Shown here in pieces: positions 1 through 53,724 of a DNA stretch of 53,724 nt. Under the pieces are notes generated by a model. That model was not told the DNA's origin. It searched no databases and saw only the letters and a list, made by a program, of their open reading frames with translations. Both the position numbers and the translations under genes were made by a program. Source of the DNA: a virus (Duplodnaviria > Caudoviricetes); the IMG/VR virus record IMGVR_UViG_3300035008_000006, positions 1-53,724 of that record. One strand, written 5' to 3'. Position 1 is the first letter of the stretch; every line of letters starts with the position of its first letter.

Positions 1-111
1 ATGACTACACGCACCTACGCTCGCGAAACACGTCTGGCCGAGAGCGAAGTCGTGGAATGGAACCTTGAAACAGCTCACGCTTTAAGTTCGGCTGAACGCC
101 ACGGGTGGAGC

Positions 112-342
112 ATGAAGACCGTACTGCCAGCTGCAGAGCTAAAGCTCGCACTCAACGAAGCGATGCGCCGTCGCAAAGAGTGCGCCGGCGTCGAAGCTAC
201 GAAAGTATTTGAATGCGCTGGTGGGCCAGCCAACTGGGATGCGGAGTTTAGTAACAGCGGTACCGTCATAGACCCGTCGTGTAAGAGAGCTGTCTTAGCA
301 ACTAAATTGGGAATGCAGAACCGCTTCAACTTGGCGATCTAG
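112..342 (+). CDS. small hypothetical protein (76 aa)
   Basis: Part of ORF 1..342; ATG at 112 follows GGTGGAG; protein-like composition. Confidence 0.5.
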   Translation: MKTVLPAAELKLALNEAMRRRKECAGVEATKVFECAGGPANWDAEFSNSGTVIDPSCKRAVLATKLGMQNRFNLAI

Positions 343-399
343 GCGAATTTGAAAAGTACCGCCTGTCTCGAGCTGCTCTTCCGCGGGTCGGCGTATTCG

Positions 400-553
400 A
401 AAAGCGGTGCCGCCCCCGCGGAGGCAACGAACTTCGTGAATTGCCGGTGTCACCGGCGTGCGGTCTATCCAGAAACCGTCTACGCCGATGCGGTGCACCG
501 CGGTTAATGCCGGTCCCAGTCATGTGGAAGGTGTAACCCTCGATCCCGATCAC
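400..553 (-). pseudogene. fragment of formylglycine-generating enzyme (FGE-sulfatase) family gene
   Basis: Pieces in three frames: MIGIEGYTFHM / HRIGVDGFWIDRTPVT / RQFTKFVAS, resembling the FGE N-terminal motif; frameshifted and truncated. Confidence 0.65.
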
Positions 554-976
554 ACTGCGCAGCCGGCCGTGGGGCCTCGGCCGGTATTCGTGTCTCGGCG
601 ATCATCACCATGGTGCGATCTCGAAGCCTGCCAGCGCCTCTCTGCCCCACATCACCCTAGCGCCCCGCGGCGCCCGTCGTACCATGCGGAACCCGCAAAA
701 AAAACGGACGCGGGGCGGCGTTTGAAGACCCGGCCGAAGGCAGCTATATGGGGCCTTACTCTGGGTCCGCCAGATTTACTACGCCAGGACAAGGCAAAAC
801 CAAGGCCTGGATGGAGCATCGGATTTCTAATTCTGCAACCGCTGTGCTGGCGCGTGTAGTCCGCTGCCGTGATGTAATGAATTTGTTGCAAATTCGGCGA
901 GGCGAATCGCACTTTGTACCTGCTAGTTTCGTCTTGTTTTACCGAGTCCGGTAGCAAACCGATAGCAGCAGGACAG

Positions 977-1714
977 ATGATGCGCCCATCGCAGAAGCTG
1001 GCATTATCGCACGCAATAGCGACAGAACTGCAGCAACGCTACGGGTTCGATGACATCTCGGCCTATCTGGCCGAGCACAAGCTCCAGGCAACTGCACACC
1101 AAGATTATTTTGAAGACGCTGTCGACTGGGCCAAATCTGCGCTGCGAAAAGCCGATGCCGCCACTCTGCTTAGCATCTCGGAAGACCTTGAAATTAACTC
1201 AGCCGTTTTCCGATCTTCAGTACCTCCCAAGAACTGGCCGGATAGCTCCAAATATCGGTTGTTCATAAGTCATCTGGCGAAGCACAAGCTCTACGGCACC
1301 AGGCTGCGCGATTGCCTGTTACCGTTTCACATATCAGGCTTTGTCGCCCACCAAGATGTCCACCCAACCGCTGAATGGCAAATCGAAATCGAGCGCGCGC
1401 TATCAACTATGGACGCTTTTCTGGCAATTCATACGGTGGGATTCAAAGACAGCTATTGGGCGCAGCAAGAAGTCGGGTTCGCTGTTGCTCGACGCGTCAA
1501 GATTATCTCATTTAGGATGGGCGAAGATCCTGTCGGCTTCATAAGCAAACAGCAAGCTTTGCCGCATGAGAAACGAATGGCAGAAGACATCGCGAAAGAG
1601 ATCAATGCGTTGCTAATGGATGATCCTGCCACCAGCACTCGACTGGCCCAAGTTATTGAATTGAATACGCCGAAGAAACGAAGCTTCGATATTGATGACG
1701 AAATTCCGTTCTGA
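977..1714 (+). CDS. TIR domain protein, putative anti-phage effector, with helical N-terminal domain and acidic DDEIPF tail
   Basis: LFISH, FVAHQD, W-x3-IERAL, SYWAQQEVGFA with catalytic Glu; AGGA before ATGATG at 977/980; lower GC than the prophage core. Confidence 0.85.
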   Translation: MMRPSQKLALSHAIATELQQRYGFDDISAYLAEHKLQATAHQDYFEDAVDWAKSALRKADAATLLSISEDLEINSAVFRSSVPPKNWPDSSKYRLFISHLAKHKLYGTRLRDCLLPFHISGFVAHQDVHPTAEWQIEIERALSTMDAFLAIHTVGFKDSYWAQQEVGFAVARRVKIISFRMGEDPVGFISKQQALPHEKRMAEDIAKEINALLMDDPATSTRLAQVIELNTPKKRSFDIDDEIPF

Positions 1715-1989
1715 GAATCGGCCGCCACCGTGCCCGGCATGACTGCCTTAAAGCTCATCCGCGAACGAGAACCGCAGCCAGGGCCCGTGGCCGCCGGGTG
1801 ATTACAACGTGGTGAGCCGACACCGGCAAGATGGTCGGCCGCATTTTCCGCCAGAGCGTAGCCCTAGTAAATCCGAACGAATGATTTTGGGGCCTCGACT
1901 TCTTCGAGGCAAAAGGCCGCCGGCCGTTTATGGTAGCGCCGAAAGCAAGGAAGGCTGGCGGAGGCGATAGGGCATGACCTTGAGAGGCG

Positions 1990-2175
1990 TTGTTGTTTAG
2001 GCTCGCGGGAGCGGTTATCGGCGGCGTGCTGATATGGCTTGGACTTCGGCCTCGCATCGGACCATACTTTGTCGACGATCCCGCGTTGGGTTACCTAATC
2101 TCCATTCCGTTCGGAGCGATGATCGCGCTGATTGTCGATTACGCTTATCGAAGTTGGCGGCCCGACCGGACATAA
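1990..2175 (+). CDS. small two-helix membrane protein
   Basis: GAGAGG before TTG; two hydrophobic segments. Confidence 0.5.
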   Translation: MLFRLAGAVIGGVLIWLGLRPRIGPYFVDDPALGYLISIPFGAMIALIVDYAYRSWRPDRT

Positions 2176-2272
2176 TGCCTAGCGAGAACGAAAAGTCGGG
2201 CGATGGTTGCCGCGATCATGCTGGACTTGAGCGTTGAAGGCGCGCAGGAAAGCGTGTGAGTGGTCACCTTGC

Positions 2273-2485
2273 TCAGGCGGTTGCTGGTGCTGAGATGCCT
2301 CGAATACCGTTACGGCGCATACGTTTCTCGATCGCTTTTATTCTGCGCTCCGCCCTGTGACTGATCTCGTTCAATTGCTCCGGCGTTATCCGCCTTGCCG
2401 TGAGATCGGCGATGCCGGCGATCACTTTCTGATGGATCTCCTTTAACTCAATCAGGTCCTCTTGACGTCGCTTCCGCTGCGCCAT
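2273..2485 (-). CDS. hypothetical helical protein (70 aa)
   Basis: GAGG before ATG at 2485; amphipathic helical composition. Confidence 0.5.
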   Translation of the reverse strand: MAQRKRRQEDLIELKEIHQKVIAGIADLTARRITPEQLNEISHRAERRIKAIEKRMRRNGIRGISAPATA

Positions 2486-2619
2486 CGCTGCCTCTTGGTG
2501 GCGAATCAGGCCCGGTCTGTAAGACGCAGCCGGGCCAAATTTGGTCGGATAAAGGTGCTTCTCAACACTGGCCCACGCCAAGGGGTTCCCAGCCGCCTTC
2601 TGGGCGAAGGCTTGCAGGC

Positions 2620-2892
2620 CTAGCTATCAACCGGCTCAATGGATTCCCAACTGCCAAAACCCCATTCGTGATATCGCCAGAGCCATTTCTGACCGGTATC
2701 GGGATCGACATAGAGCCGGTCGCCGATATATGCTTTGGGATGGCGCTCGAACTCATGCACGAACTTCAGTCGTTTTAGCAGCCGGTTAAGGTCGGCTCGC
2801 TGCTGACGGTCACTGTCCGATCGTAGCGCACGAGGGACGCGCCAAGGCGGAGCGCGCCAAGAGCTATCCCAAAAGTCGGATAATGTTCCCAT
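2620..2892 (-). CDS. hypothetical Trp-rich protein
   Basis: ATG ORF with LYVDPDTGQKWLW motif. Confidence 0.45.
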   Translation of the reverse strand: MGTLSDFWDSSWRAPPWRVPRALRSDSDRQQRADLNRLLKRLKFVHEFERHPKAYIGDRLYVDPDTGQKWLWRYHEWGFGSWESIEPVDS

Positions 2893-2997
2893 TCGTGGTC
2901 GAACCTAAGCTGGTAACATTCAGTACGTCAATTTCACCATACCGTAAGGAAATCGAGGAACAAACGCGTCCACAAAGCGAACAAAACGAATCCGGAG

Positions 2998-3135
2998 TGC
3001 AGCCATGCATCCGAGGCCTAGCCTAAGATGCGTTGCGGCTCGAAGGGGCTAACCAACTAGCCGCGACGGAAGCAACCTAGCAAGTGAGGCGGCGACCGGA
3101 AACAAAAAGCCCGGCGGTAAGCCGGGCCAAGTTCT
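2998..3135 (-). repeat. copy 1 of duplicated hairpin/terminator element, putative sRNA
   Basis: 24-mer GCGGCTCGAAGGGGCTAACCAACT at 3035-3058 identical to 4033-4056; AAAAAGCCCGGC..GCCGGGC is a minus-strand terminator. Confidence 0.6.
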
Positions 3136-3379
3136 GATCGCGTAGGAAAGTGCAGCTCAAACTCGCCAGGGCGAAAGTGGTTCCTGTCGCCACCGCAGCG
3201 ACGGCGGCATGGCACGACCTACTCCGAGGGGCGACAACGTACACAGCGCCGCCGTGCTGGACGCGAGCCATCTCGCCGGGGCGATACCGCCCGCGTGCCC
3301 TGCCGCTCGCAGACGCTCCGCAAGGCAATGTGAGCGGGGCTTAGGACATAGCCCGGGGGCTTGGGACCCTCCGGCTCGC

Positions 3380-3600
3380 GGTCCGGTCTCCTCCTCTGCG
3401 GTGCCGTCGTCCCCGTCACCATGGTCGGGGCTCCCCGCCGTCGTACTCTTTCCTCGAGGCCCACGGACTGCCCCGGCAGGCAGTAGTAGCCGAGACACGG
3501 CTGGAGGTCGGGTCCGGCTCTGTTTCGTCCAGAAAGGCCAGCAAGCATTCGATCCCCGCTTCGGCCTCTTTCTGAGGCCGGCAAGTCTGCGAAGTGCCGC
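3380..3600 (-). pseudogene. degraded phage-type acidic hypothetical protein
   Basis: EAGIECLLAFLDETEPDP / DLQPCLG / PDHGDGDDGTAEEE split across three frames. Confidence 0.35.
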
Positions 3601-3989
3601 AACAGGAACGTCTGACAGGTGTGTCCGTCAACCAGCTTGATGGCGGCGGCGATAGCCTTGTCGCGAGGGCAACATCAATGTCGTGCATCCCAAGAAAATG
3701 CCTTCGCGACCATGCTGGCTCGATAACCAACATCTTCTCCGCGCGAAACCACCTCGCGCCGACCGGAAAGAATTCACGATCACGGTTCAGATCACGCAGG
3801 TTTATCCCGACACGCCGGCGCAAGGGCCGCACTGATCGGGCAGCGCGGTCATGCCGTGATCAAATTTCGAACCCAAACCCATGCACACGGCCGGTCGCTT
3901 TGCGACTTGGGTTCTCCGCGTTGCCACGTTAGCTGCGATCGTCGCAGGCGCCGCCGCAATGCATTTTTATGTCCGCTAGCGCGCGCGAA

Positions 3990-4175
3990 AGGCCCCGGCT
4001 GCAGCCTCTACATCCGGGGCCTAACGTGCGTCGCGGCTCGAAGGGGCTAACCAACTCACCGCCCCGGCACGCCGAAACCCTAGCACGGTGGGAGCAAAGA
4101 AAAAGCCCGGCAGGCGTTGCTTGCCGGGCAAGAACTTGCCGACAGGTGGCTGGGATGGAGAAGCCACCTGAGCGG
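3990..4175 (-). repeat. copy 2 of duplicated hairpin/terminator element, putative sRNA
   Basis: Same 24-mer at 4033-4056 and similar terminator; extra hairpin CAGGTGGCT..AGCCACCTG with minus-strand loop UCUCCAUCCC. Confidence 0.6.
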
Positions 4176-4550
4176 CTTTTACAGCAGTTTCATGAGCACA
4201 CGTTATGCTCGCCGGGGCTGGCTGTCATGCCGTTATCGGATGGAATTTCGCTCGGCAATTGGGCCATCAGTCAGTTGGCTTCCTTAACCCGATGTTCCGA
4301 CCCGTCGGCAACGCACTTTCTCTCTCAGGCATTGGCCAGTTTCAAACTCTTGCCGTTCCGACTCCTCAAGCGCGTGCCGGGCCATGCTGCGGCAGTGGAT
4401 CTCCCGCTAAATTTGCTGAACGCATTATTATACAGGATGTCATAGATTCATGAATCGACGGCACCTCAAATCGCCGTCAACCCGCTCTTACGGTTTTTAC
4501 CGCATTTTCCGTGAGAGCGGATCGTCCCTTCGCCACGCCGAGCGTTCCGC

Positions 4551-4733
4551 ATGCTGCCCACTATAGAAAAGAACCCGGACTGGCCGCCGCTGTGTCCGAA
4601 CTGCGGGACTCAGCTAACCCTATTTCCGGAGATCGATGCATCCGGCCCGTCAATTAAAGGATTTTGGTGCTCGCCCTGCGGTCACATATTCATTTGGGAT
4701 AAAGACAAGCAAAGACTCGTTAGTAGCCAATGA
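4551..4733 (+). CDS. zinc-ribbon micro-protein, paralog of 19729..19917
   Basis: CPNC..CSPC; shares PDWPP, SIKGFWC and QRLVS with the second copy. Confidence 0.75.
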   Translation: MLPTIEKNPDWPPLCPNCGTQLTLFPEIDASGPSIKGFWCSPCGHIFIWDKDKQRLVSSQ

Positions 4734-4855
4734 AATTAACGCTGCCAGCGGTTGTTCCAGCGTTCATTGGAGACCACAACTAACTTGCTATATCATTATG
4801 CCGACGACGGAGAGGCCGAACGTCGCTGCCCGTTTCGACGGAGAGAGCGCACGCC

Positions 4856-5269
4856 TCATCGCATGGTCACAATTTTTTGCCGCTGCTCACTCCACTCCAC
4901 CGGAAACCGCCGCATCAGTCCATCCAGCTGCAGTCCTGTCGGCTGCCGCCCACCCAAGATCGTCTCGACTACGTCCGGCGCCAGCAGCGTCAGCCGCAGG
5001 ACGCGACCGACGTAGGACTCGTTGATCTTTTCGGCATTGGCGATCTCGCGGATGGTTGAGTATTCGCCGGTTTCCAGCATGTCGCGCCAGCGAAACGCCC
5101 GGGCGATCGCCTTGACCATAGCGCTGTCCACATGCCGGGTGACTGGTGCGGCGGTGACATCAGCACCGTCGGGAGCGAGCACGAGTTTCCGCCCACCGCG
5201 CCTGTGTATTGCGATCGGCACTCGCACCGTGACAGTGCGGGCCTCGATGCTGCAACGCGACTCGGTCAT
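4856..5269 (-). CDS. recombinase-associated HTH-like protein
   Basis: KAIARAFRWRDMLETG..YVGRVLRLTLLAPD, a family I recognise downstream of DUF2924-recombinase pairs; coupled to recombinase stop. Confidence 0.8.
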   Translation of the reverse strand: MTESRCSIEARTVTVRVPIAIHRRGGRKLVLAPDGADVTAAPVTRHVDSAMVKAIARAFRWRDMLETGEYSTIREIANAEKINESYVGRVLRLTLLAPDVVETILGGRQPTGLQLDGLMRRFPVEWSEQRQKIVTMR

Positions 5270-6579
5270 TACGCCGCCCTCAGCGCTTCCGGTCTGATGG
5301 TACGCAATTCGTTGACCAGATTTGTCAGCCCCTCGGTCCGTAGCTGAATGTCGGCGCCATCTGGGCTGACATCGACGCGCTCGACGAGCAATTGCACGAT
5401 GCGCGCCTGCTCGGCCGGAAAGAGCTCGTCCCAGAGCGGATCGAGCCGCTGCAGCGCCTCGCGCACCTCGGTTTCGGAGATATCGCCCTTTGATGCCGCG
5501 CGCCAGGTACGCACAATAATTTCAGGAGCGCGGAGCAGAGCGCGCAGCTGGTCGACGACCGCGCTCTCGATCTCGGCTGCGGGGACCCGCCGCACCGGGC
5601 AGGCGTCGGCGTCGCGTTTCAGCACGTCGGTCGAGACGTAGTATCGATAGAGCTTCCCTCCCTTGCGCGTATGCGCCGGGGTCATCGCCCTGCCGGTCGG
5701 CCCAAAGATCAGGCCCTTGAGCAGGGCCGGCGTTTGCGCCCTCGTGTTTGCAGCGCGCTTCCGCGGGCTTTCGCGCAGGACGGTGTGGACGCGGTCCCAG
5801 AGAACACGTTCAATGATGGCTTGGTGCTCGCCGGGATAGGCGACGCCCTTGTGCACGGCATCACCGATATAGACCCGGTTGTTAAGCAGCTTGTAGACGT
5901 AGCCCTTGTCGACGAGCTTGCCCTGCTTGCCCCGGACGTTTTCGGCTCGGAGCTTGCGCACCAGTTCGGTTGCCGAGCCAATCTTGATGAATTGCTCGAA
6001 AATCATCCGAACTGTCGCGGCCTCGGCTTGGTTCACGATCAGCTTGCGATCCTTGACGTCGTAGCCGAGCGGGACGAAGCCGCCCATCCACATGCCCTTC
6101 TTGCGAGACGCGGCGAACTTGTCGCGGATGCGTTCGCCGATAACCTCGCGCTCGAACTGAGCGAAGCTGAGAAGGATGTTGAGTGTCAGCCTCCCCATCG
6201 AGGTCGTGGTGTTAAACGATTGGGTCACGCTGACAAAGGTGACATTGTTGCGATCGAACACCTCGACCAGCTTGGCGAAATCCATCAGCGCGCGGCTGAG
6301 CCGATCGATCTTGTAGACCACGATAACATCGACGCGCCGGTCCTCGATATCGGCGAGCAGACGTTTCAGCGCCGGCCGCTCCAGGGTGGCGCCCGAAATC
6401 CCGCCATCATCATAACGGTCCGGCACCAGCACCCAGCCCTCGGGCTTCTGGCTCGCGATATAGGCTTCGCAAGCCTCGCGCTGAGCGTCGAGCGAGTTGA
6501 ACTCCTGCTCAAGCCCCTCCTCGCTCGATTTGCGGGTGTAAACTGCACAACGGAGCTTGCGCACGACAGGTTTCTTCAT
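5269..6579 (-). CDS. large serine recombinase (integrase)
   Basis: CAVYTRKS catalytic motif, DDGGISG, YKIDRLSR, AQFERE, recombinase domain; ATGA overlap with DUF2924. Confidence 0.95.
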   Translation of the reverse strand: MKKPVVRKLRCAVYTRKSSEEGLEQEFNSLDAQREACEAYIASQKPEGWVLVPDRYDDGGISGATLERPALKRLLADIEDRRVDVIVVYKIDRLSRALMDFAKLVEVFDRNNVTFVSVTQSFNTTTSMGRLTLNILLSFAQFEREVIGERIRDKFAASRKKGMWMGGFVPLGYDVKDRKLIVNQAEAATVRMIFEQFIKIGSATELVRKLRAENVRGKQGKLVDKGYVYKLLNNRVYIGDAVHKGVAYPGEHQAIIERVLWDRVHTVLRESPRKRAANTRAQTPALLKGLIFGPTGRAMTPAHTRKGGKLYRYYVSTDVLKRDADACPVRRVPAAEIESAVVDQLRALLRAPEIIVRTWRAASKGDISETEVREALQRLDPLWDELFPAEQARIVQLLVERVDVSPDGADIQLRTEGLTNLVNELRTIRPEALRAA

Positions 6580-7025
6580 CGCGCCACCCGCTGGTTCTTG
6601 AGGCCAAAGAAGACCCGGCCGTTCCACTGCGTGCCGGTGATAGCGCGGGCGATGGCCGAGAGCGATTTGTAGGGGCGGCCCTGGTATTCAAAGCCGTCGT
6701 CGCGCACGGTCACGCAATGCTCGATGCCCTGGTATTCGCGGATGAGCCGGGTGCCCGCGATGGGGCGATCATGATCGGCGCGGCGGCGCCGCACATCCAC
6801 CTTGCCGCCGTCGAGCGTCTCGGCCAGCTCACGGAGACGCCGCAGGGTCTCCGGTTTCAGTCCGCCATAGGCGAGTTCCTGAATCCGGTAGGCCAGCCGA
6901 TGCTCCAGGAAGCGCCTGTTATAGGGCGGCGGCTCGGACTCATAGAGATCGCGCCATTTCTGTTTCAGTACGCCGATCGGCGCCGTTTTCAGGGCGGCCA
7001 GTTGGGCCAGTACGGTGTCGGTCAA
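6576..7025 (-). CDS. DUF2924 protein
   Basis: LAYRIQELAYGGL, GTRLIREYQG, YKSLSAIARAITGTQWNGRVFFGL. Confidence 0.92.
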   Translation of the reverse strand: MTDTVLAQLAALKTAPIGVLKQKWRDLYESEPPPYNRRFLEHRLAYRIQELAYGGLKPETLRRLRELAETLDGGKVDVRRRRADHDRPIAGTRLIREYQGIEHCVTVRDDGFEYQGRPYKSLSAIARAITGTQWNGRVFFGLKNQRVAR

Positions 7026-7225
7026 TCCGAGCCTCCATGCGACGTAAGACGGTCGGCATGACTGCTCTGGTCGGCGGGACAGTCGAGCGAACTCTCTCCA
7101 CAGGCGGCAGATAAACGACTGGACTTGCGGAGCTTTAGCCGCATGAGGCCGGCGGCAAGGATCTCCGCGGTTTCGTCTAGGCGCTCGTTGGCCGTCATGT
7201 GCCGTGGGTCGAGGGCATTGCTCAT
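7022..7225 (-). CDS. small hypothetical protein of the DUF2924 operon
   Basis: MTANERLDETAEILAAGLMRL; AGAGGA RBS; overlaps next start. Confidence 0.75.
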   Translation of the reverse strand: MSNALDPRHMTANERLDETAEILAAGLMRLKLRKSSRLSAACGESSLDCPADQSSHADRLTSHGGSD

Positions 7226-7371
7226 GTCCTCTTAGTAGGAACGCCGAGCCTCAAACCCTCCCAAGGGGCTGGGGCGCGCTGCAACCCTAGCCATCTCAAA
7301 GGCTTGCTGCGGATCGGCATGGAATTGCGCGACAGGTTAATTTTCCTCTGGACTCCGGCCGCCGCTCGTGA

Positions 7372-7386
7372 GAACAAATAGAGAAC
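7372..7386 (+). promoter_or_regulatory. alphaproteobacterial LexA (SOS) box
   Basis: GAAC-AAATAGA-GAAC matches GAAC-N7-GAAC, 16 nt upstream of the protease ATG. Confidence 0.7.
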
Positions 7387-7402
7387 AAGACGAGAGGGCC
7401 GA

Positions 7403-8143
7403 ATGCCTTTTGTACAGGTCGCGTATCGACACTCTTCTACCGGTCAGCCCTCCGGACTGACCCCGGCGGATGTCTGGCAGGTTGCCCAGCGAATCCGGGT
7501 TCAAATTCGCGAGGAGCGCCTTAACCGCTGCCTGCCGGTCGAAGTGGTCATCGACCGGTTGACCGAGATCGAGGTCAACGGGCTGCAGTTTGAGGCATCC
7601 TGGGATCTCGAGCATCCGGTCAAGAACGCCGCCGGCAAACCGGTGATGGGGGTTACGGAATACGACGTCGCGTGCCCCCGCTGCGTGATGGTGTCGGTGA
7701 ACGGGCCGATGCTGGCCGATGCGGAAACCTTGCTGCGTTCCACCATCGCGCATGAGATCGGTCATGTGGTGTTTGACGCGCCCGGTTGGCTTCTGACGCC
7801 GCCAGCCCGGCCGGTGTTTTCGAGCTTCAGTTTGTCACCGAAGACGCGGGATCCTCGCGAATTGCGAGCAAACGAGTTCATGGGAGCGTTGCTCGCACCA
7901 CCCTCATTACTGAAGGTCGACCTGCAGCGGCAGGCCAAGCGCCAGCGCATGCCGGCTGCCGTCCGGCCATCGCGGGTCATCTCCGGCGCGTCCGCTTATG
8001 ACGGTCGCAAGCTCGATCGCGATGCCGTCGAGGAGATCATCTTCAATCTCGCCGAAAGCTACGGCGTCTCTGAAAGTTTCATGCGTGTGAGACTCGACCG
8101 GTACGATCTGCTGCGTACCGGCGACTCCTGGGATGCCCGTTGA
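7403..8143 (+). CDS. ImmA/IrrE family metallopeptidase
   Basis: RSTIAHEIGH (HExxH), ELRANEFMGALL, LAESYGVS; adjacent XRE gene. Confidence 0.9.
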   Translation: MPFVQVAYRHSSTGQPSGLTPADVWQVAQRIRVQIREERLNRCLPVEVVIDRLTEIEVNGLQFEASWDLEHPVKNAAGKPVMGVTEYDVACPRCVMVSVNGPMLADAETLLRSTIAHEIGHVVFDAPGWLLTPPARPVFSSFSLSPKTRDPRELRANEFMGALLAPPSLLKVDLQRQAKRQRMPAAVRPSRVISGASAYDGRKLDRDAVEEIIFNLAESYGVSESFMRVRLDRYDLLRTGDSWDAR

Positions 8144-8155
8144 AGGAGGGTCGTC

Positions 8156-8443
8156 ATGTCGTCGTTTGGATCTTGGTTCCGGGCTGAACGCGAGAAGGCG
8201 GGCCTGTCCTTAAAAGAGCTCGCCACCTCCATTGGCATCTCGCAGGCCTATTGGTCACGCATCGAGCGTGGTCTTGAGCTCGCGCCAAAGGACGCGCTGA
8301 TTATCGCGGCCTGCGAGCGGCTCGGGCTCAAGACCGTGGACCAGGCCTTCATCGAAGCCGAACGTTTGCCGCCTGACATGCAAGGCGATCTGGAATTCGC
8401 GGTGTCGCTCTATCGCGAGTTCAAGTCTCGCGGTCCAAGCTAA
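8156..8443 (+). CDS. XRE family HTH regulator, putative repressor
   Basis: REKAGLSLKELATSIGISQAYWSRIERG; GGAGG RBS. Confidence 0.9.
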   Translation: MSSFGSWFRAEREKAGLSLKELATSIGISQAYWSRIERGLELAPKDALIIAACERLGLKTVDQAFIEAERLPPDMQGDLEFAVSLYREFKSRGPS

Positions 8444-8556
8444 CCCCCTCTCCCCGCTCCGAAGCTGACCGTTGCTGAACTCCCTCAACCCGCGCCTGCC
8501 GCGGGAACGGAGAAGCGTTGTCTGTTTGCTGCCGAACCAAAAACAAGAGGAACGCC

Positions 8557-9177
8557 ATGTCCGACGCCGCCGTCATCGTTGTTGAACAGCCCGACAGCGC
8601 CATTAATGATCGGCAGCTGCGCGTCATGATGGCGGCAGCCGCCTATCACGCGCGCAGGGTCGCGCGCACAATGCGGCTCGGCGAGGCGGAACGGGAGGAT
8701 GTCGAACAGGACATCGTGGTTGCGCTTCTGGAGCGGCGCCGCTTCTTCGACCCTTCACGGGGCGCGTGGTCGTCGTTTGCCGACCGGGTCGCGCGGCAAG
8801 CCGCGCAGGGCGTAGCGGATGAGATCGGCGCCGACCGCCGCGTTCGCGCGGCGTCCCTCGATGAACTCACCGACGATGAGCAGACGTCAGCACTCCGCGA
8901 TGCCATGGAGGCTCAGTTCGTCTCGGCCCCAAACCTCGACCTGCCACTGTCGATTGCGCAGTTTGTGAAGATGCTTCCTGAGGAGTTGGCATATGTCGCG
9001 CGGCTAGTGCTGCTGGCAGAAGGCGAGATCGCCGACGCGCAGCGGCGCTCTGGATTAGCGAACAGCGAATTCTTTCGACGCCTTCGCGAAATCCGCGTCC
9101 AGCTCGTCCTGGCCGAACTCGTGCGTAAGCGGCTCGGTCCTGATGAGAAGAGTTCGGCTCCAGCGGGACGGAACTGA
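8557..9177 (+). CDS. sigma-70 region-2-like protein
   Basis: EREDVEQD..FDPSRGAWSSF; C-terminal HTH-like segment; GAGG RBS. Confidence 0.7.
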   Translation: MSDAAVIVVEQPDSAINDRQLRVMMAAAAYHARRVARTMRLGEAEREDVEQDIVVALLERRRFFDPSRGAWSSFADRVARQAAQGVADEIGADRRVRAASLDELTDDEQTSALRDAMEAQFVSAPNLDLPLSIAQFVKMLPEELAYVARLVLLAEGEIADAQRRSGLANSEFFRRLREIRVQLVLAELVRKRLGPDEKSSAPAGRN

Positions 9178-9331
9178 CCCCTTGGGAGTGATCGAAGGGC
9201 TCATTCGCTACATAGAGGTCGAGAGCAGCTTGAGGGGTCGAACGATCCGTCGGGTTCCGGACTGAAGATCCGAAGTCACGCCAATCCAAGGTCACAACGG
9301 CGGCACGCCTGCGTAGCCGAACGGAAGAGAT

Positions 9332-9751
9332 ATGCCGATGCTTCATCAACCGAATATGTGCCGTGCGCCCGCGCCGATCCCCCAATGCCACTCAGCACTG
9401 ATTGATGAGAACGCGTTTGTGGACTGGCTGATCGATGCCAGGCCCGGACACCGCATCATCTACTATCGTGGTCACCTCGCTCACGATCGGATGCCGAGCG
9501 CGCGAGTGATGGATTACCGGTCGAGAGCCGTGGTTCACACCGTCTCGAACCGCGTGATGACGAGCGCGGATAAAGGATTGGTGCTCCCGGTCCAGCGACG
9601 CCTTGGTCCTGGCGATTACCTCTACATCGCGGTCAAGGCGCGGCCGCCCCGCGCGGCTGAGCGCCGTTCCAAGTTCTTGGCGCTGTCGATCGGAAGCAAC
9701 TTTCCAGCCGTTAGCCGAGTGATCGCCATGCCGGCCTTGCTTGCAGCGTGA
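9332..9751 (+). CDS. phage hypothetical protein
   Basis: ARPGHRIIYYRGHLAHDR..LVLPVQRRLG..YLYIAV. Confidence 0.75.
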   Translation: MPMLHQPNMCRAPAPIPQCHSALIDENAFVDWLIDARPGHRIIYYRGHLAHDRMPSARVMDYRSRAVVHTVSNRVMTSADKGLVLPVQRRLGPGDYLYIAVKARPPRAAERRSKFLALSIGSNFPAVSRVIAMPALLAA

Positions 9752-9765
9752 TGGAGGGAATTGAA

Positions 9766-10263
9766 ATGCAGAAGCTCGCTTTCCTGACCGAGCATGTTCG
9801 GAGCCTCCACGCCTCGCAGATCGCGGAGCTGTCCGCGCCGGAACTCGCCTGTGTTCTCGACGATCTCGCCGAGCAGCGCGCGGCATTCGTGCTGATCGAG
9901 GACAAGGTTCGCTCTGCCCTTGATCTCAAATACGGGGCCCGCGCCAAACAGCGTCGGGCCGAGGAGGGCAAAGACACCGGGACCGTCCGCTTTGAGGACA
10001 ACGGTTTCATCGTCATCGCCGAGTTGCCCAAACGGGTGAAGTGGGACCAGGACAAGCTCCGACACGCCGGCGAGGTGATCCGCTCCGGCTGGGGCGACGA
10101 TCCGGCCGATTACATCAAGGTGAAGCTCGAGATTTCTGAAACCGCCTACGCCAACTGGCCGCGGCCCGTGCGGGAATTGTTCACGCCGGCCCGCACCGTC
10201 GAGACCGGCCGGCCCGTCTACCGCATCAAGGCACCACACGAGGCAGAAGCAGAGGCCGCCTGA
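9766..10263 (+). CDS. phage hypothetical protein
   Basis: GKDTGTVRFED..LPKRVKWDQ..FTPARTV; GGAGGG RBS. Confidence 0.8.
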   Translation: MQKLAFLTEHVRSLHASQIAELSAPELACVLDDLAEQRAAFVLIEDKVRSALDLKYGARAKQRRAEEGKDTGTVRFEDNGFIVIAELPKRVKWDQDKLRHAGEVIRSGWGDDPADYIKVKLEISETAYANWPRPVRELFTPARTVETGRPVYRIKAPHEAEAEAA

Positions 10264-10279
10264 TCGGCCCCTACACGAT

Positions 10280-10349
10280 AACGGCGGGGTGGTCCGTTTC
10301 GCGAGAGCGGACAGGCAATCCTTCGGCGCCCGGTCAACGCCCCGCCGTT
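10280..10349 (+). ncRNA. putative structured RNA, three-stem junction
   Basis: 10-bp outer stem AACGGCGGGG/CCCCGCCGTT enclosing a GCGA-loop hairpin and a cUUCGg hairpin. Confidence 0.45.
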
Positions 10350-10377
10350 TCCATCATCTCTCAGGGCAAAGGAGCCT

Positions 10378-11226
10378 GTGATGCCGGTCAGGATTATTAC
10401 CGCCGACGAACGGCTGTCGGCAGCCAATAACAAGACGTCCGTGGCAATTTTCGGCCCAAGCGGGGTCGGCAAGACCACCCTGCTCAAGTCTCTCCCACCC
10501 GAACAGACTGTCTGCCTCGATCTCGAGGCCGGCATGAAATCCGTGCAGGACTGGCCTGGCGCCAGCATTCCGGTTCGAAGCTTCGTCGATTTCCGGGATC
10601 TGGTTGTCCTGATTGGAGGCGCGGATCCGGCGGCCGATCCCAACGCCTGGTATAGCGCGCAGCATCTTCAGCACGTACGCGGCGTCTATGCCGGAAGTGG
10701 CCTTGAGGAATTCCTGGCCTCGAAGTCGATTGTCTTCGTCGACAGCATCACCGACCTCACACGTCAGGTGATGACTTATGCCCGCCAGCAGCCGGAAGCC
10801 ATCTCGGAGCGAACGGGGAAGCCCGATGTCCGCGGCGCTTACGGCTTGCTCGGCCGCGAGGTCATCCAGGCGCTCAAGCACCTGCAGCACGCACCCGGCA
10901 AAACCGTGATCTTCGTCGGCGTATTGGAGAAGGTCACCGACGAGTTCAACGTCACGACCTGGCAGCCGCAAATGGAAGGTTCAAAAGCCGGTCGTGAACT
11001 GCCTGGCATCGTCGACCAGGTGTTGTCGCTGCACCTGTTCTCACGCGATGCCGAGGGCGCCTATCTGCTCGACGAGAAAGCAAGCGAACGCCGCTTCGTC
11101 TGCCGCGCCGGCAATCCCTTCGGGCTACCAGCCAAGGATCGCAGCGGCCGGCTCGATATGACCGAGCCGCCGGATCTCGGTGCGCTGCTCCCCAAGATCA
11201 ACCTGCTGCAGACCCGCGCCGCCTAG
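10378..11226 (+). CDS. AAA_24/Sak4-like phage ATPase
   Basis: Walker A GPSGVGKT, LDLEAG, VFVDSIT, PAKDRSG. Confidence 0.85.
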   Translation: MMPVRIITADERLSAANNKTSVAIFGPSGVGKTTLLKSLPPEQTVCLDLEAGMKSVQDWPGASIPVRSFVDFRDLVVLIGGADPAADPNAWYSAQHLQHVRGVYAGSGLEEFLASKSIVFVDSITDLTRQVMTYARQQPEAISERTGKPDVRGAYGLLGREVIQALKHLQHAPGKTVIFVGVLEKVTDEFNVTTWQPQMEGSKAGRELPGIVDQVLSLHLFSRDAEGAYLLDEKASERRFVCRAGNPFGLPAKDRSGRLDMTEPPDLGALLPKINLLQTRAA

Positions 11227-11252
11227 CGAAACGCTCATCAAAGGAGACACCG

Positions 11253-11963
11253 ATGTACGACCTCAACGACGCCCAGCCGCAGATGGCGCCCATGGGCGAA
11301 CTCATTCCGGACGGCGCATTTGCCAAAGTGAAGATGACCATCCGCCCGGGTGGCCTGAACGGTGCGACGCCAATCGATGCCGGGCTGCTCAAGGCCTCGC
11401 AATCGAGCGACGCCAAGCTGCTCGATTGCGAATTCACCGTCGTGTCTGGCCCCTATGTCCGGCGCAAATTCTGGCAAAATTTCACCGTCGCCGGTGGCAA
11501 ACTCGATGAGAAAGGGCAGTCGAAGGGCTGGAACATCTCCAAAAGCACCTTCCGCGCCATGGTCGACAGCGCACTTGGGCTCGATCCTAAAGATGAGAGT
11601 GCCGCCGCAAAGCAAAAGCGCGTCATTCAGGGGTTGAAGCAGCTTGACGGGATCGTGTTCGCAGCGCGCATCATGGTCGAGCCTGCCTCCAACCCGCAGT
11701 ACAAGGACCAGAACAAGCTCGCCAATGTGGTGCTGCCGGGCGAGCCGCAATATCCGGCCATCATGCGCGATGAGAACGTGCCGCCGGATCCGGTTAACGC
11801 CAAGCCGCGCAGAGCCGCAGAGTCTGCCACACCGGCGCCGGCCTGGGGAAACAACCCGGCAACGCAGGCGCCGGCGTCAGGCGGCGTACCATGGGCCAAC
11901 ACCGCCGAACCCAAGCCGCCGCAGAGCGCGCCGGCGCCGGGTCCGGCCTGGCTCAACGGCTGA
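11253..11963 (+). CDS. putative phage ssDNA-binding protein (DUF669-like)
   Basis: Follows Sak4-like gene; LDCEFTVVSGPYVRRKFW; Pro/Ala-rich tail ending PAWL. Confidence 0.65.
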   Translation: MYDLNDAQPQMAPMGELIPDGAFAKVKMTIRPGGLNGATPIDAGLLKASQSSDAKLLDCEFTVVSGPYVRRKFWQNFTVAGGKLDEKGQSKGWNISKSTFRAMVDSALGLDPKDESAAAKQKRVIQGLKQLDGIVFAARIMVEPASNPQYKDQNKLANVVLPGEPQYPAIMRDENVPPDPVNAKPRRAAESATPAPAWGNNPATQAPASGGVPWANTAEPKPPQSAPAPGPAWLNG

Positions 11964-11978
11964 GGCAACTAGCGCGCG

Positions 11979-12209
11979 ATGACCGATGACGAGTGGCAGG
12001 CGCATGTCACGCGCGAGGCGGCGAAGGCGATCGGCGAATGGCTCGAAGGAAGAGGAAGGCTCCATCAGCCCATTCGTTGTTTGGCCATGCGCGATCTCGA
12101 AGCGATGGCGCAGAACGCGATCAGCGTCTTCATCGTGAAAACGTCGAAGCGAGTCAGGGAGCGCCCCGACGCGCCCGCGTCGCGGAGGCTCTCGATACTC
12201 TTGGGCTGA
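11979..12209 (+). CDS. phage hypothetical protein
   Basis: ATG ORF in operon, helical composition. Confidence 0.65.
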   Translation: MTDDEWQAHVTREAAKAIGEWLEGRGRLHQPIRCLAMRDLEAMAQNAISVFIVKTSKRVRERPDAPASRRLSILLG

Positions 12210-12550
12210 GGCCTTGCGCCATCTGCAGCCGCGAAAGTCGCGGTTTCCATTTCACACAAGAACTTCGGCCAGATCGGTATCCAACCTACGCTTTCTGTTC
12301 GGTGCGTTGCCTCGATGCAGGGACAGCGATCGCTATGAGGAACCGCGGCATGATCGACAAGTCCGAGATGGAAATCCGCGCGATCAAGGAGGCGCGCCGG
12401 TTTCTTGCGGAAGTGCTGACCGAGCTCGGATTGATGACGCCATTCCACGACCGCAGCGCCGAAGAGATCGATCGCATCATCGAAGCCTGCGTCGACGGCT
12501 TTCAGGCGTCCATGCAGCGCCAGTCTCTCAACGATGAAATTCCGTTTTGA
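12038..12550 (+). CDS. DUF6511-like Zn-binding protein with NDEIPF tail
   Basis: CAIC..FCSVRC; EEIDRIIEACVDGFQ; start uncertain, overlaps previous ORF. Confidence 0.7.
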   Translation: MARRKRKAPSAHSLFGHARSRSDGAERDQRLHRENVEASQGAPRRARVAEALDTLGLRPCAICSRESRGFHFTQELRPDRYPTYAFCSVRCLDAGTAIAMRNRGMIDKSEMEIRAIKEARRFLAEVLTELGLMTPFHDRSAEEIDRIIEACVDGFQASMQRQSLNDEIPF

Positions 12551-12559
12551 AGCGCAGAC

Positions 12560-13357
12560 ATGATCGATCTGAACCATGGGTCCGGCTGTCAGTACGCGCG
12601 CCCGTGCCGATTACCCGGCATCGCGGTCGCCGTGAATGGCGCGATCGATGCCGCCTTGAGCGCGCGGGACAAGGCGCAGCCGCCGCGGCGATACGTTAGC
12701 ACGTCCGGGCTCGGCCGCGAGTGCGTACGGCAAATTCAATATGACTATCTGGCGGTGCCCAAGGACGAAGGCCGCGCGTTCGAGCCAAAGACCCTTCGCA
12801 TCTTCGAGGCCGGACATCGTGCCGAGGAGATCGTTGCCGGCTGGCTGAGGGCGGCCGGGTTCGACCTGCGCACGCAGCGGCCGGATGGACGCCAGTTCGG
12901 ATTTTCCGCCCTCGACGGACGTTTCAGGGGCCACATCGATGGCTGCCTCGTCGCCGGCCCGGTCGCGATGGAATTTCCGGCGCTGTGGGAGAACAAGGCT
13001 GTGGGCGCGGCGCCCTGGAAGGAGATCGTCAAGCGAGGCGTCGTGTTGGCACGGCCGATCTATGCCGCACAGATCGCGCTCTACCAAGCCTATCTCGATC
13101 TGCCGAACCCGGCGCTGTTCACCGCACTCAACCGCGACACGTTCGAGTTGCACTGTGAGCTGGTGCCGCTCGACTCTGGTCTCGCCCAGCGAACGAGCGA
13201 CCGCGCCGTCGAGACCGTCCGCGCCTGTGACGTGCAGGAGCTGCTGCCGCGCGCCGCTGCCGACCGCAGCTCGGCGATCTGCCGCGGCGGCTGGGCCGGC
13301 GGGGAATGGCACGGCGCTTGCGCCTGGCAGGACCGGTGCTGGAGCGCGGCGTTATGA
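12560..13357 (+). CDS. PD-(D/E)XK nuclease, Cas4/RecB-like
   Basis: GHIDG..LWENK, QIALYQAY, N- and C-terminal Cys residues. Confidence 0.8.
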   Translation: MIDLNHGSGCQYARPCRLPGIAVAVNGAIDAALSARDKAQPPRRYVSTSGLGRECVRQIQYDYLAVPKDEGRAFEPKTLRIFEAGHRAEEIVAGWLRAAGFDLRTQRPDGRQFGFSALDGRFRGHIDGCLVAGPVAMEFPALWENKAVGAAPWKEIVKRGVVLARPIYAAQIALYQAYLDLPNPALFTALNRDTFELHCELVPLDSGLAQRTSDRAVETVRACDVQELLPRAAADRSSAICRGGWAGGEWHGACAWQDRCWSAAL

Positions 13358-14676
13358 GCGATATCACGCCCTCCGACACGCAGGCACGCGTCATTACAGC
13401 CATCAAGGACTGGTTCAAGAACCGGGCCGATCAGCAGCAGGTCTTCCGGCTCTTTGGTTACGCCGGCACCGGCAAGAGCACCGTGCTCAAATTTGCGCTC
13501 GACGAACTCGGGCTCGAACCGCACAAGAATGACCGCGAGGGCGGCTCGTGCGTACCCGGCGTTGTGACCGCCACCTTCACCGGCAAGGCCGCTCTGGTGC
13601 TGCGCCGCAAGGGGACGCCCGCGCGCACCATCCACAGCCTGATTTATAGTGTGATCGTTGCCACTGACGAAGAAATCGAGGCGGCGCATCAGAAGATCAG
13701 CGACGCCGAGCTCGATGCGCTCAAACTCGGCGGTTTCGATCGCACGGCCGCGGAAGCAGCGATCGAGGCCATGCGGCAGGCAATATCACAGATGAAGAAG
13801 CCGCGCTTTGCGCTCAATCCACAGAGCGACGCCGCGCAGGCCAAGCTGATCGTGCTCGACGAGGTCTCTATGGTCGGCGAGGACATGGCGCGCGACCTGA
13901 TGAGCTTTGGCAAGCCCATCCTCGTTTTGGGCGATCCCGGTCAGCTGCCGCCAATCAAGGGCGAAGGGGCGTTCACCAACGACGCGCCCGACGTCATGCT
14001 CACCGAAATCCACCGCCAGGCCGAGGAGAGCGCCATCATCCGGCTCGCCACCATGGCGCGGCGCGGCGAGCCGATCGGCTTTGGCCAATACGACACATTC
14101 GTCTGGAAAATGCGAAAGATGGAGGTGACGCCGGAGCAGTGTCTGCGCGGCGGCCAGGTCATCTGTGGGCTTAATGCCACGCGTCTGCAGCTCAACAATG
14201 CCATGCGGCGAGCCGCCGGCTTCGGCAACAACTGGCTACCTACCGGCTGCGGTGAAAAGATCATCTGCCTAAAGAACCAGAACGACATCGGCCTGATCAA
14301 CGGCATGTTTATCAACCTCGACGACGTCGTCGACGAAGGCAGCCTTTTCTTCTCGGCGGTCGTGACCGATGAGGAAGGCAACTCCATCGGTCGTCCTGGG
14401 AAGGACGGCAAGCACGAGCGGCTGCGGATCTACAAGGGGCATTTCGAGGATCATATTGCTTTTGACCGGCAGCGCCACGACCGCGACTGGAAGCACAAGC
14501 GCAACTTGACCGAGGCGACCTTCGGCTGGGCGATTACTGGCCACAAATCGCAAGGCTCGCAATGGGAGAACGTCGTCCTCTGGGATGACGGCCTCGGCCG
14601 CAACGAAGTCGACCGTCGACGTTGGCTCTACACCGTGATCACGCGAGCCGAGCGAGGGTTGGTGATCCTGTCATGA
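13354..14676 (+). CDS. RecD/Dda-like SF1 helicase
   Basis: GYAGTGKS, TFTGKAA, LDEVSM, GDPGQLPP, IHRQA, HKSQGSQW, LYTVITRA. Confidence 0.9.
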   Translation: MSDITPSDTQARVITAIKDWFKNRADQQQVFRLFGYAGTGKSTVLKFALDELGLEPHKNDREGGSCVPGVVTATFTGKAALVLRRKGTPARTIHSLIYSVIVATDEEIEAAHQKISDAELDALKLGGFDRTAAEAAIEAMRQAISQMKKPRFALNPQSDAAQAKLIVLDEVSMVGEDMARDLMSFGKPILVLGDPGQLPPIKGEGAFTNDAPDVMLTEIHRQAEESAIIRLATMARRGEPIGFGQYDTFVWKMRKMEVTPEQCLRGGQVICGLNATRLQLNNAMRRAAGFGNNWLPTGCGEKIICLKNQNDIGLINGMFINLDDVVDEGSLFFSAVVTDEEGNSIGRPGKDGKHERLRIYKGHFEDHIAFDRQRHDRDWKHKRNLTEATFGWAITGHKSQGSQWENVVLWDDGLGRNEVDRRRWLYTVITRAERGLVILS

Positions 14677-17192
14677 TCGACCTCAACGAGGTCTGGCGGC
14701 CACCGGTCCGGTACGACCTCGATGAAATCCGGGAGCGACTTTGCGCGACGGCAGCCGACTGGCTGCCGCCGTTGTTTCCGCAGGCGCGCATCTCGGTCGA
14801 TCGAAAGATCCTGCGCTGTGCCGACCTCTCCGGTCGCGCGTCGCGCAACGAGGGCTCCTGTGTCATCCACCTCCGGGGCCCGCGCGCCGGCTGGGGATAC
14901 GACCACGCGACCGGCGAGTGCGCTGGACCTATCGACCTCATCCACCACGGCACCGGGCTCACGCCGCCGGCGCTGTTCGAGGAAGCCGCGCGTTATGCCC
15001 GGCTGGACCAGCCAGCGCCGATGCGAGCAGGGCCGGCAACACCGGACCACAGCCACGAGGTCGCCCGGATCCTCGCCGGTTGCGCGCCGCTCGCCGGGAC
15101 CGTGGCCGAGCGCTATCTGCACGGCCGCGGTCTTCGCGATCCAGCGTCCCCCGATCTGCTGTTCAACCCGGATCTAGCGGACTTCGAGACGCGTCGCGGC
15201 TGGCCGGGCATGGTGGGCCGCGTCCGCAACCAGACCGGTGAGCCGACCGGCGGCATTCATCGCACGTACCTGCTCGACGATGGCTCAGGCAAAGCGCCGG
15301 CGGCTAAGAAAATGCTGGGGCCGGTCGCTGGTGGCTCGGTTCGGCTGTGGCCGATGCCAGAGGATGGTCACCTCGGTGTCGCCGAGGGGATCGAGACCGC
15401 GCTCGCCGCCCAGACGATCTTCGCAATCCCGACTTGGGCTGCGCTGTCCGCCGACGGGCTGAGGAAGTGGGAGTGGCCGCCGAAGACCAAGCGCGTGACC
15501 ATCTTTGCGGACGGGGGTGATGCCGGTAAGCAGGCAGCGGACGCGCTCGCCGACCGCCTCAACGCCGCGGGCATCGCGATGACGATTGTCACGCCGCAAC
15601 ATGGCGATGACTTCAACGACGACCTGCGTCGCGGTGCAACCGCCAACGACTATAAGGCTGTGCTTCAGCGAGCCACACCGTTACTGACGACTGCGGCCGA
15701 TTTCGAATCCGCGGCGCGTGCGTTGACGAAGCCGCCCGAGTTGCATGCGCTGGGCGCGATCCTCGGCCAGATCGTCACTGCGCATCTGGAGCCGTTGCCC
15801 GAGCGGCAGGTGCTGAGTTCGATCAAGGCCGCGACCGGGATCCCGGTTGCGGTTCTCGAAAAGCAGATCGGCGAGCTCCGTCGCCGGCTAAACGCCACGG
15901 GCGATATTCACCAACAGCCGATGCGTCCACGCTGGGCGAGCCAGCTTCGGCTCGACCTCGCCGGCACGCCCGAGCGCAATGAGGCAAACGTTATCACCGC
16001 ACTCGCCAATGACGAGGCATTCGCCGGCGCGCTCGTGTTCGACGAGTTCCGTCAGGAGACCCTGGTGACACGAAGGCTACCCTGGGACGACCTTATTAGT
16101 AGCCGACCGCGAGCCTGGAGCGACGCCGATGATGTGCGGTGCGCCGAGTGGCTACAACGACGCGAGATCAATGTTGCCCCCGCGATGGTCAGCCGCAGCG
16201 TGGGCGCAGTTGCCCGCGAAATGCGTGTGCATCCGGTCCGAGACTATCTCGGCCACCTGCGCTGGGACGGGGTCCCGCGGCTGGCGCTGTGGACGGTCGC
16301 CTATCTTGGCGCTGACGAGACAGAGCTCAATAAGGCTTTCGGCGCCCGCTGGATGATATCGGCGGTCGCGCGGATCATGCAGCCTGGGGTCAAGGCCGAT
16401 CATATGCTGATCCTGGAAGGTCCACAGGGAGCCAAGAAGTCGAGCGCCATCAAGACGCTTGCCGGCGCGGATTGGTTCACCGACGAAATTGCGGAGATTG
16501 GTAGCAAGGACGCCGCGCAACAAATGCGAGGGGTTTGGATCATCGAGATCGCCGAGCTCGATGCGATCAGTCGCGCCGAGGTCTCGCGGATCAAAGCCTT
16601 CCTGACCAGGACCACCGATCGTTACCGTCCGCCTTACGAGCGATACATTGTATCCATACCGCGCCAGTGCGTGTTCGCCGGCAGCGTCAACCCCGAGACT
16701 TACCTGCGCGACGAGACCGGCAATCGACGCTTCTGGCCGATCCGCTGCGGAAGTATCGATCTCGTCACGCTGGCGCGCGACCGTGACCAGCTCTGGGCGG
16801 AAGCGGTCGCGCGGTATCGGGAGGGTGCGATCTGGTGGCTGGCCGAACCGGAACTGGTCGCCTCCGCCAAAGCTGAGCAGGACCAGCGCTATCAAACGGA
16901 CGCATGGGATGCGCGTATCGATCGCTGGCTCACTTACGAACGACGCCGCGTCAATCACGGCTACGGGAACTTCGACGACTGGCGCGACGAGGAGGTCGAG
17001 CGGTCGACACCGCTCACTGATGTATCCGTCGGCGAAATCCTCGAAGGCGCGCTGGGGATCGAGGCTGCGCGCTGGACACGCGCCGACCAGATGCGCGTCA
17101 CCGCATATCTGAAGGCACGAAATTGGGAGCGCTACCAAGCAAGGCTAGGGATTGGGCGCCAATCCCTGCGTGAGTGGCGGTACCGCCAGTAA
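14673..17192 (+). CDS. Toprim primase fused to VapE-type helicase
   Basis: VAEGIETAL, IFADG, DFND; LEGPQGAKKS, EIAELD, RDETGNRRFWP. Confidence 0.9.
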   Translation: MIDLNEVWRPPVRYDLDEIRERLCATAADWLPPLFPQARISVDRKILRCADLSGRASRNEGSCVIHLRGPRAGWGYDHATGECAGPIDLIHHGTGLTPPALFEEAARYARLDQPAPMRAGPATPDHSHEVARILAGCAPLAGTVAERYLHGRGLRDPASPDLLFNPDLADFETRRGWPGMVGRVRNQTGEPTGGIHRTYLLDDGSGKAPAAKKMLGPVAGGSVRLWPMPEDGHLGVAEGIETALAAQTIFAIPTWAALSADGLRKWEWPPKTKRVTIFADGGDAGKQAADALADRLNAAGIAMTIVTPQHGDDFNDDLRRGATANDYKAVLQRATPLLTTAADFESAARALTKPPELHALGAILGQIVTAHLEPLPERQVLSSIKAATGIPVAVLEKQIGELRRRLNATGDIHQQPMRPRWASQLRLDLAGTPERNEANVITALANDEAFAGALVFDEFRQETLVTRRLPWDDLISSRPRAWSDADDVRCAEWLQRREINVAPAMVSRSVGAVAREMRVHPVRDYLGHLRWDGVPRLALWTVAYLGADETELNKAFGARWMISAVARIMQPGVKADHMLILEGPQGAKKSSAIKTLAGADWFTDEIAEIGSKDAAQQMRGVWIIEIAELDAISRAEVSRIKAFLTRTTDRYRPPYERYIVSIPRQCVFAGSVNPETYLRDETGNRRFWPIRCGSIDLVTLARDRDQLWAEAVARYREGAIWWLAEPELVASAKAEQDQRYQTDAWDARIDRWLTYERRRVNHGYGNFDDWRDEEVERSTPLTDVSVGEILEGALGIEAARWTRADQMRVTAYLKARNWERYQARLGIGRQSLREWRYRQ

Positions 17193-17425
17193 TCCAGTGC
17201 TTCTCGGAACAGTAAGCCCGCACGCAAAGGAGCACGTGAAGGGCAACAAACTGGATCTGAACGTGTGCCGTCCGCGATTGACCTGGCTATCGCGAGCGCT
17301 GTGTTTTTGACGTTTGCTGCTTTGCTGTTGAACCTAGGCAGCTGAACGACGATAAGCCTGAGAGGACCGTCCGGAGGCACACGGAAGCTTCCAGCGGGGG
17401 CCAAAAAGGAGATTCAGGAGGGAAT

Positions 17426-17539
17426 ATGACGTTTTGGCTGATTTTCGGACTGTGCGCGTTAGGCGCGGCGCTGCTTTTCAGCATCCCATTTCTTCCGTCA
17501 AAACCGGATGGGAAAAACTCCGTCGATATCGAAAGTTGA
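17426..17539 (+). CDS. 37-aa single-pass membrane micro-protein, not in ORF track
   Basis: AGGAGGG RBS; MTFWLIFGLCALGAALLFSIPFLPSKPDGKNSVDIES. Confidence 0.55.
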   Translation: MTFWLIFGLCALGAALLFSIPFLPSKPDGKNSVDIES

Positions 17540-17556
17540 AAAGCCGCATCCATGCA

Positions 17557-17919
17557 TCAGGGCTCCGGCACAAGCGGAAACAATGGGCTATCATCGCCGA
17601 CATAGCGAAAAGCCCGCACCGCCTTGCTTTGGCATCGAGAACAGACGAGCCGTTTCGTCATCACGACCAAAGACACGTCGGGCTCAAGTCCCAGCTCGCC
17701 CAACTGTTCCTCAGCTATCGTAGCCCGATGACTGCAATTCAGACATTCGATGGCCACGCGACGCACGACTGACCTCTCTCCCTTCCTACCTTTGGCCGTT
17801 AGCTGGCTCGCTTTTAGTCTCTTCGCTACCTTCAATGCCTTCGCCGGAGAGCGGGCCGCGAACTCTTCAATTCGAAGCGTTCCGTCTTCTGCTATGCGGG
17901 TTGCGAGGTATTTTCTCAT
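17557..17919 (-). CDS. zinc-ribbon hypothetical protein
   Basis: CLNC..CSRC; LexA box directly upstream. Confidence 0.7.
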   Translation of the reverse strand: MRKYLATRIAEDGTLRIEEFAARSPAKALKVAKRLKASQLTAKGRKGERSVVRRVAIECLNCSHRATIAEEQLGELGLEPDVSLVVMTKRLVCSRCQSKAVRAFRYVGDDSPLFPLVPEP

Positions 17920-17936
17920 ATGACGTCAAAAATAAT

Positions 17937-17951
17937 GTTCCGAGTAAGTTC
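17937..17951 (-). promoter_or_regulatory. alphaproteobacterial LexA box
   Basis: GTTC-CGAGTAA-GTTC, 17 nt upstream of the ATG at 17919. Confidence 0.65.
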
Positions 17952-18189
17952 CGTGGACTGGACGGCGGCCGTGCTGCGGCACTTTGTCCACCTTGCCGCA
18001 TAATGTACAGATGTGCCGGGACGGTTCTAATTCTTGGGTGCGCCTGCCGTTGATCGGGTAATTTTGCCGGCCTTTTCTGCTCCAGCCGTGGTACATTGTC
18101 TTCCATCACCGGCTACGGCTCTTTCCCCGTGGGCGTCGGTGGCTGAGAGACCAGTCGTGCTCCCGCCTGCAAAACAGCGGAGAGCTATC

Positions 18190-18435
18190 ATGGCCTCAAA
18201 GGATGCATTTTATTTTTCCGGCTCGAAAAACGTAATGCCCATCCCCTGCGCGGAGTGCGGAAACAACATGTATTGTTTCCGCCGGTCGCCTGATGGCGAC
18301 GGCGAAAAGCAGTGGTTCTATTGCGCGTTATGCACCAACGAAACGCAACGGCTCGCGGGTGGCGAACAAAGCGACGCAGACATCCAGGCTGAGGCCGAAT
18401 CCCTTACTGGTGTTCGTCATCATGGCGCTGCCTAG
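18190..18435 (+). CDS. zinc-ribbon micro-protein
   Basis: CAEC..CALC; GGAGAG RBS. Confidence 0.65.
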   Translation: MASKDAFYFSGSKNVMPIPCAECGNNMYCFRRSPDGDGEKQWFYCALCTNETQRLAGGEQSDADIQAEAESLTGVRHHGAA

Positions 18436-18598
18436 TTTGAAGCGGAAGTGGACGGCCGCAGAAGATGAGGCGATCCGTCAGCACGCCACAAAAATCAGCT
18501 TGGCTCGTCTGGCGGTCCGTCTAAAGCGAACATCCAACGCGGTTTCGACGCGGGCGAGCGAGCTGCAAGTGGAGCTTAAGAGGCGGCTGCGAATGTAA
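18422..18598 (+). CDS. Myb/SANT-like small HTH protein
   Basis: RKWTAAEDEAIR..LAVRLKRTSNAVSTRA. Confidence 0.65.
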   Translation: MALPSLKRKWTAAEDEAIRQHATKISLARLAVRLKRTSNAVSTRASELQVELKRRLRM

Positions 18599-18673
18599 AG
18601 GTCGCCTCGGTGGCCTCGCTCAAAATGTGTGAAAGTTTAATGCGGTGGAAAGTCGGGCCTCTAAACTGCATCT

Positions 18674-18895
18674 ATGAAGTTCTATTTCGATATCCGCAAC
18701 GGCACGATGGCTATTGACGATGAAGGGATCGAGCTCGACGGTGTCGCCGCCGCCGTGCACGAAGCCCGGAAAACACTTGCATCAGTCTCGGCGGAAACCA
18801 TTTTGTCTGGACACAGTCACGTTTCCATCGATGTCCGCGACGGCGAGCGAGTTGTCTGCAGCGCAAGCATGACGATCGAAGTCCGCCGTTGTTAA
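18674..18895 (+). CDS. DUF6894 family protein
   Basis: MKFYFDIRNG..DDEGIELDG..AVHEA..IDVRD. Confidence 0.8.
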   Translation: MKFYFDIRNGTMAIDDEGIELDGVAAAVHEARKTLASVSAETILSGHSHVSIDVRDGERVVCSASMTIEVRRC

Positions 18896-18901
18896 TCCCA
18901 G

Positions 18902-19141
18902 TTGACCCCAAATAAGTCTAGCGCGGGTTTTGCATTGAATAAGCCGTGGACACCCGAAGAGGACGCAGCGCTTAAACACGCGATTGATAAAGGCATCAGC
19001 CTGCAGCGACTTACCGTCCGGTTCAAGCGGCCTAGATCATCGGTTCTAAACCGGCTAAAGCGGCTTGGCTTGGCAACCGCCCCGGTTGCGCGGCTCGGAG
19101 CTGCCGAGCGAGACCTGGCGAGTCGACCGCGAAAGCGGTGA
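18902..19141 (+). CDS. Myb/SANT-like small HTH protein
   Basis: KPWTPEEDAALK..LTVRFKRPRSSVLNRLKRLGL; start uncertain. Confidence 0.7.
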   Translation: MTPNKSSAGFALNKPWTPEEDAALKHAIDKGISLQRLTVRFKRPRSSVLNRLKRLGLATAPVARLGAAERDLASRPRKR

Positions 19142-19728
19142 AATTTGCGCGGGAACATCCGATCGGAGTCGGTGTTCGCTGGCGGGGTTTCTCATCCGTC
19201 GCTGCCCGTCCTGCCCGGACTTCACAACTCCTTTGCCGGAGATGGCAGGGCGGGCTTTATCCGCTAAATCTGCCAACCGGATCGGGCACGGGGCGAACTG
19301 GAACCAAACAAGCTTGCTTTTTCGATTGGTGATAATCGACCGCAGCGTTGCTGTCACTCTGGGGCACTTCGCCCGCGAATGGAACAGGGCAGGCTTTACA
19401 TTAGCCTTGTCAGTTTCAACTTCCATTTTTGGATGCTGATCTCTACTGCGCCAGAAATCCAGAACGACTGGGATCGATCGCTAGAGTATCCTCCGACAAT
19501 GCTCGCAAGCCTGTCGCTGCCCGTCTCGGAGGGCGATTTCCTAAATGAACGTCAGCCAAGGCGATCTCAAATTTTGCGGCGGAACGTTGTTAGTATTTCG
19601 GCGTCAGCATAGTGGCGACGCCCACCGTCGCTGCTCGCTCCGAATGTCATGCGTCGCCCCCCCGGCACCCGTGGCAGTGCGGGGCGGGCTTTTCCGAGCA
19701 GGGGTCTTCTGAGGCCGAGACCTTTCGC

Positions 19729-19917
19729 ATGCCACAAAATTTCGAACCAACTCCGGACTGGCCGCCGCCGTGCCTGCGATGCGGAGCTCAGCTCGGACTC
19801 TTGCCGCAAACCGATAGGTCAGGCGCGTCGATCAAAGGATTTTGGTGCACACCCTGCGGTCTCAGATTTACTTGGAACAAAGATCTGCAGCGACTTGTGA
19901 GCGACCGAGAACATTAA
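19729..19917 (+). CDS. zinc-ribbon micro-protein, paralog of 4551..4733
   Basis: PDWPPPCLRC..SIKGFWCTPC..QRLVS. Confidence 0.75.
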   Translation: MPQNFEPTPDWPPPCLRCGAQLGLLPQTDRSGASIKGFWCTPCGLRFTWNKDLQRLVSDREH

Positions 19918-20083
19918 AAGTTCGCCTAGCACGGACGGTCAGCGCCGATAAATCGCGTCATACAGCGTCCCAGGCCGCTGAAGTCGAACCCGCCAAAAAA
20001 CTCATCGAAGTGGCTTGAGGTTCAATCCTCGCTCGAATTCGAAATGCGCCGCGGACGAGCGAAACGCCCGATCGTTATACAGC

Positions 20084-20351
20084 GTGTCACCAACCTCACG
20101 GTGTCACCAACCTCTGGCAAGGGTTGGTGACACGAAAACTGCTTTGAAAACAACGGTGTCACCAACGTCACCAATGTCACCAACGGTCCTGAGAGTCATA
20201 CGCGGAAATAGAGATGAAACCGGAATATATTTTTCCTATAGGAATGTTTTGCCGACCCGTTGGTGACACCAAGGTTGGTGACAACACGGCGCAAGGCACT
20301 GACAGGCCTAAGAAAAGTCGTGTCACCAACGGTCGCAAGGGTTGGTGACAC
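20084..20351. repeat. iteron array, putative phage replication origin
   Basis: Ten GTCACCAA cores (six forward, four reverse) around an AT-rich centre with palindrome TTCCTATAGGAA at 20233-20244. Confidence 0.8.
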
Positions 20352-20465
20352 ATCAGGCCCCCGCGAATTCGACAGCCGCATACCGAATTTCCTTGCATGC
20401 CGAATCCGGAAACCTAGAATCCTATCCGACCAAAGCCGAAGGCCCACGCTTCGTGAGCCTTCATC

Positions 20466-20999
20466 GTGAAACCCTCCACATCATCGCCGCCGCGGGCAAT
20501 CGATCCCGCCGCCAAGCTCCTTTGCAGTCACGGATCAGCCGTCCTTGCTCTAGACCTCGGCTCGTCCACCGGGTGGGCGCTTCGCGGCGCTGACGGGACC
20601 ATCACCAGCGGCGTACAGCACTTCAGGCCGAACCGCTTCGAAGGCGGCGGCATGGCCTTCCTGCGCTTCAATCATTGGCTGAGCGAACTCGCCGAGAGCT
20701 CCGGTCCGATCGGTGCAGTGTTCTTCGAAGAGGTCCGTGCTCATGCCGGCACACTGGCCGCCCACGTCTACGGCGGCTTCCTGGCCCACCTGGAAGCCTG
20801 GGCCGAATTCCGCGACGTTCCTTACCAGGGCGTGCCGGTCGGCACGATCAAGCGCTTCATTGCCGGCAAGGGCAACGCGGACAAGCGAGCAGTCATCGCC
20901 GCAGTGGAAGCGCGTGGCTTCAGGCCGGCCGATGACAACGAAGCCGACGCAATCGCGATCCTGTTGTGGTCGATCGAGAATTACGGTGGCGCATCATGA
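20466..20999 (+). CDS. RuvC-like Holliday junction resolvase
   Basis: VLALDLG, VFFEEV, GNADK, DDNEADAIAIL. Confidence 0.8.
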   Translation: MKPSTSSPPRAIDPAAKLLCSHGSAVLALDLGSSTGWALRGADGTITSGVQHFRPNRFEGGGMAFLRFNHWLSELAESSGPIGAVFFEEVRAHAGTLAAHVYGGFLAHLEAWAEFRDVPYQGVPVGTIKRFIAGKGNADKRAVIAAVEARGFRPADDNEADAIAILLWSIENYGGAS

Positions 21000-21316
21000 G
21001 CAGAACACCTCTTCCCGACAGGCGGCCGAACCTAACCATGGAGTTCGTATACGAGGCGAACACCTACTCCGTCACGCTTGGCTTCGACATCGCCAACGAT
21101 CGCATCGCCGAAGTCTTCACGCATGGCGCCAAGATCGGCTCCGCGATGGAACGCCTCCTCGACGATGCATGTGTTGCGCTCTCACTGCTCCTACAGCACG
21201 GCGTGTTGCCTGACGCCCTGGCCGCCAGTATGGGCCGCACTGGTGACGGTGAAACGCCCGCCTCTATCATCGGCGCGCTTGCTGACCTGATTGCCAGAGA
21301 ATCGAGGCAGCCATGA
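20996..21316 (+). CDS. stand-alone TSCPD-like domain protein (resembles class II RNR C-terminus)
   Basis: LPDRRP..EVF..SLLLQHGV..SII. Confidence 0.6.
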   Translation: MSRTPLPDRRPNLTMEFVYEANTYSVTLGFDIANDRIAEVFTHGAKIGSAMERLLDDACVALSLLLQHGVLPDALAASMGRTGDGETPASIIGALADLIARESRQP

Positions 21317-21855
21317 CGCCGAAACAGAAACGGAAAGCCCGCGGCTCAAAACCGAGCCCGCCCGCCGGCCAGCGGCGCACGACCCGAACGGTCACAGAGT
21401 TCGACCCCAACGGCATCGAGGTCACGCATCACCGGACCGTGGACACGCTAGGGCTTATGCTGCGCTCAGGCGCCATCACGCCGGCAATGCATGACGCGGC
21501 GCGCGACTTCCAGGCTGCTTTCACGATTGCTTGCTTCGATTCGATGCCACGATCCAATCTGATGCTCATGGCGAGGCCAGCTCCGGGCAGATATCGCCCG
21601 GCTGATTTTACCGACACGCAGATCGCCGCGCGCGAACGGGTGGCGAAAGCGCTCGACGCTCTCGGTGGACACGGTTCACCCGCCGGCTCATGTGTCTGGC
21701 ACGTCGTGGGCATGCAGACGTCGATCCGCGAGTGGGCACTTCGACGGGGGTGGAGTGGACGCCCCGTTCGGCAGGAAAGCGCGCAAGGGATTCTGCTCGC
21801 GGCCCTTGGTGTTCTGATGAAGCATTACGGCATTCGCGAAACAGACCCGCGGTGA
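21313..21855 (+). CDS. DUF6456-like protein, possible late regulator
   Basis: DTLGLMLRSGAIT..AARERVAKALDALG..ILLAALGVL; position before late genes. Confidence 0.65.
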   Translation: MTPKQKRKARGSKPSPPAGQRRTTRTVTEFDPNGIEVTHHRTVDTLGLMLRSGAITPAMHDAARDFQAAFTIACFDSMPRSNLMLMARPAPGRYRPADFTDTQIAARERVAKALDALGGHGSPAGSCVWHVVGMQTSIREWALRRGWSGRPVRQESAQGILLAALGVLMKHYGIRETDPR

Positions 21856-22002
21856 CGTTAAGAGCAAACAACGCGCTCGTCGTAATTCTTGAGTCGGATC
21901 AATCGCTTGCAGACAAAATGCAGCAAACGCTTGTTTTCGAATTGACGAGCGTCCGATGCAAGTCTAGCTATTTCACCACGGTCCACGAATGCGCCAACTC
22001 CG

Positions 22003-22563
22003 ATGGCGCCGCGGATCGAAAGCCCCATCACGATGAAACTGGTCATCAACGCCACGGACCAAGTCCTGGCGCGGTACGGCAATCAGCTGGCCGCGCTGGG
22101 TGACGGACAGGCGCGCACCGCCATGTCGCGGGCGCTGAATCACGAGGGCGACAAGGGCCGAACGCAGGTCAAGCGTGCGCTCGTCAAGCAGAGCGGGATC
22201 AAATACGGCGCGATTGATAAAGCCATGGCAACCGTCCGCTCTACGCCGGCAACCTTGACCTACCAGCTCAACGCCCGCGGAGAGGAAACCAACATCGCCT
22301 GGTTCGGTGGCAAGCAGCGCGGCAAAGGCGTATCGGCTGCGCCCTGGAACAAGCGGCGCATCTTCCGGCACGCGTTCATCGTGCCAAAGTTCGGTCGGGC
22401 GTTCGTCCGCACGTCGAAGAAACGCCTGCCGATCCGCTGGCTCTATGGGCCCAACCTCGGACGCGAACTGGTGAAAGACTACAGCACTGCCGCTTGGCAC
22501 AGCGGCGTCGGGAACATCATCGCACGCGTGGGCCACGAGATCGGACGCATGCTGCCTCGTTGA
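22003..22563 (+). CDS. lambda gpZ-like minor tail protein
   Basis: AMSRALN, HAFI, RLPIRWLYGP; basic protein. Confidence 0.6.
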   Translation: MAPRIESPITMKLVINATDQVLARYGNQLAALGDGQARTAMSRALNHEGDKGRTQVKRALVKQSGIKYGAIDKAMATVRSTPATLTYQLNARGEETNIAWFGGKQRGKGVSAAPWNKRRIFRHAFIVPKFGRAFVRTSKKRLPIRWLYGPNLGRELVKDYSTAAWHSGVGNIIARVGHEIGRMLPR

Positions 22564-22585
22564 CGCACGCTCGCAGCAATTCAAC

Positions 22586-22627
22586 GGGTCCTTCCTTCGG
22601 GGGCCTCACAAGCGGTGGCGCCGCCGC
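22586..22627 (+). other. candidate cos packaging site
   Basis: GGGTCCT identical to lambda cosQ, then near-palindrome GCGGTGGCGCCGCCGC at 22612-22627; gpA-type terminase downstream. Confidence 0.55.
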
Positions 22628-22704
22628 CCGGAAAACGCACGTTTTTCCAAATCAAAAAACCTCAGTTTGGTTTGGTTTGTCGGCTGAATAACCCAACGAT
22701 ATCA

Positions 22705-24135
22705 ATGCTCGATGCTCAAAAACCCTCAGCCGCCTGGCCGGCGGCGAAAATCGAATTCTGGCCTATCGAGCGGCTCACCGTAAACCCGCGCAATGCCCGC
22801 GTTCACGGTGCCGAGCAGATCGAGCAGATCCGGGCATCGCTCCGGGAATTCGGCTGGACCATGCCGGTGCTGGTGCGAGAAAGCGGCATGCTGATCGCCG
22901 GGCACGGCCGGTTTCAGGCGGCCAAGCTGGAAGGCATCGTCGAGGTTCCGACGATCGTTGCCCGCGGCTGGAGCGAGGCGCAATGCCAAGCCTACGCAAT
23001 CGCCGACAACCGACTGACGGAATCGAGTGAGTGGAGTGATGACCTGCTCCGGCTTGAGCTCGGTGATCTGCGCGATGCCGGTTTTGATCTGACGCTGACC
23101 GGCTTTGATCCGAATGAGCTCGACAAGCTATTGCTGGTAGATGCTGACGGAGATGGCGACCCCGACGAGGCCCCCGAACCGCCTGCCGATCCTATCAGCC
23201 GTTCTGGCGATCTGTGGGTATGCGGCGAGCATCGTGTGCTGTGCGGCGATGCAACCGTTCTGGCAGATGTCGAGAAGGTGCTGGACGGCGAACTCGCGGA
23301 TATGGCTTTCACCGATCCACCCTACAATGTGGACTACGCCAACACTCCAAAGGACAAGCAAAGCGGCAAGAATCGTCCGATCCTGAATGATAATCTGGGC
23401 GCGGATTTCGGCGCCCTTCTGTACGACGCCTGCGTTAATATCCTGACCGTCACCAAAGGCGCTGTCTATGTCTGTATGTCATCGTCTGAACTCGACCGGC
23501 TGCAGAAGGCGTTCCGCGAGGCCGGCGGCAAGTGGTCAACCTTCGTGATCTGGGCCAAGAACACCTTCACACTCGGCCGCTCAGACTATCAGCGTCAATA
23601 CGAACCTATCCTCTACGGCTGGAAGCAGGGAGCTGAGCACTATTGGTGCGGCGCCCGTGACCAGGGTGATGTGTGGTTCTTCGATAAGCCGGCGAAGAAT
23701 GATCTGCACCCGACAATGAAGCCGGTGGCGCTGGTGGAACGGGCGATCCGGAATTCGTCAAAGAGCCGGGACATCGTGCTCGATCCGTTCGGCGGCTCAG
23801 GGACCACGCTGATCGCGGCGGAACTGGCGGGACGGCGGGCGCGGGTGATCGAGCTCGACCCACGGTACGTCGATGTGATCGTGGAGCGATGGCAAACGGC
23901 AACCGGTGGGAGCGCAGCCCTACATCATACCGGTCAAACTTTCTCGACTTACTCTGCCAGACGGTCAGTTCCACCCGACAACGTCCGACCTGAACAAGGG
24001 CGTCAGGGCCAACTTGGCCGTGAGTCGATGTTCCCCGACAGTCATTCGTTAGCTTCGCTCAATAGCGCTGAAGATGAAACCCGTAAGGGTGCTACCAACC
24101 GCCATAGTCGAAGCTGGAACCCCGATAACAACTAA
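22705..24135 (+). CDS. ParB N-terminal domain plus N4/N6 DNA methyltransferase (beta class)
   Basis: NPRNARVH, IAGHGR, IADNRL; DPPY before HPTMKP and DPFGGSGTT. Confidence 0.9.
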   Translation: MLDAQKPSAAWPAAKIEFWPIERLTVNPRNARVHGAEQIEQIRASLREFGWTMPVLVRESGMLIAGHGRFQAAKLEGIVEVPTIVARGWSEAQCQAYAIADNRLTESSEWSDDLLRLELGDLRDAGFDLTLTGFDPNELDKLLLVDADGDGDPDEAPEPPADPISRSGDLWVCGEHRVLCGDATVLADVEKVLDGELADMAFTDPPYNVDYANTPKDKQSGKNRPILNDNLGADFGALLYDACVNILTVTKGAVYVCMSSSELDRLQKAFREAGGKWSTFVIWAKNTFTLGRSDYQRQYEPILYGWKQGAEHYWCGARDQGDVWFFDKPAKNDLHPTMKPVALVERAIRNSSKSRDIVLDPFGGSGTTLIAAELAGRRARVIELDPRYVDVIVERWQTATGGSAALHHTGQTFSTYSARRSVPPDNVRPEQGRQGQLGRESMFPDSHSLASLNSAEDETRKGATNRHSRSWNPDNN

Positions 24136-24288
24136 CATGGTCAGGCTCGGCGAGGGATTGCTTGTGATTAGGTTAAAAAGGCCTGGGTTCGCGGTGATCA
24201 GGGTCAGCGCGAGAAGGATACCAAGGCCTGCTCCAACCAAAGCATGACCGGCCAGTTCCCAAATCGGTATTGTTGGTGTGGGTGCCAT
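24049..24288 (-). CDS. small two-TM membrane protein, antisense insertion
   Basis: HALVGAGLGILLALTL..AVGSTLTGFIF. Confidence 0.6.
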   Translation of the reverse strand: MAPTPTIPIWELAGHALVGAGLGILLALTLITANPGLFNLITSNPSPSLTMLVVIGVPASTMAVGSTLTGFIFSAIERS

Positions 24289-24392
24289 GACGATGAACGC
24301 CGGGCGCCGTACATGTGTTCCTAAGCGCAGAAGACAAACTGCGATCACGAGATGATCGGCGATAAGGCTTACTATCCCCGAGGCCCAGGGTT

Positions 24393-24914
24393 ATGGCGCG
24401 AACGCCAACACATACCGACGCACGCGACGCCGCCGGCACCATTCCGATCGAGGTTGCTGCCAAGCTGTTGATGGTTACGCCGGAATGGGTCCGACGATTG
24501 ACCAAGGACGGTTGGATCACCAAAACCGACCGCGGCCGATACCGCGTGGTTGACGTGGTGCAGGGCTATATCCGGTTCGTGAAAGACGAGGGGCGCCGGT
24601 CGAGTAAGACTGCGTCCCATAACCGGTTGCAGGACATCCGCACCCGCAAGGAGGAACTGGCAGTCGCGCAGACCGAGCGTGAGCTCGTGCCTCTGGTGGA
24701 AGCCATGACATTGGTGGATGAGGTGGCGGGCGCCGTGGTTGCGCGAATCAACGCGATACCGGCGCGCTTGACCCGCAACATCGAGCAGCGGGAGCAGCTG
24801 CAGCGAGAAGTTGATGATGCGCTCACCGAAGTGGCCGACCGCATCGCAAAACTCCGTCGCTCTTATCAATCGGGCGACGAGGATCCTGCGCCCGAGGAGG
24901 AAGGTATCGACTGA
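24393..24914 (+). CDS. terminase small subunit (Nu1-like)
   Basis: N-terminal wHTH, coiled coil, ELVP..IPARL; overlaps terL. Confidence 0.8.
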   Translation: MARTPTHTDARDAAGTIPIEVAAKLLMVTPEWVRRLTKDGWITKTDRGRYRVVDVVQGYIRFVKDEGRRSSKTASHNRLQDIRTRKEELAVAQTERELVPLVEAMTLVDEVAGAVVARINAIPARLTRNIEQREQLQREVDDALTEVADRIAKLRRSYQSGDEDPAPEEEGID

Positions 24915-26850
24915 CGTTTGGGCGCGAGAGAACCGGGTCTACCCGCTCTCGTCGGGGCGGCCGGGACCGAAGGATCCGGCACTTACCCCTTACATGATCC
25001 CGTTCATGCGGGCCTTTGAGGACGCGCGCTACAACACTGTGGTGTTCGTCTGCGGCGGCCAGATGGGCAAGACCGATAGCGTGATCGACGTGATTCTGTC
25101 GCGGCTCGATCAGCGCCCGGTGCCTATCATCTACGCAGGGCCGGACCGCAATTTTGTGACCGACCAGTTCGAGCCGCGGTTCGACGATGCGCTCAACCGA
25201 TCGCCAAGCCTGTCCATCAAGCTGGCGCGCGGCAAGAAGAACAAGAAGACCCGCAAGATCGTCTCCGGCGTGCCGGTGCGTTTGGCGTGGGCAGGCTCCG
25301 CGAACCAGCTCAAGTCGGATCCGGCGGGCCTTGCCATCGTCGACGAACGCGACGGCATGGCCAAAAACATCAAGGGCGAAGGCGACCCTGTGCGCCTCCT
25401 CGAGGTCCGCGGTGATACCCATGCCGACTTTACGCTCGGGGTGACGTCCACGCCGACCGAGGGAACGGTCGAGATCGAGAAGGACGCGGCAACGGATCTC
25501 AAATTCTGGAAGGTGGTCGACCAGGATGACATCGAGACTCTCGACAGCCCGATCTGGAAGCTCTGGCAGCGCGGCACCCGTTATCACTGGGCTTGGCCCT
25601 GTCCGCATTGCGAGGATTACTTCATCCCGCGGTTCGACTGCCTCGTCATCCCGAAGATCGATATCACGCCAAAGGGCGGCAAAGAGCGCATCGAACGTGA
25701 CGCGACGGCGATCGAGGCGCGAAGGCTCGCTTTTCTGCAATGTCCCAATTGCGGCGGCATCATCGAAGAGAAGCACAAGTTCGAGATGAACGCCCACGGC
25801 GTCTATGTGGCGCCAGGGCAGCGGATCCGATCGAACGGCGAGGTGGCCGGCGATCCGCCGGACGGCACGACCCTGAGCTTCTGGGTCTCAGGACTGGCGT
25901 CGCCTTTCGTGTCGTTCGGCGAGCGCGCCGGGCGATATGTCGAGGCGCTGAATTCGGGCGACCAGGAAGAAGTCCAGACCGTCATCAATGGCGGCTTTGG
26001 CGAATTATGGGCCCCCGCCGGCGGGGATGCGCCCGAATGGGCGGATGTCGCCCGCCTCAAGCTGCCGTATCGCTCGGGCGAGATTCCGGACGGCGTCTTG
26101 CTCCTGACCGCTGGCATCGACGTCCAGAAGAACCGACTGGTCTATGTGATCCGTGGATTTGGCACCCGCCAGGAAAGCTGGCTCGTCGAGCAAAACGAGA
26201 TCTGGGGGGCGACCGAACAGGGCGATGTGTGGACCGATCTTGCCGAACTCCTGGCGAGGCCGATCGGTGGCATTGTGATCCGCCGTGCCTTCATCGATTC
26301 CGGCTTTCGCCCGGGCAAGAAGGATGAGGTCCCCGAGCATCGGGTCTATGAATTCTGCCGGCGGCACGCGCGGGTCGCTTACGCCGTTAAAGGCTTCGAG
26401 CATCGCGACCAGCCGCTGTCGGTCAAGCGCATCGACGTGACGCCGAGGGGTAAGGCCGCCAAATACGGTCTTGATCTCGTTCGTGTGGACAGCGACTTCT
26501 TCAAATCCTGGGTGCACGAACGGGTGCGCTGGCCGGACGATCAGCCCGGCGGCTGGCATCTGCCAAGTGACACCACGGAGGCCTATTGCCGGCAGATCGT
26601 GTCCGAGGGCCGGGTCAAGAAACCCTCGGGTGGCTACACGTGGTTGCAGCGCTCACGCGACAACCACTTTCTCGACTGCGAAGCGATGGCTTATGCGGCG
26701 GCTTACATGCTCGGCGTGCCGCGCATTGCCGACACCGCGCAGCCTCGAAAGGTCAAGTCACGGGCCAAGCCGACAGAACCGGATCAGACGGTTGCGCCGA
26801 AACCGGTATCGAGCGTCGCCGCGATGGCGCGGCTGAATATGGGACGCTGA
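24811..26850 (+). CDS. terminase large subunit (lambda gpA family)
   Basis: GQMGKT, IVDERD, STPT, CPHC/CPNC, AGIDVQ, FIDSG, NHFLDC; start uncertain. Confidence 0.92.
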   Translation: MMMRSPKWPTASQNSVALINRATRILRPRRKVSTDVWARENRVYPLSSGRPGPKDPALTPYMIPFMRAFEDARYNTVVFVCGGQMGKTDSVIDVILSRLDQRPVPIIYAGPDRNFVTDQFEPRFDDALNRSPSLSIKLARGKKNKKTRKIVSGVPVRLAWAGSANQLKSDPAGLAIVDERDGMAKNIKGEGDPVRLLEVRGDTHADFTLGVTSTPTEGTVEIEKDAATDLKFWKVVDQDDIETLDSPIWKLWQRGTRYHWAWPCPHCEDYFIPRFDCLVIPKIDITPKGGKERIERDATAIEARRLAFLQCPNCGGIIEEKHKFEMNAHGVYVAPGQRIRSNGEVAGDPPDGTTLSFWVSGLASPFVSFGERAGRYVEALNSGDQEEVQTVINGGFGELWAPAGGDAPEWADVARLKLPYRSGEIPDGVLLLTAGIDVQKNRLVYVIRGFGTRQESWLVEQNEIWGATEQGDVWTDLAELLARPIGGIVIRRAFIDSGFRPGKKDEVPEHRVYEFCRRHARVAYAVKGFEHRDQPLSVKRIDVTPRGKAAKYGLDLVRVDSDFFKSWVHERVRWPDDQPGGWHLPSDTTEAYCRQIVSEGRVKKPSGGYTWLQRSRDNHFLDCEAMAYAAAYMLGVPRIADTAQPRKVKSRAKPTEPDQTVAPKPVSSVAAMARLNMGR

Positions 26851-26853
26851 GCG

Positions 26854-27078
26854 ATGGCGAGTGCCGCTGAAGTTGCGACATGGCGCGCACAGCTAGCGGA
26901 GGCCGAGGCCGCCCTGCATGCGATCACCGTCAATGGCAGCGTGACGCGGCTGCGCCATGGCGACAAGAACATGGAATGGAACGCGCAAAACATAGATCAA
27001 CTGCGCGCCTACATTGCTGAGCTGCGGGGCAAGCTGGGACTGAACGGTCGCGGCTTTGCGCGCCGGGTGAGTTTCTGA
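26854..27078 (+). CDS. gpW-like head-tail joining protein
   Basis: LAEAEAALH..LRAYIAEL; between terL and portal. Confidence 0.85.
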   Translation: MASAAEVATWRAQLAEAEAALHAITVNGSVTRLRHGDKNMEWNAQNIDQLRAYIAELRGKLGLNGRGFARRVSF

Positions 27079-28685
27079 TGGCAAGTTTGCTCGGGCCCGA
27101 CGGCTTTCCGATGAAGGTCCCGGCCGCGCCGCGTTCCATGGCCCGCGTGCTGGCGGCCGGCTATGCCGGCGCCTCGGTCACCGACCCCGATCTTGCTCAG
27201 TGGCGCCCTCCCCTGTGGTCGGCGCAGAACGCGCTGTCGCCGGATCGTCCGGTGCTGGCGGCGCGGATCCATGATCTCGCCCGCAATGACGGCTGGGCCT
27301 CGGGCGGTGTCACCCGGCAAGTCGACGCCGTGATCGGCGCCGGCTGGCGGTTGTCGTCGAAGCCCAATGCCCGCTCGCTGAAGATCGATCCGGACGTGGC
27401 GTCGGATCTGGCCTCCGACATCGAGGCTGCCTGGAAAGATTTTGCCGAGGACCCCGATTGCTGGTGCGACGCCGGCCGGCGCATGACCATGGGCGGGCTT
27501 CTGGCGCTGGCATTTCGGCATCGTCTGATGGATGGCGAGGCGCTCGCCGCCATTCTCTGGCTGCCGCGAGGCGGACGTTATGCAACTGCGGTTCAGGTCA
27601 TCGATCCGGACCGGCTGTCGAATCCCTATAACGCGGTCGATACCTATTGGCGCCGCCAGGGCATCGAGCTTGGCGAGCACGGGGAGCCGCTCGCCTATCA
27701 CATTCGTCGGTCGCATCCGGGCGATCAGAACGTATCCCATCCGATGCTCTGGAGTTGGGAGCGGATCCCGCGCGAAACCAGCTTCGGCCGCCGGGTGGTA
27801 GTTCACGCTTTTGAGCCGGGGCGAGCCGGCCAGTATCGCGGGGTCTCGGTGCTGGCGCCGATCGTCAAGCGGTTGCGGATGCTCGGACGGTATGACGAGG
27901 CCGAACTGCAGGCCGCTGTGCTTAACGCCGTGATGGCGGCTTTTGTTGAAAGCCCGTTCGATCATGACCAGTTCGCCTCTGCGCTCGGCGGAGGTGAGGA
28001 ACTTTCCGCCTATCAGCAGCAGCGCCTCGACTATTATCAGGCGGCCCCGATCAATGTCGGCGGCGCCAAGATCGCGTTCACGTTCCCAGGCGAAAAAGTG
28101 ACGCTGACCAAGCCGAACCATCCGAACAGCGTGTTCGAGGCCTTCGAGCGGGCGAGCCTGCGCAACATCGCCTCCGCCATGGGCATGACCTACGAGCAAC
28201 TGTCGATGGACTGGGGCCAGGTCAACTATTCTTCGGCGCGCGCGGCGCTGCTCGAGGTCTGGCGCGGATTTACCGCGCGCAAGGAACACTTCGCGCAAGC
28301 CTTCATGGCGCCGATCTATGCGGCCTGGCTCGAAGAGGCGATCGACCGCGGCATTATCACGCTGCCAAATGGGTCGCCTGAATTCGCGCAGGCCAAGGCC
28401 GCCTATTGCGCGGCGAAATGGATCGGTCCCGGCCGCGGCTGGGTCGATCCGCACAAGGAGGCGACGGCTGCGACCGAGCGCCTGGCCGCGGGTTTGTCGA
28501 CGCTTGAGCGGGAATGCGCCGAACAGGGCGAGGACTATCTCGAAACGCTGCAGCAGCGGGCGCGCGAGCGCAAGGAGATGCTGGCGCTCGGGCTCGACCC
28601 CGACGCGATGTTCGATCGCAAACCCACGCCATCCGATGACACTGAAGATCAATCGCCGGCCAAGCAGCAAAAGGCGCTGGCATGA
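27078..28685 (+). CDS. lambda-family portal protein
   Basis: HDLARND, GQYRGV, NYSSARAALLE, GRGWVDP. Confidence 0.95.
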   Translation: MASLLGPDGFPMKVPAAPRSMARVLAAGYAGASVTDPDLAQWRPPLWSAQNALSPDRPVLAARIHDLARNDGWASGGVTRQVDAVIGAGWRLSSKPNARSLKIDPDVASDLASDIEAAWKDFAEDPDCWCDAGRRMTMGGLLALAFRHRLMDGEALAAILWLPRGGRYATAVQVIDPDRLSNPYNAVDTYWRRQGIELGEHGEPLAYHIRRSHPGDQNVSHPMLWSWERIPRETSFGRRVVVHAFEPGRAGQYRGVSVLAPIVKRLRMLGRYDEAELQAAVLNAVMAAFVESPFDHDQFASALGGGEELSAYQQQRLDYYQAAPINVGGAKIAFTFPGEKVTLTKPNHPNSVFEAFERASLRNIASAMGMTYEQLSMDWGQVNYSSARAALLEVWRGFTARKEHFAQAFMAPIYAAWLEEAIDRGIITLPNGSPEFAQAKAAYCAAKWIGPGRGWVDPHKEATAATERLAAGLSTLERECAEQGEDYLETLQQRARERKEMLALGLDPDAMFDRKPTPSDDTEDQSPAKQQKALA

Positions 28686-29617
28686 TCCTGCGTCCTGAAC
28701 TGGCCGCGCGAGTGTTCAACACGCCGCTGTTGATGCATCCGGGCAAGCTCGATGCTGCCCTCGCCGGCATCGGCGGACGGATCGTCGAGGGCGGCGTGGT
28801 GCTGGAGGGCGCCGGCGAACGCATCGATCATGCGGCGTTTGAAAATGGCCAGCCATTGGCTGGTCGCATCGGCGATCGTACGGGTCGGCGATATGACGCC
28901 AACGGGTCAGCCATGTTCGACACGATCGATAGGGTCGCCCTGATCCCGATCGAAGGCACGCTGGTGCACAAGGGTGCTTATGTCGGCGCCATGTCCGGGA
29001 GAACTTCATATGAGGGACTGCAAGCGCAAGTGCTGCGCGCCCTACGCAATCCCGCCATAAAGGCTGCGATATTCGAGGTCGACAGCTTCGGTGGCGAGCT
29101 TGCCGGGGCGTTCGAGACCGCGGACCTGATCGCCCGGCTGTCGGCCGAAAAGCCGACGCTGGCCATTCTGACCGATCACGCCCTGTCGGCCGGCTACCTT
29201 CTGGCCTCGGCGGCGCGCCAGATCGTGATGCCCGAACACGGGCGCGCCGGCTCCATCGGCGTCGTGACCTTGCATACCGATTGGTCGAAGGCGCTCGAAC
29301 AGCAGGGCGTGAAGATCACGGTCCTGCGGGCGGGCGCCCGGAAAATGGCTGGCAACCCGTTCGAGACCCTCCCCGAAGACGTCGCCCAGCGAATGGTCGG
29401 CGATCTCGAAGCAGCAAGGCAGACCTTCGCCGAGAGCATTGGGCGCTATCGCGGCTCGCGTTTTACGTCGCAAGCCGCCCTGGCAACCGAGGCGCAGGAC
29501 TATCGCGGCCGGGATGCGGTTGCGCTCGGGCTTGCCGACGCCACCGGTCACGCACTGGAAGCCTTCGACAACTTCGTGCGAGCGATCAACGCCAGAAACA
29601 GGGCGGGGGACCCATAG
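28682..29617 (+). CDS. S49 family prohead protease
   Basis: DSFGG, ALSAGYLLAS, GSIGV, GNPF. Confidence 0.9.
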   Translation: MILRPELAARVFNTPLLMHPGKLDAALAGIGGRIVEGGVVLEGAGERIDHAAFENGQPLAGRIGDRTGRRYDANGSAMFDTIDRVALIPIEGTLVHKGAYVGAMSGRTSYEGLQAQVLRALRNPAIKAAIFEVDSFGGELAGAFETADLIARLSAEKPTLAILTDHALSAGYLLASAARQIVMPEHGRAGSIGVVTLHTDWSKALEQQGVKITVLRAGARKMAGNPFETLPEDVAQRMVGDLEAARQTFAESIGRYRGSRFTSQAALATEAQDYRGRDAVALGLADATGHALEAFDNFVRAINARNRAGDP

Positions 29618-29835
29618 ATTTGCCGGGGGCGAAGCTTCGCGAGTTCGAAATGCTCCTTGTGCGCACCATGCCGCAGCGCAACGCAATGACGCGATGGACC
29701 AAAGTTGGGCTTACGTTCGGACGACATACTATCGGAACCATTCAAACCCGAACTGGGCGTGCTTTCCGACATTGCCGAGGTATCGACCCGCAGCGGAGCA
29801 TCTTAAGAACTTGATGGATGGTCGACGAAAAACGC

Positions 29836-30989
29836 TCACAGCGAATATGGGAACTTCAATACCGTGGCCGTACCCTTCGTTACTTCGAGAACGGCGAGCC
29901 GGCCCCCAAGCTGGCGCGAGAGACCTTCAACCAACTGTAGCCCAAGCGAGCCGGCCCGCTTTGGTCCCATGCCGCGTCCGTTGTCCCGCACATCAAGCTG
30001 TGCTTCCCCGATTGCTTCGTTCACCCGCAGAGTGACGTTGATTATACCGCCCTCTTCGTCGAATGCGTATTTGACCGAGTTGGTCCCAACTCATTAAGAA
30101 TGAGTCCGACCAAAACCGCGCGGTCCAGCGGGATGCTCGCCGAGTCAAAGTCCGTGTCGATCGTGAGGTTTGGACGACGCGGGTCGATATTGGCGCAAAG
30201 CGACTTCAGATAATCGCGCATATTAACACTGCTGCCGCTTTTCTTGAAAGAAAGCTGATCGTGCGCCAGACCAATAGCCATCACGCGATCCATCACGCGA
30301 CCGATACGCGACCTCGCTTCTTCAGTCGCAGATTCCCTGCCTTGCAATGCGAGAAAGCTAACAATCACCTGCAAATTGTTCTTCATCCTATGCTGCAGCT
30401 CGCGCAGCATGATCTCGGCCTCGGCTCTGCCTTCGTTGATTAGCGACGCGGCCTTTGCAGCTGCGTTTTGCGCCGCGACCTTCGCGAGCGCCGCGCCAAG
30501 GATGTTGGCAAAAATGGCTAGCGAGTGAATGTCGAATTCAGAAAACGCAGTCTTTTCGACGGTGTCGACCTCGAGCACGCCCCAATGCGTACCGTCAACG
30601 AACACCGGTACGTTGAGCACGGATACAATTCCATGCTCTCGTAAAACGTCGGGATAGCGAAATTCCGGATCGTTCGCTATGTCTTCGACGACGACCGGAG
30701 CACCGGTTTGCATCGAGCGGCCGGGTGCGGAAAATCGGTCTGCGCTAAAGGTGGCGTGGCCGACAACGCCCGGCTTCCAACCGACCCCTGCTTCGATTAA
30801 GAGGTCGCCTCGGTCGGGACGATAACGCAAGACCTTCGTATGCTTGATGTGGGTAACACGAGCTACCTGTGCAGCGGCATTCTGCAACAGACCTGGACTT
30901 GAGCCTGATTCATCCACAATTCGCGTGAATGTAGCGAGCGCGCGCCTGTAGCTAAGCGCCTTTTCTGGATCAAGTACCGGACCGGTCAT
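29836..30989 (-). pseudogene. GAF plus HisKA_2 sensor histidine kinase, frameshifted
   Basis: ELQHRMKNNLQ H-box; 1-nt loss near 30085 breaks LNEL(V)TNSVKYAF; DNGRGM..GLQLV continues in 29836..30024. Confidence 0.85.
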
Positions 30990-30997
30990 ATGCGGGC

Positions 30998-31022
30998 AAC
31001 GTGGGGCAAGTTACAGGGTTCC
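30998..31022 (-). promoter_or_regulatory. EcfG/SigT general-stress-response promoter
   Basis: GGAAC-N16-CGTT on minus strand, ending 8 nt before the kinase ATG. Confidence 0.7.
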
Positions 31023-31208
31023 ATAGGCGGTAGCACCATGTCTGGAGCAGGTCCCCGAACCGCTGTGGGTCAATCGCCACGAGGGCTGCCAGGCGGCAAG
31101 TCTGGCTTTTCCGCCGACAGCGAAAGTAAATTCAGAGCACTAGCGAGACCCGGCCAACAAGATTTCAAATTGGTCACGCGCTAATAATTTCAGCCCTGGG
31201 AGACAGCA

Positions 31209-31661
31209 ATGCGAGACGTAATACTGGCAGCCGCCGGCGTTGCGGTTGAGTCTGACACCATGCCCGTTCGCGACGATGCGGAGCAGGTCGAGAAAGGCAA
31301 TGACGTCGCCGTCCAACTGAGCGAAGCACGTTTAGCCGGTGTGACCGAGGGCGTGCGCCGCGGTGGACTGGCGGAACGAGATCGGATCAAAGCCATCCTG
31401 ACGGGCGAGACGACCAAGGGGCGGGAGAGCCTTGCCCAGTATTTTGCCTTCGAGACCGACTTCCCGGCCGAGGTCGCGCTGGCGGCCCTCGCCAAGTCGC
31501 CGCCGACCAAGAGTGGACTCGACGATGCCATGGCGCGAGAGGCGCAGCCCAAGCTCGGCGCCGGCGGCGAGCGGATAAGCCATGAGCCGCCCCGCGTGAT
31601 CAGCACCGAGGACATCTATGCGCGCCGCCGGGCTGCGATAACAGCCGCTGCCAAAGCTTAA
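31209..31661 (+). CDS. scaffold-like protein (Nu3-like)
   Basis: AERDRIKAIL..GRESLA..LDDAM; GGGAGA RBS. Confidence 0.75.
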   Translation: MRDVILAAAGVAVESDTMPVRDDAEQVEKGNDVAVQLSEARLAGVTEGVRRGGLAERDRIKAILTGETTKGRESLAQYFAFETDFPAEVALAALAKSPPTKSGLDDAMAREAQPKLGAGGERISHEPPRVISTEDIYARRRAAITAAAKA

Positions 31662-31735
31662 GCGCCGCACACTCCAATTCTCGAACAACGCTAACGCACG
31701 TCCGCATCGATCGATGCGGCGAACAGGAGAACTTT

Positions 31736-32110
31736 ATGACCGTGCTCAACGAGAGCCCGCATGACGGCAACTTCATCCTTTCGGAAGATGCCGAGGGACG
31801 CTTGTCGCGCGACCAAATCGTGATCGCCTCCGGTGCTGGCAAGCTTTTGCCGGGCACCGTGCTCGGACAGGTGGCCGCGAGTGACAAATTCGTGCCATCG
31901 CCAGAAACCGCAGCTGATGGCTCGGAGACCGCCTCCGCCATCCTGGTCGGCCACGTCGATGCGACAAGCGCGGACGCGGTTGCGGTTGGCCTTATGCGCC
32001 ATGCGGAGGTGAACCGCTTCGGGCTCGTCTACGACGCCAGCGTCGATGACGACAGCAAGAAATCCGCCAAGTGGGATCAGTTGCGCGCTGCCGGCATCGT
32101 CGTGCGCTGA
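31736..32110 (+). CDS. head decoration protein
   Basis: LSRD..LPGTVLG..DGSETASAIL..GIVVR. Confidence 0.85.
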   Translation: MTVLNESPHDGNFILSEDAEGRLSRDQIVIASGAGKLLPGTVLGQVAASDKFVPSPETAADGSETASAILVGHVDATSADAVAVGLMRHAEVNRFGLVYDASVDDDSKKSAKWDQLRAAGIVVR

Positions 32111-32135
32111 AGGCATGGAACGTGGGGAATAGATA

Positions 32136-33161
32136 ATGGAACAGATCCTCGACGTCTTTAACAACGACGCCTTTAACTTTGTGTCGTTGACCGACTCGAT
32201 CAACAAGCTGCCCTTTGTGCCTGGTCGGCTCGGCTCGCTTGGGCTCTTCAATGAAGCGCCGGTACCGACGACGTCGATCGCGATCGAAGAGCAGGCCGGC
32301 ATTCTGACGCTGGTCAATCCGACGCCGCGGGGTGGTCCCGGCGAGACGCGCCCCAAGCCCTTGCGCCGGGCCCGCGTCCTGAAAGTCCCGCATTATCAGC
32401 TGGACGACAATGTGCTGGCTGAGGAAGTGCAGAATGTCCGCGAATTTGGGCCGCAGATGCAGTCCCGGTCTGTCGAGACCTATCTCGCAGGTCGCATGGA
32501 GATGTTCACCGCACAGCTCGACGTTACGACCGAATTCCAGCGCGTCGGCGCCATTAAAGGGCTGATCGTCGACCGCGATGGCAACACCATCTATGACCTT
32601 TATTCCGAATTCGGGGTTACCGCGGTCACACCGGTCAACTTTGCCCTCGGCAGCGCCAACACGGCCGTACGCAAGAAATGCAGCCAGCTCGTGCGCACCA
32701 TGGCGCAGACGCTCGGCGGGGTTGCTTTCACCAGCGTGTATGCGCTTTGCGGCGACACCTTCTGGGACGATCTGATCGAGCACGCCGAGGTACGCGATAC
32801 CTATCGCTACCAGGAGGGCGTCCGTTTGCGCGAGGGCGTGGTGTTCTCGACCCTGAAATATGGCGGTATCACCTTCGAGAATTACCGCGGCTGGATTGGT
32901 GGCGGCACCGATACGGGCGACACCATCACCCCGTTCATCGATCCGAACGAGGCGCATTTCTTCCCGCTGGGCACACCGAACCTGTTCAAGACCGTTTTCG
33001 CGCCGGCAGACTATATCGAGACCGTCAACACGCTTGGCCTGCCGCGCTACGCCAAGGCGATCCCGTCAGACAATAACAAGTCGGTGCGGCTTGAGATGCA
33101 GACCAATCCGCTGTCGCTGTGCCTGCGCCCGCGGGCGCTGATCAAAGGCGTCCATCATTAA
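32136..33161 (+). CDS. major capsid protein (gpE family)
   Basis: SLTDSINKLP..GLF, TTEFQRVGAIKG, QTNPL..RP. Confidence 0.92.
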   Translation: MEQILDVFNNDAFNFVSLTDSINKLPFVPGRLGSLGLFNEAPVPTTSIAIEEQAGILTLVNPTPRGGPGETRPKPLRRARVLKVPHYQLDDNVLAEEVQNVREFGPQMQSRSVETYLAGRMEMFTAQLDVTTEFQRVGAIKGLIVDRDGNTIYDLYSEFGVTAVTPVNFALGSANTAVRKKCSQLVRTMAQTLGGVAFTSVYALCGDTFWDDLIEHAEVRDTYRYQEGVRLREGVVFSTLKYGGITFENYRGWIGGGTDTGDTITPFIDPNEAHFFPLGTPNLFKTVFAPADYIETVNTLGLPRYAKAIPSDNNKSVRLEMQTNPLSLCLRPRALIKGVHH

Positions 33162-33195
33162 GGTACAGGGTTCAGTCGCACAGAGCGCCCGCACG

Positions 33196-33591
33196 ATGTC
33201 GCAATTTTTAGAGGCCTGGACCGCGCGACAACTAGCGCTCGATTGGGCTTTCGCCGAAACCATCCGCCTCGTACCGAGGCGGCCCGGAGGTTACACAGAT
33301 GCTGCGCCGGATCCGGATCGCGCGGAGCGGGAGCTGCTTGCGATCATCACCGAGACGCCACAGCGCAAGCGCACGGTCCAGAATGAGGTCGGTCGGGACT
33401 TCGACCGCGCCATTGTGATGGCCGACACCATCGCCAGTATCGATGCGGTGAGGCTTGGCGGCGAGTGGCCAAAGGTCGGTGATCGCGTGACCCTGCTCGA
33501 TCGGCCTGACCAGCCGGCCTTCGAGATCACGGTCATGGAAAGTGACGGTCTCGCCCGTATCCTTTTGTCGCTCGTGCGGATCACGACATGA
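33196..33591 (+). CDS. putative head closure protein
   Basis: Position after capsid gene; PKVGDRV beta-rich C-terminus. Confidence 0.6.
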   Translation: MSQFLEAWTARQLALDWAFAETIRLVPRRPGGYTDAAPDPDRAERELLAIITETPQRKRTVQNEVGRDFDRAIVMADTIASIDAVRLGGEWPKVGDRVTLLDRPDQPAFEITVMESDGLARILLSLVRITT

Positions 33592-34409
33592 GCCTTGCGG
33601 TTGCGGCCATCAAGATCGGGGCGCTGCGAGCGCTAAAGAGCAGGACCTCGGCCGGCGAGGCCGTGTTCGACAGTGCCATCGAGCCCTTCGATGCGTTGCG
33701 CGACCAGGGTGCGCCCGTTATCGTTGTCTACTGCGACAGCGGCAAGCGGCACGTTACGGGGCGTGAGCTCTTCAGCGCGCCGCAAGTCATCGACCTGTCG
33801 ATTGATATGTTTGTGGCGCAGGCGGTGACCGTCGATGCCGGCGAGACCGAGATCCGGATCCCGGCCTCCGACGAAGGCAACGAGGTGTATCTGCGAAGCC
33901 TCGCCTACGAGGTCGAGAAGGTTCTCCTTGCCGAAACATCGGTTTGGCCCGCTCTGTTTCGCAGGCTCTGGTTTCGCACCGGGCCGCAGGAATTTTGCGA
34001 ATGGGACCGCGGCGCTATCGCTGACAAGGGCCGGCGTCTGGCTCTGTTGCGGGCCATTTATAAAGTTGAGCCGATTGCCGAGCCGATCCCCGGCGCCGAA
34101 CCGACCGGGGTCTGGGCCGACCTCCTGACCGCCATGGAAGCCGATGTCGAGCTCGAAGGTATCGCGCGATATTGGCAGCAGCTCATTGCCGGCACCGCCA
34201 TTCCGGACTGGCAGCAGGCCCGGGTCGCGCTCGGGCTGAACAGTGTTCGCGGCATCGGACTCAGCCCGCTGCTCGACGATCCGACGCCGGACGAAAACGC
34301 GGCTCCAGTCGGAAGCGCAACGCTTGAGTTTCCGGGCGGCGCGTTCGAGGCAAACGAGCAGCGCGCGAACGACGCGCTTGGACCGCAGGAGCCTGAAGGC
34401 GATGCGTGA
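33588..34409 (+). CDS. putative tail completion protein
   Basis: Coupled ORF; T-AG-VFDS..PVIVVY motif. Confidence 0.55.
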   Translation: MSLAVAAIKIGALRALKSRTSAGEAVFDSAIEPFDALRDQGAPVIVVYCDSGKRHVTGRELFSAPQVIDLSIDMFVAQAVTVDAGETEIRIPASDEGNEVYLRSLAYEVEKVLLAETSVWPALFRRLWFRTGPQEFCEWDRGAIADKGRRLALLRAIYKVEPIAEPIPGAEPTGVWADLLTAMEADVELEGIARYWQQLIAGTAIPDWQQARVALGLNSVRGIGLSPLLDDPTPDENAAPVGSATLEFPGGAFEANEQRANDALGPQEPEGDA

Positions 34410-34992
34410 ACTTGCCGAACTGGTGGTGCGGATCGCCGAACTGGAACGCCGGTTCGCCAACATGATGCGCCATGGCACCGTCGAGCAGGTCGACGCCAAA
34501 AAGCAGCGCCTACGCATACGCCTTGGCGAAGGCGATGACGGCGCGCCATTCATCGGGCCATGGGTTCCCTATGCGCAACTCGCGGGCGATTTGAAGTTGC
34601 ACACGCCGCCGAGCAAGGGCCAGCAGATGACCATGCTCAACCCGACCGGCGATTTCCGGCAGGCGGTGGCGATCCCGCTCACCTGGAGCGATCGCAATCA
34701 GTCACCGTCCGAAAAGGAAAACGAGCATGTGCTCACCTTCGGCTCGGTGCGAGTCACGCTCAAGGAAAGCGAGCTCGAGTTCAAGATCGGCAATGATGCG
34801 CGGCTATTGATGACCGCGGACAAGATCGTGGCCGAGGTCGGCCAGACCAAGCTCGGCGTCAAGGGCGCTGCGGTTTACTCGGTCAAGACCACGCGGCTTG
34901 GCCTTGATGACGAAGGCGAGGCCGACGGCATCAAGCCAAAAGTCCTGACCGCCGGCGGCCCCGCCAAACAGACCGAAGCCAAGGTGGCGTAA
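34402..34992 (+). CDS. baseplate spike (P2 gpV-like)
   Basis: RHGTVEQVD..PWVP..PPSKGQQ..LNPTGD. Confidence 0.85.
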   Translation: MRELAELVVRIAELERRFANMMRHGTVEQVDAKKQRLRIRLGEGDDGAPFIGPWVPYAQLAGDLKLHTPPSKGQQMTMLNPTGDFRQAVAIPLTWSDRNQSPSEKENEHVLTFGSVRVTLKESELEFKIGNDARLLMTADKIVAEVGQTKLGVKGAAVYSVKTTRLGLDDEGEADGIKPKVLTAGGPAKQTEAKVA

Positions 34993-35011
34993 TGCTCAGC
35001 GGAATGACACG

Positions 35012-35206
35012 ATGGTGACGACCAAGGCTTACGAAACGACCGGCCTTAGCGAATGGGTGGCCGGCCGCAAAGTGCGCGCGGGCGAGGTGCTGGTTTTGAC
35101 GCAGGATCAGGCCGAGTACGAGCTGGCGCGTGGCTTGATCCGTGAGAGAGGCGCGCAGAAGCTTGCCGAGACTGCGATGCCGCGCCGGCCGCATCGTGGA
35201 AAATAG
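35012..35206 (+). CDS. small hypothetical protein
   Basis: WVAGRKV..LTQDQAEYELARG; in operon. Confidence 0.65.
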   Translation: MVTTKAYETTGLSEWVAGRKVRAGEVLVLTQDQAEYELARGLIRERGAQKLAETAMPRRPHRGK

Positions 35207-35209
35207 ACC

Positions 35210-35629
35210 ATGGCCGCCAAGCCCGTCGGCGCCGGCCTCGATCGCTGGACTGGCCGTCCGATCGCCGGTTGGGGTCATGTGGTTTTAAGCCTTGAGGCAA
35301 TCTTCTCGACCCCGTTCGGGTCGCGGGTCATGCGCCGCTGGATTGGCTCGCTGGTTCCCAACCTGCTCGGTAAGAATCTCGTGCCGGAGACGCTGCTGAA
35401 TTTCTTTACCGCACTGTTCGCTGCCCTCACCTTCGAGCCACGTTTCGCCTTGACCAGAATTGCCGTGCTTTCGCAGGCCGACGAACTGCGCACTGGGCGA
35501 TTGCGCCTGGAGTTGCAGGGAGCCTACCGCCCGCGCGCGCATCTTGGTGATTTCACCGTCGAAGGCCCGCGACGCGTCATTCTGTTCGCCAACGAGGACG
35601 GTCTCGTGACCGTCGAGAACCCGCTATGA
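35210..35629 (+). CDS. baseplate wedge gpW/gp25 family
   Basis: GLDRWTG..IFSTPFGSRVMRR..EPRF. Confidence 0.9.
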   Translation: MAAKPVGAGLDRWTGRPIAGWGHVVLSLEAIFSTPFGSRVMRRWIGSLVPNLLGKNLVPETLLNFFTALFAALTFEPRFALTRIAVLSQADELRTGRLRLELQGAYRPRAHLGDFTVEGPRRVILFANEDGLVTVENPL

Positions 35630-36552
35630 CCGTCGTCGTCAACGTCAATCGCTTCATTGCGCCGACGATCAACCCAGCGCATCTGCCGTTGCCGAACGCC
35701 ATCGAGGACCTCGACCAAGAGACGATCCTTGCGGCGCGGATGGCGGACTTCCAGGCGCGCGCCGATCAGACGGGCTTTGCCTATGACGTCGCAGGCCTTG
35801 AATTCGATCCGATCAAGATCGATCAGGAGGCGCATGCCCATCGCGAAACCCTGATGCGGGCCCGGGTGAATTCCGCGGTGCGCGCGGTGCTTCCGGCCTA
35901 TGCACAAGGCAGCGATCTCGACGCCATCGCGGCCCGGGCGAATGTCCGGCGCCTGGTGATCGAGCCGGAGACGCTCGACGCGCCGGCGGTGATGGAAACC
36001 GATTCGTCGCTACTCCTTCGCTATCTCACCTCCTTCGCGGTCCCCGCGGCCGGATCACCCGATGCCTATGTCTATCATGCGGCCAAAGCCTGGCCGCAGG
36101 CGCGGGACATTGCGGTACTGGGGCCTGGTGTGCACGGCATTCCCGGGCGCGCCGCAGTGTACCTGCTTGGGTCCGACGGGGCACCTGCGACAAACGAGAT
36201 CTGCGATCGCGTCCGCGCGGCACTGCATGCGCCAAATGTGAAGCCGCTCACCGATATCGTCACCGTGGCGCCGGCGGACATCATCGCTTACGAAATTGCG
36301 CTGACGATCACGCTGCCGCGCGGGCCGGCGCCGGCTGTGGTCGCGAAGGCGGCGGAGGAGCAGGTGCGCAAGGCCGCCGAGGCACGCTGTGCCATCGGTG
36401 CGACCGTCTATGCCAACGCCATCGAAGGCGCGGCCTATGTCGGGAATGTGCTGCGGGTGCGGCGCACCGCACCCGCCGATGACGTTGTCGTGGGACCGTC
36501 TCAGGCCGCGTTCTGCAGCGAGACTACGATCACGGTCGAGGTCGAACCGTGA
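35626..36552 (+). CDS. baseplate J protein
   Basis: AYAQGSDLD, AGSPDAYVYHA, VKPLTD. Confidence 0.9.
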   Translation: MTVVVNVNRFIAPTINPAHLPLPNAIEDLDQETILAARMADFQARADQTGFAYDVAGLEFDPIKIDQEAHAHRETLMRARVNSAVRAVLPAYAQGSDLDAIAARANVRRLVIEPETLDAPAVMETDSSLLLRYLTSFAVPAAGSPDAYVYHAAKAWPQARDIAVLGPGVHGIPGRAAVYLLGSDGAPATNEICDRVRAALHAPNVKPLTDIVTVAPADIIAYEIALTITLPRGPAPAVVAKAAEEQVRKAAEARCAIGATVYANAIEGAAYVGNVLRVRRTAPADDVVVGPSQAAFCSETTITVEVEP

Positions 36553-37757
36553 TCCCCTATCACGACCATATCCTTCCGGCCTCGGAGACGCCGTTCAATA
36601 AGGCGCTCGCCGCGCTGTCGACGCGGTGTGAGGCGATCGACGCACCGACGCGCGCGGTCTGGGATCCATGGACCTGTCCGCCGGAGTTCTTGCCGGTGCT
36701 GGCGCATGCCTTTTCGGTCGATCTGTGGTCGGAAGACTGGAGTGTGACGCGCAAGCGCAGCATCATTTCCAATGCGGTGCGCATGCATCGCGAAAAGGGC
36801 ACGCTCGCCGCAATCCATTCCTACCTGCCCTATGTGGATGCGCGGCCGCTGTCGGTGATTGCGCCGCCGCAGGTCGTCTATTCCGGCCCGCAGCTCACGC
36901 GCGCGCAGCGCGAAGCCTGGCTGTCCGGGTTGCCGCAGGTGCGCACCTGGCGGATGCGCGAGCGCGGCTTTCGCGGTCTTGCCCTGCATGCCGGCGGCTA
37001 TCATTTCGCAAGCTTTTTTCCGGCGGCTTATCCTAAGCCCTCGACCGCTTTCAAGCGCCTGCAACGTCGCGCGCGTTGGGTTCTGGGCGGCACCGAAACC
37101 GAGACCCGGGTGAGCGATTACGGCAGCTGGTTTCGCCTTCACATCAAGGCGCAGGGCGGCCGGCGGGTGTTCGTGCGCTCCGCCTTCAATGCCCGCTTCT
37201 TCCAGCCGTCGCAGGCTTGGCGGCGGATTGTGACGATTGCGCCGAAGACGCGTGACCATTGGCGGGCGCCGGTCGGACCGCATCTCGAAGCGGTGACCTC
37301 GGAGCCGGAGCGGATCAAGATCGAGGGGCACCGCGATGCCGGTGTGTTCTGCGGCCATTACGTTGGCAGCGGGTATTTCCGGTCATCATCTGCACCTCTG
37401 CGCATCTATTGGCGCTTTGCGGTGGCCGACGGCAGTCGAACCTTTAGACGACCTGCGATCCAGTTCATGGGCATCGGGCGCTATGGCTTTCCGGCGCACA
37501 CCGCTCATGTCCAAGTGTCGATGCCGGCCAGCCGCAAAAGCTTTGCCGCCGGCGAAGGCATCCTGTTGCGTCGCTCAAAATTTTGGCTGCCGCATGACCC
37601 GAACCGCACCCTCAATGCGCGGCGCGCGCTGATCGCAGCCAAGCGCGCCTCCGACCGCCTGATGATCCGCTATGCGCCACGGGCGCAAATCATCGCGGGA
37701 ACGATTTTCCTAGCCGGCATAGATCAGTTCGTCGTCGGCCGCCCCAGCCAAAGGTAA
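36549..37757 (+). CDS. tail protein I (P2 gpI-like) with long C-terminal extension
   Basis: WDPWTCPPEFLPVLA..SVDLW..HREKGT. Confidence 0.85.
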   Translation: MIPYHDHILPASETPFNKALAALSTRCEAIDAPTRAVWDPWTCPPEFLPVLAHAFSVDLWSEDWSVTRKRSIISNAVRMHREKGTLAAIHSYLPYVDARPLSVIAPPQVVYSGPQLTRAQREAWLSGLPQVRTWRMRERGFRGLALHAGGYHFASFFPAAYPKPSTAFKRLQRRARWVLGGTETETRVSDYGSWFRLHIKAQGGRRVFVRSAFNARFFQPSQAWRRIVTIAPKTRDHWRAPVGPHLEAVTSEPERIKIEGHRDAGVFCGHYVGSGYFRSSSAPLRIYWRFAVADGSRTFRRPAIQFMGIGRYGFPAHTAHVQVSMPASRKSFAAGEGILLRRSKFWLPHDPNRTLNARRALIAAKRASDRLMIRYAPRAQIIAGTIFLAGIDQFVVGRPSQR

Positions 37758-37765
37758 GTCAGACC

Positions 37766-40015
37766 GTGGAAAAGCAGGTCATCTTTCGTGACTATCAGGA
37801 ACAGACTGCGTCCGATCACAACAATCTGCAATCGTTTGCGCGGGTCTCGTTCGAGCATATCGTTGATGACGCGGTCACCAAAAGCCATCGCTATGCCGGC
37901 TTCAACGTAACCAAGAGCGCGCAGGCCGAGATTGCAGTCGCTCCTGGCCGGTTCTATCAAGCCGGCGGCGCGGTCTTTGCGCGTAGTTCCAGCCTCACCC
38001 AGAGCATGGTGCCATACCTTGCGGCAGCCTCGAAACGCATTGTCGCAGTCTCGGTATTCGGCCAGGAAAACGACATCGACGTAACCGAGCGCGATTTTCT
38101 GGTCAATGTCGAGACCAATCAGACCGAACCGGACAGTGTTGCGCTGACCCGCGCGCGCGACGCGGTGCTGGCCTTCACGGCCGGCAGCGAAAGCCCCGAC
38201 CCGCAGCCGCCCGCGATTCCAGTCGCGCATGTCGCGGTGGCGCATGTTTTGCTCGATCCGACGCAAGTTCTCTTCGTGACCATGCTGACCGACAACGCGG
38301 TCGCCTCGACCGAGGCCCTCGACCAGCGAACTGACATTCTGGAGGAGTTCCGCCGCCAGATCGAGCCGCGGGTGGCCTCACTCGCATCTGACCTCGCCGC
38401 GCTCGCCAATCAGATCCGCCAGAAGGGCGAGATGACCGAGATCGCAAGTCTCTATGTCGACATCGCCCGTATGAAGGAGCGGTTGGAGCTGCCGGACGAC
38501 GCTTCCGCCTACGGCGCCGACCGCTTTCTCGATGACGAGGAAAGCGACGCGCAGGACGCGCAAGGGATCGGCTATGACGCCAAGATCGAAGAAGGCTTGC
38601 GCTTTGCCCCGGCGAACGAAAGCGCGGCTGAGATGGACGTGTTCTCCTCAAACGACCCGAATGCCCGGGTCAGCAACGGGCTTCTCCTCCCAGCGTATAC
38701 CGACGTCCCGAAACTGCAGGTCGGGCCGATGCATTCGGATCTCGGCATCGCCCAATATGGCTTCCAGACCCATGACATCGTGCAACGGACGATTTCACGA
38801 CAGCGCATCCGCTATGGCGCGCAGTTCAAGGTGTCGAGCAGCAAGCAATGGTGGCTTTCGGGCGAATACGACCCGGCGACCCGGATTTTCAGCAAGGATG
38901 GCGAAAGCTTCCTGGTGCTCGATCCCGACAGGGTGCGCAAGCACAAGAAAACCCGCTTGGTTGAGATGTTTATCGATAGCTGGGACGAGAGCTATTGGGA
39001 CCATCTCGTCATCGAGCATCAGATCGTTGGCGCCCAGGTCGCGCAGAGTTTCCTGGTCTCGAACGACATGTGGCTGACCAGGCTCGGCTTTTACTTGACC
39101 GCCAAGGGCGCGGATGAAGCCGTCCATCTGACCCTGTGCGAAACCACAAACGGCGTGCCCGATCTATCCAAGGCGATCCTGCATGTCTCGGTCCCACATA
39201 CGGCACTGTTGCAGAATGCCTGGAACCGGGTGCAGGTGACGCCGACGTTCCTTCGCGCCGGCGGGCGCTATGCGCTGGTGCTCACCTCGAACGCCGCGCA
39301 CCGTGTGGGCATGGCCTATGGGCAAAGCTACACTGATGGCACCTTCTTCTACTCAACTGATGGCGCGTACTATTACGGCGATCTCACCAAGGACTTGATG
39401 ATCGAGCTCTGGGGCGCGCGGTTCAACGCGCCGCAGGTCGCTATCGAACTGAAACCCATCAATCTCGATGGCGGCATGCGGGCGATCGACATCCTGGCCA
39501 GCACGGTCGCGCCGGAATCGACCGAGCTCATTTATGAGATCAAGCCGCCGGGCGGCGATTGGGTGCCGCTGGCCCCCGGCGGCCCGCCAGCGCTGACCGG
39601 CGCGCCGCCATTGGTGCAGTTCCGGGCTCGCTTCATCGGCACGCGCGACATGCAGCCCGGCCTGATGCTCGGCGGATCGCGCCTTTCAGTTTCGCGACCC
39701 AAGACCGCGTTCCGGCAGGTGTCCACGCCCATTACGCTGGCCGCGGCATCGAACAATATCTTCGTGCGGCTGCTGCTCGAATATTTCGACGACACACCGC
39801 ATGACTGCACATGCCGACTGCGCATCGGCGGCGCTGACGAATTGCCAGATGTGGTGACCGACCGCGTGGTGAGCGCAGTGGACGGGCGGATCGAACGCAC
39901 CTTCAATTTCCAGCTCGGCGCTCCCGTATCGGGCTTCACCATCGTGATCGACGGCGCGACCAACTCGCCGGCATCGATGTTCCATGCCGCCGAGCGCATC
40001 CACTGGGCGCTCTAA
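37766..40015 (+). CDS. large tail/baseplate structural protein
   Basis: 749-aa ORF after gpI; DRFLDDE and VAQSF motifs. Confidence 0.65.
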   Translation: MEKQVIFRDYQEQTASDHNNLQSFARVSFEHIVDDAVTKSHRYAGFNVTKSAQAEIAVAPGRFYQAGGAVFARSSSLTQSMVPYLAAASKRIVAVSVFGQENDIDVTERDFLVNVETNQTEPDSVALTRARDAVLAFTAGSESPDPQPPAIPVAHVAVAHVLLDPTQVLFVTMLTDNAVASTEALDQRTDILEEFRRQIEPRVASLASDLAALANQIRQKGEMTEIASLYVDIARMKERLELPDDASAYGADRFLDDEESDAQDAQGIGYDAKIEEGLRFAPANESAAEMDVFSSNDPNARVSNGLLLPAYTDVPKLQVGPMHSDLGIAQYGFQTHDIVQRTISRQRIRYGAQFKVSSSKQWWLSGEYDPATRIFSKDGESFLVLDPDRVRKHKKTRLVEMFIDSWDESYWDHLVIEHQIVGAQVAQSFLVSNDMWLTRLGFYLTAKGADEAVHLTLCETTNGVPDLSKAILHVSVPHTALLQNAWNRVQVTPTFLRAGGRYALVLTSNAAHRVGMAYGQSYTDGTFFYSTDGAYYYGDLTKDLMIELWGARFNAPQVAIELKPINLDGGMRAIDILASTVAPESTELIYEIKPPGGDWVPLAPGGPPALTGAPPLVQFRARFIGTRDMQPGLMLGGSRLSVSRPKTAFRQVSTPITLAAASNNIFVRLLLEYFDDTPHDCTCRLRIGGADELPDVVTDRVVSAVDGRIERTFNFQLGAPVSGFTIVIDGATNSPASMFHAAERIHWAL

Positions 40016-40027
40016 GAGGGCAGGCGA

Positions 40028-40210
40028 ATGAGCAAATCGGTCAGGAAGCCGAAGCCTCCGTTCGAGGCGGAGAGGCTGTATCAAATCCGCCTTAACCGGA
40101 CGGTTCTGTATAACGGCGTGCGTCTTCGGCCGCTCGACATCCATCGGGTCAAGGGCAAGATCGCGAGCGCCATTCGCGACGCCATTACGCAAGCGGAAGC
40201 CGTCGACTAA
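40028..40210 (+). CDS. small hypothetical protein
   Basis: GAGGG upstream; in operon. Confidence 0.6.
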   Translation: MSKSVRKPKPPFEAERLYQIRLNRTVLYNGVRLRPLDIHRVKGKIASAIRDAITQAEAVD

Positions 40211-40211
40211 C

Positions 40212-40556
40212 ATGTCGATCCGATACGATGTCTACCGGGTCAAGCGCGGCGACAATCTTGGCGATCCGGAATTCTGGAATGTTCGGTTCCAGGAGCTTGA
40301 TCTGCGCCTGCACGCGCGCGAACTCGACGGGCAAAAGATCGACACTGCGGTCGATCAGATCACCGCGGTGGCGCTGGAACGTATCAACACCACGTTCCTT
40401 AACTTTTTGGCCGACACCACCAATCGCATGAGCGAGATCGAGGCGCAGTTCGACACGATGCAGGTGGAAATCGCCTCGTCCGTGCAGGCCGTTCAGGCGC
40501 TTGCGGATCAGGTCGACGATCTCGTTCAAGGCATCATCGACGACGGGACCTTCTGA
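40212..40556 (+). CDS. coiled-coil tail-associated protein
   Basis: FWNVRFQELDLRLH followed by heptads. Confidence 0.65.
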   Translation: MSIRYDVYRVKRGDNLGDPEFWNVRFQELDLRLHARELDGQKIDTAVDQITAVALERINTTFLNFLADTTNRMSEIEAQFDTMQVEIASSVQAVQALADQVDDLVQGIIDDGTF

Positions 40557-40558
40557 GA

Positions 40559-41482
40559 ATGCCGGCACGGATCAAGCTTCTGCGGTCGGCGACCCCGGGC
40601 GCTGTCCCCGCCTCGCTCGAGAGCGGCCAGATCGCGATTAACGAGGCAGACGGCAAGCTGTTCTGGCGGCGGGCCGACGATGCGATCATTGCACTTGATC
40701 TCAACATCGCGGCTCAGGTCGACCAGGCGATCGCAGAGCTTGTGAACAGCGCACCGGCCGCGCTCGATACTTTGCAAGAACTGGCGGCGGCGCTCGGCAA
40801 CGATTCGGATTTCGCCAGCACCATCACCAATGCGCTGGCCGGCAAGGTGCCGTCAACACGGACCATCTCGGCATCCGGCCTTGCCACCGGCGGCGGCAGC
40901 CTGAGCAGCGATCGAGCGATCAGCGTGCCGGCGGCCTCCCAGGCCGAGGCAGAGGCGGGCACTGACAATTCCAAGGCGATGACGCCGCTGCGGGTCGCGC
41001 AGGCGGTCGCCGCCTTCGTACCTGTTGGCGTTCCGCCGGTACGACAAATCCAGGCGTCGGGACTGGCAACGGGCGGTGGCGATCTTTCTGCCGACCGCAC
41101 GATTACTGTGTCGGCGGCCTCCCAGGCCGAGGCTGAAGCGGGCGCCGACAACGCCAAGGCGATGACCGCGTTGCGCACTGCGCAGGCGATCGTAGCGCAA
41201 GGCAACGCAAAGTATCAGCCGATCCCGGCGTCATCGTCCTACCCCGTCGGCACCCTGATCCTTGCTTTCAAGAACAACTCCGGCGGCGTGAGCGACGGCG
41301 CGTCCATCGCCGGCTCGAATTTGCGGCGCGCTGTTTTCGGGCTCGACGCCTCCGGGTACTTCACAATGGACACCGGTGCCGCAAACCTACCGGGAACCTG
41401 GATGAACGTGTCGGGGCATCAGATCAGCCAAATGGGCATCGGCACCAGCCGCGGCGCAGGATATTTCTTGAGGACGGCATGA
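40559..41482 (+). CDS. tail fiber protein
   Basis: GQIAINEADGKLF, APAALDTLQELAAALGND, two 61-aa repeats, C-terminal PGTW..FLRTA tip. Confidence 0.85.
   Translation: MPARIKLLRSATPGAVPASLESGQIAINEADGKLFWRRADDAIIALDLNIAAQVDQAIAELVNSAPAALDTLQELAAALGNDSDFASTITNALAGKVPSTRTISASGLATGGGSLSSDRAISVPAASQAEAEAGTDNSKAMTPLRVAQAVAAFVPVGVPPVRQIQASGLATGGGDLSADRTITVSAASQAEAEAGADNAKAMTALRTAQAIVAQGNAKYQPIPASSSYPVGTLILAFKNNSGGVSDGASIAGSNLRRAVFGLDASGYFTMDTGAANLPGTWMNVSGHQISQMGIGTSRGAGYFLRTA
40847..41195 (+). repeat. tandem 183-bp coding repeat, two units
   Basis: ASGLATGGG.LS.DR...AASQAEAEAG.DN.KAMT.LR.AQA twice. Confidence 0.85.
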
Positions 41483-42015
41483 GTACCAGCATTAGCAATC
41501 TTCGCTATGCCGATCCTCAGGGCGCTCTGATCGACATGGACGTCACCCGAGGCGACGAGACCTTTCCGTTCACCTATGCGGCGGACGACGACGCGCCGCT
41601 TTCGAATGAGGTGCGCACGCTTTTGCAGGGCGGCGGCCATCCGATCGCGGCCTATGTGGAGCCCGTACCGGATGCCGCAGCCTTGCACGCCTATGCAGCA
41701 GTGGCGCGCTGGCGCAAGGAGACCCGCGGCATCTCGGTCGGCGGCCTCAATGTCGCGACCGACGATCGCTCGAAGGCATTGATCCAGGGCGCCTATCTGC
41801 AAGCGCAGCGCGATCCGACCTTTACCGCACAATGGAAGACCGCCTCTGGCGCCTTTGTGACCATTGGCGCTGCCCAAATTGAAGCGGTGGCGCTCGCCGT
41901 TGCCGCGCACATCCAGGCCTGTTTCGCCAGGGAAGCGGAGGTCTCCGAGGCGATTGACGGCCACCTCATCGACACCTTTGCTCAGATCGACGCAGCCTTC
42001 GACGCCCTGATCTAA
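41479..42015 (+). CDS. DUF4376-like tail fiber assembly protein
   Basis: RWRKETRGI..TDDRS..WK..AHIQACFARE. Confidence 0.8.
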   Translation: MSTSISNLRYADPQGALIDMDVTRGDETFPFTYAADDDAPLSNEVRTLLQGGGHPIAAYVEPVPDAAALHAYAAVARWRKETRGISVGGLNVATDDRSKALIQGAYLQAQRDPTFTAQWKTASGAFVTIGAAQIEAVALAVAAHIQACFAREAEVSEAIDGHLIDTFAQIDAAFDALI

Positions 42016-42128
42016 ATCGGCCCGTGATTGGGCGCGTTGAAGCTGGCGACATTTCGTCTAAACTGTCTAGGTAAGCGAAAATGACCTTAGTACTTGCATC
42101 GCTGATGGCTCAACACAGGAACATCGCA

Positions 42129-42872
42129 ATGAAGCGCTTTGTTTTGGCCGCTACCGTGTTGCTCGCTCTCTCTACCGCACAGGCTGGCGCTACGGAGATT
42201 AGACTCCTTGCGTCCGGAGCCTTGCACGACGCGTTGTCGAAAGCCTTGTCAGATTTTGAGAAATCGAAATCGCTCAAGATAGACGTGACCTGGGCCGGCG
42301 CAGCCGTTTACCGACCGATTTTATCATCTGACAAGCCGTTCGATGCTGTCATTGTTACGGCAGCCGATGCGGATGCATTTATCAAGAGTCAGAAGTTAAG
42401 AGCGCCTAAGGTTGATCTTGCTAAGACAGGCATCGGCATCGGCGTGCGCAAAGGTCAACCAAAACCGGACATCAGCACTGTCGAGCGCGTCAAAGACACG
42501 CTCTTGCAGGCAAGATCAATTGGCTACTCCATGGGTCCAAGCGGGGCATATGTACAAAAACTGATAGCTACTCTGGGCATTGCGGACGCTGTACGTCCGA
42601 AGCTCAGGCAGACCACGAGTGGTCGGGAAGTTGGGAAACTGATCGCAACGGGCGATGTCGAGATCGGCTTTCAGCCGATCAGCGAACTCGTTCATGCCGA
42701 AGGCGTGGATTTCGTCGGAGGGTTGCCGAGTGAGATCCAGTCTTTCACCGTTTACTCCTTTGCCGTCCACGCGAAGGTAAGCGACGAGAAGGCTGTTCAG
42801 GACCTGAGTGATTTTCTCAGAACATCCCAAGTTCGCGGAGCATTGCAAAGCGCAGGAATGGAACAGCCCTGA
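42129..42872 (+). CDS. periplasmic ModA-fold substrate-binding protein (cargo)
   Basis: Signal peptide MKRFVLAA..AQAGA; GIGVRKGQPKPDIST, GPSG, GFQPISEL; atypical codon usage. Confidence 0.85.
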   Translation: MKRFVLAATVLLALSTAQAGATEIRLLASGALHDALSKALSDFEKSKSLKIDVTWAGAAVYRPILSSDKPFDAVIVTAADADAFIKSQKLRAPKVDLAKTGIGIGVRKGQPKPDISTVERVKDTLLQARSIGYSMGPSGAYVQKLIATLGIADAVRPKLRQTTSGREVGKLIATGDVEIGFQPISELVHAEGVDFVGGLPSEIQSFTVYSFAVHAKVSDEKAVQDLSDFLRTSQVRGALQSAGMEQP

Positions 42873-42883
42873 TCGCGCTGCGG

Positions 42884-43083
42884 CCTTTACCGCACAATGG
42901 AAGACCTCCTCGCGCGCCTTTGTGACCATCGGCGGTGCCCAGATCGAAGCAGTGGCGCTCGGGATCGCCGCTCATATTCAGGCCTGTTTCGCCAGGGAAG
43001 GCGAGGTGATGCAAGACATCGACAATGACGTCATCGATAGCTTTGCGCAGACCGACACTGCTTCGACGCGCTGACGTAAATCG
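42884..43083 (+). pseudogene. diverged duplicate of the DUF4376 3' end (41819..42019)
   Basis: FTAQWKT..AHIQACFARE; no start codon; 1-nt deletion near the end. Confidence 0.85.
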
Positions 43084-43109
43084 CGCGGAAAGAGAACGCC
43101 AGAACCACG

Positions 43110-43137
43110 GGGCCGCCACGCGCGGCCCTTTCTTTTT
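43110..43137 (+). terminator. intrinsic terminator
   Basis: GGGCCGC-N5-GCGGCCC-TTTCTTTTT. Confidence 0.7.
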
Positions 43138-43157
43138 CAGCCTTCGGAGACAGTTCG

Positions 43158-44663
43158 ATGTCCTCGCCTACTTTCGGCATTTCAATCACGCGGGTCGATA
43201 ACCAGCCGCGTCCCGCGATCGTCAGCGATATGTCCGTGGTCGGTCTTGTCGGCACCGCGCCGCAGGCCAACACGGACACCTTTCCGGCCAACACGCCGGT
43301 CGCGATCTACAGCGATGACAAAGCAAAGCTCACCGCGCTCGGTCTGACCGGAACACTCCCCGACGCGATCGAGGCCATCAACGCGCAACTCGGCGAATTT
43401 CAGGTCGCGGCCCTGGTCGTGATCGTGCGGATCGAACAGGGGTCCGATATCTGGGCCACGATCGCCAATGCAGTCGGATCGTCCGCTCAAAAAACCGGTA
43501 TCTGGGCTTTCACGCTGGCGGGTCCGGTGCTCGGCGTGATCCCGCGTTTGATCGCGGTGCCGGGCCTGACGTCACAGCAATATCAGGGGCTCGGCTCTCT
43601 GGTGCTCGGCACGCAAGGCATAAATCTGTCGGAAGCTCCGGCCATCGAATTTTCAGGCGGCGGCAACGATCCGGGCAAGATCTTGCCGCAGGCCCATGCC
43701 GTGCTCGGCGAAGGCGACAATGCGGGCAAGGTGGTGTCACTCATCATCGACCAGCCGGGCGCGCATCTCTCCGGATTGCTCACGGTGGCATTCACGGGCG
43801 GCGGTGACGATCCGGACAAGGAGCTGCCGACCGCTACCGCGACCGTCGAGATCCTGGCCAACCCGGTGTGCGCCGCCCTTACCCCAGTGTTGGAAAAGCT
43901 GCTTGCAGTCGCCGTGCTCGACGGCCCGGCGACGACGCAGCAGGCCTATACCGACTGGCGCGAGACCATGCAGAGCCATCGCCTGATCCCGATTGAGACC
44001 GCGGTGAAGGTCGGGGTCAATGCGATCGTCAAACCCGCCTCGCCCCGGGTGATCGGCATTGCGGTGCGCCGCGATCACGAATTCGGCGGCCGGCCGTTTC
44101 ATTCCTGGGCGAACCAGCCGGTGCAGGGCATCGTCGGTCCGAACCGGCCGATCGAGTTCTCGCTCACCGACGGCGCGACCGAAGGCCAGGTCCTGCTCTC
44201 GCAAAATGCCGGCATCATCGCGCGCGGAGAAATGGGCGTCGAAACCGCGATCGCGTCCGGCGGCTTTGTCTATATCGGAACCGACAATTGCTCCGAAGAC
44301 CCGCTCTGGCAATTCTACCATATCGTGCGCGGGCGCGATTTCATCCACCTGATGCTCCTGCGCACACTGCGTGGCTTCCTCGGCCGCCGCAACATTGATT
44401 ACGGCACGGTGCAGGATGTGCTCGACACCATGCGCTTTGCGCTGCGTGATCTTAAAGCGGACGGCGACATCATCGATTACAAGGTCGGTTTCACCCGCGA
44501 TCAGAATTCGCCCGAACAATTGCGGCTTGGCAAGTTCACCGTGGATTTTGCCGCCGAAGAGCCGCCGGTGCTGCGCCATCTTGGCATCCGCTCAGCGCGC
44601 TACCGCGCCGCGTTGGACGTTCTGCTCGATGATCTTCTCTCGCAGATCGACCTCGCCGCGTGA
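43158..44663 (+). CDS. contractile tail sheath protein
   Basis: VVGLVGTAP, PRLIAVPG, FHSWAN, WQFY..RGRDFI, AEEPP. Confidence 0.92.
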   Translation: MSSPTFGISITRVDNQPRPAIVSDMSVVGLVGTAPQANTDTFPANTPVAIYSDDKAKLTALGLTGTLPDAIEAINAQLGEFQVAALVVIVRIEQGSDIWATIANAVGSSAQKTGIWAFTLAGPVLGVIPRLIAVPGLTSQQYQGLGSLVLGTQGINLSEAPAIEFSGGGNDPGKILPQAHAVLGEGDNAGKVVSLIIDQPGAHLSGLLTVAFTGGGDDPDKELPTATATVEILANPVCAALTPVLEKLLAVAVLDGPATTQQAYTDWRETMQSHRLIPIETAVKVGVNAIVKPASPRVIGIAVRRDHEFGGRPFHSWANQPVQGIVGPNRPIEFSLTDGATEGQVLLSQNAGIIARGEMGVETAIASGGFVYIGTDNCSEDPLWQFYHIVRGRDFIHLMLLRTLRGFLGRRNIDYGTVQDVLDTMRFALRDLKADGDIIDYKVGFTRDQNSPEQLRLGKFTVDFAAEEPPVLRHLGIRSARYRAALDVLLDDLLSQIDLAA

Positions 44664-44700
44664 CGCGGTTCTCCAATTCTCGCCGTTATAGGAGCACGAC

Positions 44701-45247
44701 GTGAGCACGCTCTATGTCCTCGAAGCCGCCAATCTGTTCTGCGGCGATCACGATCCGAAGAATTCCAAGCACCTGACGCTGCAGGAACTAAAGCTTCCGA
44801 GCCTGGAAGCCGATTCAGGACCACATGCCGGGCGGCTCCAAGGTCGGCATTGAAATCGAGGTCGGCATCAAGAAGCTGGAACCGACCTTCAAGCTGGTCG
44901 GCTTCGACCCGGAACTGCTGACCCAGTTCGGGCTGGGCTCCCGGATCAAGCACATCTACACGGCCTATAGCGAAATCCGCGACCGCCGCACCGGCGCCTC
45001 GATCGAGCTTCGCGCCGTCATGGAGGCCCGTCTCGGCAAGATCGAAAGCGATGCCTTCAAGCGGGGCGACCTGATGGCGACCGATTATGCCCTGCACGAG
45101 GTCACCCATTACGAAGTGTATTTCAACAACCAGGAAAAGTGGTTCTGGGATTTCTGGTCCAACACACTGCGCATCAACGGCGCGGATGAAGGCCAGACCA
45201 CCAACACCATTCTCCGCATTCCGCGCGCCGCAACCGCCGAACGATAA
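44701..45247 (+). pseudogene. major tail tube protein, frameshifted
   Basis: AGGAG then GTG MSTLYVLEAANLF..KLPSLEAD stops at 44853; continues QDHMPGG.. in another frame; indel near 44815. Confidence 0.85.
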
Positions 45248-45261
45248 GGGGGATAGACTTC

Positions 45262-45597
45262 ATGAGTGCCAAGACGCAAGGGCCGCAGCCGACGCCGCAG
45301 GCCACGGCCTACACGCTCCTGTTCTCGATCACCTACAAGGACGCTGGCGGCACCGATGTCACGGTCACAGAACTAAAAATCCGGCGGCCGAAAGCGAAAG
45401 ACATGCGGCTTCTGGAGCGGGTCCAGAACGAAGGTGGCGGCGACATAGCCGCCTCCCTCGCGCTCCTTGCCGCCATCAACGATCTGCCCGAGACCGCCAT
45501 CGACGAACTCGACGCCGAGGATGTCCTGGAGCTTTCGGGAGTGCTGCTCGATTTTTTGCCGTCGAAGCTTCGCCGCAAGGATGGCGAAGCGTCCTAG
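45262..45597 (+). CDS. tail assembly chaperone (P2 gpE-like)
   Basis: LKIRRPKAKDM..IDELDAED..FL. Confidence 0.88.
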   Translation: MSAKTQGPQPTPQATAYTLLFSITYKDAGGTDVTVTELKIRRPKAKDMRLLERVQNEGGGDIAASLALLAAINDLPETAIDELDAEDVLELSGVLLDFLPSKLRRKDGEAS

Positions 45598-45734
45598 CCG
45601 AAACGGCGCACGTTTTAGCGACCCCGATCACGATCCTGCTCGAGATGGACTGGGCCGAGGTCTGCGCCTGGCACGAAGAGGCCGCGCGCATCGCAAAGGC
45701 CAAAATCGGACTTAGGCCGCCATGCCTGATGTGA
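45552..45734 (+). other. programmed -1 frameshift site and gpE'-like extension
   Basis: TTTTTTG at 45552-45558 as in P2 E/E'; -1 frame reads WRSVLAETAHVL..LEMDWAEVCAWHEEA to 45734. Confidence 0.8.
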
Positions 45735-47956
45735 CCTCGCGTCTGATCGTGCGCCTGATCGATGGCGTGTCCGGCCCGGCACGGGCGGCGGCGCGGTCGC
45801 TTGCCGCTTTGCAAACGGCCGGCCGGGCGACCGTCGCGCTCGGCACCGCAAGGCAGATCGCGGCCAACGCACAGGCACTTCAACGCCATACCCAGGCGAT
45901 GGCGACCGCTGTCTCCGCGCCGATGGCGATCATCGGCGCGATCGGCGCAAAAACCGCCTTCGAATTCGAAAAGGCCGGCAACATGCTGGAGGCGCTGGGT
46001 GAAGCGACCGCCGCGCAGCGGCAGGAATTTGAGAAGATCGCCAACGTCCTGAATGCCAAATATCCACAGAGCGCCACCGAGATCATCCGTACCGGCACCG
46101 AGTTGCTCAAGGCCGGCCTGGACTGGAAGCAGATGCTGGGCGCCATGGATTCGACCCTCGCCACCGCGATCCTGGGCGACATGAAGCCGTCGGAGGTGGC
46201 GACGATCATTGCAGCCTCGCTGAATGCATTTCAGATGCCGAGGGAAACCCTCGAACAGGCGTCGCGCTCGACCACGACCGTGGCTGACCGGATTTCATAC
46301 GCTGCGGTCAAAACCACGGCCTCGCTGCGCGACATGGGCGAAATGTTCAAATATGTAGCGGGCGCGGCGGGCGCGACCGGAAGCACCATAGATGACGTGA
46401 CCGCCATTGCCATGGCGTTTGCGCAGAACAAGGTCGTGGGCTCGGAAGCGGGCGTGGCTCTACGCTCGGCGATCGTGCGCATGGTCCGGATGCCGAAGGG
46501 CGGCCTTGCCGCTCTGCAGCGCGCCGGCCTCAATCTGAACGACTATATTGCGGGCAAGCAGCAGATCACCTCCGACCGGATCATTTCCGGCCTTCTGGCC
46601 GGCGGCATTGATGCTGCTCCGTTGAAGGCGCAGATCGACGCCCTGGTCGAGGATCCTGCGTTGCAGAACGCGCCGCTCAGGCTTGCCGCCAAGGTTCAGG
46701 CTTTACTGCAGGAGCATATGAAATCCACCGGATCGGCGATGGACGCAGGCGTGATTGCCGAAAACGTGCAGGAGAGCATCATCGCCGCCGGCACCAAAAT
46801 CGACCTCATGCGATTCTTCACCGACCTGAAAAAGAAGATGGCGGACGGCACAGCCACCATGGGAGACATCTCGCAGATCTTCGAAGGCCGGCATTTCGCG
46901 CGCATGCAGGCCGTGCTGGCAGCCGACCTCGACAAGATCAAGGCAGACATCGTTCGAAACGCCGAAGGCTTCACCGCGGAGCGTTACAAGATCGCCATCA
47001 AGGGCATCGTCGGGCCGGTCTATGAATTGACCGCGGCGCTCGAAGGCCTGGCGGTGGCATTAGGCAAGGTGGTGTTTCCAAGCCTGATCACCTTCATCAA
47101 TCAGCTTACGAACGCGCTGAAAAGCCTTTCGGAAACCAGCCCCGAGACCCTGAAATGGCTGACATATATCGGCGCGGGTCTCGCCGTGCTTGCGCCGCTA
47201 GGCTTTGCGCTTGGCGGTGTCGTGGCAGGGTTTGGGGCAGCCGCTGCTGCCGTGAAGCTGCTCGTTGGCGCCTTCATCCTGCTCGGCGGATGGGCCGCGG
47301 CCATCGTCATCGGCCTCGGGGTGCTCGGCTATGCGATCCATGCCAATTGGAATGCCTTCAAGCGGTGGACCGAATACAGCATCGACGGGCTTCGCCGGTT
47401 CAATGCCGCGCTGATCGCATTCGAGGGTAGCGTCAAAGCCAAGATCGCCGAAATCGCGGCGGGGCTGACCGGGCTCGGTTCGCGCATTGCAGAATCGATC
47501 CGGCAGGGCGCGGCGGAATTGTTCTCAATCGGCGCAAATATGCTGCAGCAGCTCTGGGATGGCATGAAATCCAAGCTGTCCGACATGCTCGGATGGGCAT
47601 CCGGCATCGGCGCGCGGATCAAAGGCGCCCTGACCGGTAGCGCCATCCCCGGCGAGAGCGTCGGCGGCGAGACGCCGACCCCGCGCGCCCTTGGCGGCAA
47701 TGTCACGCGAGGCCGCGCCTATGTGGTGGGTGAGCGCCGGCGCGAACTGTTCTTCCCCGGCGTCTCCGGCACGATCCACCCGACGACGCAATTCGGAGGC
47801 GGAGGCGGAGTCTCGGTATCCTTAAGCCCGGTCTTCAACATCGACGGCGCGCAGAACGCACAAGCGGTCGCTGAGGAAACCTATCGCCTGTTCGAGGCGC
47901 GGGTGCGCGAATTGTTCCGCGGCCTGCAGGCCGACGCGGGCCTGCGGTTCGCATAA
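45722..47956 (+). CDS. tail tape measure protein
   Basis: Ala-rich; GSEAGVALR core; RALGGNV..YVVGER..ELF. Confidence 0.92.
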   Translation: MPDVTSRLIVRLIDGVSGPARAAARSLAALQTAGRATVALGTARQIAANAQALQRHTQAMATAVSAPMAIIGAIGAKTAFEFEKAGNMLEALGEATAAQRQEFEKIANVLNAKYPQSATEIIRTGTELLKAGLDWKQMLGAMDSTLATAILGDMKPSEVATIIAASLNAFQMPRETLEQASRSTTTVADRISYAAVKTTASLRDMGEMFKYVAGAAGATGSTIDDVTAIAMAFAQNKVVGSEAGVALRSAIVRMVRMPKGGLAALQRAGLNLNDYIAGKQQITSDRIISGLLAGGIDAAPLKAQIDALVEDPALQNAPLRLAAKVQALLQEHMKSTGSAMDAGVIAENVQESIIAAGTKIDLMRFFTDLKKKMADGTATMGDISQIFEGRHFARMQAVLAADLDKIKADIVRNAEGFTAERYKIAIKGIVGPVYELTAALEGLAVALGKVVFPSLITFINQLTNALKSLSETSPETLKWLTYIGAGLAVLAPLGFALGGVVAGFGAAAAAVKLLVGAFILLGGWAAAIVIGLGVLGYAIHANWNAFKRWTEYSIDGLRRFNAALIAFEGSVKAKIAEIAAGLTGLGSRIAESIRQGAAELFSIGANMLQQLWDGMKSKLSDMLGWASGIGARIKGALTGSAIPGESVGGETPTPRALGGNVTRGRAYVVGERRRELFFPGVSGTIHPTTQFGGGGGVSVSLSPVFNIDGAQNAQAVAEETYRLFEARVRELFRGLQADAGLRFA

Positions 47957-47965
47957 AGGCCTGTC

Positions 47966-48385
47966 ATGCTTGCACAGCTCGGCTCGGTGCAGATGGAGGT
48001 CTGGCCGCTCAACCTCACCGAAACCTCGCTCGACAGCGAAGCGACGTTTGCCGAAAAGTCCGTCATGGGCCGCCGGCCGCCGCTGGAGTTTGTAGGCCCT
48101 GGCGCAGAGACCCGGACCCTCAAATGCAAACTCTTTCCGGGCAAGTTCGGCGGGTTGTCGTCGCTGCAACGCCTGCAAGGGCAACAGGCCTCCGGCCTTC
48201 CGATGCCGTTCATGCGCGGCGACGGCACCGCGCTCGGCTGGTTCGTGATCGAGAAAATCAGCGAGCGCGCGAGCTATCTCGACCGCCATGGCGTCGGCCA
48301 GGTGATCGAGCTCGATGTCACGGTGAAACGGTCCGACCCGCCGCGTGGCGGCGCGATCTTTTCGATCATCGGATCCGTGAGATAG
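47966..48385 (+). CDS. P2 gpU-like tail protein
   Basis: MLAQLG..PLEFVGPG..GDG..LGWFVI. Confidence 0.88.
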   Translation: MLAQLGSVQMEVWPLNLTETSLDSEATFAEKSVMGRRPPLEFVGPGAETRTLKCKLFPGKFGGLSSLQRLQGQQASGLPMPFMRGDGTALGWFVIEKISERASYLDRHGVGQVIELDVTVKRSDPPRGGAIFSIIGSVR

Positions 48386-48389
48386 CTGC

Positions 48390-48626
48390 ATGGACATCGC
48401 CCGCGAAACCTTCACCGTCAGGTCCGACGGCATATCGGTCGACCTGATGATCTGGCAACGGTTCCGCCGTCCGATGCCGGGTCTGTTCGAACGCATCATG
48501 GCGCTCCCCGAGAACCAGCACCTCGAACATTGCGGCTTCGTCCTGCCATTAGGCGTAGCTATCACCATCCCGATCGAGCCGCCGCCACGAGAGCCCGAGC
48601 TGCCAGTCATCTCGCTGTGGGACTGA
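48390..48626 (+). CDS. tail protein X
   Basis: VDLMIW..N..L..GFVLPLG..ISLWD. Confidence 0.88.
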   Translation: MDIARETFTVRSDGISVDLMIWQRFRRPMPGLFERIMALPENQHLEHCGFVLPLGVAITIPIEPPPREPELPVISLWD

Positions 48627-48630
48627 GATC

Positions 48631-49638
48631 GTGAAGCGCGCGTTTTACCAGATCATGGTGTCCGGAGAGGACATCTCGTCGCGCTTCAACCCGCTTCTGA
48701 TCGACATTCGTATCAGTGACCGCGAAGGCACCCATTCCGACACCGCCTCGATCCGCCTCGATGACCGCGACGGCCGCATCGCCCTGCCCCGCACCGGCGC
48801 GCCGATCGCGATCATGCTCGGCTGGGAAGGTTTTGGCGCAGCTTCGGTGTTCGTCGGCGCCGTGGACGAGGTCAAATCGAGTGGCTCGCGCGGGGGCGGC
48901 CGCGAGCTCATGATCAGCGCCAAGGGCGTCGATACCGAGGGTACGTCGAAACAGCCGCAGCAAAAGCATATGGACAACAAGTCGGCAAAGGAAGCTCTGG
49001 AAGAAGCCGGACGCACCGCCGGCATCACCAGCATCAAGGTCGATCCGTCCTTTGCCGGTCACCGCCGCGACTGGTGGGGGTTGAATGAAGAAAGCTTCCT
49101 GCATTTCGGCGAGCGCCTGGCGCGGGAGCTCGGCGGCATCTTCAAGGTGCGCGGCACCGAGGCGATCCTGGCGGCTAAAGGCGCCGGCTCCGCCACCGGC
49201 CTTGCCATGGGCAGTGTTACCGGGCGTTACGGCGACGACCTGATCTCATGGGACATCAGCCCAACAATGGGGCGGCCGCGGCATCGGCGCGCACGAGCGC
49301 GCTGGTACGACCAGAAAGAGGCCAAGTGGAAGGATGTCGAGGTGGATATCCAGGACCAGGGCGCGCGCGCGACCATGGGCGACCGATTTTCGCGGGCCGA
49401 TCAGACTGAAGCGCAAGGCTCCGCCAATAACGGCGCAAAGGACGCGGAACGCGAAAAAGGCGGCGGCTCGGCCACGATCGACGGTAACGCCGCGGCCAAA
49501 CCGGGCGGCGTATTCATTCTAACGGGCACACGCCCCGGCATCGACGGCGCCTATCGGATCGAGGGCATCGAACACTCCTATTCCCGATCTGGCTGGACCA
49601 CGAAACTTGATCTGAAACAGCCACAAGCCGGCCAATAA
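48631..49638 (+). CDS. P2 gpD-like baseplate hub (late control D)
   Basis: DREG..SD..LDD, NEESF..LARE, IDGAYRIE..H. Confidence 0.88.
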   Translation: MKRAFYQIMVSGEDISSRFNPLLIDIRISDREGTHSDTASIRLDDRDGRIALPRTGAPIAIMLGWEGFGAASVFVGAVDEVKSSGSRGGGRELMISAKGVDTEGTSKQPQQKHMDNKSAKEALEEAGRTAGITSIKVDPSFAGHRRDWWGLNEESFLHFGERLARELGGIFKVRGTEAILAAKGAGSATGLAMGSVTGRYGDDLISWDISPTMGRPRHRRARARWYDQKEAKWKDVEVDIQDQGARATMGDRFSRADQTEAQGSANNGAKDAEREKGGGSATIDGNAAAKPGGVFILTGTRPGIDGAYRIEGIEHSYSRSGWTTKLDLKQPQAGQ

Positions 49639-49703
49639 ACAGCACCGCACGCGCTGAGACTGCCCCCCAAACCATCTGAAATGAACCGACGGAGACGCCT
49701 CGC

Positions 49704-49967
49704 ATGGACCTTCAATGGTGGATTGCCGTGATCGGCGTTCCAGTCGTTGGCGCGCTGTTCTGGCTTCGCTTTCACGACAGGGAAACCGTCGACAAGGGCC
49801 TGCGCGAGATCAAGGACGAGCTTGCCAACTACAAGCTTCTGGTTGCCACAAGCTTCGTCACCGCAACCAGCATGAAGGACCTCGAAGTCCGGATCATGAG
49901 CCACCTCGACAAGATCGAAAGAAAGATCGATCGGGTGATCGACCAGCGTCATCCGTCCGCCGACTAG
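49704..49967 (+). CDS. single-TM coiled-coil protein, holin candidate
   Basis: N-terminal hydrophobic helix; upstream of endolysin; GGAGA RBS. Confidence 0.55.
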   Translation: MDLQWWIAVIGVPVVGALFWLRFHDRETVDKGLREIKDELANYKLLVATSFVTATSMKDLEVRIMSHLDKIERKIDRVIDQRHPSAD

Positions 49968-50049
49968 CGCCAGACCTATTCGCCCTCTCAACCTCGGCCA
50001 CCTTTTCGGCGGTCGTTTTGATTCCGGGAGTGCCGCAGCGAGGCTTACG

Positions 50050-51264
50050 ATGAACATCTCCAAAGCTGCCTATGACTTGATCCTGAAAGAGGAGGTCTCG
50101 AGCCCGCGGATCTATGAGAAGAAGTATCGCGGCCCGATCTGGCCGGGCCATGCGTCCGGGGTCACGATCGGTATCGGCTACGACGTCGGTTACGTCACGG
50201 CAACCGAGCTGCGGCGTGAATGGCAGGGACGCATTCCGGACCCGATGATCGCGGCGCTCATTCCGTGCTGCGGTGTCACCGGGAAAGCTGCACAGGCCCT
50301 GGTTAGCCAGCTCCGGCGCGCAGGGTCGATAGACATTCCCTTTGAGGTCGCCAAGCAGCAATTCGACGAGGTGAAGCTACCGAAATTTGAGCGTCTGACG
50401 GCGCGCGCTCTGCCCAACACCGACCAGCTGCATCCCGACTGCTTCGGTGCCCTGGTTTCGCTCACGTTCAACCGCGGAACGTCGTATTCGGTCCCGACCT
50501 CCAGGGATCCGCACGGACGATACCGCGAGATGCGCGCTATCCGCGTAGCAATGGCGGCTGAGAACTTCCACCTGATCCCCGCGTGTTTTCGAGACATGAA
50601 GCGGCTCTGGCCCCGCTCTGGTATCGCCGCGCGGCGGGAGAACGAGGCCAAACTGTTCGAACGTGGGCTGAAGGCGCAGGTTGCGCCCCTGCTATCCGCG
50701 CCGCCAGAATTGGAACTGGAAACTCCGGGTGGCGTGCCTGCAAAGGTCACCACTGAAACGATCGCCCATGTGCAAAGCCGTCTGCGCGCGCTCGGATACT
50801 ACGAAGTGGGCGAAATCGACGGTGGCGAGAACGGGCTTGCCAAGACGCGAGCGACGATTCTGGCCTTCCGCAATGACAACGGGCTGCCAATAACGCCGGA
50901 CATCGATGATGAATTGCTGGTTGCGCTCGCAACCGCAACGCCGCGTCCGGTCGCCGCAAGTCGCGCCAATGCTACCGCGAAGGATCTGGCGCCGAAGGTG
51001 GAAGCCGTTGAGGCCGCTGGCAAGTCGAAGCTCGCTGCGATGTGGCTTGCCGCTACCTCGTTCGTAGGCGGTCTGATCAAGGGCGTCTTTGAACACCTCG
51101 AAACAGCAAAAGCCTACGTCGCGCCGGTTCAAGATTTTCTAGGCGACATTCCCTCCGAATATTACCTCGTCGGCGTCAGCCTCCTGGCGTTCTTTATCTG
51201 GCGCAGTGCTCAGCGCGCCGAGCAATCGACGGTGCAGGGCTACAACGAGGGTCGCATCCTATGA
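50050..51264 (+). CDS. endolysin: lysozyme-like domain, peptidoglycan-binding domain, C-terminal hydrophobic helices
   Basis: EE..WPG.ASGVTIGIGYD, GALVSLTFNRG, RRENEA; VQSRLRALGY..IDG..AFRNDNGL. Confidence 0.85.
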   Translation: MNISKAAYDLILKEEVSSPRIYEKKYRGPIWPGHASGVTIGIGYDVGYVTATELRREWQGRIPDPMIAALIPCCGVTGKAAQALVSQLRRAGSIDIPFEVAKQQFDEVKLPKFERLTARALPNTDQLHPDCFGALVSLTFNRGTSYSVPTSRDPHGRYREMRAIRVAMAAENFHLIPACFRDMKRLWPRSGIAARRENEAKLFERGLKAQVAPLLSAPPELELETPGGVPAKVTTETIAHVQSRLRALGYYEVGEIDGGENGLAKTRATILAFRNDNGLPITPDIDDELLVALATATPRPVAASRANATAKDLAPKVEAVEAAGKSKLAAMWLAATSFVGGLIKGVFEHLETAKAYVAPVQDFLGDIPSEYYLVGVSLLAFFIWRSAQRAEQSTVQGYNEGRIL

Positions 51265-51653
51265 TCGTGAAAGGCTTCATTTCCATGATTCCGGCCGCGG
51301 GCCCATGGCTTTCGATACTATTCGGCGTGCAGCCTCAGACCTTGAAGGTTGTCGGCATCCTCAGCGCGCTCATCATCGGCGGCATTGTCATCGATCGCCA
51401 CGCCACCTCTAAGGAGCGAGCCCGCTGGGTGGCCAGAGGCTATGAGACGACGATCAGAACGCTTTCAGCCGACCTTCATGCCGAGAAGTCGGCACGCGCA
51501 ACCGATCTGAAGACGATCGACGATCTAGAACGGCAGAAAGCGAAAGCAGAGAAGGCCAATGATGCACTCAAAGTCTACATTGACACGCTTCCGAAAGGCG
51601 ATCAGTGCATCGCTACTCCTCAGCGCTTGCGTCAGTTGCACAAAGCACGTTGA
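51261..51653 (+). CDS. Rz-like inner-membrane spanin
   Basis: N-terminal TM, coiled coil, C-terminal Cys; after endolysin. Confidence 0.65.
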   Translation: MIVKGFISMIPAAGPWLSILFGVQPQTLKVVGILSALIIGGIVIDRHATSKERARWVARGYETTIRTLSADLHAEKSARATDLKTIDDLERQKAKAEKANDALKVYIDTLPKGDQCIATPQRLRQLHKAR

Positions 51654-51858
51654 GACGCCTGCGCCGATCGCGCGCGATCTTCCGCAACAGCCTGCCTTCG
51701 CCCGCGCCGTTAACACGGCGGATATGCGGGCAGGCGAATCCTGCTGGGTGGCCTACGACCGCAAACGATCAGGCGAACGTCAAAATGCGTCGATCGTGGG
51801 CCGCTACAATGCGTGGTATGCAGATGTGCGTCGCAGTTATTCAGGTAAATCGGACTGA
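51559..51858 (+). CDS. Rz1-like lipoprotein spanin
   Basis: Overlaps Rz in another frame; RFRK..LLLSAC lipobox; Pro-rich region. Confidence 0.6.
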   Translation: MMHSKSTLTRFRKAISASLLLSACVSCTKHVETPAPIARDLPQQPAFARAVNTADMRAGESCWVAYDRKRSGERQNASIVGRYNAWYADVRRSYSGKSD

Positions 51859-52283
51859 GAACTTGTATCGCAGCTGGAAATCGTCAAGCAACGATCTCAT
51901 AGGTTCTAAAACTTGAGTCAGCACCCCAAACCGATGAATATGCCGCAATGGGCGCCAAGCTCAACCAGATCTTCGCGCATATTTGGGGGGACGTTGAACC
52001 GGTTTTGCTTGTAGGTTTGCTGGTCAAGGATAAAGCCGCGAGCGAATTCTTGCCGCGCAGTCGGGCAGAAAACGCAACATTAGAGCCTCGCCGCCCACGT
52101 GGCCAGAGCGCGCGGTTGCTGAGTTTCGAACGCCCGAAAGCGGCTTTGGCGGCAAAGTGCCTTGGCGCAAAGCGACCGCGATCTCAACTTCGGACGAGGG
52201 CGTTCGCGGCGAGCAGATGAATCGGCTATAAGGGAATCGGGACTTTGACGGCAACTCGTTTCCTCCCGGCCCGGGGGCCAGCC

Positions 52284-52547
52284 ATGAACCGATTTACCGG
52301 AAAGAACTCACGCATTGTGAAGCAAGCTCACGACTTTGCGGCAGTCCAGGTTGCCCGACTATGCCAAGAGCGGCATGTCAAAGTAGAAGACGCGTTGCCA
52401 TTCCTTGCCCGACAGATTTTGCGTCTACACCGTGAAGGCGAGCAAGATGCCCAGCGGTTGGCGAACCGGGCTATCAGTGCGCTTAGAGAGCACCTGCAAA
52501 TGCGGGCGTCGGCATTGCGCGTAGCGTATCGATCCGACCCTGAATGA
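52284..52547 (+). CDS. hypothetical protein
   Basis: LARQILRLHREGEQDAQRLANRAI; GGGGG upstream of ATG. Confidence 0.6.
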   Translation: MNRFTGKNSRIVKQAHDFAAVQVARLCQERHVKVEDALPFLARQILRLHREGEQDAQRLANRAISALREHLQMRASALRVAYRSDPE

Positions 52548-52964
52548 GCCGATTTTCAGATATTTGGAGAGTTGGCAACCACCTCTGTCTGTGGCGGTAG
52601 GTGAGGCTCTCCATGCATCTGATCTCTCCTGAGAAAAACCAGAACGGAAAAAGATTCGTACCGCCCTTCGCGCAGGTCGTGTCAACAGCAGGGCGTCTGG
52701 GGCGATTGTCCGGCCTGGCTTTTTTTGGCGGTGAGTTGCTCGATCCGATGTCCTGATTCGTCCGCACGGACTGCAACGCCAGTGAACACGACAAGCAAAC
52801 GTGCATCGCCGCGACTTGCCGGTTCCGCAGGGACCTCCAAAGCCTCCGCAGCAGCCTAAGGCGTCGAACCACCAGCAATAAAAAAGGTGAGTCTCGCATT
52901 GCTAAGAATCAGCGGCCCGTCCAGCAGGAGCGGCGGCGGCATAACAACCCAGTGCCCGAATCAG

Positions 52965-53013
52965 AAAGGCCGCCGCTCTCCTCCGACAGGTTGCGACGGC
53001 CTTTCCTTTTTTC
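52965..53013 (+). terminator. hairpin with U-tract; terminator or small RNA
   Basis: GAAAGGCCGCCGC..GCGACGGCCTTTC-CTTTTTT with CTCCTCC in the loop. Confidence 0.5.
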
Positions 53014-53244
53014 CCCGCGCGGCCTCCGCACGAGGAAATCCACCTCCTAACAGGCTAACGATCGTGAACTTAATGTCACGCAGATAATCGTAGTGCTGAC
53101 CGATATCGGCAAACCGTCGGCCGCATTTTTAACCGTAGGGCCTGTAAATGAAACCGGCATTCTTCATCGCAAGTCTTGGTGCCAATAGTGGGGCCTGCTC
53201 AACAGAGATAAGCTTCTGCGAGATTTGTCGTTCCCCGCATGCCT

Positions 53245-53724
53245 TCAATCGTCAGTCGCCAGCTTTCGATAGGTCACGTGAGCTGTGGCAAATGGTACAC
53301 CTGCCCTTCCAGCCGTTCCTCGAACGATGCAAACATGATCGTCAATCAGATAAAACCAGTCGTCGAAATTAAGCCTCGTGTCACCGTTTACAACTGGGAC
53401 ATCGCGCGTGTATTGCCAGTGAAACACAAACCCTGCTCTCTCGCCCTTAGCCGTTCCCACTAGCTTGGTCTCAGTGCCCTCATATTTCCCACCCTCAAGC
53501 GTTCGAATTTGCCAGTTGAGCGTCTGCTCGGTACCGTCGTCAAACTTCCACGTCTCGGTGAATTTGATTATTCGGTCAATGTAAGCACCCGATGCCCGAA
53601 TGGTGTACCGAGATTTGAGGCCGCCGAGCGGACCCTCAATTATGCCCCAGCCCTCTAATTCACCCGTAAGAAACTTTTCTGGGCGTAGCTCAGGCCTTTT
53701 GCCTTGGTAATCCTCGATGCCCAT
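53245..53724 (-). CDS. DUF3833 family protein; start at window edge
   Basis: LRPEKFLTG..GWG..FDDWFYL. Confidence 0.8.
   Translation of the reverse strand: MGIEDYQGKRPELRPEKFLTGELEGWGIIEGPLGGLKSRYTIRASGAYIDRIIKFTETWKFDDGTEQTLNWQIRTLEGGKYEGTETKLVGTAKGERAGFVFHWQYTRDVPVVNGDTRLNFDDWFYLIDDHVCIVRGTAGRAGVPFATAHVTYRKLATDD

Follow-up and report, generated by a model that had tools for sequence, protein, structure and literature searches.

A stand-alone TIR-domain protein encoded in a provirus record, and its relatives, whose C-terminal tails match the SSB tails of the genomes that carry them

SpbK of the Bacillus subtilis element ICEBs1 (PDB 9phb) is a single-gene TIR abortive-infection protein that is triggered by a protein of phage SP-beta. 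The protein described here, which is encoded in a window (the whole stretch of DNA that was analysed) consisting of an entire provirus record of 53,724 bases, is like SpbK in being a stand-alone TIR protein located on or near mobile elements. The TIR part of our protein is also matched by SpbK, the structure of which is a filament, in Foldseek (E 9.9e-4), while there is no kinship of sequence, a family profile built from 114 homologs having given no hits at E<=0.01 when searched against all PDB sequences. Unlike the window protein, SpbK has no tail resembling that of SSB. Two further groups of described systems invite comparison. Thoeris ThsB and the type III protein ThcB4 have a TIR_2-type domain in common with our protein, although the profile matches are weak, and they differ from it in that the ThsA-type effector of Thoeris (SIR2/SLOG, Macro or TM) is neither found in the window nor conserved beside 80 relatives. 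The SPARTA TIR-APAZ protein and the SARM1 TIR NADase are the best structural matches, over residues ~93-230 (Foldseek E 2e-4 to 2e-3) and with a sequence identity of 11-18%, but APAZ, Argonaute, ARM and SAM parts are all absent from the window.

How single-gene defence proteins sense infection is, to our knowledge, mostly unknown. The candidate sensor considered here is a peptide of 8-10 residues, the sequence of which is given directly by the genome for comparison with the ssb gene of the host; being readable in this way, it makes the hypothesis directly testable, and the hypothesis would link immunity in bacteria to the hub of SSB interactions. One report states that the acidic tip of SSB recruits at least 17 partner proteins (PMC7145534), and another that the RecT/Red-beta proteins of phages read the host SSB by its last 7 residues and do so host-specifically (10.1101/2020.04.14.041095). 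Defence by Retron-Eco8 is reported to be triggered by phage SSB (PMC13402713; 10.1101/2025.11.11.687766). Retron-Eco8-type defences monitor ssDNA metabolism, as is proposed for the TIR protein, with the difference that they detect the SSB of the phage whereas the TIR protein itself bears a copy of the SSB tail of the host. No paper was found that joins a TIR protein, or any other defence protein, to an SSB-like tail in the openly available literature that was searched. The TIR effector class and the single-gene format, as seen in SpbK, are already known; the host-matched SSB-tail decoy is new as far as these searches reach.

The phage carried by the window is a temperate myovirus that is recognisable from position 4856 rightwards. 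Its genes include a recombinase accessory gene, a serine integrase (5269-6627, minus strand), a DUF2924 gene, an ImmA/IrrE-like peptidase, a Sak4-like annealing protein, a Cas4-domain exonuclease, a helicase and a primase/VapE protein, together with genes for the terminase, portal, capsid, baseplate and sheath. No tRNA was found in the window, and SSB (PF00436) has no match anywhere in the 53.7-kb record. The TIR gene lies ~3 kb outside the last phage-family gene, the G+C content around it is 0.53-0.58 compared with ~0.62 elsewhere, and the other ORFs around it gave no Pfam, PADLOC or PHROG family match, bar one PHROG row. Given its distance from the phage genes, the lower G+C content and the lack of family matches, the TIR gene is edge cargo or flanking host DNA and not a core phage gene. 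The single PHROG row is a weak one, for a 60-aa ORF at 4551-4733.

The features of the gene are collected in Table 1. The open frame of 245 codons is translated into a protein with the C-terminal end KKRSFDIDDEIPF, the last residues being PKKRSFDIDDEIPF, directly before the stop. Homologs of the protein start with MRPS and the database protein identical to it has 244 aa, and therefore the second ATG may be the true start. In the same frame there is a TTG as well, at 914. Scanning of 600-2300 for promoters and terminators revealed no signal above that of shuffled sequence.

Table 1. Position of the TIR gene and of its parts in the window.
Feature	Position	Strand	Remarks
TIR protein CDS	977..1714	+	245 aa + stop; ATG at 980 is a possible start
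N-terminal helical domain	977..1216	+	residues 1-80; five helices, family-conserved; AF2 models
TIR domain	1253..1666	+	residues 93-230; Pfam TIR_2, AF2, Foldseek
W161-A-Q-Q-E165 codons	1457..1471	+	E165 codon at 1469-1471, presumed catalytic glutamate; invariant (114/114)
Disordered variable linker (LNTPK..)	1667..1681	+	residues 231-235, joins the tail to the final TIR helix; AF2 coil, alignment
SSB-C-terminus-like tail SFDIDDEIPF	1682..1711	+	residues 236-245; conservation and same-genome SSB match in relatives

The only Pfam domain in the protein is TIR_2 (PF13676), which covers residues 96-185 with 35.3 bits and so passes the gathering score of 28 (E 1.8e-8). An AlphaFold2 (AF2) model made with 114 homologs has a mean pLDDT of 91.3 and gives residues 93-230 a flavodoxin-like TIR fold, for which the top matches in Foldseek are SPARTA TIR-APAZ, SARM1, BtpA, AbTir and SpbK (E 2e-4 to 1e-3), the probability being 1.00 for the match of this part to the TIR domains of SPARTA, SARM1, BtpA, AbTir, SpbK and MyD88. 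The linker and the tail (residues 231-245) are modelled as coil with a pLDDT of 64-76. A preliminary description, made from the letters of the sequence, had listed a TIR domain, a short linker and a terminal DIDDEIPF, and all three are present in the translation, the Pfam TIR_2 match and the AF2 model. It had also described the catalytic Glu as intact. Helix 160-172 bears E165, and W161, Q163, Q164 and E165 are unchanged in every one of the 114 aligned homologs; W-x-x-x-E on helix alpha-C is the motif that carries the catalytic glutamate of TIR NADases, and E165 is presumed to be that residue. We infer that the protein cleaves NAD+.

The helical domain that precedes the TIR domain, with its five helices within residues 4-79 of the full-length model, folds with a pLDDT of 87.8 when modelled alone. 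In VIA-align the FADD death domain ranks first (Z 6.6, rmsd 2.9, 79 aligned), with CARDs, PYD and further DDs at Z 4-5.6, XRE-HTH proteins at similar Z and the bacterial death-like domain 8ss1 at Z 3.9, all of these being values that chance alone can give for small helical bundles. In Foldseek the domain has no match at E<=0.001. An architecture of death domain plus TIR domain is that of MyD88, which is like the window protein in so far as death-fold rows are the best ones for its N-terminal helices, and unlike it in that the death fold has six helices and the model has five. A MyD88-like death-domain + TIR reading of the protein is only a lead.

Thoeris offers another way to read the protein, as a producer of a nucleotide signal for an effector that is encoded elsewhere in the genome, the tail then serving only to localise it. 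Profiles of the ThsB type do find the family, in that PADLOC ThsB matches are present, albeit weak and partial (27.4 bits, E 4e-7), and ThsB_TIR matches occur in relatives that have no tail. The best NCBIfam match, however, is Thoeris ThcB4 with 33 bits against a curated cut-off of 220, so that curated defence models leave the family unclaimed, and in the matched database entries it is labelled only as "TIR domain-containing protein" without a functional name. Furthermore, no partner appears. Neither a ThsA-type nor any other conserved partner is found within 3.5 kb at 80 loci carrying the gene, where all-against-all blastp of the 2,242 surrounding ORFs revealed no family in more than 5 loci, and the seven window ORFs near the TIR gene have no tblastn match in those 80 loci. 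As to the window itself, its 58 ORFs include no Thoeris, CBASS or Argonaute partner, nor did a PADLOC scan of 31 of them reveal one. Both the "stand-alone" character that had been attributed to the gene and the lack of an adjacent Thoeris, CBASS or Argonaute partner are therefore upheld, with neighbouring families in at most 5 of 80 loci and the neighbours seen in the window beside none of them, and a Thoeris-like producer of signal would seem an improbable identity for the protein.

The family to which the protein belongs is large. A word-indexed search returned 487 relatives, 120 of which were listed, and an exhaustive search of cluster representatives returned 2,829 at E<=1e-3, a number that falls to 1,784, tail-less relatives included, at E<=1e-10. 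Conservation of the tail among homologs had been proposed in the preliminary description as the test of its own claim, and the tail is indeed widely kept: among the homologs listed (119 once the identical protein is excluded) 105 end in [ILVM]P[FYW] and 90 of the 119 in [DEN][DEN][ILVM]PF, and the [ILVM]P[FYW] ending is present in 63 of 149 further, more distant representatives. Relatives at 33-38% identity to the window protein that bear the tail include proteins of ~310 aa, and among the long forms in this range of identity (at least 295 aa, with an extra helical region before the tail) it is kept in 39 of 68. The linker ahead of the tail varies in both length and sequence across the family alignment. 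Tail-less relatives often have another conserved C-terminal module instead. At the other end of the protein some relatives, with or without the tail, carry AbiJ_NTD3 (PF18860) as an N-terminal extension (P0081, P0120, P0122, P0192 and P0247), a domain that was not found by Pfam in the window protein at E<=1.

The tail of the TIR protein and that of SSB are built alike, with a disordered linker, acidic residues and then [ILV]-P-F at the C-terminus, whereas SSB has an OB fold and a long Gly/Pro-rich linker, both of which the TIR protein lacks, TIR_2 being its only Pfam domain. The preliminary description had read the tail as a mimic of the SSB C-terminus, and the comparison of the two proteins within single genomes agrees with this. 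At the 80 genome loci the TIR ORF ends in [ILVM]P[FYW] in 57, and all 57 of these genomes were searched for SSB; three had no SSB match and two were dropped for an SSB frame with an ending other than PF, leaving 52 TIR/SSB pairs. Over positions -10 to -1 of these pairs 284 of 520 residues are identical, compared with a mean of 224.0 when the pairs are shuffled, and over positions -10 to -7 the count is 41 of 208 compared with 18.6, with none of 20,000 shuffles reaching the observed value in either case, although shuffles of this kind ignore relatedness. The residue at position -3 is the same in 48 of the 52 pairs (I/I in 39, L/L in 5 and V/V in 4), the exceptions being M/I, L/I, L/V and V/I. 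As a peptide the TIR tail is thus matched to the SSB tail of its own genome, to which, in the 52 genomes, it is closer than to other SSB tails.

Shuffling within groups gives a more differentiated picture. For positions -6 to -3 the number of identities is 86 of 128 within the Alphaproteobacteria (n=32; shuffled mean 68.6) and 53 of 80 within the other phyla (n=20; mean 35.9), values that were reached in 0 of 20,000 shuffles in both groups. For positions -10 to -7 the other phyla again have an excess, with 22 of 80 against a mean of 8.7 (1 of 20,000 shuffles reach this), and the Alphaproteobacteria have none, with 19 of 128 against 15.5 (2,435 of 20,000). The within-group shuffles therefore place an excess at positions -6 to -3 in both groups, and leave the upstream positions without one in the Alphaproteobacteria. 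A tree of the TIR core, from which the tail had been left out, yielded only 4 independent contrasts with good branch support; in ~3 of these the tail goes with SSB, in ~1 it does not change and in none does it go against SSB, for which a sign test is underpowered (p 0.25).

The closeness of the match is best seen in single genomes. In a member of the Dehalococcoidia the TIR protein ends in ...DDLEDLPW and SSB in ...DNLEDLPW, and in Sulfuricurvum the two endings are IDIDEDEIPF and IDINEDEIPF. In three further genomes they are the same in both proteins, namely TISIEDIPF in a Kerfeldbacteria MAG, EEFDDDIPF in a gammaproteobacterium and YDDLDDDIPF in one alphaproteobacterium. The tail in the window, DIDDEIPF, resembles the D-M-D-D-E-I-P-F of two Hyphomicrobiales in the set, which can serve only as a proxy as the SSB of the window's host is not among the pairs. 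The right-hand flank of the window, searched against 301 genomes of one order, gave no more than two matches, both short and weak.

A likeness of this kind could arise if the 3' end of ssb were copied into the TIR gene. Where residues are identical in the 11 best-matched pairs, however, the third codon position is the same in only 38 of 88 cases, and downstream of the two stop codons the DNA is unrelated. Gene conversion from ssb is ruled out by these differences at synonymous sites and by the unrelated downstream DNA, and the same comparison indicates that the likeness of the tails is kept by selection on the peptide, without recent copying of the 3' end of ssb. Judged from the sequences compared, the similarity of the TIR and SSB tails is convergent at the level of protein.

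It could still be supposed that the motif at the terminus is unrelated to SSB, with a merely fortuitous likeness to the SSB tip, and that it acts as an autoinhibitory peptide, as a degron or as an oligomerisation tag. An ending made up of acidic residues, a hydrophobic residue, Pro and Phe is short, and variants without acidic residues are found in some members of the family: the Arcobacter-type ending ...GKIPF and a planctomycete ending ...YKIPF do not have the acidic residues that the SSB tails of their own genomes have. Five TIR proteins at loci that were picked for their oddness, and which lie outside the 52 pairs, end in DDLPPF, DDEPPF, GWGEPF, SAWTF and VWPSF in genomes where SSB ends in DDEIPF or DDDVPF. 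SSB tails in the 52 genomes, for comparison, are D[DE][DE][ILV]PF or close variants of it. Against a motif unrelated to SSB stands the tracking of the same-genome SSB, which extends to the rare LEDLPW whilst synonymous sites differ. The ending is also more than a matter of chance; a search of the DNA of five genomes (21 Mb) for D-[DE]-[DE]-x-P-F-stop gave 6 matches, of which 4 are ssb and 2 are this TIR gene, so that in these genomes it ends those genes only, the reversed pattern giving 1 match as a control. In addition, the tail is undocked in the monomer AF2 model. An ending that is unrelated to SSB is therefore very improbable.

That the tail tracks the host SSB across many bacteria suggests a defence protein with a molecular decoy. 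The explanation we favour is that of a single-gene TIR defence protein of the abortive-infection type, in which a host-matched decoy of the SSB C-terminus is the sensing or targeting element, and we hold it tentatively, as a reading that falls only a little short of being probable. From the tail and the TIR domain we infer both the function of the protein and its binding partners. The tip of the tail would dock in the pockets that read the host SSB tail, and during infection phage proteins that are abundant, oligomeric and obliged to dock on the host SSB would capture several tails together, the candidate captors being RecT/Red-beta/Sak4-type recombinases, which anneal single strands, or proteins of replication. 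Captured tails would draw TIR domains together, turning a resting dimer into an active TIR assembly, which would cleave NAD+ (or make a signal) and so stop the infected cell. As the SSB partners of the host would bind the decoy constantly, such a model must invoke copy number and valency. The resident prophage of the window, which has a Sak4-like annealing protein and an exonuclease and no SSB, illustrates phage functions that depend on the SSB of the host, and is not evidence for a trigger. The fuller version, in which an immune protein found across phyla displays a decoy of its own host's SSB tail, a peptide that recombination and replication proteins of phages have to read if they are to function in that host, and phage proteins that dock on SSB grab the TIR effector and bring about the destruction of NAD+, is possible but as a whole less likely than not.

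Self-association of the protein is supported by structure prediction. The homodimer predicted for the TIR protein is symmetric and has a score of 0.77, which expresses the confidence of the model, compared with 0.02 for the best of 3 controls; of proteins solved as one-chain pairs 20 of 30 attained the mark used, and of those solved as single chains 1 of 23, counts that are only roughly valid here as the dimer run was given a custom alignment. The runs share at least 45% of contacts, with a partner pLDDT of at least 79. The predicted interface is made up of residues 132-143, 157-172 and 186-191, which include the WxQQE helix, and the protein is accordingly predicted to be a symmetric dimer that pairs via this helix. 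Such a dimer, if real, may represent a resting state with a covered active site. We also note that it buries the helix bearing E165, which counts against our best explanation.

The preliminary description had offered two roles for the tail, as bait or as a means of docking on replication and repair machinery, and neither conservation of the tail nor its matching to the host separates the two, or the decoy from its main rival, a sensor of competition. In such a sensor the tail would park the TIR protein on SSB-interacting proteins of the host (such as ExoI, chi, RecO and PriA), and SSB-coated ssDNA, arising through phage replication or DNA damage, would expose tails that displace the TIR protein, leaving the freed protein to assemble and fire, so that the cue would be the state of the host SSB hub rather than a phage protein. 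As the partners in the host evolve together with its SSB tail, this arrangement is fitted equally well by the conservation of the TIR tail and by its match to the host; it requires no phage-specific ligand and suits a taxonomic spread as wide as that of the family. It would, however, respond to ordinary replication stress, and the five odd tails and the non-acidic GKIPF and YKIPF endings fit it as poorly as they fit a bait. A competition sensor seems to us unlikely, though less so than the Thoeris-like alternative discussed above. If the decoy explanation is the correct one, the family would be a clear example, among bacteria, of a decoy that mimics the host and evolves along with the hub it guards, amounting to effector-triggered immunity of the decoy type from a peptide of ~8 residues, and recombinases and replication proteins that depend on the SSB tail would be predicted to be an Achilles heel of phages.

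The surroundings of the family bear on a last reading, in which the protein is not concerned with immunity and is instead the cargo of mobile elements, competing with SSB for its partners and so tuning recombination, repair and replication restart for the benefit of the element, with the TIR domain as a scaffold or an NAD-linked regulator. A copy of the tail should indeed compete with SSB for partners, and the gene is found on conjugative plasmids and, in both of the provirus records that have a copy of it, at the integrase end of the record. Most copies, however, are chromosomal and have unrelated neighbours, phage collections contain almost no members of the family, and the invariant glutamate of WxQQE favours catalysis, which together make cargo of this kind hardly probable. 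There were 52 loci with at least 4.5 kb on both sides, and the two nearest ORFs per side were scanned at 36 of these (144 ORFs). Defence or mobile genes lie within two genes of the TIR gene at 14 of the 36, the former including restriction-modification, AbiTii, AbiJ_NTD4, AAA_15/21 and further TIR genes and the mobile and toxin kinds including integrase, transposase, relaxase, resolvase, partition and ParE genes, and at the remaining 22 the neighbours are housekeeping or unannotated genes; the 14 loci count in favour of the defence explanation that we prefer, and the 22 against it.

The taxonomic spread of the family is very wide, across many phyla, yet it is patchy, and within one phylum the only carrier in 401 sampled genomes was the seed itself. 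A search of 50,697 phage genomes gave no family match, no PHROG family matches the TIR protein, and a scan of viral contigs found one other contig with a relative, where the gene comes directly after a tyrosine integrase. An origin of the family in phages is rejected on these three results. The patchiness, the scarcity in phages, the lack of conserved neighbours and the position at the integrase end of the provirus records are counted in favour of the defence explanation, as the behaviour of an accessory, defence-like gene. Family matches were found on 6 of 72,556 plasmids, a search that when repeated at E<=10 added nothing useful, and a Klebsiella IncF plasmid carries a 310-aa form of the protein that ends in ESDDIPF.

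The C-terminus of this TIR family seems to be an exchangeable module, as the tail-less relatives of about 285 aa (the database sequences P0187, P0189, P0197, P0205 and P0208, with others) have a different conserved C-terminal module in common, which ends in a pattern like ..NSQV..AFGVP.RI..L... Two alphaproteobacterial copies have an ending that differs from that of the SSB encoded in the same genome; L040 ends in DDEPPF against an SSB tail of DDDVPF, and L017 in DDLPPF against DDEIPF. EPPF is the SSB ending in actinobacteria, and these mismatches may reflect either recent transfer or mimicry of some other SSB.

At the other end of the protein, the N-terminal domain (window 977-1216) has death-fold domains as its top structural matches, with the FADD DD at Z 6.6 and CARD/PYD domains at Z 4-5.6, scores that are too weak for a fold to be assigned; a death-fold domain here would mean a MyD88-like layout of death domain plus TIR.

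The neighbours of the family gene include further TIR genes at one locus, L050, where a cluster of three TIR_2 genes (3776-8193) has the family member flanked by one TIR gene on each side. In two related genomes (L034 and L049) the family gene immediately follows that for the quinolinate synthase NadA, an enzyme of NAD biosynthesis, although as the two loci are themselves closely related the adjacency is probably a coincidence.

Within the prophage itself, the recombination module presumably relies on the SSB of the host, as there is no SSB gene in the provirus record. The metallopeptidase has a weak capP-like match in PADLOC (E 9e-7), and the methyltransferase, immediately upstream of the terminase, is an orphan methylase.

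Recombination-module and other genes of the prophage
Feature	Window position	Strand	Match or setting
Sak4-like ssDNA-annealing protein	10378-11226	+	phrog_124, E 3.8e-36; Pfam AAA_24
Cas4-domain exonuclease	12560-13357	+	phrog_1990
ImmA/IrrE-type metallopeptidase, HEIGH motif	7403-8143	+	adjoins integrase module
ParB_N domain fused to N6/N4 DNA methyltransferase	22615-24135	+	PADLOC MTase_II, E 2.9e-154
GAF + HWE/HisKA_2 histidine kinase	30042-30989	-	within virion-structure block, opposite strand
Periplasmic solute-binding protein, SBP_bac_11	42081-42872	+	flanked by tail-fibre and sheath genes

The histidine kinase looks like a moron, and over 1 kb there the G+C content falls to 0.557. A kilobase of low G+C (0.548) is likewise found at the solute-binding protein gene, an uncommon cargo for such a site.
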